Shown in pieces: positions 1-36,149 of a DNA stretch of 36,149 nucleotides. Positions within the stretch are counted from its first letter, which is position 1. Every line of letters starts with the position of its first letter. The notes under the pieces were generated by a model that worked only from the letters and a program-made list of their open reading frames with translations, was not told the DNA's origin and did no database searches. Made by a program: the position numbers and the translations under genes. The stretch comes from a virus, in the UHGV virus genome UHGV-0015323; one strand, given 5' to 3'.

Positions 1-31
1 AGAATTTACCGGGGGGTCTATTTAAAAATTG

Positions 32-107
32 AGGACAGCTGCGGACTCGAACCGCACATGCGACGGCTTGCACCGTCCGCTTGTCTCCTCCTAAGCTATG
101 TCTGCCC
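32..107 (-). tRNA. tRNA-like element, about 76 nt. Canonical T-arm (TGCGG / TTCGAGT / CCGCA) directly abuts a 7-nt acceptor 3' strand GCTGTCC. A 5' GGGCAGA pairs with it at 6 of 7 positions. D and anticodon arms are not canonical. May be a degenerate phage tRNA or a tRNA 3' fragment marking an att/cos region.
   Basis: Minus strand reads GGGCAGACATAGCTTAGGAGGAGACAAGCGGACGGTGCAAGCCGTCGCATGTGCGGTTCGAGTCCGCAGCTGTCCT. GGTTCGAGTCC T-loop motif is present. A GNRA-type hairpin GACGGT-GCAA-GCCGTC sits where the anticodon or variable arm would be. The element lies 7 nt downstream of the HNH stop codon. Confidence 0.3.
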
Positions 108-116
108 TCAGTGTAG

Positions 117-449
117 CTACCATCTTTCTTCGCTCGCAAGCTTCTTCTTTCTTTGGAATCTTCTTGGAGTCCTTCCATGTCGCAGATTGTGACACTTCAC
201 ACATAGACTGATCAGGTTGTCATCTTCCAACCCTAGCTCCGGATGCTCTTTTAGTTCAACAATATGATGCACCTCTTCAGCTCTTCTGATCTTTCTGTCT
301 TCTCCTTGCAGGATGCGGCCCGCTGCCACTGCATCCTTCAATCTCTTTCTGCAGTCCTGGCACTCATAGTGATCTCTCTCAAGTATCTGCATCCTCTTAT
401 GTTTCCACGCTGTTGCGTTGTAAAATGCTTTTGCTTCTCTGTCTGTCAT
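117..449 (-). CDS. HNH endonuclease of the phage terminase-associated type
   Basis: 110 aa with CxxC...HHIxxLxxHPELG...CxxCH, a classic HNH motif. Circularly adjacent to terS at the other end of the window, as in cos-type HK97-like phages. Confidence 0.85.
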   Translation of the reverse strand: MTDREAKAFYNATAWKHKRMQILERDHYECQDCRKRLKDAVAAGRILQGEDRKIRRAEEVHHIVELKEHPELGLEDDNLISLCVKCHNLRHGRTPRRFQRKKKLASEERW

Positions 450-579
450 TTCTTTCCCTCACGCACAAAAGACACCCGCTGGCATTCAGGTGTCTTTTCC
501 AAGGAGTGTTGTAGAAGTATCTGTCCGTCTTTCGACAATACCATATTAACACAGGTAAAACTCCAGTGAACTCCACTCT

Positions 580-1026
580 TTAATTGATTTGAATTTTTTT
601 CAGTGCTCTCCCGTGTAACTCGTAGATCCAGCTCTCACTGTATTCCATGAGTTGCGCTATCTGCCACCACTCAAATCCTTTGATATACCTGTAGAACATA
701 ACATCTCTTTCGTCCTGATCCTCTAACTTATTAATTCTGTATTCTATGTCCTTATAGGTCTGTACCTGCTTCACTCCCTCTTGATACAGTTTGTCCTCTC
801 TTTCCTGAAGAGCTGCCGCGTAAGAACTTAGATCGCTTTGATTCGATCCATGTGGCATCCCATCATTATTCGATGAAGGATACATCTTCATGTTCCTGAT
901 CTCTTCAATCTCTGATTCAATCCTCCTGATTCTCTTCCCATGTTTTCTGTATGCCCTGAGATAGGTTTTCTTCCTGTCGTTCTCGTTTTTTACATTGTTT
1001 TCTTCCAGTCTCATTTCCATCGACAC
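580..1026 (-). CDS. Late-gene transcriptional activator, ArpU / sigma-70 region-4-like
   Basis: 148 aa. C-terminus FYRYIKGFEWWQIAQLMEYSESWIYELHGRALKKI resembles sigma region 4 / ArpU-RinA HTH. Position immediately upstream of HNH-terS is typical for late activators. Confidence 0.6.
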   Translation of the reverse strand: MSMEMRLEENNVKNENDRKKTYLRAYRKHGKRIRRIESEIEEIRNMKMYPSSNNDGMPHGSNQSDLSSYAAALQEREDKLYQEGVKQVQTYKDIEYRINKLEDQDERDVMFYRYIKGFEWWQIAQLMEYSESWIYELHGRALKKIQIN

Positions 1027-1057
1027 CGCCTCCTGTCTTATATGCTCCAGTTTGCTT

Positions 1058-1504
1058 TCAAATTAGCAGCTTTTTTAGATACCATCTTTTTAATTCTTCT
1101 TCCTGTGCAATCTGGCTTTCAATCAGATCAACCTCCCGATCTATCGTACTAATCATACTAACTACATATTCTTGCGCCCGCTTATCCTTATGCCAGCATA
1201 TCTCGAAGTGATTTAATGCGTCAAATTGCAAGTTTATAGTGGTTCGGTATCTTCGCAGGAATTCCGGAAACTTTTGTTCTATCGCAATATACAGATACGC
1301 TGTATTTAATTCTTTTTTCGGTTCAAGGACAGCATGTCTACTATCTATCTCTCCCGGCTCTTTAAGCTGTCCAACAAACTCATCTACCGCGCTCAGCTTT
1401 ATGTAGCAGCTTCCAGCCTTGTATATCTTTCCCGGAATTGCCCTTTCCACATTGCATATGTCAATAATCGTGATCTTTTCACATTGCATATTCAAGTAAA
1501 TCAC
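1058..1504 (-). CDS. Hypothetical protein
   Basis: 148-aa ORF in operon context between the MTase and the late activator. No recognisable motif. Confidence 0.5.
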   Translation of the reverse strand: MIYLNMQCEKITIIDICNVERAIPGKIYKAGSCYIKLSAVDEFVGQLKEPGEIDSRHAVLEPKKELNTAYLYIAIEQKFPEFLRRYRTTINLQFDALNHFEICWHKDKRAQEYVVSMISTIDREVDLIESQIAQEEELKRWYLKKLLI

Positions 1505-2720
1505 CCAACTCCATTTGTCCAGTACATTCCTTTTGTGCTACTTTCTTTCTGCTCTGTGGCTTCAGGATCTCTCTGTGCTTTTTGACTTGTTCCATATCTT
1601 CTCTACCTCCTGTCAAATCTCCCAGCATCTTGTGCAGTTCATTCTGTAGCGTACTTTCTTCTTCTGTTATCCTTTTCAGGTTACTCAGTATAACTTCAAT
1701 ATCCGGAAGAGGTTCTTCCTTAAACGAATCAACATATCTTGGAATGTTCAGGTTATATCCATTTCTTTCAACTTCCTCATATGACGCTACGTATGCATAT
1801 TTCTCGCAATCCTGCCGCCTATCAAAGACATCTACTATTCTCTGCACCTGATCCGTTCTCATGTCGTTCTGAGCTGATTTTTTTCGAAAATCCTTGCTCG
1901 CATCTATGAACAGAATATTCGGCGAATTTCTTTCCAGAATTAGCAAGCAGACCGGGATGTTTGTATTTAAGAACAGCTTGTCCGGCAGACCGATTACAGT
2001 ATTGATCATCTTTTCACGGATCAGCCACTCTCTTATCTTGCCCTCTCCTTGTCCTCTGAATAATACACCATGCGGAAGGATTGCAATCAACCGTCCGCTT
2101 TCCTTTAGATGTTTCACGCCCCTGAGAAGAAAACCATAGTCCGCCTTACTCTTAGGAATTGTAAAACCCATGATTGGATAATCTCCCGCATCCTCGAATT
2201 TCATCGAATACGGTGGGTTCATGATCACGTTGTCGTATTTCCCCGGACTTTTAACTTCTACTCGACATGGGATGCTTATATCCCCATACTTCTGTAGATG
2301 ATACGTTTCTACCGTCTTTTCTCTCAGGCAGTCGCTCCTGCTTATATATCCGGTTATACCGTTTATACAAGCGTCCAAAAGTGCGAATAGGATAGCTCTC
2401 TCGCTGAATTCATATTCATTGACACCCCCGCACTTCACTGATGCAGCCTTACTCAATGCACCAGTCCCCGAACACATATCTAGGCAGTCTCCTTGCTTCA
2501 TCAGCTTCGCCACAATGGAGCATATGCAGTCCGGTGTGAAATCCTGCTTCAATGTCTTGCGGTCTCCCTGCTCTTCTTGGAATATATCCCTCGTGTTTAA
2601 TATCCCTGCCGCTCTGACCTTTTGTATCATGCTTTCTGCTTCATCGGACATTAGCGCCGTCATAATTGCATCCGGCAATCTATAAGATTCTTTTATGCCA
2701 TAAATTTCCAATAATGTCAT
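1479..2720 (-). CDS. N6-adenine DNA methyltransferase, orphan, gamma-class motif order
   Basis: 413 aa. Motif I DMCSGTGAL precedes catalytic motif IV IMNPPYS (NPPY). Eco57I/TaqI-like N6_Mtase architecture. Confidence 0.8.
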   Translation of the reverse strand: MTLLEIYGIKESYRLPDAIMTALMSDEAESMIQKVRAAGILNTRDIFQEEQGDRKTLKQDFTPDCICSIVAKLMKQGDCLDMCSGTGALSKAASVKCGGVNEYEFSERAILFALLDACINGITGYISRSDCLREKTVETYHLQKYGDISIPCRVEVKSPGKYDNVIMNPPYSMKFEDAGDYPIMGFTIPKSKADYGFLLRGVKHLKESGRLIAILPHGVLFRGQGEGKIREWLIREKMINTVIGLPDKLFLNTNIPVCLLILERNSPNILFIDASKDFRKKSAQNDMRTDQVQRIVDVFDRRQDCEKYAYVASYEEVERNGYNLNIPRYVDSFKEEPLPDIEVILSNLKRITEEESTLQNELHKMLGDLTGGREDMEQVKKHREILKPQSRKKVAQKECTGQMELGDLLEYAM

Positions 2721-2950
2721 TCGGTGCCGCCATCTCCTATCCTATACTTTCTGGCCAGATATTCAGCCACATCTCCATGCCACAACTGCTGCCCCTGTGC
2801 TTCGATCAGATTACCTGCTTGGTATGCTGGCCGATGAAACTTCTCGCTTGCCTTCCGATCAGGTGGATGTTCTGCCATATCAGCATAATGTTCTTTTTGG
2901 TTCTGCTGGATTTCCGCAGGACTCCAGCGTGTGTCTGTGCTTCTTTTCAT
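2717..2950 (-). CDS. Hypothetical small protein
   Basis: 77-aa ORF with a 4-nt overlap onto the downstream MTase, consistent with operon arrangement. Confidence 0.4.
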   Translation of the reverse strand: MKRSTDTRWSPAEIQQNQKEHYADMAEHPPDRKASEKFHRPAYQAGNLIEAQGQQLWHGDVAEYLARKYRIGDGGTE

Positions 2951-2987
2951 GTGCTCTCACTCCAATCGTAATTCTTTGCGTTCTCGA

Positions 2988-3431
2988 TTACACATCATTT
3001 TCAGCTCTATTATTTGCTCTGACCGTATCGAATCCTTCCGGATATCTTACTTTCAGCTTATCCACATTCATCAGCATGATTTCGTTAAGGTTTACTTCCA
3101 TTGCTTCGCAGATCATAGCCATGTACCACATTACATCTCCCAGTTCTTTCTTGAAATGTTCAAGATCCAGTTCTTTCTCATGGAAAATCCACTTCTTGAC
3201 CATATCAAGTGTCTCTCCGGACTCTCCGGCTAAACCCAAGCAACCATTAAGAAGTCCTCCGATGTCTGGAATAATCAGATCATCTCCACTGACAATCTGA
3301 TTATCATCAATTAATTCAAGTAATCTGTCTGTTGCTTTTCCGTCATTTGTTCTCATAGCTAATTTCTGATATTCACTTGCGTTCATTAATCTCGCTCCTC
3401 TCTTTCGTCTACATTTCTCTTCTTCCAACAA
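2988..3431 (-). CDS. mazG: MazG-like nucleoside triphosphate pyrophosphohydrolase
   Basis: GLAGESGE and ELGDVMWY motifs typical of the MazG/HisE all-alpha NTP-PPase fold. True start is probably the internal Met at MNASEYQKLAMR. Confidence 0.8.
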   Translation of the reverse strand: MLEEEKCRRKRGARLMNASEYQKLAMRTNDGKATDRLLELIDDNQIVSGDDLIIPDIGGLLNGCLGLAGESGETLDMVKKWIFHEKELDLEHFKKELGDVMWYMAMICEAMEVNLNEIMLMNVDKLKVRYPEGFDTVRANNRAENDV

Positions 3432-3633
3432 TGTAATCTATGGACACATTATATATATCCGCGCATTTGATTGCTTCTCCTAGCGTCAGCCCTTTCCTTC
3501 CTGTTTCAAGATCTTGCAGTCTTTCCTCCTTCATGTCTAGCTCGACTGCTGCCTCTTTTCTTGTCAGTCCTCTGATTTTTCTTAGATACTTCAGACGGTT
3601 TCCTATTGTTCCTACTGGTCGTAATATAACCAT
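3409..3633 (-). CDS. XRE-family helix-turn-helix transcriptional regulator
   Basis: LKYLRKIRGLTRKEAAVELDM...IYNVSIDYIVG is a canonical HTH_XRE. ATG at 3633 with AGGAGGG upstream. The track start at 3642 is a TTG codon. Confidence 0.7.
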   Translation of the reverse strand: MVILRPVGTIGNRLKYLRKIRGLTRKEAAVELDMKEERLQDLETGRKGLTLGEAIKCADIYNVSIDYIVGRREM

Positions 3634-3919
3634 TGTAATCAATCCCTCCTTTCACGTCCCATGCGCAAATGTCGCAATCCTCAGGACATACATTTACCTT
3701 TATTGCTCTTTTGCACATCTCCATTCTTGTTCTTATGTCTTCCTCGTAGTCCTTTATAATTCCAAGTTTCCTTAGAATCTTATAAAACAGTGACTTTTTT
3801 CTCACGTCTCTTTTTTCCTTCCGTCGTTCTTTCCATTTCCGCAGCCACTCAAGCTGTGCTTGATCCTCTTGCTCTCGCCTTGTCATTTTCCAACCTCGCT
3901 TAATCTGCTCCATGCACAT
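3506..3919 (-). CDS. Hypothetical Cys-containing protein (CPEDCDICAWD). The 3' third overlaps the HTH gene in another frame.
   Basis: 137-aa ORF. N-terminal about 90 aa look protein-like. C-terminal 45 aa are R/K/S-rich and low complexity, overlapping 3409..3633 by 128 nt. Confidence 0.4.
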   Translation of the reverse strand: MCMEQIKRGWKMTRREQEDQAQLEWLRKWKERRKEKRDVRKKSLFYKILRKLGIIKDYEEDIRTRMEMCKRAIKVNVCPEDCDICAWDVKGGIDYNGYITTSRNNRKPSEVSKKNQRTDKKRGSSRARHEGGKTARS

Positions 3920-4385
3920 TCTCCTCTTCTAACAACTCAGGATTATCAAATATGTTGCCTACAACTTCTGCATCAACCAACTTGATCCAATATCCCAAGT
4001 CTTTTCTAAAATCATGGTTTTTGTCCCAGTCCACATAAAATCCGACGTGGCACGTTGATGTGCTATCAAAACAACTCTGATATTCTCCGAATTTTACCGG
4101 CGCATAAACTTCTCCAAAATGGTATTTAATTATATCCCCTTCCCATATTTTCTTTCCGTTCTTGTCGGTTAATCCTGTGTACTGGCAGACTGTATTCGGT
4201 TCAACATCGCAAAAATCAATTCCATTAATATCCCATTCATCACAAGCCGTTCCCTTGTATTCGTCAATAATCAAACCACCGACAAAAACGTGCTTAGGTT
4301 TTTGGTAACCATCGTCAAACAAATATCCCTCTACCCACTCACCATTATCTACACGTTTTCCTCTAAAAAGTATTTCTCTATTCAT
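3900..4385 (-). CDS. YopX family protein
   Basis: Starts MNREILFRGKRVDNGEWVEGYL and ends VVGNIFDNPELLEEE. Both ends match YopX (PF09643-type) hallmarks. Start was moved to the internal Met to avoid overlap. Confidence 0.75.
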   Translation of the reverse strand: MNREILFRGKRVDNGEWVEGYLFDDGYQKPKHVFVGGLIIDEYKGTACDEWDINGIDFCDVEPNTVCQYTGLTDKNGKKIWEGDIIKYHFGEVYAPVKFGEYQSCFDSTSTCHVGFYVDWDKNHDFRKDLGYWIKLVDAEVVGNIFDNPELLEEENVHGAD

Positions 4386-4611
4386 AATATTCAACTGCCT
4401 CCAACTTTTTTCTGATTTCTTCTCTGATATTTTCATGCAACTCATTTAAATCCCATCCGTCAGCGTATGTAAATAATATATCTTCACCATCTTCCGTAAA
4501 TGGTAAACCTTGCGCTACCCAAAACTTTGTACAGCTATCAAAACCAGTATCTTTGAAAATCTCGCAGTTATACAATTCTTCTAACTGCTTTTTATAATAT
4601 TTATTCTTCAT
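4378..4611 (-). CDS. Hypothetical small acidic protein
   Basis: 77-aa ORF in tight operon spacing. Confidence 0.4.
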   Translation of the reverse strand: MKNKYYKKQLEELYNCEIFKDTGFDSCTKFWVAQGLPFTEDGEDILFTYADGWDLNELHENIREEIRKKLEAVEYYE

Positions 4612-4930
4612 CTCTCCTACCTCGCTTAACTACCGGAATGTCCGAGAATACCACCGTAGCCCGCTCGTTTTCGGATGCCGCTACAATCACAATCTCTATG
4701 TCATCATATCCAAGCATAAATTCCGGAATGAGGTAAATTCCGTACTGCTCGACAGCTCCGTGATTATTTCTCATGTAGTCAGATACAAATTCTAACTTTT
4801 CATCCAACAGATTGTGCGCTTCCTCTTCATCGTACCGCTTTGTCAAGTGTGTGATTGCCTGCTTTATGTTCAAGCTTCCTGTCCACCAGAAAAACGGCTT
4901 GATTTCTTCGATATACTCAAACCTTGCCAT
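4601..4930 (-). CDS. Hypothetical protein
   Basis: 109-aa ORF immediately downstream of the tyrosine recombinase gene. Confidence 0.45.
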   Translation of the reverse strand: MARFEYIEEIKPFFWWTGSLNIKQAITHLTKRYDEEEAHNLLDEKLEFVSDYMRNNHGAVEQYGIYLIPEFMLGYDDIEIVIVAASENERATVVFSDIPVVKRGRRDEE

Positions 4931-4942
4931 ATTTTCTCCTTC

Positions 4943-6010
4943 CTACACTACATACTTTTTATGTGCCTGTTCCAATTCGTTTTCTTCCAGATCCAAATAG
5001 ATTTGTGTTGTTTCCAGGCTCTCATGTCCTAGCATCTTAGAGACCTGTTCGATCGGCATTCCTCTTCTGAGTGCCATTGTTGCACACGTTCTTCTGAACT
5101 TGTGTGGGTTTGCCTTATCAACTCCTGCTCTTTCCGCCATCTTTCTCATCATGCGTTCTATTGTTCCTTTATCAGAATGACCTTCGGATACGTTTTGCGG
5201 ATTCTTCCACCACTCTTTCAACTTTGCTCTTTCGCATCCTTCCATGTTTTTTATAGATACACTGTGTGGAAGTAAGTAAGGATTTGAGTCTTTCCTGCAT
5301 TCCAAATATCTCTGCATTGAGAACTTTGCTCTTGCGTTAAGGTAAACATATCTGTCTTTCTTTCCTTTCCCATGCACCAAAATTTTATCTCCGTCAATTT
5401 CAGATATTAGAATCTGTACCAATTCGCTCACTCTGCATCCGGTTGACAGTAACACTTCGATAATCATTTTTTCACGTTCGCCTTCTGCCGATGCTCTTAA
5501 CTGTTCAATCTCAAGTTCTGTGAGTGCTTCTTTCTTCACTTTTTCTTTCTTGATTCTATCGACTTTCGACATTGGATTCCGCTTGATTTCTTCTTCCAGG
5601 TACAACCATGTGAAAAAGCTTCCGAGATTTCTCGTTTCATTTCCGACAGTTGTTTTTGATACCTTGTCTTGTCGGATTCTTACTGCCATGTAAAATCGGA
5701 TATCGTCTGCTGTGATATCGTCTACCGTTTTCCCTATCCTCTGAAGAATTGATTTTATGCTCGTTCCGTAGAACTGAAGTGTTCTGTCTGTACATCCTTT
5801 TACTTTCTTCGCTATAAGGAATTTTTTTAGGAGATATTCGTTTCTATTCTCTTCGATCTGTGCAATCTCTGTACATCTGCTTGTGATTTCAACATTGTTT
5901 AGCATCATGTAAAAATCATATTTTGCTTCTGATGGATCAATTCCATGCGATGCTGCCCATGAAATCAAATTATTCAGCACATCTTCTCTGCAATCTATTG
6001 TTCCTTCCAT
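4943..6010 (-). CDS. Tyrosine site-specific recombinase, phage-integrase / XerC-D family
   Basis: 355 aa. SAM-like N-domain. C-terminal catalytic region HKFRRTCATMALRRGMPIEQVSKMLGHESLETTQIYLD has the R..H..R..Y signature (nucleophile Tyr in TTQIY). Confidence 0.85.
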   Translation of the reverse strand: MEGTIDCREDVLNNLISWAASHGIDPSEAKYDFYMMLNNVEITSRCTEIAQIEENRNEYLLKKFLIAKKVKGCTDRTLQFYGTSIKSILQRIGKTVDDITADDIRFYMAVRIRQDKVSKTTVGNETRNLGSFFTWLYLEEEIKRNPMSKVDRIKKEKVKKEALTELEIEQLRASAEGEREKMIIEVLLSTGCRVSELVQILISEIDGDKILVHGKGKKDRYVYLNARAKFSMQRYLECRKDSNPYLLPHSVSIKNMEGCERAKLKEWWKNPQNVSEGHSDKGTIERMMRKMAERAGVDKANPHKFRRTCATMALRRGMPIEQVSKMLGHESLETTQIYLDLEENELEQAHKKYVV

Positions 6011-6021
6011 CTCTTCAACCT

Positions 6022-6678
6022 TTAAAAAAGCATTCCTTTCTCTGCTGGAGTGTACATGACTCTTTCTTGCGGGTAAATTCCGTCAATATACGGAGTGCTT
6101 AATGTGTCTCCTTGTACTACAGTTGCTTTTATTCCAAGTAAACTTAATTGCAAGTAAGTCATGTATACACCCTTCCAGTCCAAGTCTTGTGCTGTAACTT
6201 TCATGCATCTCTGTGGGTTTATCCCTCTGTCCTTTAGTACTCTTGCAGCTGCTATCATCATTCCACCGCCACCTGTAGACGGTTCATTGATTATCAGCGG
6301 ATTTTCTTCGCTCACATCGTCCAGGATGCTTATTGATGCTGTTAGCAATGACACATTGAATGGAGTGAAGAACTGTCCAGTTTGCTTTGAACCCCACGAT
6401 CCTTTCATGAATACCGCACCTAGCACATCCTGTATTTCTTCGTCCAGTGCAGTTACTAGCATACCGCCAAGCTCAACAAAAGATTTCATTGTATCTGCTC
6501 CATGCTTTTTCGCTATTTCTAAATACTGCTGTTCCCTGTCTTGCCATATTTTACCATGTACAATATCGGTTGAATTGCTTATAGATAATGCTAAAGCCTT
6601 TATCCAGTCAGAAAATATTTCATACCCTGAGTATGTTCCAGAGATTTCAGTTATCTTCTTGACGATCTCATCTATCAT
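6022..6678 (-). CDS. N6-adenine methyltransferase-like protein lacking the catalytic (N/D)PP(Y/F) motif. Either truncated or a degenerate/decoy MTase.
   Basis: GQFFTP (motif X), EPSTGGGGMM (motif I, SAM binding), QDLDWKGVYMTYLQLSLLGI and VVQGDTL are present in HsdM-like order. The ORF ends about 25 aa later with no NPPY/NPPF. Start was moved to MIDEIVKK to avoid overlapping the upstream gene. Confidence 0.55.
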   Translation of the reverse strand: MIDEIVKKITEISGTYSGYEIFSDWIKALALSISNSTDIVHGKIWQDREQQYLEIAKKHGADTMKSFVELGGMLVTALDEEIQDVLGAVFMKGSWGSKQTGQFFTPFNVSLLTASISILDDVSEENPLIINEPSTGGGGMMIAAARVLKDRGINPQRCMKVTAQDLDWKGVYMTYLQLSLLGIKATVVQGDTLSTPYIDGIYPQERVMYTPAEKGMLF

Positions 6679-6892
6679 TCTCTTTCTTCTCTCCTTCTGC
6701 TTTATCCACCTTACGCATTTTCTTGATATATTCTCGAACCGTCTGGATCGTTGAAAGTACTCCGTCATAAAAAGGATCGATTCTTTCATGTTCTGCAATT
6801 GTTGCTTTTGTTTCTGCTTCTGCCTGATCCAGCCAATCAACCAAATCTTTCGCGTCTTTTTCTGTCATATCTTCTCCTTCTTTCCATTTCAT
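6668..6892 (-). CDS. Hypothetical small acidic protein
   Basis: 74-aa ORF in operon context. Confidence 0.4.
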   Translation of the reverse strand: MKWKEGEDMTEKDAKDLVDWLDQAEAETKATIAEHERIDPFYDGVLSTIQTVREYIKKMRKVDKAEGEKKENDR

Positions 6893-7043
6893 CTCTTTCT
6901 TCGCAGTACATTAATCCCACGTACTGTCCATAGCTCATTCCTTCCTGTCTTGCTTTTGCATTTATCTCAGCTAATTCGCTTTTCCAAGCTGTTAGTCTCA
7001 GTCTTTTTGGCACTTGTCTGCTCCTTTCTCCTCCCTGCCGCAT
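6837..7043 (-). CDS. Small ribbon-helix-helix (MobC-like) DNA-binding protein
   Basis: LRLTAWKSELAEINAKARQEGMSYGQYV resembles the MobC/RHH pattern (xRxTxxEkxxixxxAxxaGmSxSxYl). Basic C-tail. Confidence 0.4.
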   Translation of the reverse strand: MRQGGERSRQVPKRLRLTAWKSELAEINAKARQEGMSYGQYVGLMYCEERDEMERRRRYDRKRRERFG

Positions 7044-7118
7044 CCATGGAGGAAGTCTTTGTTATCATGTTGCAGTATTGTGACATACTTTTATCTCCAC
7101 GCCATTCAGTGGAGGTAA

Positions 7119-7484
7119 CTATAAATAATTTTTCTTATATCTCGCCATCCACTCTTCTCTCGTATGTGTCTGCTCATATTCTGTCTGTGCTATTCTGCAG
7201 AGCAGTTCCCGCATTTCTCGGTTATTGTGGACCGCTTCCGGTCCTTCTTTGTGATGATTCCGACACAGATCTGCCTTTAGTCCATCTGCCTCAGATAGTT
7301 CACGCTGTCCGGATCCGAACATGATATGATGTTCCTCTGTGTACTTCTTGGAAGGATCGTCATAGAGTATCAAACAGAGATAGCAGACTCCCTTTCTACT
7401 CTTGAGGATGCTCTTTTTATGTGATTTCCTTTTTTTCTTGCAGGCTAATTTCGGAAATGCCATGTCTGAATAATCGATGCTCAT
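7119..7484 (-). CDS. HNH-like nuclease
   Basis: CYLC...EEHHIMFGSGQRE...CRNHHKEGPEAVHNN gives a CxxC / HH / CxxHH metal-finger arrangement. Confidence 0.5.
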   Translation of the reverse strand: MSIDYSDMAFPKLACKKKRKSHKKSILKSRKGVCYLCLILYDDPSKKYTEEHHIMFGSGQRELSEADGLKADLCRNHHKEGPEAVHNNREMRELLCRIAQTEYEQTHTREEWMARYKKNYL

Positions 7485-7768
7485 AAGATATACACCCCAA
7501 CTAAGTTTTTCGGATCTCCTTGCATTCGATCAAACCATATGCACGGTTCGCATACTCCTTCAATGTCTTTTCTCAGCTCTTCTGCGGAATCTGCCAGCAT
7601 GATAATGTTCGTCGGACTGCTGCAAGCATAGACTCTCGCAACATATTTATCCGGTATATCCCGCTGGTGCTTATAAATTGCAATTGATGGTATCGCTATC
7701 GCTGATAAGTCCACCTCTCGAAAGCTATGGATTATTTTGTTATTTACTGAGTTCTTCTCCATTTTCAT
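7481..7768 (-). CDS. Hypothetical protein
   Basis: 95-aa ORF with a 4-nt overlap onto the next gene. Confidence 0.45.
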   Translation of the reverse strand: MKMEKNSVNNKIIHSFREVDLSAIAIPSIAIYKHQRDIPDKYVARVYACSSPTNIIMLADSAEELRKDIEGVCEPCIWFDRMQGDPKNLVGVYIL

Positions 7769-8318
7769 CCACCTCTTCTTCTAACCATTTCTTCCAATAC
7801 TCTGCCGAGTTCAACATCATGTGAGGCATCTCTTTCACGGACGCTGCCATGTACAGTGCCATCTTGTATGATTCCATTGTCTTCATGTATTCCCATCTGC
7901 TGCCGGCCGGATTCTGTTCTTCTTCGGACTTATCCACCGGTTCTGAATTGGCTCCCGTTTCTGTGTTTCTCGCATTTTCTTCCATCTGCTCTGAATTATC
8001 CACAGGCTTTTTCACAATCTTCACAGGTTCCGGCATTGCACTGGTGTAATTTTCCTCTTCGTGCTGTCCCGCTCTGATAAAATCGCTCCGTATTTCCGGT
8101 GTTTCCCCTGCTTCCGGAAGCATTTCCGGAAAATCTTTCTCAATTTCCATCTGTCCCGGAATGTCGTTTGGAAGTTCTACCGGTTTCTCCGTCTCCTGTT
8201 TCTCCGGTTTTTTTGGTTTTGGCAGCTTCGCCTTTACTACCTTCGACTCTTTTCTCTTCTCTTTCTTCGGTGCAACGCACTCAATCGCTTTTCGTTTCAT
8301 TTCTGCACCTCCACCCAT
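7740..8318 (-). CDS. Hypothetical protein with basic N-terminus and highly acidic (E/P-rich) body
   Basis: 192-aa ORF. Low complexity and acidic. No catalytic motif recognised. Confidence 0.45.
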   Translation of the reverse strand: MGGGAEMKRKAIECVAPKKEKRKESKVVKAKLPKPKKPEKQETEKPVELPNDIPGQMEIEKDFPEMLPEAGETPEIRSDFIRAGQHEEENYTSAMPEPVKIVKKPVDNSEQMEENARNTETGANSEPVDKSEEEQNPAGSRWEYMKTMESYKMALYMAASVKEMPHMMLNSAEYWKKWLEEEVDENGEELSK

Positions 8319-8881
8319 TCTCTTTCTTCTGTCATGGAATAGATCTGATGCGCTTTCGCTTGTATTCCGTCAACATTCCTCACGCCTGCTGCCACTGGCT
8401 TGCCTTTCTCGTCCTCTACGATCAGTCCGATCACGGTTCCGTATTCACCTTTCACTTCCGGATGTTTTCCCCTTGCGATCGCTATCTTTGTCTCTCCAAT
8501 CGCTTCTGACCGTTCTTTTTCTGCGTATGCACCTCTTTCTCTCTTCTCCCAGACTCTCTTCGGATGTATAATCATATACTCCATTGCTGCCATTGCAATC
8601 TCCATAAGTGTCAGTTCTCTTAGTAATGTCAGCTCTGTAGATACAACCATTGAACATCCGTCTTCTTCGTCTATACTTCCGCCAGCTTCGCACAGGAAGA
8701 ATTTGTTCTTTCCATCGATTGTATACCACTGCAGGCAATCCAGGATGTACTCCGCCGCATGGAATCCAGTGGATCTTGTTTTGCTTTTCTCTTCTTTGTA
8801 GGTCTTCCCTTTCTCGTACTGGAATGTCCCTTTTCCATGCTCTGCCTGAAGTTTTTCGTTGAATCCTTTGTACACTCTCAT
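8297..8881 (-). CDS. Conserved hypothetical phage protein (MRVYKGF... N-terminus)
   Basis: 194-aa ORF. N-terminal MRVYKGFNEKL...GKTYKEE...GFHAAEYILDCL pattern recurs in uncharacterised Firmicutes phage proteins. Confidence 0.5.
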   Translation of the reverse strand: MRVYKGFNEKLQAEHGKGTFQYEKGKTYKEEKSKTRSTGFHAAEYILDCLQWYTIDGKNKFFLCEAGGSIDEEDGCSMVVSTELTLLRELTLMEIAMAAMEYMIIHPKRVWEKRERGAYAEKERSEAIGETKIAIARGKHPEVKGEYGTVIGLIVEDEKGKPVAAGVRNVDGIQAKAHQIYSMTEEREWVEVQK

Positions 8882-9366
8882 TTCTTCTCTCCCAGGTAAT
8901 ATTCCCTCACGATCTCTTTGATCTGTGCCTTTCCCGGTATGCTGATATACAACGGTGGTGTCAGTCCTGCTGCCTTTGTGATCCTGTCATCCAATTGTGC
9001 TTTGTCATTAAATGCTTTCTCCAAAATCAGAGCCATGCAATCTTTCAACGACTTTCCTTTTCTTCTGACTACAAGAGCCATCTCTTCATCCTCTAAACAT
9101 AACTGCTCGATAAAATCCGTCCAGTCTCTCAATGCTCCTGTCAGACTCAGATCTTTTGCTTCCAGTTCCAGCTTTCCTATAGCTGCAAGACTCGGTGTTG
9201 TCAGCTCCTCGATTGCACCGGTGCAAAAGTCCTCTGCGTCTTCCGGATCCAGTCCGTTCTCCTCTGCGATTGTCTTGATTGCTTCTAAGTCTCCCTCTTC
9301 CAACTGTGCTTTGGCCGCACGGTTGATCTCCTCGTAAGAATCAAATTCTCCAAACTTCTCAAACAT
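8878..9366 (-). CDS. Hypothetical acidic protein
   Basis: 162-aa ORF with a 4-nt overlap onto the downstream gene. Confidence 0.5.
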   Translation of the reverse strand: MFEKFGEFDSYEEINRAAKAQLEEGDLEAIKTIAEENGLDPEDAEDFCTGAIEELTTPSLAAIGKLELEAKDLSLTGALRDWTDFIEQLCLEDEEMALVVRRKGKSLKDCMALILEKAFNDKAQLDDRITKAAGLTPPLYISIPGKAQIKEIVREYYLGEKK

Positions 9367-9368
9367 CT

Positions 9369-9806
9369 TTATACCTCTTCTCCTTGTAAGTACGCTTCAA
9401 GCGTCCTTTTATACTCACTGTTGTTTTCGTATACGATCTCTATCTCGTGTTCTTTACTCTCTTCCAGGAACAACTGCCACAGTTCCTTGTTCTGTATGTC
9501 TTTTCCGTCTGACTTTCTCCACTCTGCACGTCTCCACTTTTCCGGATTGTCTGCCTGGACCATGTCACGGATAAATGTATTCCTCGTGTAGAATATGATA
9601 TGGCATGGCTCTGTGAATCTCTGGAATGCCCGGATCATAGCTAATAGTACACTGCGGTTATGTGTTGTCTCTGTTTCTTCTCCCTGTACGAACAGGTCCT
9701 TCACTTCTCCGTTTTGCTTAGCAAACACTAAGGCTGCACCATATTTCCCATCCCGGACAAATGGTCCTGTAACGGTTGTCTCTATGTAGACTTTCACTGT
9801 CTTCAT
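9369..9806 (-). CDS. rnhA: Ribonuclease H (RNase HI-like)
   Basis: KVYIETTVTG...GAALVF...ETTHNRSVLLAMIRAFQRF...IIFYTRNTFI...EKWRRAEWRKSDGKDIQNKELWQ parallels the RNase HI DGS..TTNNRMEL...LYTDS..V...GWKKNGW...N.DLW motifs. Confidence 0.7.
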   Translation of the reverse strand: MKTVKVYIETTVTGPFVRDGKYGAALVFAKQNGEVKDLFVQGEETETTHNRSVLLAMIRAFQRFTEPCHIIFYTRNTFIRDMVQADNPEKWRRAEWRKSDGKDIQNKELWQLFLEESKEHEIEIVYENNSEYKRTLEAYLQGEEV

Positions 9807-9810
9807 CTCT

Positions 9811-10572
9811 TCAAATCCTCCTGTTCAGCCGGATCAATGTGTATCTCCGGTACTTGAACCCAGTGGCCGGATTGATTCCTTCATAGCTCTTGGCAATGTA
9901 ATAGCCATTCTTCTGTTTGATCTCTTTTGGCCATCTTGCCAGTTTTTTCTTCTTTGGTGGTTTCAGTGGCATGTTTCGCGAAGTGCTGTAACTGGATTCG
10001 CTGAGCCTTGGCTTGTCCCTCTTTCCGTCTTTTCTCTTTTCTCCCACTTTCTCGTTTTTGGTGATATAGGATGCAAGCTGTGAAAAATCCTCTTCGTAGT
10101 ATTTGCTTTTTTCTAACTTCTCTGCATAGATTCCACCATGCGACCAACATTCCTCCACCCAGCGGATCGTATCCCGGCATCCGGTGATGACCACATGAAC
10201 ATGCCACGCTCCCTTGGTTCCCTTCTCAATGTTCCGGATCCAGCGCAATTCGATCTGTTCTTTCTTGTATCTTGTTCTTAACTTACTTATCAGATTCGTG
10301 AAATCCTTCTTTGCTTTCGCCATGTCCGGAGGTCTTGCCTCGACTCTGTACGTCAGTGTCATGAAGTAGTCCCCCTTGCCAAAGTACTCCAACAATCTGT
10401 GTCTGGCTGTCTCTGCCTTATTCATGGAGTTCACTACTGCCATCTGCTCCGGTGTAGGCTTTCTCTTCTTCTCTCTTGGCAGTCCCCTTGCTCCATACCT
10501 GCCATCATGGTATTCCTTCACCTCCAGGATGTCTCCTTTCCGGAAGGTGTGTGTTACTCTCTTCGTTGCCAT
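9811..10572 (-). CDS. rep: Rolling-circle replication initiator (HUH endonuclease Rep, superfamily II, pC194/Rep_1-like)
   Basis: Motif I FMTLTY, motif II HVHVVI (HUH), motif III LASYITKNEK (Y..K). RBS AGAGGT is present 6 nt upstream of the ATG. Confidence 0.75.
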   Translation of the reverse strand: MATKRVTHTFRKGDILEVKEYHDGRYGARGLPREKKRKPTPEQMAVVNSMNKAETARHRLLEYFGKGDYFMTLTYRVEARPPDMAKAKKDFTNLISKLRTRYKKEQIELRWIRNIEKGTKGAWHVHVVITGCRDTIRWVEECWSHGGIYAEKLEKSKYYEEDFSQLASYITKNEKVGEKRKDGKRDKPRLSESSYSTSRNMPLKPPKKKKLARWPKEIKQKNGYYIAKSYEGINPATGFKYRRYTLIRLNRRI

Positions 10573-10613
10573 CGTATACCTCTATCTTTAATATCTTAAT
10601 CGAGTATTAAAAT

Positions 10614-10636
10614 GGGGCAGAACCCCCGTTTTTCTT
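10614..10636. terminator. GC hairpin GGGG-CAGAA-CCCC followed by GTTTTTCTT on the plus strand and ATTTTAAT on the minus strand. Sits in the rep leader 40 nt upstream of the rep ATG and could act as an attenuator or terminator.
   Basis: Read directly: aatggggcagaacccccgtttttcttg. Confidence 0.45.
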
Positions 10637-10703
10637 GACTTCCTGCCCCACAGATGTTAAGATAATAATGTCTTTAATATCTGCGAGACAAAAGTCTTGC
10701 ATT

Positions 10704-10740
10704 CAACACTTCCGTTACCTCCGGAAGTGTTATTTTTTTA
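10704..10740. terminator. Intrinsic terminator hairpin AACACTTCCG-gttacct-CGGAAGTGTT followed by ATTTTTTTA (plus sense). Abuts the stop of the minus-strand gene 10730..11119.
   Basis: 10-bp perfect stem plus 8-T run on the plus strand and an A-run on the other side. Confidence 0.6.
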
Positions 10741-11119
10741 TCTGTTTTTCCAGTGTCCTTGCGATCGAATTCAGCGCGTAGAAGCTTGCCGATACAGCCA
10801 GTCCTATCAGGACGCGCTCCAGCGTTGACTCCGGTGCTTTGACCGATATGGAATATGTAATTGCTGCTCCGGAAGCATAGAAGAGTCCAACAAGCATTCC
10901 AACGCCTGTGATAAACCTTGTTCTCCAAAGGCTCATTCTAATATGATGTATTCTCCTTTGTTCTTCTTCCTGGCATACTCGTTCGCTTCTTCCCATGTCC
11001 CAGAGCAACAGCCCAGTTCCTGTGTTTTCGTCCATCTGATAATCCATATGTGGTCTTTCTCCCTTCTTCCGCGTTTCTGGCTCATTCCTCATTCTCTGAC
11101 ATAACTCTGTCCAATCCAT
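10730..11119 (-). CDS. Hypothetical small membrane protein (two C-terminal TM helices)
   Basis: 129-aa ORF. The hydrophobic stretches FITGVGMLVGLFYASGAAI and VLIGLAVSASFYALNSI are each about 20 aa. Confidence 0.5.
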   Translation of the reverse strand: MDWTELCQRMRNEPETRKKGERPHMDYQMDENTGTGLLLWDMGRSERVCQEEEQRRIHHIRMSLWRTRFITGVGMLVGLFYASGAAITYSISVKAPESTLERVLIGLAVSASFYALNSIARTLEKQIKK

Positions 11120-11462
11120 TCATGAGGAAATCTTCGTACTGCATCCGCTCTTCCTCTGATCTCAGATCCGGATAGATCGCCATCCGGATCAGCTCTGCTG
11201 CCTGTTCCCCGGTGAACTGCCAGTCCTTTTCCTTTTCGACCTGCTCAATCAGGCTGGATCGGAAAAACTTGATTTTCACATCCCTGTTCGGAATGTCCTG
11301 CAATTTTGCCGGGATCAGACTCAGTAACCTTCTCTTGTATAAAGCAAATTCTCTCTGTTGCATTCCTTTTTTCCTCCTTCCTTTTTTGTATGATGCGCAC
11401 GGATAACAGCGGCTGCGTTCCATACAACTGTTTCTGTGTTGACAGTAGCAACAATCCTCCAT
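11082..11462 (-). CDS. Hypothetical protein with Cys-rich N-terminus (CCYC...C...C..C)
   Basis: 126-aa ORF. Two possible starts each have an RBS: 11462 (AGAAGGA) or the internal MQQREF start at 11364 (GGAGG). Confidence 0.45.
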   Translation of the reverse strand: MEDCCYCQHRNSCMERSRCYPCASYKKGRRKKGMQQREFALYKRRLLSLIPAKLQDIPNRDVKIKFFRSSLIEQVEKEKDWQFTGEQAAELIRMAIYPDLRSEEERMQYEDFLMNGLDRVMSENEE

Positions 11463-11483
11463 GCTTGTCCTTCTTTCTACCGC

Positions 11484-11642
11484 CTAAGCGGTTTTATCCT
11501 TTCTTGATCTCAGATGCTCGTTTATGATAGTTGATACATCATTGATCACTTTTTCATGCTCTTTTTCGCTTTTCCCCAGATAAGCAGAATCATCAAATTT
11601 ATATGTGCATCCGCTTTCTGTCTTTTTGATCTCTACGATCAC
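11484..11642 (-). CDS. Possible small protein (52 aa, GTG start) in an otherwise empty 200-nt gap
   Basis: GGAGG is 8 nt upstream of GTG. Open to TAG at 11484. Not in the ORF track, which is ATG-biased with a length cutoff. Confidence 0.25.
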   Translation of the reverse strand: MIVEIKKTESGCTYKFDDSAYLGKSEKEHEKVINDVSTIINEHLRSRKDKTA

Positions 11643-11694
11643 CTGTATCACCTCCTAGAAAAGTTTATGTGTTACGGTTTGTACTTGTTGCTAT

Positions 11695-11892
11695 TCATTC
11701 CGTAATCTCCCAGGATTCGGAAAGTAGCTCTCTCGTTGTTGGTTGCCATCCTTCGACCGGGTGGCTTCCATCTAATTTCATTAATGTGCATGTCCCTGCT
11801 GTCTCCACTTTTACTTTCACCCTTGCAGTTGGATTTTCTCTCATACATTTTTTCTCCTGCAATGCCATCTTAGTTGCTTCGTAGATATTCAT
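11695..11892 (-). CDS. DUF2829 (Tad2-like) small protein, candidate anti-Thoeris / signalling-nucleotide sponge
   Basis: 65 aa. N-terminus MNIYEATKMALQEKKCMRE matches MNFxEALxALKxGKKVxR. C-terminus MKLDGSHPVEGWQPTTRELLSESWEITE matches MKTADNKxVPWLASQTDxLAEDWEI. RBS GAGGTGA is 6 nt upstream. Confidence 0.5.
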   Translation of the reverse strand: MNIYEATKMALQEKKCMRENPTARVKVKVETAGTCTLMKLDGSHPVEGWQPTTRELLSESWEITE

Positions 11893-11969
11893 CTCTTCTC
11901 ACCTCGCTTACTATTTTCTATTTCTTACGTGAAATGTTGGAACATTCTATGTGATAACTGTGTCTTTTG

Positions 11970-12059
11970 TTATTGAGGAAATCGTATCTTCTAAAATAGT
12001 TCGTGCAGTACCTACTGTTATTTTGTTTTTCCGCATGATTTCTATGATTTCCTCAATAA
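11970..12059. repeat. Perfect 14-bp inverted repeat TTATTGAGGAAATC (11970..11983) and GATTTCCTCAATAA (12046..12059) with a 62-bp spacer, in the early leader between small genes
   Basis: Read directly on the plus strand. Confidence 0.8.
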
Positions 12060-12066
12060 TTTGATT

Positions 12067-12224
12067 TACTTCTTCTCCGGACCATCTTTCTCCAACTCTT
12101 CTTTCTTACTGCTCATTGCTGCCGCAGTTGCGATCGTTCCTTCGAGGTATCCTCTTTCTCTTTCGCTCATTGCTGGTAACTTATCGGCAAGTGTCTTGAT
12201 AATCTGTTTTTCTTTCTCTGACAT
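12067..12224 (-). CDS. First early-operon small protein (52 aa, MSEKEKQIIKTLADKLPAMSERERGYLEGTIATAAAM...)
   Basis: ATG at 12224 sits 7 nt downstream of AAAGGAG and is the first ORF downstream of the consensus leftward promoter. Not in the ORF track because it is under 60 aa. Confidence 0.5.
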
Positions 12225-12266
12225 TTCTTACTCCTTTCTTCGTTTGTTTTTTGTTGCTATGTGAAC

Positions 12267-12295
12267 ATTATATGTCGCATAATAGAATTTGTCAA
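12267..12295 (-). promoter_or_regulatory. Early leftward promoter, perfect sigma-A consensus TTGACA-17 nt-TATAAT
   Basis: Minus strand reads TTGACAaattctattatgcgacaTATAAT. The -35 element is at 12290..12295 and the -10 at 12267..12272. Confidence 0.7.
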
Positions 12296-12309
12296 TCTGT
12301 TTTTTGTGC

Positions 12310-12343
12310 TTTTGCGACTTTTTGTGATTTTGCGACTTTTTGT
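12310..12343. promoter_or_regulatory. Two tandem 16-bp direct repeats TTTTGCGACTTTTTGT (12310..12325 and 12328..12343) between the divergent promoters, candidate operator sites
   Basis: Perfect copies read directly, abutting the -35 of the repressor promoter. Confidence 0.6.
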
Positions 12344-12344
12344 A

Positions 12345-12373
12345 TTGCTTTTCTTTCTGCTATGTTGTATAAT
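12345..12373 (+). promoter_or_regulatory. Rightward promoter for the repressor gene: TTGCTT-17 nt-TATAAT with TG just upstream of the -10
   Basis: The -35 element is at 12345..12350 and the -10 at 12368..12373. RBS AGAGGTGAG is 7 nt before the ATG at 12399. Confidence 0.6.
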
Positions 12374-12398
12374 CAATATCAAGAAAAGAGGTGAGAAA

Positions 12399-12767
12399 AT
12401 GAACGAACGCCTAAAAAAGTTAAGAAAAGAATTGGATATGACTCAACAAGAATTTGCTGAAGGTATTGGAATTAAAAGAAACACCATAGCAACTTACGAG
12501 TCCGGTAGAAATGAACCTATCGATGCAGTTATTTCTCTTATATGTACAAAATATAATGTCAACGAAAATTGGCTCCGTACTGGAGAGGGTGATATGTTTG
12601 TGAAACTGTCCTACTCTGATGAAATTGCACAGTTTGTCGGACAGCTCATGACTGAGGAAGATGATTCTTTTAAAAAGAGACTTGTTTCCGGATTGGCGGC
12701 TCTTGACGAAACTGGATGGAAAGTATTAGAAGACTTTTTGGACTCTATACAAATAAAAAAGGACTGA
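12399..12767 (+). CDS. cI-like phage repressor, XRE-family HTH with C-terminal oligomerisation domain and no S24 peptidase
   Basis: MNERLKKLRKELDMTQQEFAEGIGIKRNTIATYESGRNEP is a canonical HTH_XRE. Only plus-strand gene in this region, divergent from the early operon. Confidence 0.8.
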   Translation: MNERLKKLRKELDMTQQEFAEGIGIKRNTIATYESGRNEPIDAVISLICTKYNVNENWLRTGEGDMFVKLSYSDEIAQFVGQLMTEEDDSFKKRLVSGLAALDETGWKVLEDFLDSIQIKKD

Positions 12768-12768
12768 T

Positions 12769-12870
12769 TTATTTCAGTCCTAAGATTCCGCGAATGAAAA
12801 AATATACATTTTTTAATCGTGTGTCGTCCAATTCGTCAAGCATTTTTATTATGAGTTTTTTATAATTCAT
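12769..12870 (-). CDS. Possible 33-aa peptide (MNYKKLIIKMLDELDDTRLKNVYFFIRGILGLK) convergent with the repressor gene
   Basis: GGAGGG is 7 nt upstream of ATG at 12870. The stop lies 1 nt from the repressor stop. Both 3' ends share the hairpin GGACTGA-tttatt-TCAGTCC at 12761..12780. Confidence 0.3.
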   Translation of the reverse strand: MNYKKLIIKMLDELDDTRLKNVYFFIRGILGLK

Positions 12871-13095
12871 TATGGATCCCTCCGTTCCCAGCAAGAACAC
12901 TCTTCGAAATTCCTTGATTTAATCATACGACATTTGTTTTTATAAATCAATGTTTTTATCGAACATCTGTTCTTTTTCACTTAGGAACTTTAGGGATTGC
13001 TATTATTAGGAAAGCCTGCTCAAATATTTATAGAGTAGGTTCTGATCAGGATTGTGGTGTTCCTGATTGGCAGGCACACAAATGAGGGTAAATTT

Positions 13096-14313
13096 ATGGG
13101 ATTAAGATTTAGAAAAAGTTTCAAGGTTGCTCCTGGAGTAAAAGTAAACTTGAACAAGAAAAGTACAAGTATAACGTTTGGTGGAAAAGGTGTCCACAAA
13201 ACATATAGCTCTTCTGGAAAGAAAACAACATCTGTCGGCATTCCAGGTACCGGCGCATACTACACTACTTCTTCCGGTGGTGGATCTGGTAGTAAAAAAC
13301 CATCCAGTCATAAAAAGATTTCTACAGACAACTTAGATCCAGTCCTTACGGAAGACCTTTCTTTTCAGAATAATGTTGCCGATGGTTCAAGCGCATCACT
13401 TGATAAATTTACAACGGATTCTTTGAAGCGCTATAAAATAACCTCTGCGATACTGTCCGCTTTTCTGTTTTTCGTTGCGCTAATTGGTTTCGCCGGTGGA
13501 AGTGCTTTGGCAACAGTAATTTGTTTAATTTTCGGCGGTATCACACTTGCAATGTCAATCACCTATTCAAAAGAGATTAAAAAACGCCTTTCATCCGAAA
13601 GTAGTTTCGGTTCATCTACATTTTCAGGTACCTCTCCGGATATAGATGATAAGCCATCCAAAAAGAAGATGGGGTGTGGATGCCTTACAGCTGTCATTCT
13701 TTTCTTCCTTGTGATCGGAGCTATTTCATCATGCACCGATTCCGGTGATAAGAATACGGAAAAGAATGTAGAAAAAGTTGAGGACACAAAACCAGTAGTT
13801 GCAGCTCTTGAAAGTTTGAGCATTTCAGCTGATACAGATCAGACTTATGATATTAATACAGAGGTTCCGGTAACACTTACCGTAACACCGGCCGATGCTA
13901 ATATTGATAACCTGACTTTAAATGGATCCGAATGTACCTTTGCTTCTGATGATAACGGAAACCTTACATTTTCAGCAAGCGGAGCTGGTTCTTATATAAT
14001 CACCGTTTCATGTGATGGCATTGAAAGTAATTCCCTGACTTTCAATGTTGAAGACAAGGCTGCTATTGCTGCTGAAGCAGAAGCTGCAGGACAAGCAGGG
14101 CTCGAAGCTCAACAAACTACTGAAGAATCCAATCAATCAGATGTTGTTCAGCAAACACAAGAACCACAAGAAGAAATGGTTTGGATTTCTGCTACTGGTA
14201 GCAAATACCACAGTAGACCAAATTGTGGTCAAATGGATCCGAGTACATCCTGGCAACTTTCTGTTTCTGAAGCTGAGGCACAAGGTTACGAGCCTTGTAA
14301 AAAGTGTCATTAG
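13096..14313 (+). CDS. Accessory (moron) membrane protein. N-terminal DUF4236-like motif, 2 TM helices, an internal lipoprotein-type signal peptide, a bacterial Ig-like domain and a C-terminal Cys/His motif.
   Basis: MGLRFRKSFKVAPGVKVNLNKKSTSITFGG matches the DUF4236 N-terminal signature. KKKMGCGCLTAVILFFLVIGAISSC is a lipobox-like sequence at about aa 205. TLTVTPADANIDNLTLNG...YIITVSCDG is Big-like. C-terminus is GSKYHSRPNCGQM...GYEPCKKCH. Own promoter and RBS GAGGGT, located between int and repressor. Confidence 0.65.
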   Translation: MGLRFRKSFKVAPGVKVNLNKKSTSITFGGKGVHKTYSSSGKKTTSVGIPGTGAYYTTSSGGGSGSKKPSSHKKISTDNLDPVLTEDLSFQNNVADGSSASLDKFTTDSLKRYKITSAILSAFLFFVALIGFAGGSALATVICLIFGGITLAMSITYSKEIKKRLSSESSFGSSTFSGTSPDIDDKPSKKKMGCGCLTAVILFFLVIGAISSCTDSGDKNTEKNVEKVEDTKPVVAALESLSISADTDQTYDINTEVPVTLTVTPADANIDNLTLNGSECTFASDDNGNLTFSASGAGSYIITVSCDGIESNSLTFNVEDKAAIAAEAEAAGQAGLEAQQTTEESNQSDVVQQTQEPQEEMVWISATGSKYHSRPNCGQMDPSTSWQLSVSEAEAQGYEPCKKCH

Positions 14314-14435
14314 TTATTAGATAATTTGACGATTTTCAGATGATATTTTACAGTCATAACAACTAAAATAAAACCGCTCCTGCGCCAACAGGAACGGTCA
14401 ACTGGGGAAGCACACGCCAATGTGCTTTAGTAACT

Positions 14436-14479
14436 CCGAAGAGATACTGTCTTGCCAAAGAATATTGTATCATCTTCGG
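14436..14479. other. Imperfect 44-bp palindrome CCGAAGAGATAC-N20-GTATCATCTTCGG upstream of the integrase start, candidate attP core for the serine integrase
   Basis: Nested inverted repeats CCGAAGA/TCTTCGG and GATAC/GTATC. An additional 9-bp inverted repeat ACAGTCATA/TATGACTGT lies at 14350 and 14512. Confidence 0.3.
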
Positions 14480-14562
14480 CGCAGTCGCACAATCAGAACT
14501 TACGTTCTATGTATGACTGTTATTTTTGTACTTTTTTACATAATATATACGGAGGTGATATC

Positions 14563-16113
14563 ATGTCATATTGTATTTATTTAAGGAAATCGAGAAAGGA
14601 TCTTGAAGCCGAGCAGCATGGTGAAGGGGAAACTCTTGCCAGACACGAACGTGCACTTCTCTCTCTTGCTAAGAAAAACAACCTGATTATTAGCAATATT
14701 TATCGAGAAGTTGTGTCTGGAGAAACTATAGCTGCACGTCCTGTTATGCAACAGTTACTTCACGAGGTAGAGCAAAACCTTTGGGACGGTGTGCTCGTCA
14801 TGGAAGTGGAACGTCTTGCTCGTGGTGATACAATCGATCAGGGAGTTGTACAGAGAGCTTTCCAGTATTCCAACACACTAATCATCACTCCTTCCAAAAC
14901 CTATGATCCGGCCAATGAATTCGATGAAGAGTACTTTGAGTTTGGATTATTCATGAGTCGGCGTGAATATAAGACGATCAAGCGCAGAATGCAGAACGGA
15001 CGTTATGCCGCTATCTCTGAGGGAAAGTGGCCATATAACTCCGCACCATACGGTTTCCGGAGAATGAAACTTGAAAAAGAGAAGGGATGGACTCTTGCTT
15101 TTGATGAAAACGAGGCTCCTGTTGTGCGACTTATCTTTTCTATGTTTACCGGTCCGGAACGTGTCGGTATCCGGTCGATCACTCGTACTTTAAACAGTTA
15201 CGGTACAAAGCCACGTAATTCCAAACTTTGGAGTGAGAGCACCGTCCGTGGAATCCTCTCTAATGTTGTGTACGATCAATGCGTTAAGATCGGCGAACGA
15301 AAAGTGGTCAGAACAGTTGAAAATGGTGTTCTCACAACCGCACGTCCGAGAACCAGTGACTATACCATCGTTTCCGGTCGGCATCCGCGCTTAATCGATC
15401 ACGATGTATTTGCAGAAGCTCAGAGTTATCTTGGCTGTGGATCCCCAAAGCCTGCCGGTTCTAACATTATCAAAAATCCGCTTGCAGGAATCATTGTCTG
15501 TAGTGAGTGCAAAAAGAAAATGATTCGCCGGCCGCCTTCCGGAACTGCCAGTCGTGTTCCTTATGATCTGATGTTGTGCAGTACATATGATTGCCCTACC
15601 ATTGGCAGTCCTTTGGATCTTGTTGAGCGAGAAGTTTATAACGCGCTTTCTGACTGGGTTGAAGGATATCGTCTGAGTGGTCAGATGCCAAGCAAGAGTC
15701 TTATTCCGGAAAAAGAAGTTCTTTTGGAATCAGCTCAACAGACACTCGATCAACTTCTACGGCAAAAGGGAACCATGTATGATCTGCTTGAACAAGGTGT
15801 CTACTCGACAGAAGTCTTTCTTGAGCGATCTGACAGTTTACAAAACCGAATTTCTGAAGCTGAATCAAATGTTGCCCAGCTGAAACTCGAACTTGACAAG
15901 GAACGCCAAAGAGAAGCCAATATAGAACAGTTCCTGCCGGCTTGTGAAGATCTGCTTTCCTGTTATTGGGATTTATCTATTCCGGAACGCAACAGATTGT
16001 TGAAATTACTCATAGAATCTATAGAATACAAGAAATTAACGAAAAATAAGCGCGGTCATCTGAATGAGCCTAACTTTGAATTGACCATAAAACCAAGAAT
16101 CCCGCGCAAATAA
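14563..16113 (+). CDS. int: Large serine recombinase (phage integrase)
   Basis: N-terminal resolvase domain (YLRKSRKD...), recombinase domain, zinc ribbon (CSECKKK...CSTYDC) and C-terminal coiled coil. Start was placed at MSYCIY (GGAGGTG 5 nt upstream) rather than the track's 14452. Confidence 0.85.
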   Translation: MSYCIYLRKSRKDLEAEQHGEGETLARHERALLSLAKKNNLIISNIYREVVSGETIAARPVMQQLLHEVEQNLWDGVLVMEVERLARGDTIDQGVVQRAFQYSNTLIITPSKTYDPANEFDEEYFEFGLFMSRREYKTIKRRMQNGRYAAISEGKWPYNSAPYGFRRMKLEKEKGWTLAFDENEAPVVRLIFSMFTGPERVGIRSITRTLNSYGTKPRNSKLWSESTVRGILSNVVYDQCVKIGERKVVRTVENGVLTTARPRTSDYTIVSGRHPRLIDHDVFAEAQSYLGCGSPKPAGSNIIKNPLAGIIVCSECKKKMIRRPPSGTASRVPYDLMLCSTYDCPTIGSPLDLVEREVYNALSDWVEGYRLSGQMPSKSLIPEKEVLLESAQQTLDQLLRQKGTMYDLLEQGVYSTEVFLERSDSLQNRISEAESNVAQLKLELDKERQREANIEQFLPACEDLLSCYWDLSIPERNRLLKLLIESIEYKKLTKNKRGHLNEPNFELTIKPRIPRK

Positions 16114-16126
16114 AGGGTTTTTTGTT

Positions 16127-16171
16127 ATTTCCAAAAGAAACGGGATTATTCTTTATCCCAATTCTTTTGGA
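16127..16171. other. Perfect 12-bp inverted repeat TTTCCAAAAGAA / TTCTTTTGGAAA with nested GGGAT/ATCCC, 14 nt downstream of the integrase stop. Candidate attP or recombinase binding site.
   Basis: tttccaaaagaaacgggattattctttatcccaattcttttggaaa read directly. No T-run follows, so it is not a typical terminator. Confidence 0.35.
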
Positions 16172-16250
16172 AATGAAACGCATAATAATATGAAGGAACT
16201 CGTATTTTCTTCTATCAAAATACTACGCAAAAAGATGATACAATATTGAA

Positions 16251-16284
16251 GCCCCAAAGCGAATTGCTCTGGGGCATCTTTTTA
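16251..16284 (+). terminator. Terminator between the convergent integrase and endolysin genes. GCCCCAAAGC-gaatt-GCTCTGGGGC followed by ATCTTTTTA.
   Basis: 9 of 10 bp stem plus T-run on the plus strand. Overlaps the endolysin stop codon. Confidence 0.6.
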
Positions 16285-17361
16285 CTCAATCCATGCCTGG
16301 AACTTATCCACAAATCTCTTCTTGTCACCAGCATAGCCGTCTGCACCATTGGCTTTCAGCGTATCAATCTGCTCACTGTAGAAGTTCGAGTTATCTTTCA
16401 CAGAAACTCTGTAATGGACCATCTTGTACTTATATCCATCTGGTGTGATGTAGTACAGCTCGATAGCAAGAATCTCAGAACCATCTCCGAGGATTCCGTT
16501 CTTTTTATCATTCAGATCATAGCTATTGCCGAATGTAAGATACGGAAGCCAACCACTCTTTCTTGTGTATACTCGACAACGGATACTGCCCCTGCTGACC
16601 TTGATAGCAAGCCACTTGATTGGAACATCATCACCTTTTCCAGCCCAATCAATCTTGTTCACTACTGGTGGCCACCATCTATCTGTGAAAGCCTGATATG
16701 TAATATCGACCTGTCCTAAGTCTTTCTTCTCTGCTGGCTTAGAAGGTGCTGACGGTGTTACTGGTGTGGCGCTTTCGCCAAATTCCATGTAGCAATAGTT
16801 GACATCAACTCTTCCGTTAACTCCATCTACATGACCGTCGGAGGAATACTGCCAAATTGCATACTGACCTTTGTAAGTATCTTCCGGAAGATTCTTGTAT
16901 CTTGCCATCCATTCAATGTACTTGCCACGTACACTGCCAAGATGGTTGTTGAACCAACTCAGTGAAGCGTAGATTCCCGGAGTATATCCATTTGCTTTTA
17001 GTCCTTCGCAGACGATTTCACAGCATCTAGGAGCATAGTTCTGTGTGCCAGGTTCTTCCACGTCAAGGAAAATCGGCAACTGGAATGTATGACCTTTAAT
17101 CAATCTCAAGATGTGGTCAAGTTCGCTCTGAGCCTGTCTGTCACAAGTCGCATAGCTGTACAGATACACTCCTACCGGAATACCAAGTCTTTCGCACTCA
17201 GCAAGGTTGCGAATCCACTGCTTATCATCCTGTGATATGATATCATCTCCATATCCGCATCTAAGAATAGCTCCGGCACAACCGGATGCTTTTACTTTTT
17301 CCCAATTTATCACTCCATTATGATAGCTAACATCAATGATTAACTTACTCATACCAGCCAC
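16282..17361 (-). CDS. Endolysin with N-terminal GH25 muramidase and C-terminal cell-wall-binding region of unrecognised type
   Basis: LIIDVSYHNGVINWEKVKASGCAGAILRCGYG...GVYLYSYA matches the GH25 (GIDVSHWQG.IDW..VK..G..F..IKA) pattern. 359 aa. Confidence 0.8.
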   Translation of the reverse strand: MAGMSKLIIDVSYHNGVINWEKVKASGCAGAILRCGYGDDIISQDDKQWIRNLAECERLGIPVGVYLYSYATCDRQAQSELDHILRLIKGHTFQLPIFLDVEEPGTQNYAPRCCEIVCEGLKANGYTPGIYASLSWFNNHLGSVRGKYIEWMARYKNLPEDTYKGQYAIWQYSSDGHVDGVNGRVDVNYCYMEFGESATPVTPSAPSKPAEKKDLGQVDITYQAFTDRWWPPVVNKIDWAGKGDDVPIKWLAIKVSRGSIRCRVYTRKSGWLPYLTFGNSYDLNDKKNGILGDGSEILAIELYYITPDGYKYKMVHYRVSVKDNSNFYSEQIDTLKANGADGYAGDKKRFVDKFQAWIE

Positions 17362-17521
17362 CTTCTTTCAGCTCTGCTTTTTTCTGCTCAATCTCCGCAG
17401 CGTGTTCCTCTGCAAACTTCTCCATAACTTCAAGTGATGTTCCTTCGTTGTCGGAGATTTCTTTTGCTGAAAGTCCGTAAGCGAAACTCTTAATTGTTTC
17501 TTTAATTGTCTGTTCTGTCAT
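17345..17521 (-). CDS. Small hypothetical protein in the lysis cassette
   Basis: About 58 aa. Start was moved to the MTEQ Met, which overlaps the holin stop by 4 nt. Confidence 0.4.
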   Translation of the reverse strand: MTEQTIKETIKSFAYGLSAKEISDNEGTSLEVMEKFAEEHAAEIEQKKAELKEGGWYE

Positions 17522-17982
17522 GATTCTTCTCCTTTCTTGCACTGGTGCAATTCCTGTACCGCTTCTTCCGGAAGCTCCTCTGTCATATCATCCAGGAACT
17601 TCTGGATCCATCTCTTAATCTTTGTCGGAACCGGAAGACCGCACAATGTCATATTCTTGAGGATGCTAACCAGTTCGTACAATATGAATAATAGACTGAA
17701 GAATTCGCAGATTCCCATCTTATCAATTCCAAGAATCTGTACATATTTCTCAGGTACCATGCCTAATACATTAATATGCATAATCACGTCCGTTGCCATA
17801 AGGAATCCTACTGACAGGAGCATTCCTGCTTTCCGAATTGCTCCGTCGATTCCTACGCAGCTGTTGAATTTGTGTTCTTTAATCGCTCTGAGTACACCAA
17901 GTATCGTATCTAGAGCAACCGCTATCAGCAAAATTTTTACAAATGAATTGCTTGACAGCAATGTGATAATCTTATCCATCAT
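17518..17982 (-). CDS. Holin (phage_holin_4_1 / phi-LC3-TcdE-like family)
   Basis: 154 aa, 3 predicted TM segments, charged C-tail. FVKILLIAVALDTILGVLRAIKEHKFNS matches the family N-terminus. Lies upstream of the endolysin. Confidence 0.7.
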   Translation of the reverse strand: MMDKIITLLSSNSFVKILLIAVALDTILGVLRAIKEHKFNSCVGIDGAIRKAGMLLSVGFLMATDVIMHINVLGMVPEKYVQILGIDKMGICEFFSLLFILYELVSILKNMTLCGLPVPTKIKRWIQKFLDDMTEELPEEAVQELHQCKKGEES

Positions 17983-17997
17983 TTCAATCCTTCCTTT

Positions 17998-18408
17998 CTA
18001 AAATTTATATTTTGGCCGTTTTTCTCCCCACAGCAAGTATCTTATCCAATCATCTAGATAGACGGCTACAGCCGACAGGAAGAACCACAATACCGTAAAT
18101 TGCGGACAAATCTGTCCAAGCAGATTTCCTGGAAGATTGCTGTAGTCCCATACATTCCAGTCCAATATGATATTTACTATAATCCCGGAAATCAGTTCGA
18201 GCCCTGTTATAATTCCTGCTCCTGCTGCCATCTGCCACCGCATCAGAATCTCTTTTTTCTTATGCTCATTGATACATCCAATCAGATAGAATGCTAATCC
18301 CCCCACGAAGAACATTGTCCAGTGGCTTCTACCTCTGGCGATCAGTTCAATCAATACATAGAGGGTTCCGCCAATTCCAAATAGAATCAGCGGTCTTACC
18401 CATTTCAT
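17998..18408 (-). CDS. Polytopic small membrane protein (about 4 TM) in the lysis cassette
   Basis: MKWVRPLILFGIGGTLYVLIELIARGRSHWTMFFVGGLAFYLIG... Start was moved to the internal Met, giving a 4-nt ATGA overlap with the upstream gene. Confidence 0.5.
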   Translation of the reverse strand: MKWVRPLILFGIGGTLYVLIELIARGRSHWTMFFVGGLAFYLIGCINEHKKKEILMRWQMAAGAGIITGLELISGIIVNIILDWNVWDYSNLPGNLLGQICPQFTVLWFFLSAVAVYLDDWIRYLLWGEKRPKYKF

Positions 18409-19088
18409 ACGTTTTGAGCCGCAATCATTTTTTTCAATGGCTCTGATTGATATTCTTCCGGAATAGTCATTCCATAAGTTACCTTTTCTACTTCTTCGAT
18501 TTCTGTCAATGCTCTGATATAGATTCTCAAATCTCTGAAATATGTAACGTGCCATGTTACATATTCCATTGCCGTTGCAGTAATTTTAGCCATATCCGCA
18601 TTGCTATAGAACTTACAATGTTCCTCTTCATCTGAAGTATGCCACGGAATGCTCTGCTCTCCTGCTGCCACTTGTCCCTGCAATCCTACAAGGCTCGTCT
18701 GATCTTTCTCCGTTAATGTGAAATGCTCCGTACTTCCATCTGTAAGCACCACATCCACACCTTCTGCTATCACAGCCTGCTGCGCTGCATTCATCTCATT
18801 TACTTTCGCTTCCTGGATCTCTTCTAATGTTGGAACATATGGCTCCGGTTCTGGCTCTGGATCCGGCTCTACATATACACTTCCATCATTCGACAAAATA
18901 TATCCATCTTCCACAGTTTTATACAATGTAGTATATGTTTCGTATTTTCCATAAACCTGTCCATCATTTGTCACGAGATGAAATCCCGACAGATTCTGCA
19001 ATATACCCTCGATTTTCACGTGATGGAGATCTTGAACTGTAACAGTTCCCATCACTGGTTCTTCTTGATTAAGAAAAAGTATGTTCAT
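18405..19088 (-). CDS. Hypothetical fibre-associated protein with a PEPEPEP linker
   Basis: 227 aa. Positioned between the tail fibres and the lysis genes. Possible fibre chaperone or assembly protein. Confidence 0.5.
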   Translation of the reverse strand: MNILFLNQEEPVMGTVTVQDLHHVKIEGILQNLSGFHLVTNDGQVYGKYETYTTLYKTVEDGYILSNDGSVYVEPDPEPEPEPYVPTLEEIQEAKVNEMNAAQQAVIAEGVDVVLTDGSTEHFTLTEKDQTSLVGLQGQVAAGEQSIPWHTSDEEEHCKFYSNADMAKITATAMEYVTWHVTYFRDLRIYIRALTEIEEVEKVTYGMTIPEEYQSEPLKKMIAAQNV

Positions 19089-19125
19089 TTGTTTTCCTTT
19101 CTAGGTTTCCTATGATTTGTAGAAA

Positions 19126-20142
19126 TTAATAACCTATAGCAATCCATCTACATTCAGCACCTGTTATTTGTGTTAAATTGCCGGTTCGTCCATATATATA
19201 CATTTTTGAGGTGTTCACGATATCTGTAGATACCATAAACGTTGGGTTTGCAGTTCCAGGATATTTTGCGCAAGCAATAGCAGTGTAAGATTTATCTGAA
19301 AATGGTATAGGAAGTGTTATCGTTGCATACCCTTGCCCACCTGACGATGAACTTGGAAACGTTCCTGTTCCCCATTGAACAATCAAACCATTTGCAAATT
19401 TACAGTGATTTTTACTTATGTCTATAATTGATTTGCCATTTAATTCAGTAATCTGATCCTCAATCTTCTTCCCCTGTCGTGCATCAAGCGCATACCCGGC
19501 CTCTGTCGTAAGCAGATTATTAATCACATTTGCAGTGTTCAGTTTCTTTCCATCCAGTACTTTTCCCTGATAAGCATCCAACACAGAACTGCCGGCTGCT
19601 GAAGTTGTCAAATTATTCGCCACTGCTCTGAATGCGGATGTTCCCAGATCTGCGAAGTACTTTGCGATCTTTCCGAGAATAATTGACATCTTCTCATTGC
19701 TTGCTATATTCTCCCTCGTTGATGCCTTTGTGAACGCTACCTGTGTATTAGCATCTACTTTTCCTGTTGGACCCTGAGGACCTGTCGGGCCTGTCGGTCC
19801 CGTGTCCCCTTTCGGTCCGGTTGCTCCGGTTGGCCCAGTTGCTCCAGTTGGTCCTTGTGAGCCAGTTGCTCCTTTTGCTCCCTGTGGACCTTTCAGATTT
19901 CCTGTATATACCCACTTAGCGGCTGACGCTGCTCCTCCTACAGTACATCTATATGTATTTCCAGTTGCTGTGTTCAGGTAATTGTCGTTCACAATGGCAT
20001 CTGTAATTCCTGAACCGGAAAATACTGTTGCCGTTGTGCTTGTTCCTGTGATTGCCGTTCCCTGTGTCCAGCGGCTTCCTCTGGTTCCGGTTGGTCCAGT
20101 AGGTCCAACCACCTTTCCTAGATCAATCTGTCTTGCTACCAT
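19126..20142 (-). CDS. Collagen-like (Gly-X-Y) tail fibre protein
   Basis: [43 protein letters not shown] run. N-terminal module is shared with the upstream paralogue. Confidence 0.75.
19903..20088. repeat. About 186-bp module duplicated between the two collagen-like fibre genes (copy 1, roughly 88% DNA identity to copy 2)
   Basis: Encodes [61 protein letters not shown], which is nearly identical to the copy-2 peptide. Confidence 0.8.
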
Positions 20143-20154
20143 TGTATATTCCTC

Positions 20155-21096
20155 CTAGCTTTCGTATACTGCGATCAAGTGTCCATTGCTGATCTTGAAT
20201 GTCGGAGTCTGTCCATCCTTACCGGTTGCTCCTGTCGTTCCTTTTGCACCCTGTGGGCCTGTCGCTCCGGTTGCACCTGTATCTCCTTTTGCTCCCGTAT
20301 TTCCTTTCAGGCTTCCTATATATACCCACTTAGCTGCTGACGCTGCTCCACCTACTGTACATCTATATGCATACCCAGTAGATGTGTTCAGATACATATC
20401 ATTCACTAATGCATCTGTAATTCCTGAACCTGAAAATACTGTTGCTGTTGTACTTGTTCCCGTGATTGCTGTTCCTGCGTTCCATCTGCTGCCACGTGTT
20501 CCAGTTGCTCCCTTGTCTCCGGTTGCTCCCTTAGCCCCTGTATCTCCTTTTTGTCCCTGTGGTCCTGTCATTCCAGTAGCACCTGAAAGATCTGTAATAT
20601 AGGTATATGCTGTCCTTCCTTTTACATAGAGTTTCGCATTATCGGCATCATTGACATTTCCTGTGTCGATCATGACGAACTGTCCTTCTTTCACTCCATC
20701 TGAGGAGAATCCAGAATTCATTGCTGACACGGAGGCGAACGTTTTTGCGATTGCGAACGGATCTCCCTTATCTCCTTTTGCCCCGGTTGGTCCCTGTGGG
20801 CCTGTCGCTCCAGTTGCTCCTTTTTCTCCCTGTGGTCCAGTCGCTCCGGTTGCTCCGGTTGGTCCCTGTGGGCCTGTCGCTCCGGTATCTCCCTTTGCGC
20901 CTTTTAGGGAAGCGATATACTGTGCTTCTGTTTTTCCTGCGTTTCCAGGCTGTGCGAGCCATACCTGATACGCTGATTTACCAGTCGGTCCTGTTTCGCC
21001 CTGTGGTCCCTTTGGACCTGTCGCTCCAGTTGCTCCTTTTTCTCCCTGTGGCCCCTGTGGTCCGATAATTGATCCTAAATCTACCTCTCTTGCCAT
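20155..21096 (-). CDS. Collagen-like (Gly-X-Y) tail fibre protein
   Basis: Multiple GATGPQG/GDTGATG triplet runs. C-terminus ends ...PTFKISNGHLIAVYES. Confidence 0.75.
   Translation of the reverse strand: MAREVDLGSIIGPQGPQGEKGATGATGPKGPQGETGPTGKSAYQVWLAQPGNAGKTEAQYIASLKGAKGDTGATGPQGPTGATGATGPQGEKGATGATGPQGPTGAKGDKGDPFAIAKTFASVSAMNSGFSSDGVKEGQFVMIDTGNVNDADNAKLYVKGRTAYTYITDLSGATGMTGPQGQKGDTGAKGATGDKGATGTRGSRWNAGTAITGTSTTATVFSGSGITDALVNDMYLNTSTGYAYRCTVGGAASAAKWVYIGSLKGNTGAKGDTGATGATGPQGAKGTTGATGKDGQTPTFKISNGHLIAVYES
20316..20502. repeat. Copy 2 of the about 186-bp fibre-gene module
   Basis: Encodes [61 protein letters not shown]. Confidence 0.8.
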
Positions 21097-21130
21097 GTTT
21101 CTTTCCTTCCTTTCTTTGTTGAAAAATTTT

Positions 21131-21162
21131 TATAATAAAAAGCACCTGTCGTAACAAGTGCT
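21131..21162 (-). terminator. Hairpin plus U-run terminator between two fibre genes in minus sense: GCACTTG-ttacga-CAGGTGC then UUUUUAUUAU
   Basis: Plus strand reads ataataaaaagcacctgtcgtaacaagtgct. Followed by the strong RBS AAAGGAAGGAAAG for the next gene. Confidence 0.5.
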
Positions 21163-21176
21163 CTCTATCCAGTAAG

Positions 21177-21815
21177 TTATTCATATTTTACAATCAGATG
21201 ACCTTCCCTGATTTCAAATTCCGGCGGTTTCCCGTCTTCCCCTTTCAGGTCTGCCAGCGGAATCAGCTCTTTCCATTCATTCTGATCTGTATACCTCCAC
21301 TGGATCGACGTGCCATCATTCCTGATTTCAATTTCTTTTCCTGCTGCCGTCTCCATCCGGACTCTGTTTCCGACAGGTGTATCACCTGACAGTAACTGTA
21401 ATTCTCCGTCGATGACAGTCATATTGTCTGCCTTTTTTTCAAGTGATTCCAGTACCTGACGCAGAAGGTTCTTGCCTGATGGTGTGCTATAATCTCCTGG
21501 CTGTTCTCTCTTTTTAACTGGAAGTTCAATAATTCTGACAGTTTTCCCGCTCATCGCATCTGCAATATACACATATGCAATCAAGTCTTTTCCAACTTCC
21601 AGCAGTTTGTCCGGGATATCTGCAAGGATCCTGTTTTCTTCTATAGTTGCAATACAGATCTCTGCTTTTGCACTGCATTCTTTTACAGCAAAATGAACCT
21701 CTGCATGATCGATTCCTTTCAATCCCTCTATCTGCAGTATCTGTCCATAATCCCACTGTACCAGTCCACGTGCTTCTGTCTTACGCACATTTTCTTCAAA
21801 CATCGCTCTAATCAT
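21177..21815 (-). CDS. Tail fibre / baseplate-associated protein
   Basis: 212 aa. C-terminus [15 protein letters not shown] shares a motif with the two neighbouring genes. Confidence 0.5.
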
Positions 21816-22579
21816 GTTGTCACCTCATCCAGTATATATACCAACCTGCCCTCTACAATCTTCAACGGCGGAGCTGGATCAGATCCATTATAGGTAAGTA
21901 ACAGGTGACCGCTTTCCACCGACATGGCAAAAATCCCCGGATCCAGTGATGTTATCGCAGCATTAGCATCTCTGCCTGGTGGTCCCACTGGACCAACCGG
22001 ACCGGTATCTCCTTTTGGCCCCTGCTCTCCGTCTTTTCCTGGTATGCCCGGAATCCCCTGTTCTCCCTGTGGTCCTGTCGCACCCGTTGGGCCTGTGAAG
22101 TCACCATTCTGAAGCTTTTCCTCTAATGTCTGTTTTATCTGCTCTGCGCCCTTTGCTGCATCCTGTGCCCGCTGTGTAGCTTCTTCCATTCCTTTGATAA
22201 ACTTATCAATCCATCCTGCCTCGTTTTCGCTTTCCGGAACATCACCTTCCACGAAATTTCTTTTGACCTCTATCGGCTGCTCAAAAGTTACCAAAGTGTC
22301 CTCTCCTTTAGTAATTTCTAACTGAAGCAGACTTCTTCCTGTTTCTGCCAGCATCTGATCTTTTACAATAACACGTACCGTGTTCTCAATGATCGGACAC
22401 GCATTATATGTTGCTTTCTTCGATGGTTTCAGAATAAAAACCTTTGCAGATGCATCTTCCGGTATTTCATAATCCATGAAATGAAAATAGATGGGAAGTG
22501 CATTCGTACCTCTTACATAATGAATTGGGCTCTTGATCCTGTCTTCCAGCACATATACATTACGTTCAATATAATTCAT
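21812..22579 (-). CDS. Baseplate upper protein (BppU-like N-domain) with collagen-like repeat
   Basis: N-terminal 120 aa resemble BppU_N of TP901-1-like phages, followed by [41 protein letters not shown]-terminus ends ...[14 protein letters not shown]. Confidence 0.55.
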
Positions 22580-22600
22580 TCTCTTTCTTTCACCTCTGTT

Positions 22601-23599
22601 CTATCCTGGTATCCATTTGACTATATACAGGCCTTGCACCGGTGCAATGTTCCCGCCCGGATAGCGGAGAACATACTGCCACGGGAAGTTATAGTAACCA
22701 TGTACATGAATTTCAGCCCCCGTCTGGTCTCCGGTCTGTCCTCCTGTGATTCCACCTAATTCATTTTGTGAAGCTCCTACCAGCTGTCCATTCCCTATGA
22801 ACATTTCTGTATGGCTTCCTGGTTTCAACAGGACATCTCCTCTTATCAGACCAGATCCAGTGGACAGATTCACCTGCGATGTAACATCTTCAAATCCTGC
22901 TGAAAGAAATACACTGTACATCGTTCCTGTAGCCGGTGTATATCCTGGTCTTGTGTTAAGTCCCGCATTGTAATACGCCCAGCAAAGAAGAGACGAACAA
23001 TCATAATCCGGTCCATCCCTGTGTGCCTGATCGTATCCGTGACTGTCATCCTTTGCGATTGCCACCGCCCACTCAACAGCCTTTTCTATAATCCGACTTC
23101 CTGTAGCGTATTTTTTCAGATATTCATACCATTTTCTTGCTGCACTGCGTCTTGCAGATTCTACCTCAACGCCCGCGCGTTCAAAGTTCTTAAGGAAAGC
23201 GCTGGCCAGATATTCTGGTGTCTCTGTGCTACTCTTGAACTGCGCCCATGTCATACTGTAGGAACTCGTTGCTATCCATTGGCCGGAAGATGCTGAAAGA
23301 GTATCAATCCAATGCAACTGTCCAACCGGATCTGTGATTGCATATCCATTGGATTTCGCCCAATCGGTATAATTCGTTGCCGGTGTCCATTGAACCAGTC
23401 CAAAGCCGCCGCTATAGTTTCCTTCATTCAGACTCTGCCAGAGTCCGGGGTTAATGTTGGACTCCTTTTCCATATTTCCAAGGATGCCCCCGATTGCATT
23501 CAGTGTCCAGCCTTTTCCAGCGAAATACTTATACACTTCAAGGGCGTTGCCCTGCATCTGAGATTCCGAAAGATAATTGTTGCTTATTGTCCAGCTCAT
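22601..23599 (-). CDS. Tail-associated lysin with phage tail lysozyme domain plus NlpC/P60-CHAP-like Cys/His peptidase
   Basis: GNMEKESNINPGLWQSLNEGNYSGGFGLVQWTP is the tail-lysozyme motif. C-terminal half has DYDCSSLLCWAY...SHTEMFIG (Cys...His). Confidence 0.7.
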   Translation of the reverse strand: MSWTISNNYLSESQMQGNALEVYKYFAGKGWTLNAIGGILGNMEKESNINPGLWQSLNEGNYSGGFGLVQWTPATNYTDWAKSNGYAITDPVGQLHWIDTLSASSGQWIATSSYSMTWAQFKSSTETPEYLASAFLKNFERAGVEVESARRSAARKWYEYLKKYATGSRIIEKAVEWAVAIAKDDSHGYDQAHRDGPDYDCSSLLCWAYYNAGLNTRPGYTPATGTMYSVFLSAGFEDVTSQVNLSTGSGLIRGDVLLKPGSHTEMFIGNGQLVGASQNELGGITGGQTGDQTGAEIHVHGYYNFPWQYVLRYPGGNIAPVQGLYIVKWIPG

Positions 23600-25458
23600 C
23601 AGAAACTACCTTCTTTCGTATTTCCACCTACAACATGTCCATTTTGGATATCCAGATACGTTCCGTCTGAATATACCGCTCTTCCTGTCTTTGTTGACTT
23701 CCCGCCGACCTTAAGTGATCCGCAGGAAAGTGATACTTCTCCTACTGCATTGATTGAGATCTTCCCTTCATTCGTAATCAGGATACTTGCATATTGTCCA
23801 CCGTAAGACTGTATACTCATACCATTATCCTGATAGTGCATAATTCCTACTGTCTCGCCCTTGGTGTTCCTTATAAAAATAGATCCGTTACTAATCAACA
23901 CACCGCCGTTAGATGCATGATCTACAACAATGCCCTGATTTGTCAGAGCCAGAACCACATTGCCATTCGCATCGAGTACTTTTGCGGTTCCATCTCCATT
24001 GTCTTTTCCTCCAAGAATCAGCGTTCCTCCCTTGATTCTGTCTGCCAGCATCGTTCCAGCTACAATAAAATCTGCATAAAAGCCCTGACCAGTTCCGAAG
24101 GTAGTCCACTTCCAGTCCCTTCCATCTGCTGTACGTTCTGATGCAATCTCGAATCCGAGCGTTCCCAGGCACATTGCTCCATAGGTCGGAGATTCTGAAT
24201 CCAGATCTTCAAACAATATCGCCCGGACTGGCTGTTTCTTCGCAATCGTAGACTGCGCTTTCAGCTGTGCTTTTACCCCATTGATGATTCCCTGAACCTG
24301 CTGCCCGATCAGCGTTCCATCGGAACGGATTGCCTGGTCAACACGACTCATAACAGAAGACACATCATCGAGGAAATTATACTGGAATTCTCCCAGCGTC
24401 ACGGAGGTCAGCTTGTTTCTCACAGCATCCCACTCCAGTTCAATCACTCTTGCATCCGACAAGATTCCTAATTTTGAATGTTTACAGTGAACTGTATCTC
24501 CAAGTGAAACCTTTTCCAGTTCTTTCACATCTTCATACAATTCCGTATTCTGTAAAAGCTCCATATCTGCCTCGATTGTCACCTTTGGCTTGTCCACATC
24601 TAACTCAAACTGTTCCCTGCATTTCTTTTTCAGGGCTTCTTCCAGCTGTTCCTGTGTATCGCAAATCGTGGCTCCATTTTCTTCATCATCTTCTCCGGCA
24701 TCCTCGCGCATTTTAACATCCTCAAATGTCATCACTCTATAATGCACTGTCGGATATTTTTCAATCAACGGAGAATCTATCCAAGGTTCTTCTCCCTCTA
24801 TCATGTATCCGTTGTATGATTTTGGGACAATCCTTGTTGCTACATCGGTCATATCTACAGACTCCGAGAAACCATCCTTGACTATGTTCTTGCCATATAG
24901 GACTTGCACTCCATAATCGCCACCAGCTCTCTCATTGATTGTCACGGTATAGTTATCATAGATAATCTCTCCACCCCATCGATTAACGAAAGAATTGCCA
25001 TTGTTTCCATTGATTGCTTCAATCAGATTCATTGTATGGTAATAAGCAGTCGATACGGTCTTGATATCTGATTTTGCTGTATATCTTGCGTTCGGTGCTG
25101 TCATTAGGTCGAGTGCTTCCTGTCCGTTCTTATCTGTTGGCCGGATATCTACCAGGAAGCAATCATTCTTTGCGTCCAAAAAAACAGGAGTAAGATCTAC
25201 GCTCACTCCTGAATCTTTCTTTTCCTTGTTTTTCACTCGGAATAGCTGCTCACCATTGAAAGATGGCATCTTAACTACTGTATTGTCTACGATATACTTC
25301 CATCGTCCTTCCGGATCAATCGGATGTTCCAATGTAGCTGTCCATTCTCCGTTCAAGATAACGTGGATTGTTGCTTCATCCGGAAGTAATGTCATATCTC
25401 CATTGTGCTTATAGTCTGTATTCTCTGGTTTATAAATCTGAATCATAAGCACCTCCAA
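23599..25458 (-). CDS. Tail tip protein Tal (prophage tail endopeptidase family)
   Basis: 619 aa. N-terminal region typical of the siphovirus Tal / Prophage_tail family. Lies immediately downstream of Dit. Confidence 0.75.
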   Translation of the reverse strand: MEVLMIQIYKPENTDYKHNGDMTLLPDEATIHVILNGEWTATLEHPIDPEGRWKYIVDNTVVKMPSFNGEQLFRVKNKEKKDSGVSVDLTPVFLDAKNDCFLVDIRPTDKNGQEALDLMTAPNARYTAKSDIKTVSTAYYHTMNLIEAINGNNGNSFVNRWGGEIIYDNYTVTINERAGGDYGVQVLYGKNIVKDGFSESVDMTDVATRIVPKSYNGYMIEGEEPWIDSPLIEKYPTVHYRVMTFEDVKMREDAGEDDEENGATICDTQEQLEEALKKKCREQFELDVDKPKVTIEADMELLQNTELYEDVKELEKVSLGDTVHCKHSKLGILSDARVIELEWDAVRNKLTSVTLGEFQYNFLDDVSSVMSRVDQAIRSDGTLIGQQVQGIINGVKAQLKAQSTIAKKQPVRAILFEDLDSESPTYGAMCLGTLGFEIASERTADGRDWKWTTFGTGQGFYADFIVAGTMLADRIKGGTLILGGKDNGDGTAKVLDANGNVVLALTNQGIVVDHASNGGVLISNGSIFIRNTKGETVGIMHYQDNGMSIQSYGGQYASILITNEGKISINAVGEVSLSCGSLKVGGKSTKTGRAVYSDGTYLDIQNGHVVGGNTKEGSF

Positions 25459-26180
25459 TTAGGAATAATCTTCAGATTGAACCCATCTGTGATTGATATC
25501 TCGTTTTCTCCTTCTTGTAGAAAAAGGTCTTCATAGTCTCCTGACACTGCTGTGTTGCTCAATGTTCCATCTGCTCTGTATGCAATCTTTCTATCTGTAT
25601 CGATAGTAAGATTCTGTCCAACATCCGCAGACATTTTCTTTCCGTTTACAATCAGACTGCAGTTTCCCTCTCCGCTAATCTTATAGATTGGATGGGATAT
25701 CTCATAAGGATTAAAGCTCACATTCTCTGCAGTGTGCTCATTAAGTCCCTCTAGTAGATACCTCAGACCATCTTTTGTCTGAAAAGTAGCCGTGAAATTT
25801 CCAATCCGCTCGCTTGTATGCTCTGCATCATCAGCACTAACTTTCAGAATCTTATAGAAATGATCCGGATCTGATCCAAGTCGAAGCATCTTGTTTCTTG
25901 CTGACAGCCACTTCTTTGCACATCCCCAACGTTCATCCCACTTGTCTGACGATCCGATATAATTAAAATCAATCTTGATTTCCGTCGATTCATATCCACC
26001 ATCCAGGATGTGCATTGTTCCATCGCTCCCCGGTATTTCTACCGAGGATTCTTTTTGAACTGCCATCGGGATTGACGGAAGCGTCTTAGCATAGATTCCA
26101 AGATTTGATGCAAGAATATTGTTGTATTCTACTTCCATGAAATTTACTTCCATTAGACTCCTACAGCTCCTTTCTTCCAT
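25443..26180 (-). CDS. Distal tail protein Dit (Sipho_tail family)
   Basis: 245 aa. Position between TMP and Tal. LGSDPDHFYKIL...FQTKDGLRYL region resembles Dit. Confidence 0.7.
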   Translation of the reverse strand: MEERSCRSLMEVNFMEVEYNNILASNLGIYAKTLPSIPMAVQKESSVEIPGSDGTMHILDGGYESTEIKIDFNYIGSSDKWDERWGCAKKWLSARNKMLRLGSDPDHFYKILKVSADDAEHTSERIGNFTATFQTKDGLRYLLEGLNEHTAENVSFNPYEISHPIYKISGEGNCSLIVNGKKMSADVGQNLTIDTDRKIAYRADGTLSNTAVSGDYEDLFLQEGENEISITDGFNLKIIPNWRCL

Positions 26181-28291
26181 TTCACGCTCTGTGACATCTT
26201 CTTGATTACCGCATCCGCAAGAATCTCTGCAAGCTTCTTATCGCCCAGTGCAATGTTATTTTCAATCACAAATGTCAGTTCTGACAGTGCTTCTGCAATC
26301 ATCTGTGCAAGCGCAGCATTGTTGGACTGCATCTCATCACGGATGTATGTCTTCAGCAATTCGATTGGCAGAACCGCTTCTGCCCCTGCTTCGCCACCGC
26401 CCATTGCTCTATCTCCGTTCATGCCGAAAATAGTTGGGCTGTTCAAGATACCACCGTTTGCGTACCAGTCAACCGAAAACTTCGGAACTTTCGGTGGAAC
26501 AAGTGACCATTCTCCGCTTGCCTTGAAATGCGGAAGTTTAATTTTGGGAAGTTTCCATTCAAAGTTGAAAAATCCCTTGATTTTATTAATTACGCCTTTA
26601 ATAAAATCTGCAATGCCGCCAAATATTGCATTAACTCCATTTCTAAACCATTCACATTTATTGTATAAAAGGATAATCAAACCAATTATCACGACAATTC
26701 CCATTGGTCCAAGCACGGTCCATAGATTTGAAATCAACGGAATCAATGTTTGTATTCCCATCGCAATATTCCCGATTCCCGAAAGAATTGGAGCTATTGC
26801 TGCCACTACCAATACACATCCGGCAATCAATCTCTGTCCTTCCGGGGAGAGCTGATTAAACTCTTCAATCAATCCGGCAATCAATTCCGTAATTTTGGTA
26901 ATCAGCGGTGCAACTGTATCCGCAAGCTCAGCTGTTGCCTGTTGGAAATCTGCTGTTGCCTTATTTCCGTCTACCAAATTCTTATTGTTTTCCTGCCATT
27001 TTTTTCCTGCATCTACGAGACCCTGATTCGCCATTTCCTGCATGACCAGGTTTACTCTCTCACTTTCGCTTCCGCAAGCTGCAAGTTTTTCATTAAATGC
27101 ATCCTCTGAAGTTCCCGCCCAATTGAGCATATCCGCAAAAGTCCCCGTAACAGTACTTGTTTTCACAGTCTCATTGATTGATTCTGCAAGTCCATCAATG
27201 GGAATGCTATCCCCGTAAGTTGCCCATGCACCAATCGTCCCCTCGATTACCGTGCTTAATTCTTCTTGCGACAAACCTAACGCCTGAAGATTGGCCGTAG
27301 TTGTTGCAGCTGTCTGATCATCTGCAAGCACACCATATAAGGTTCTATAACTTTCCGCTGTTTGTTCTGCTGTGTACCCTGCATTTTGGCTCGACACCTC
27401 AAGCGATCCCATAATTTTACGATATTCTGCTGTTGCAGGTACTGTAGCTGCTGTTGCCGCTACTATGCCTGCTGCCGCCGTTGATATTCCACTAAACTTA
27501 TCCCCTGTCTCTTTTGCTTTATTTCCAAAATCCTGTACTTTTTCAGCATAGCCTTCCGTTGCAGCTGCTCCGCTTTTCAGCTTTTTCTCAACATCTTCCA
27601 GTTTACTTTTGTAACCATTAAGTTTTGTAGTAGTTTCATTTATCTCATTCTTTTTGTCCTGAATTGCTTTTTCATCTTTATTTTCAGCAGATTCAAGAAT
27701 ATCCAATTGTTTTTTTAATGATTCAAGTATTCTTTCGTAATTCTCTGTTTGATTTGAAAGATACTTCTGTTCATCTTTATATTTTACAATCGACTTTATA
27801 TGATCGTCATATTTCGCTTTAAGAGCTTCGATTTCAATCTCATTCGCCTTAATTTTATCTGTAGACTCTGCAATTTCATCAGATAATTTCCTAATTTGTT
27901 CCTTACTTTCTGCTGCACCGCTCTCAAGTTCTTCTGTTACTTCAGCAAGGCCTTTCTGATATTTTGTTAAACTAATCTGTGCGCTTGTAAGCTGGTTCTG
28001 CTTCTTTCGGATTGCATCCTCATTTCTGTTTTCTGCAGATTCCATTTCTTCAAGCTCACGCTTCAGAATTTCCACTTTATCAGAATAAACGTCCGTCTGT
28101 TTTGCCAGATATTCCTGACGGTCTTTTAACTTTTCAACTGCAGTAGTGCTGTCATCCCATGCCGCTTTTGCAATTTTAAACGAATTACTATTTTCCTGAA
28201 CGGCTGTATTTACCTGCTGCATCGTCTTTTGAAAGTCTGCTGCACCATCTGCCTTAAACACTAATCCAACTCTCTTCAGTTCATCTGCCAT
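26153..28291 (-). CDS. Tail tape measure protein
   Basis: 712 aa. Long coiled-coil N-half, internal hydrophobic/TM segments, position after the chaperone pair. Confidence 0.85.
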   Translation of the reverse strand: MADELKRVGLVFKADGAADFQKTMQQVNTAVQENSNSFKIAKAAWDDSTTAVEKLKDRQEYLAKQTDVYSDKVEILKRELEEMESAENRNEDAIRKKQNQLTSAQISLTKYQKGLAEVTEELESGAAESKEQIRKLSDEIAESTDKIKANEIEIEALKAKYDDHIKSIVKYKDEQKYLSNQTENYERILESLKKQLDILESAENKDEKAIQDKKNEINETTTKLNGYKSKLEDVEKKLKSGAAATEGYAEKVQDFGNKAKETGDKFSGISTAAAGIVAATAATVPATAEYRKIMGSLEVSSQNAGYTAEQTAESYRTLYGVLADDQTAATTTANLQALGLSQEELSTVIEGTIGAWATYGDSIPIDGLAESINETVKTSTVTGTFADMLNWAGTSEDAFNEKLAACGSESERVNLVMQEMANQGLVDAGKKWQENNKNLVDGNKATADFQQATAELADTVAPLITKITELIAGLIEEFNQLSPEGQRLIAGCVLVVAAIAPILSGIGNIAMGIQTLIPLISNLWTVLGPMGIVVIIGLIILLYNKCEWFRNGVNAIFGGIADFIKGVINKIKGFFNFEWKLPKIKLPHFKASGEWSLVPPKVPKFSVDWYANGGILNSPTIFGMNGDRAMGGGEAGAEAVLPIELLKTYIRDEMQSNNAALAQMIAEALSELTFVIENNIALGDKKLAEILADAVIKKMSQSVKWKKGAVGV

Positions 28292-28477
28292 ATAACGTCC
28301 TCACCTCCCTCGCTTTCTTCTCACGGAATATCTCATATTGTTCGCAAAAAAAGACGGGACATGAGTGGAAGAACTCGTCCTCTGTCATTCCCATCTCTCT
28401 CGCATCAACCATATATTCAGCCCAATTTATCTCGAGCTGAATGCTTTCATCTGTGCTTTCGATTCCTCTTTTTTTTT
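28281..28477 (-). CDS. Predicted -1 programmed-frameshift extension of the tail assembly chaperone (G-T-like product)
   Basis: Slippery A-AAA-AAG within an A9 run (plus-strand T9 at 28469..28477). The -1 frame stays open for 62 codons (RGIESTDESIQLEINWAEYMVDAREMG...) and stops 7 nt inside the TMP start. Confidence 0.55.
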
Positions 28478-28783
28478 AATTTTGTCAACTTCTTTTTGGT
28501 AAGCCTCTACAACTTCAAGAAGTTCTGTTGGATCCGGCGGCACAAGCTGAAGCGCTTCATCAAACGTCACTTTTCTCCCATTACTTCTTACCATTGCATA
28601 GATAAGCTTTGCTGCAAAATTCATTTTATCGCTGTCAGTTGCTTTTCCAATCTTTTCAAGTTTGTCAATTCTCCGTCCGAGCTTTGAGCCACCTATCTGA
28701 TCAAGATAAAAGATTGTTCCAAAATTCATTTTTGCTTCAATGGTTGTCCCATCTGTAAGCTTTATGATTTTACCTGCATTCAT
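28427..28783 (-). CDS. Tail assembly chaperone (gpG-like)
   Basis: 118 aa. Acidic. Lies between the major tail protein and TMP. Carries the slippery site near its 3' end. Confidence 0.7.
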   Translation of the reverse strand: MNAGKIIKLTDGTTIEAKMNFGTIFYLDQIGGSKLGRRIDKLEKIGKATDSDKMNFAAKLIYAMVRSNGRKVTFDEALQLVPPDPTELLEVVEAYQKEVDKIKKKEESKAQMKAFSSR

Positions 28784-28799
28784 GTGCCACTTGTTCCTT

Positions 28800-29417
28800 T
28801 CACGCTCCTATTGCTGTTGTAAGGTCTGCATCCGTCAGAATCGGTTTTGCGAAGAACTTCTCTTCTGTAAGTCCTGCTGGTGCCGTGGACTCTGTGACCT
28901 TGCTCACGATATTTCCTGCTGCATCAAACGGATATGCTCTAATCTTGATCGTGTCTGTCTGCTCACTTGCTTTCTCTTCAGATGTTGCAATATCATCGGA
29001 GTTCTCAACAAGCTTGCATTTTGGAAACCACTCATAACGAGATTTTCCGTTTTTCAGTTTTACAACCTTGCCATAAGCGAAGAATGGTCTTTCGCTCTTT
29101 CCGCCGGCAAGGATAAGTCCTCCTGTTCCTTTTGTCTCTCCGCGCATTTTGGATATTGTATCGTCCGGGAATGCGATCACAGATACCTCAATGTCGATGC
29201 TGGACATTGGTGAATCTGAATCATAGATTTTTCCGGATGCATACACATCACTTGTCTCAGAGTTCTCAGTTACCTTTACACTCTTAACGACTTCTGTCTT
29301 CTCAACATCAGCCTCGTAAGTGCCATCATACTCTTTGCCCTCTGTTGCATCAGCAAAACACATGTACTGTGCTCCGACTGTCTGTTTCATGGCCGGTTTT
29401 TTTGTATTAATAGGCAT
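28800..29417 (-). CDS. Major tail protein (TP901-1 / phi13 family)
   Basis: 205 aa. Position and overall pattern of siphovirus MTPs. Confidence 0.75.
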   Translation of the reverse strand: MPINTKKPAMKQTVGAQYMCFADATEGKEYDGTYEADVEKTEVVKSVKVTENSETSDVYASGKIYDSDSPMSSIDIEVSVIAFPDDTISKMRGETKGTGGLILAGGKSERPFFAYGKVVKLKNGKSRYEWFPKCKLVENSDDIATSEEKASEQTDTIKIRAYPFDAAGNIVSKVTESTAPAGLTEEKFFAKPILTDADLTTAIGA

Positions 29418-29428
29418 TAGTCAACCTC

Positions 29429-29800
29429 CTAACCAAAGATGCTCTCTGTCATCTTCTTGTAGTATTTTTCCTTGTTTCTTTCAAAGAGTGGCTTCAAGTG
29501 TGCCCTTGCTGCCATCTTCCTGGTTCCATGCTCAAGCATTGGACCGTAATACTTGCCCCATCCAGCTTTGATTCCGCTGTCAGTTCTTTCCAGTGCGAAT
29601 GTACTTACAATATGCGTGTACCCTGCTTTGGTAATCTGACTTCGTGGTTTTGGGAGTCTAAGAAGGTCATTGACGAACTCCTTTGCTCCCTCTTCCACTG
29701 CGTCAAGTGCTTTGTCCGGGCTTACGTTCTCGGAATACTGTTTCAACAGCTCCTCGAAGTCTTCAAGCCCTCCATCGTAAAATGCAATCTCGCTGCTCAT
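29429..29800 (-). CDS. Tail completion / HK97 gp10-like tail component
   Basis: 123 aa. DAVEEGAKEFVNDLLRLPKPRSQITKAGYTHIVSTFA resembles the HK97 gp10 family. Confidence 0.55.
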   Translation of the reverse strand: MSSEIAFYDGGLEDFEELLKQYSENVSPDKALDAVEEGAKEFVNDLLRLPKPRSQITKAGYTHIVSTFALERTDSGIKAGWGKYYGPMLEHGTRKMAARAHLKPLFERNKEKYYKKMTESIFG

Positions 29801-30129
29801 CCAATTACTCCGTCAGTTGTAATTGAGAAGTAAGAATGCCACACTTTATCTTCTGTGACAAATTCATGAGCTATGGCCGGATGATAGCCAAGCTCATTCA
29901 GACGTTTTTTCAGTTCGATTAACTTTGGATTACGAGGTTTCTTTGCGTAAAAACTAATCTGCCATGTGATTTCATTCTCATAATCATCACCAGATGCCAT
30001 TGCGTCTTCCCACATGATTTCCCAGTAATCAATTCTCGGAAATACTTTTTCATTTTTGAGACTACTGACCCCCTCATTCACCGGGCAGCCAGTATCGTGC
30101 AAGATCTCACTCAGTTCTTTCTGTGTCAT
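29797..30129 (-). CDS. Head-tail joining / neck protein
   Basis: 110 aa. Conserved position in the connector module. Confidence 0.5.
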   Translation of the reverse strand: MTQKELSEILHDTGCPVNEGVSSLKNEKVFPRIDYWEIMWEDAMASGDDYENEITWQISFYAKKPRNPKLIELKKRLNELGYHPAIAHEFVTEDKVWHSYFSITTDGVIG

Positions 30130-30481
30130 CGATTACCTCTCTTTCATATGCCGGTGTCTTCAATGTCAGCTCCGACTCCTTAAATCCATCTTTTGTAGTT
30201 GTATGAGCAACATTATAGATTTCATGCTGTTCCCCATCGATAAGGCAGATGCATTTACTGTTGATCTTCTTGTACTGCGGAATCGCAAGTTTCATCGTCA
30301 CCTCAACGCTGGCTGCTGCCAGTTTTGCCCTTGTTGTATCGTATACGGAAAGTTCCCTGTACCATATTCTCTCGTTAGTTGCGCGGAGCCTTTCTTCTGG
30401 ATAGTCCTTTGAAGTATCTTCTTCAATCCGATACAACTCCAATACACCGTCTGTATACTCAGGTAATGTCATTGTCTTCAA
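30107..30481 (-). CDS. Head closure protein (head-tail adaptor)
   Basis: 124 aa. Position and size. Confidence 0.55.
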   Translation of the reverse strand: MKTMTLPEYTDGVLELYRIEEDTSKDYPEERLRATNERIWYRELSVYDTTRAKLAAASVEVTMKLAIPQYKKINSKCICLIDGEQHEIYNVAHTTTKDGFKESELTLKTPAYEREVIDDTERTE

Positions 30482-30764
30482 CCTCCGTTTCCATCTGCCA
30501 GGTCAAAATAACGCTTGCATAATTATCCATGAATTCACTTACACGATGATGAAAAGCATAATACATGTAATTCTTCAAAAGCATCCTGTAAGTTAAATCC
30601 TCCGTGACGCTACAGCCGGGATTCAGGCTCCCGACTGTCTGCTCACCTTCTTTTGCAAGATTCTTCAACTGACTGTCCCGGTAATATGGCGGGATCTGAA
30701 ATTCTTCCCGCATCTCATTTACGAGCTTTTCCAATTCTTCCCCTGTCATCTTCCCGGTCTTCAT
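30459..30764 (-). CDS. Head-tail connector protein (gp6-like)
   Basis: 101 aa. Lies immediately downstream of the capsid gene. Confidence 0.55.
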   Translation of the reverse strand: MKTGKMTGEELEKLVNEMREEFQIPPYYRDSQLKNLAKEGEQTVGSLNPGCSVTEDLTYRMLLKNYMYYAFHHRVSEFMDNYASVILTWQMETEVEDNDIT

Positions 30765-30767
30765 AGC

Positions 30768-31919
30768 TTACTCCTTCGTCTGCGGAACTGTTACCTGTGT
30801 TACAGGAAGCACATACTCTTCCAGTTTTGTCACATCGAAGACAACTGCCACGTTATCATCTACCGCACGACCGTTGGCGTTGCATACTGCAATAATCAGA
30901 TCTGCATCATCCATGGCCTTTGTCTGATCATACTCTTTGACGCGAACGCCGGTTGTTCCCATTGTGTAATATCCAGCAATGGTAAATGCTGCCTTTCCTT
31001 TCGGTACATTAGCATCTACAATCTTCTCAATATCAATAAAGGATTTGTTGATATATCCACCTGTCAGAGCCTCTCCGAACATGCAAGGATCAACGTACTC
31101 TGCTTCATCGGATGGATTGCACACCAGATACAGCTTATCTACCACACGTTTTCCATCATTGGTAAGAATCTTTCTTACTTCTGCAAGACCCTTCGGGCTG
31201 AACTTTGTAATATTTTTCTTTACTTCCTTTGCTTTCTTTGTTCCATCAACTTCGGATTCTTCAAGTTTACGGAAAATGCCAATCGGAGCGTTTTTCCCAT
31301 CTCCATCAATATATCCCTTAACGAGACCATCCTGCATTGCTTCTGCAAGAATCGCTCTAAAGTAGCGATCAACAAACTCCATTGACAGCTCGCGGATTGC
31401 TTTTGGAATCACAAGATATGCAGTGAGTTTGCACAGTTCAATGTTCAATGCAGAAAACTCCATTGATAACTCTCCTGCAATTGCTGCTGTGAGTTCTCCC
31501 CACTCTGCTGTTCCTGAATGAGATGCTACGATCCACTTTTTCACATTTGCAGGAGCCATGTTCACCAGCTTCAGGATATTGGATGCTTTCTTCACATCAT
31601 CCAGTGTGCGGTCAATAATCTCCGTTGGGATGATATCAATCTGATTTGCAGTAATTGACTGCTTAACGTCCTTGAATCCCTCGTAGAATTTCTTCTCTTC
31701 CTGGGACAGGTTGCGGAGTCCGAGCTGTTTCTTGTAATCTGCATCATGACCTGCTCTTTCTGCTTCTGCTACAACCTGATTGATCAGATCTGCGTGTGCT
31801 GCTTCTTCGATCATCTCGATTGACTGCATGATAGCATCTGCTTTCTGATCTGCCGGAGCATTATCCAGCAACTGTTTTACTTTGTCTTTTACTTCCTGGC
31901 TTAATCCTTCAATCTTCAT
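30768..31919 (-). CDS. Major capsid protein, HK97 fold
   Basis: Phage_capsid-like. Start was placed at MKIEGLS (ATG 31919, with GGAGG 9 nt upstream), which removes the overlap with the protease gene. Confidence 0.85.
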   Translation of the reverse strand: MKIEGLSQEVKDKVKQLLDNAPADQKADAIMQSIEMIEEAAHADLINQVVAEAERAGHDADYKKQLGLRNLSQEEKKFYEGFKDVKQSITANQIDIIPTEIIDRTLDDVKKASNILKLVNMAPANVKKWIVASHSGTAEWGELTAAIAGELSMEFSALNIELCKLTAYLVIPKAIRELSMEFVDRYFRAILAEAMQDGLVKGYIDGDGKNAPIGIFRKLEESEVDGTKKAKEVKKNITKFSPKGLAEVRKILTNDGKRVVDKLYLVCNPSDEAEYVDPCMFGEALTGGYINKSFIDIEKIVDANVPKGKAAFTIAGYYTMGTTGVRVKEYDQTKAMDDADLIIAVCNANGRAVDDNVAVVFDVTKLEEYVLPVTQVTVPQTKE

Positions 31920-31933
31920 TCTGTTATTTCCTC

Positions 31934-32692
31934 CTAACCAAAAAATGCACCCCAACCGGTGCTATCCTTTTCTTCCGTCTTCTCTTTTTTCTTATGAGTC
32001 AGCTGATAGAATTCAGCTAACTGCTTCTGATGCTCATTTCTGCTCCTCAATTCCATCTGAAGCGCCTTGTTTTCTTTGAGCACCTCCTGCAGTTTCACAT
32101 CCGGATCATCTTCTTTCTGTGCAACGCCAATCTCATCAATCAGACCATACTCCAGAGCTTTCTGTGGAGATAAGGTTGTAGTCTTATGCATCATCTCCCG
32201 GAGCTCCTCTTCTGAAACTGTAGCTCTCTGCATGAACAGAGCTACACAACTGTCCATTGCTACATCCAGATTGTCTGCTTCTGCTCTCAGATCCGCCGCA
32301 TTTCCTGTGACTGTCTCCCACATATCATGGATAATGGCCGTTGTTCCCTGTCCCATGATACGCTTATCACACGCCTGCAGAATCGTAAAGGCAATCGAAT
32401 GACATCCGCCCATTACAATTCCCGTCTTATAGGATCCATGCTGCTGAAGCATGTTGTAGATAGCTGTTCCCTGGTCTACGCTTCCACCATTGCTGTTGAA
32501 ATAGATCTTGATCTCGTCTGTTTCCGGAATTGCATCCAGAAGTTCCTTGAAGTGCTTAGCTGATGTCTCAGAGTCATCATACTGCCATGTATCCCAATTG
32601 AACGGACCTGTTTTTCTGATGTCGTCAAAGATGAAAATTTCATGTACATTATCAATTTGCTGAAATCTATACACAATATTTTTCTGTTCCAT
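31934..32692 (-). CDS. ClpP-like prohead protease (S14) with C-terminal scaffold-like coiled coil
   Basis: GIVMGGCHSIAFTILQACDKRIMGQGTTAIIHD parallels the ClpP active-site region. Lies between portal and capsid. Confidence 0.8.
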   Translation of the reverse strand: MEQKNIVYRFQQIDNVHEIFIFDDIRKTGPFNWDTWQYDDSETSAKHFKELLDAIPETDEIKIYFNSNGGSVDQGTAIYNMLQQHGSYKTGIVMGGCHSIAFTILQACDKRIMGQGTTAIIHDMWETVTGNAADLRAEADNLDVAMDSCVALFMQRATVSEEELREMMHKTTTLSPQKALEYGLIDEIGVAQKEDDPDVKLQEVLKENKALQMELRSRNEHQKQLAEFYQLTHKKKEKTEEKDSTGWGAFFG

Positions 32693-32765
32693 AGTCTTAT
32701 CCTTTCTTTTTATTTGTTATTTAACGGATAACTCCGAGATAATTGGATCACCTCCCTAAGCTGTG

Positions 32766-33926
32766 TTAACTGGTTTCTGCATTCGAATTGTCCTCCTCTC
32801 CTGTAGTGTAGTTTTTCGTCAGTGCTCTTGCCTGACTGAACGGTGTATTTAGTACCGGATATCCCACCATCTCCCGGATTTCGTCAAAATTCCATCCATT
32901 AGATCTCAGTTTATCCAGGTTATTCGCACTGTCTACCACATCCACGTGCTTGAATCTTGCAAGCCATACCATCACCCGTTCATTCTTGCCTGCATAGTCT
33001 TCCGCGCCTACAAGCTTTGCTGTCAATTCATCGTTTATGACTTCTGCAACCGGTCCGACTGCATACGTGATGAACTCATTCGTTGCGTCGCTTTTTTCTG
33101 TGATATTCCCGTTAAACACTGCTTGTGGAATATCGTAAGCTTCGGCAGTTGCATTATTTATTTCCTCTTTAATTTTGACGAGCTCTTCTGTTTTCGTTGC
33201 TGTCTGTATATCAAGCTGCTCCAGTGCAATTCCGTTTGATTCCGTAATGACAGCAAGGCTCTTTGATTCCAATAATTTCTTTAATTCTTCTGTATATTCT
33301 TCTTTCGTGATCTTTTTATCACTTTCTCCGTCTTTTCCTCTTCGTACAAGATTAAGCTGTCCTGGTACTTTTAATTTGAATTTTGGAGTATTTGCAATCT
33401 GCATCATTGCATTAACAGAATTTGCTGTTGTTTCGTACTGTAATAGCATAGAGTTCAAGAGCACTCTTATCTTCGAGTTGTCGTATCTTAAATGAATTAC
33501 ATCTCCTGACAAAAATGTTTTAAGCAGGGAATATTGTTTTTCCGCTGCTTCAACCGTTATGTTACTATACAGTCTTCCAGTCATTACGTTATCCGATTCC
33601 TGGAAGCTCTGCACCCGGTAATATTTCTCTCCAATCCGGATAATCACAGCCTCCCCTTCTCTCAAAAGCTTTTTTACAACTTTTGTCCAGAAGTACGTCC
33701 CATTCTCATTATCATTGGGCTGAACATTAAGCCTGTATTCATATTTCCTTTTATTCTCGCTCTGTGTTTGGATCAGAATATCCGACTTTGCTATAGCTTT
33801 TGCTATCATGGTTTCCGCTTTTTCCACCGCCAGCTTCGCTATATTTAGTTTTTCAAGCTCAATCGTTATCGTTTCCGCAAGCGATTGTAATCCGTCATTT
33901 TTGTCCTGGAATAAAAAATTAAACAT
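32766..33926 (-). CDS. Portal protein (HK97 family)
   Basis: 386 aa, located between terL and the protease. Confidence 0.8.
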   Translation of the reverse strand: MFNFLFQDKNDGLQSLAETITIELEKLNIAKLAVEKAETMIAKAIAKSDILIQTQSENKRKYEYRLNVQPNDNENGTYFWTKVVKKLLREGEAVIIRIGEKYYRVQSFQESDNVMTGRLYSNITVEAAEKQYSLLKTFLSGDVIHLRYDNSKIRVLLNSMLLQYETTANSVNAMMQIANTPKFKLKVPGQLNLVRRGKDGESDKKITKEEYTEELKKLLESKSLAVITESNGIALEQLDIQTATKTEELVKIKEEINNATAEAYDIPQAVFNGNITEKSDATNEFITYAVGPVAEVINDELTAKLVGAEDYAGKNERVMVWLARFKHVDVVDSANNLDKLRSNGWNFDEIREMVGYPVLNTPFSQARALTKNYTTGEEDNSNAETS

Positions 33927-33937
33927 CGTTCCTCCTA

Positions 33938-35617
33938 CTAAATGTAGATTACCTGCATTTCTATCTCATCTTTGCTAAACATGGCCACATCAAAAGCCAT
34001 GAATCCGTCATTTTTCCTCAACTTCGGTTCTATCTTTCCGAATGTCTTGTTCCCGTATTTATCCTCTGTGACGCTCGTATTATTTGTGTACCAGCGCATA
34101 ATAGAAGACGGTCCATAATTAATCAGGTGCTGACTGAATAACGCCTGGATCGCCGGTGCAATAATTCCCGTTGCAGACGTAATCTTTCTCACAAGCCTTA
34201 CTATTCCGTCTTTATTTTTCTTATCTTCAACCGTCAATCCCACGGCTTCGAATGCCATTTTGAACAGGTTGTATCTATACGTATCCATCGTAATTTTCTT
34301 AACCTCATAATCCTGCATCTTGTCTAAGCACCATGCCACTATAGTATTCACATCTATGACTGGTCCTGGTACTACTTCGTAATCCTCGAACTCCGGTTGT
34401 CCCATATTCTGCATAATTGGGAACTTGATAGAACTCAGGAACGGAGAATCTTCACAGATCCATGTGTGCTGTCTCCAGATGTATTCTCCGGTTTCATAGT
34501 CCTTGGTCAGGATCCCTGCACTCGCGAAGTCGCGCACATCCGCATAGTCAATGCCGATCACTGCTGCCTGTCCTCGCGTGTCCAATGTTATCCGCGGAAT
34601 CTTTCGTTCCAGTTCTTCCATTGTCTCGCCTTCATAACATGCTCTCAGGACATTTTGCCATGTTGTGACCGTCTCCTCTTCCTTTCGTGCCGATCTGTCC
34701 ATTCGTTTTGTAATAAATTCAGCACGCTTTGACGGAATCTTCTTCATTTCCAGATAATCATGCATGATCTGATTCGCAAGAATCGGCATATATTCCATCG
34801 ACGGATTCGCCTTATGCCATGCCTCCGGATCATCAACTTCCTTCATGTCATCAATCTCGCAAATAAAAGGAAAGTACCCTAGCAGATTCTCTCCCGTCTC
34901 CAAAATCTCAGCGCACATTGCCGAAATTTCATCCAGTGGGCCATCTCTGACATATCCATCTGTTGTGATGATGAACTCTCTCGAATGCTTGACCTTACCA
35001 AAAGAGGATTCAAATACATTGATCTGGTCATAATTCTCGTAGGCATGGATTTCGTTCAGGACAAGACATCCTGTTCGCTTACCATCCTTGGTCTTTGCGT
35101 TCGAAGTGTTGTATTTCATCTCCGATCCTGTTGCTAGGTTCGTGATAAGTTCCTTTGTGACCGAAAACTTTCCCTTGAATTTTGGATTATCATGTAGCAT
35201 GTCATAAGCTACCTTGAATGTGTCCTTAACCTGGCTCTCTGAGTTCGCCACAATTTCAACATGGTAATTTTTCACTCCGTAGAGCGGAGTCTGAAAGAAA
35301 TTTACCAGCGGCACGATGAATCCATCTTTGCCATTTCCACGTCCTTCCTTGATGAAGAACTTTGAAAATACTGGAATGTCATTTACATACATAAATGCAA
35401 ACGCATAAATGAACTTTTGGAATGGAAATAGTTCGTAGTAATTTGTTTTGCAGTACTGTAGACAGTTCCTATATGTTTTTTCATCAAAAAAAACATCGTT
35501 TCGCTTCAATGTCGGCTTCACGATGTTTTCTATCAGTAATTTTCTCTTTTTATTTATCCATTTCGGATGCTCTTCGGCATATTTGAGATAATTATCAATC
35601 TCTTTACAGGTAACCAT
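33938..35617 (-). CDS. terL: Terminase large subunit
   Basis: 559 aa. Walker-A-like GRGNGKD. Terminase_1-like N-ATPase plus C-terminal nuclease. Confidence 0.85.
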   Translation of the reverse strand: MVTCKEIDNYLKYAEEHPKWINKKRKLLIENIVKPTLKRNDVFFDEKTYRNCLQYCKTNYYELFPFQKFIYAFAFMYVNDIPVFSKFFIKEGRGNGKDGFIVPLVNFFQTPLYGVKNYHVEIVANSESQVKDTFKVAYDMLHDNPKFKGKFSVTKELITNLATGSEMKYNTSNAKTKDGKRTGCLVLNEIHAYENYDQINVFESSFGKVKHSREFIITTDGYVRDGPLDEISAMCAEILETGENLLGYFPFICEIDDMKEVDDPEAWHKANPSMEYMPILANQIMHDYLEMKKIPSKRAEFITKRMDRSARKEEETVTTWQNVLRACYEGETMEELERKIPRITLDTRGQAAVIGIDYADVRDFASAGILTKDYETGEYIWRQHTWICEDSPFLSSIKFPIMQNMGQPEFEDYEVVPGPVIDVNTIVAWCLDKMQDYEVKKITMDTYRYNLFKMAFEAVGLTVEDKKNKDGIVRLVRKITSATGIIAPAIQALFSQHLINYGPSSIMRWYTNNTSVTEDKYGNKTFGKIEPKLRKNDGFMAFDVAMFSKDEIEMQVIYI

Positions 35618-35957
35618 CTGTCGGATTCTCCTGTTCTGGTATCGGTTCTTTCAGCTTCAGATCAGCCAAGATTTTCAGCATAGTTGCTGTGGTCTTTTGC
35701 AGATTGACTACAGATTCGTTTGCCTTTTCCACACTCACACCATTTCCATTGATGGCTTCATACCGGATTCCTTTTTTCCTAATATCTGCAATCAGTTTCT
35801 TTTTCAATGACCAATAATATACATAATCATCAACTAAATCCTTATAGAATTCTGCGTTCATTCCACGCAACTTCAACTTCTTTACTAACGATTCTTTTAT
35901 CTCCGTCTGTGTCAGTGTTTTCTTCCTCTGAGTCAATCTTTTCACCACCTTTTTCAC
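35604..35957 (-). CDS. terS: Terminase small subunit (P27 family)
   Basis: 117 aa with a 14-nt overlap onto terL. GTG start at 35957, or a TTG start 18 nt downstream after AAGGTGG. Confidence 0.7.
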   Translation of the reverse strand: MKKVVKRLTQRKKTLTQTEIKESLVKKLKLRGMNAEFYKDLVDDYVYYWSLKKKLIADIRKKGIRYEAINGNGVSVEKANESVVNLQKTTATMLKILADLKLKEPIPEQENPTDGYL

Positions 35958-36149
35958 TCAAATCATGCCATTTTTATCAATTTTTCACTTCTTTTTTCGC
36001 TCTTTTTAAGCCTTTTTTGAAGTTATCTGAAAACTTTCCTTCTTATAGTGAGTCCTGAAATTTGACCCCCCTGCCCTTTTCACGCGAGATTTTAAAATTT
36101 CTCCAGAGTCATGGCTACATCCCCGTTCTTCACTTAGGAAAAATCGCCG

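Follow-up and report, generated by a model that had tools for sequence, protein, structure and literature searches.

A prophage DUF4236 membrane protein with Ig-like and ADA_N-like domains as a candidate phage-exclusion factor

What purpose is served by a 405-aa protein that a gut prophage encodes between its repressor and its integrase? The gene (13096..14313, + strand, stop included; ATG at 13096, stop codon at 14311-14313) lies in the UHGV virus genome UHGV-0015323, the 36,149-nt stretch analysed here as a whole and referred to as the window. It belongs to a temperate siphovirus inserted as a prophage in cotJC of Mediterraneibacter faecis, the host being assigned from the flanking CotJB. 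An HTH_3 (cI-type) repressor (12399..12767, +) precedes the gene and a large serine recombinase acting as integrase (14563..16113, +) follows it, which agrees with the placement given in the original prediction. No near-identical DNA was found among deposited phages, and no close copy in GTDB species genomes. Hundreds of metagenome contigs carry the prophage, which occurs very frequently in metagenomes of the human gut.

ATG 13096 is the correct start, as in practically every relative the DUF4236 domain sets in with Met1-Gly2. The gene had been credited with its own promoter and ribosome binding site, of which the latter was recovered by reading the sequence as a Shine-Dalgarno motif GAGGG (13084..13088, +) 7 nt upstream of the ATG, while the promoter was not confirmed, the top sigma-70-like match scoring 9/12 and overlapping the Shine-Dalgarno motif. 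Between repressor and gene lie a minus-strand terminator hairpin (12760-12781) and a conserved 33-aa antisense ORF (12769..12870, - strand) with its own Shine-Dalgarno motif GGAGGG. A search for a plus-strand terminator 3' of the stop codon found none, and Rfam and tRNA scans of the whole window gave no matches.

Five parts follow one another in the 405 aa, namely a DUF4236 domain, a membrane helical hairpin, a third transmembrane (TM) helix with a lipobox, an Ig-like domain and an ADA_N-like tail, and AlphaFold2 models the TM helices, the Ig domain and the tail with confidence. The proposed DUF4236-type N-terminus was substantiated by a Pfam match to PF14020 (aa 3-57, 13102..13266, +; E=9e-18, 65 bits, gathering score 27) that extends over profile positions 1-55 of 55. 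The AlphaFold2 model of this domain is a one-layer, six-stranded amphipathic beta-meander which, as predicted, would need oligomerisation; the DUF4236 profile matched no PDB sequence, and no signalling or DNA-binding motif was recognisable in the domain. Likewise confirmed is the TM hairpin, seen as an uncharged hydrophobic run at aa 115-158 (13438..13569, +) flanked on both sides by basic residues and modelled by AlphaFold2 as helices 107-133 and 137-168 (pLDDT ~90).

Residues 1-114 carry a net charge of +12, the loop one of +3 and residues 214-405 one of -24. Given the first of these values, the N-terminal part is predicted to be cytoplasmic, and hydropathy, charge and AlphaFold2, on which the topology is based, together predict a cytoplasmic-membrane protein with N-in/C-out orientation and a surface-exposed C-terminal half. 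The last TM was basic-in/acidic-out in 27/27 viral groups with a detected TM (30 groups examined). TM numbers vary within the family, with 1, 2 and 3 TMs in 46, 43 and 21 of 110 members, respectively, and such odd and even numbers are in apparent conflict with a constant orientation of the last TM. However, the first segment of the '2-TM' class (WYQKTGW..PVG..MWK) has basic neighbours at either end and, as a provisional assignment, is probably re-entrant, so that the last TM would still run from inside to outside.

The predicted extracytoplasmic part begins with an Ig-like (Big_2/filamin-type) domain at aa 238-320 (13807..14055, +), modelled as a beta-sandwich with pLDDT >90. Its Foldseek matches comprise filamin, Big_2, and the Ig domains of lambda gpV and T5 pb6, with a probability of 1.0 to filamin, Big_2 and the C-terminal Ig domain of lambda gpV (TM-score 0.72 on the target for gpV), while Pfam Big-like matches stayed below threshold (Invasin_D3, 18.8 bits, gathering score 33). 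The Ig domain could conceivably be a decoy copying the phage's own tail Ig domains; this idea was rejected, as the window contains no paralogue. A 40-aa helical, Q/E-rich linker, which in sequence and AlphaFold2 model appears as an A/E/Q-rich helical and disordered stalk (aa 321-360, 14056..14175, +), connects the Ig-like domain to the Cys/His tail. The original prediction had described a Big-like domain ending in this tail; the Ig-like fold is upheld by the predicted model, but the tail (aa 361-405, 14176..14310, +) is a separate folded domain with pLDDT >90.

In an alignment of 51 tails, the putative ligands H372, C377, C401 and C404 were invariant or nearly so. PF02805 (Ada_Zn_binding) reached 17 bits on the tail (cut-off 23, E=0.006), and the only PDB entries matched by a profile of the tail family were E. 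coli Ada N-domain chains (E=0.004). The four residues align with Ada C38, C42, C69 and C72, the first ligand being His rather than Cys. The tail is thus predicted from its sequence to be an ADA_N-like (NCBI 'sunset'-type) zinc domain, i.e., a putative His-Cys3 zinc knob remotely homologous to the Ada N-domain. According to ECOD, ADA_N-like C-terminal domains occur in secreted Gram-positive proteins, namely Cwp27 and a ComEC-like protein (PMC12353581), and relatives that share only the tail are annotated as DNA-entry nuclease or MBL hydrolase. The tail is, in addition, carried by cytoplasmic proteins, i.e., ribosomal protein fusions and a fusion to Abi_2, and therefore does not by itself indicate a surface role. 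In one relative with 96% identity, exchange is confined to the tail (33% identity there).

The third TM, an internal signal-anchor identified by hydropathy and pattern (aa 186-213, 13651..13734, +; KPSKKK-MGCGCLTAVILFFLVIGA-ISSC), ends in the lipobox ISSC with Cys213 (13723..13734, +). We applied the Gram-positive criterion [LVI][ASTVI][GAS]C behind a basic n-region and a hydrophobic h-region; K191, 17 uncharged residues and A-I-S-S-C213 fit a G+LPP-type pattern, so a lipoprotein-like signal in mid-ORF, as originally proposed, does exist as an internal segment. Since it begins at aa 186 of 405, it is not N-terminal in the translated product. Conservation of the lipobox Cys is restricted to the nearest clade (ISSC, MSSC, AGSC, and the non-canonical AESC), most other homologues being without it; family-wide it is found in 13/111 members against 5.65 expected from shuffles. 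In the relative P0140, the same Ig and tail module follows a classical N-terminal lipoprotein signal peptide. A further suggestion, that translation might start internally and free a surface lipoprotein, is unlikely: Met192 has no Shine-Dalgarno motif, is missing in relatives that retain the lipobox Cys and gives way to Thr in a close variant, and the product would lack the basic n-region and fail the lipoprotein pattern. Lipid modification of the ectodomain and its cleavage at Cys213 by Lgt/LspA in the window's clade is conceivable, although we are inclined to doubt it; to our knowledge, the splitting of a polytopic bacterial membrane protein at an internal lipobox has no precedent.

The coexistence of such different parts raises the question of whether the ORF is an accidental gene fusion or a decaying ORF without a function of its own. 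Both halves do occur separately elsewhere, and to this extent the idea of a fused two-part protein is justified, although one 'stand-alone' C-terminal half, P0160, turned out to be a frame-shifted split of a full-length gene. A chance fusion is, however, effectively refuted by the conservation data, as the arrangement of DUF4236, TM(s), a variable spacer and an ADA_N-like tail recurs in more than 100 divergent clusters at 50% identity (DUF4236, TM and tail in 110 of the best 150 representatives), 115 close variants keep the folded domains and vary in the linkers, and every domain is modelled confidently. Within this family, which is spread over hundreds of prophages of Lachnospiraceae, Oscillospiraceae and other Bacillota, DUF4236 and the membrane anchor are the most conserved element, the hairpin is optional (single TM in 46/110 members) and the Ig domain is absent from many members.

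Searches of the protein for known functions yielded little to build on. No Sie, Imm or Abi family was matched in Pfam, PHROGs or PADLOC, all significant PHROG matches are of 'unknown function', and PADLOC and NCBIfam scans returned only a weak 'L20 sunset variant' hint. Literature searches on DUF4236, 'sunset domain', RG-TP1 and ADA_N-like domains found no functional data.

In non-redundant viral loci, the first large ORF downstream of family members is an integrase in 35/42 cases (~83%; 19 Tyr, 16 Ser), as it is in 24/40 genome loci, and the genes upstream encode HTH repressors and ImmA-like peptidases. Beside integrases 98-100% identical to that of the window, the slot is occupied by the present gene, a different DUF4236 allele, a K+-channel-like protein or HSDR_N+NYN, and beside integrases with 50-65% identity by PD-Lambda-1 (E=1.6e-154) or AbiD (E ~1e-63). 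The same flanking integrases thus accompany differing cargo including defence genes, which marks the slot as a hotspot for defence or accessory cargo; the placement in the lysogeny module, as originally proposed, is corroborated. Cargo that does not look like defence, i.e., an ion channel and a secreted Big_2 protein, is found there as well, which speaks against an exclusion function.

The same context bears on whether the protein serves the phage itself, either as a transmembrane sensor through which signals from outside the cell (eDNA, envelope damage, other phages) reach the lysis-lysogeny decision or as an aid to the phage's own DNA entry or exit. The layout of outside domain, TM and inside domain would suit a sensor, an HTH repressor adjoins (with ImmA-like peptidases in relatives), and the gene is co-directional with repressor and integrase, no clear terminator having been found between them. 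Nevertheless, the gene is dispensable, given that phages whose integrase is 98-100% identical and whose 128-aa repressor ORF is the same lack it and carry other cargo, and DUF4236 offers neither a signalling nor a DNA-binding motif; we regard this role as very improbable.

Together, the hotspot slot and the predicted surface exposure of the C-terminal half make a role in superinfection exclusion, in defence or in lysogenic conversion the most reasonable kind of function to assume. As the gene occupies a slot in which related phages hold anti-phage genes, it is a good candidate for a new phage-exclusion protein, and we tentatively favour an envelope-acting anti-phage protein of the superinfection-exclusion type, for which we infer both expression in the lysogen and the mechanism of exclusion. 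Under this mechanism, the basic DUF4236 beta-domain and the loop behind the hairpin would remain cytoplasmic, DUF4236 and the hairpin anchoring or oligomerising the protein on the inner side, and the third TM helix would export the acidic C-terminal 190 residues, so that the lysogen would display the Ig-like domain, the helical stalk and the terminal His-Cys3 zinc knob outside the membrane. This surface module might then engage the tail tip or the DNA of an incoming phage at the membrane and block genome entry. A precedent for Sie genes in the lysogeny module exists in ltp (PMC3952083). Several observations weigh against exclusion: the protein has no sequence relation to known Sie, Abi or PADLOC families, its tail is shared with cytoplasmic proteins, and the 115 close variants show no arms-race signature or hypervariability of the ectodomain, the folded domains being the most conserved. 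A purely surface-blocking mechanism would additionally not explain why the cytoplasmic DUF4236 and the membrane anchor are the most conserved element of the family, nor why in Shimadzu orf32 this pair fills the slot without any ectodomain.

An alternative is an abortive-infection or sensor-effector system, in which the outside module or the cytoplasmic DUF4236 would sense infection and the hairpin or oligomerised TMs, instead of blocking entry, would depolarise the membrane and abort infection. AbiD and PD-Lambda-1 in the same slot, the same tail domain on an Abi_2 protein from that slot (hhalign 98%), an ion channel as alternative cargo beside an identical integrase, an invariant family core of DUF4236 and membrane segment even in the absence of an ectodomain, and a beta-meander that would need to oligomerise are all consistent with it. 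Considering that the protein shows no recognisable motif of a toxin, enzyme or pore, that PADLOC gives no match and that 46/110 members manage with a single TM instead of a hairpin, we judge such a system rather unlikely.

We are equally reserved about a lysogenic-conversion surface protein without a defence role, whose Ig-like domain would bind cell-wall or mucosal glycans, or whose zinc knob would bind extracellular DNA or phosphodiester polymers similar to teichoic acid. Such binding could affect adhesion, biofilm, or competence and the uptake of DNA. Ig-like domains of the Big_2 type are typically carbohydrate or adhesion modules, ADA_N-like tails reside on Cwp27, ComEC-like and DNA-entry-nuclease proteins, a secreted Big_2 protein is alternative cargo, stand-alone lipoprotein versions exist in ordinary chromosomal contexts, and the prophage is widespread in the human gut. 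Yet the tight linkage to two unrelated integrase families and the defence-gene cargo point to phage-phage conflict, and the many family members devoid of an Ig domain do not fit this reading.

The exclusion reading, which we continue to prefer, can be extended to the family as a whole. DUF4236-TM-ADA_N-like proteins might constitute a new, very widespread Sie/defence family of Bacillota prophages. The extracellular His-Cys3 knob, with a DNA-backbone-binding module as its ancestor, would then recognise the genome or the tail tip of an arriving phage at the membrane and would be exchangeable as a specificity cassette. In the window's clade, cleavage of the precursor at the internal lipobox would yield a DUF4236 protein that has three TMs and faces the cytoplasm, and a lipoprotein set free at the surface. 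This extended proposal is speculative and, taken as a whole, quite unlikely. If exclusion or abortion of phages is what the family does, phage-phage conflict in the human gut would gain a very common but unstudied player, and the orphan domains DUF4236 and ADA_N-like would both receive a first function. Lipoprotein processing at an internal signal would likewise have a test case, and such genes would shape which therapeutic or resident phages infect abundant commensals, e.g., Mediterraneibacter.

Comparison with known systems places these parts in a wider frame. The lactococcal Sie2009 gene is situated between repressor and integrase. Streptococcus thermophilus phage TP-J34 has the gene for Ltp in its lysogeny module; the protein is produced from the prophage, is lipid-anchored outside the membrane and blocks DNA injection (PMC3952083). 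Ltp and the lactococcal Sie2009-type proteins share with the window protein a gene in the lysogeny module, but no homology to Ltp/Sie, PADLOC or annotated PHROG families was found, and no sequence or fold relation to Ltp emerged from Pfam, PHROGs or Foldseek. Ltp carries a normal lipoprotein signal peptide at its N-terminus as well as helical repeat domains, and lacks DUF4236, the TM hairpin and the zinc tail.

For the tail, the N-terminal zinc domain of E. coli Ada (PDB 1ADN, 1U8B, 1ZGW) is the only solved relative by profile search. The four metal-ligand positions and the motif 'G[FY]xPCK[KR]C' align, whereas the equivalent of Ada Cys38 is the invariant His, and the tail is C-terminal, predicted to be extracytoplasmic and not followed by an HTH or methyltransferase. 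ADA_N-like domains (an ECOD X-group; C. difficile Cwp27, ComEC-like Q187P0, M. tuberculosis ArfC; NCBI 'sunset') are small C-terminal zinc modules which, as here, form the ends of secreted or membrane Gram-positive proteins. Unlike these cases, the window protein, encoded in the lysogeny module of a prophage, joins the zinc domain to DUF4236, TM helices and an Ig-like domain, a combination absent from the ECOD account (PMC12353581).

At the N-terminus, gp15 of the cultured temperate Clostridioides difficile phage phiCD38-2 has the same DUF4236 but a soluble helical C-terminal part without TM, and its gene belongs to the tail module, between chaperone-like and tape-measure genes, which makes DUF4236 a promiscuous N-terminal module. 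Closer to the window protein is orf32 of Roseburia phage Shimadzu ('hypothetical protein with TM2 domain'), which with 195 aa is devoid of the Ig-like domain and the ADA_N-like tail, but shares the DUF4236 N-terminus and the membrane hairpin and is located, as here, between the annotated repressor and integrase, making DUF4236 plus membrane anchor the common denominator of the slot. Finally, gp43 of RG-TP1 (XPO97308.1, 'hypothetical protein'), a cultured phage of Ruminococcus (Mediterraneibacter) gnavus, is a member of the same family. It differs in its length of 343 aa, in a last TM without a lipobox Cys after it and in a tail of the 'VYITNTG-KYH...PCGICHPP' subtype, but exhibits the same DUF4236, TM hairpin and third TM, Ig-like domain, E/A/Q-rich stalk and ADA_N-like tail, and its gene likewise has its place between a repressor and a serine integrase, with the small antisense ORF again accompanying the repressor and the lysis genes following the integrase.

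The viral genome looks like a complete temperate siphovirus. Its minus strand bears a block of genes for TerL, portal, HK97-type capsid, tail tube, a tape-measure-like protein of 712 aa, Prophage_tail protein, holin and GH25 endolysin, and a block of early genes, among them those for a Rep-like protein, RNase H and PcfJ; between these blocks lies a plus-strand trio of HTH_3 repressor (12399-12767), DUF4236 gene (13096-14313) and large serine recombinase (516 aa, 14563-16113). This order agrees with the original prediction, which placed the DUF4236 gene between repressor and integrase, and the claimed ribosome-binding site was found as a GAGGG Shine-Dalgarno (SD) sequence 7 nt ahead of the ATG at 13096, the true start because DUF4236 opens at Met1-Gly2 in practically all relatives. 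At 40.6%, the GC content of the gene differs little from the 42.6% of the window. Just upstream of its SD, the 5' leader contains a 7-bp inverted repeat (ATCAGGA ... TCCTGAT, 9-nt loop, 13045-13067) that might serve as an operator or fold into an mRNA hairpin.

A promoter of its own, also proposed for the gene, was not recovered, as no convincing sigma-70 site lies upstream, and no plus-strand terminator was found after the gene. Transcription from the repressor promoter may run through the gene and perhaps onward into int. At the repressor/early switch, a perfect consensus minus-strand promoter for the early genes (TTGACA-17-TATAAT, 12295..12267) is faced and overlapped by a weaker plus-strand promoter upstream of the repressor (12254-12283). 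Between repressor and gene, a hairpin (12760-12781) serves as terminator for the minus strand only, and a conserved antisense ORF of 33 aa (MNYKKLIIKMLDELDDTRLKNVYFFIRGILGLK, minus strand, 12769-12870) has a strong SD and its own terminator hairpin; the similar 33-aa gp44 of the M. gnavus phage RG-TP1 (MDYKNKIIELINGISNTAKLEYLYYVIRSFLKG) lies in the same place. Between gene and int, 14365-14540 would form unusually structured RNA (z = -6.3 on the minus and -5.1 on the plus strand), including a 12-bp hairpin (14372-14399) with a T-tail on the minus strand only, and a minus-strand promoter-like site lies at 14569..14540. This region travels with the integrase, and in viral contig L019, where it is kept, one hairpin shows compensatory changes (GCACAC/GTGTGC to ACATAC/GTATGT); the region had no Rfam match and might act as the leader of int or give rise to an antisense RNA that controls int.

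The predicted DUF4236 N-terminus was upheld by a Pfam match at aa 3-57 (E=9e-18, well over the cut-off), modelled as an up-and-down meander of six short beta-strands in which hydrophobic residues alternate with basic or polar ones. A S/G/K-rich linker of low model confidence (aa 61-114) leads to an uncharged hydrophobic run with basic residues on both flanks (aa 115-158), modelled as two helices (107-133 and 137-168, pLDDT about 90) in line with the proposed TM hairpin. A cytoplasmic-looking loop ending in KPSKKK (aa 159-191) is followed by a third helix (aa 192-212) and the lipobox ISSC (Cys213). The proposed single Big-like domain ending in GSKYH... was right as to the Ig-like fold, modelled as a sandwich at aa 238-320 (pLDDT >90) with filamin repeats, Big_2 domains and the C-terminal Ig domains of lambda and T5 tail-tube proteins as top structural matches; the tail is a second, separate small domain (aa 361-405, pLDDT >90) with near-invariant H372, C377, C401 and C404, modelled beyond an A/E/Q-rich helix and a disordered Q/E stretch (aa 321-360).

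Residues 1-114 carry a net charge of +12, the loop +3 and residues 214-405 -24, the last TM has a Lys/Arg cluster before and an acidic or S/T-rich stretch after it in all 27 of the 30 viral groups in which a TM was detected, and in the relative P0140 the Ig and tail module is located behind a classical N-terminal lipoprotein signal peptide. From these patterns we infer an N-in/C-out protein, with DUF4236 and the loops probably inside and Ig domain, stalk and zinc knob outside. Crude counts gave one TM in 46 family members, two in 43 and three in 21, and an even number would contradict this topology; however, the first segment of the two-TM class (WYQKTGW...PVG...MWK) has basic residues on both flanks, and we take this segment for a re-entrant hairpin. 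Much of the family shares a K-K-x-G-C-L motif where the last TM starts on the cytoplasmic side (KKKMGCGCLT here, with KMGCGC at aa 191-196, 13666-13683; KKGKGCLT; GGGCLS in RG-TP1 gp43).

The lipoprotein-like signal reported in mid-ORF does fit the Gram-positive lipoprotein pattern as an internal segment, and TDSGD after Cys213 resembles the linker of a lipoprotein. Members of the closest clade retain the Cys (as ISSC, MSSC, AGSC and, non-canonically in one case, AESC); most of the family lacks it, the helix being a simple anchor there. Across the family, 13 of 111 members carry a lipobox where the last TM ends on the outside, a modest enrichment over the 5.65 expected from shuffling. The suggested internal initiation at Met192 fared poorly: no SD precedes it, one close variant carries M192T, relatives that keep the Cys do without the Met (KKKGCGCLT), and a product starting there would be without the basic n-region and would no longer match the lipoprotein pattern. 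Cleavage at Cys213 by Lgt/LspA after insertion is possible, if rather doubtful, and would detach the surface portion of the protein from its DUF4236 portion.

The tail is predicted to be an ADA_N-like zinc module. It gave a sub-threshold match to Pfam Ada_Zn_binding and a weak one to the NCBIfam model 'L20, sunset domain variant', and a profile of 51 diverse tails matched nothing among all PDB sequences but the E. coli Ada N-terminal domain (E=0.004), with which it has the motif G[FY]xPCK[KR]C in common. In the profile alignment the three Cys correspond to Ada Cys42, Cys69 and Cys72 and His372 to Cys38; since this ligand is His throughout the family, unlike in Ada, Ada-like methyl-transfer chemistry is doubtful, while phosphodiester-backbone binding may conceivably have been retained. 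ADA_N-like domains, to which a 2025 ECOD paper assigns no function, are mostly C-terminal, in Gram-positive bacteria and often on secreted proteins, with carriers such as C. difficile Cwp27, a ComEC/Rec2-like protein and M. tuberculosis ArfC (PMC12353581). Tail-only relatives in a big protein collection are named DNA-entry nuclease and MBL-fold hydrolase, among others, and the metallo-beta-lactamase-family protein of Clostridium phage c-st bears the tail domain. A lysogenic-conversion surface protein outside defence, acting in adhesion, eDNA or competence, is in our estimate unlikely. In an 81% homologue (contigs L015 and L189), aa 1-320 are 96% identical and the tail (14176-14310) is only 33% identical, being of the other ADA_N subtype (SSYVVNTSTKKFH...GYSPCGHCHP); the tip thus behaves as a swappable module.

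An exhaustive representative search returned 6099 clusters at E<=1e-3 and 890 at E<=1e-10. N-terminal DUF4236, at least one membrane segment and the ADA_N-like tail were combined in 110 of the 150 best representatives, with a middle region of Ig-like domain, S/T-rich stretches or nothing. The two-part fusion originally considered is borne out insofar as each half also exists alone, DUF4236 with hairpin in P0142, P0196 and Roseburia phage Shimadzu orf32, among others, and TM or lipoprotein signal with Ig and tail in P0140, P0145 and P0181; the full build, however, recurs as a family and is no accident. One apparent stand-alone C-half was rejected as a frame-shifted split gene. Human gut assemblies contain close copies (97-100% identity) in very large numbers, and one exact sequence occurs on 533 contigs. 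Among 115 close variants the folded domains were most conserved and the linkers most variable, indicating purifying selection, and no ectodomain hypervariability was found; a meaningless fusion is refuted by this conservation and hardly credible. The C. difficile phages phiCD38-2 (gp15, L089 4001-4642), phiCD111 and phiCD146 encode a soluble DUF4236 protein with a helical C-terminal part and no TM, between tail-chaperone-like and tape-measure genes, so that DUF4236 is not confined to lysogeny modules or membranes.

Across 80 IMG/VR loci, which form 30 groups at 90% identity, the usual distance of the gene from the contig end is 1.3-3 kb, and the first large ORF downstream was an integrase in 35 of 42 non-redundant cases, namely 19 tyrosine and 16 serine recombinases, two unrelated enzyme families. 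Upstream neighbours included HTH_3-type repressors (48 of 121), ImmA-like Peptidase_M78 (19) and S24 repressors (6), and in species-representative bacterial genomes an integrase follows 24 of 40 tail-bearing homologues. Two cultured phages are arranged likewise, RG-TP1 (gp45 repressor, gp44, gp43, gp42 integrase and lysis genes in this order) and Roseburia phage Shimadzu. Scanning viral contigs with the window's integrase and reading the region just upstream, we found beside 98-100% identical integrases this gene, a different DUF4236 allele (347 aa), a K+-channel-like protein (Ion_trans_2, E=2.6e-17) or HSDR_N with a NYN nuclease, and beside 50-65% identical ones PD-Lambda-1 (PADLOC E=1.6e-154), AbiD/Abi_2 (E about 1e-63, three loci), a secreted Big_2 protein or a TPR protein. 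Other loci carry Uma2, PemK or HicB between DUF4236 gene and integrase, or Abi_2, SIR2_2 or EC042_2821 as next large gene. The slot is thus a hotspot of cargo and defence genes, which speaks more strongly than any other finding, if indirectly, for a role of the gene in phage-phage conflict. K+-channel-like genes replace the DUF4236 gene in two contigs (L179 841-1737; L180 2424-3227) and lie beside it in L015 (7294-8055); a prophage-encoded ion channel inside a defence hotspot is of interest in itself.

Upstream of a related integrase in contig L208 (2031-3224), an AbiD-like protein (Abi_2, E=8e-31) ends in the same ADA_N-like domain (hhalign probability 98%, E=1e-13), which connects this orphan domain, inside the cell, with a known family of abortive-infection proteins. 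A membrane Abi or sensor-effector, favoured by the conserved DUF4236 and TM core and by the Abi neighbours, has in our view a low probability. A sensor feeding the lysis-lysogeny switch is very improbable, as the gene is dispensable among phages with identical integrase and repressor ORF. Our preferred reading, held tentatively and at somewhat less than an even chance, is an envelope-located anti-phage factor of the superinfection-exclusion type. Expressed together with the lysogeny genes and inserted N-in/C-out, it would act in the wall zone through Ig-like domain and stalked zinc knob against the tail tip or DNA of an incoming phage, while DUF4236 and the membrane segments would anchor or oligomerise it inside.

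The prophage interrupts the sporulation gene cotJC (contigs L001 13054-13251 and L178 5223-5612; attP core of the window 16140-16165). Once integrated, the prophage has its serine integrase directly next to a 65-aa Mn_catalase (CotJC) fragment, behind which lie cotJB and cotJA, and at the other end its endolysin borders on a 129-aa CotJC fragment. Homology between window and integrated form breaks at about 16151-16162 (after GGGATTATTCTT). The flanking CotJB carries the name Mediterraneibacter faecis. This insertion recalls skin- or SPbeta-type intervening elements of sporulation genes.

Overall, the domains already have database entries (PF14020; ECOD ADA_N-like), and deposited phages list homologues as hypothetical proteins; the literature on DUF4236, 'sunset domain' and RG-TP1 yielded no report on function, topology or phenotype of the protein or its domains. 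The protein is common, well conserved and located in a defence hotspot, its pairing of inside and outside domains is unusual and its internal lipobox curious, and its function is one we infer. The protein shares neither sequence nor fold with the Ltp/Sie type and is not a member of it; functionally the Ltp/Sie2009 class of lysogeny-module exclusion proteins is the nearest known kind (PMC3952083).
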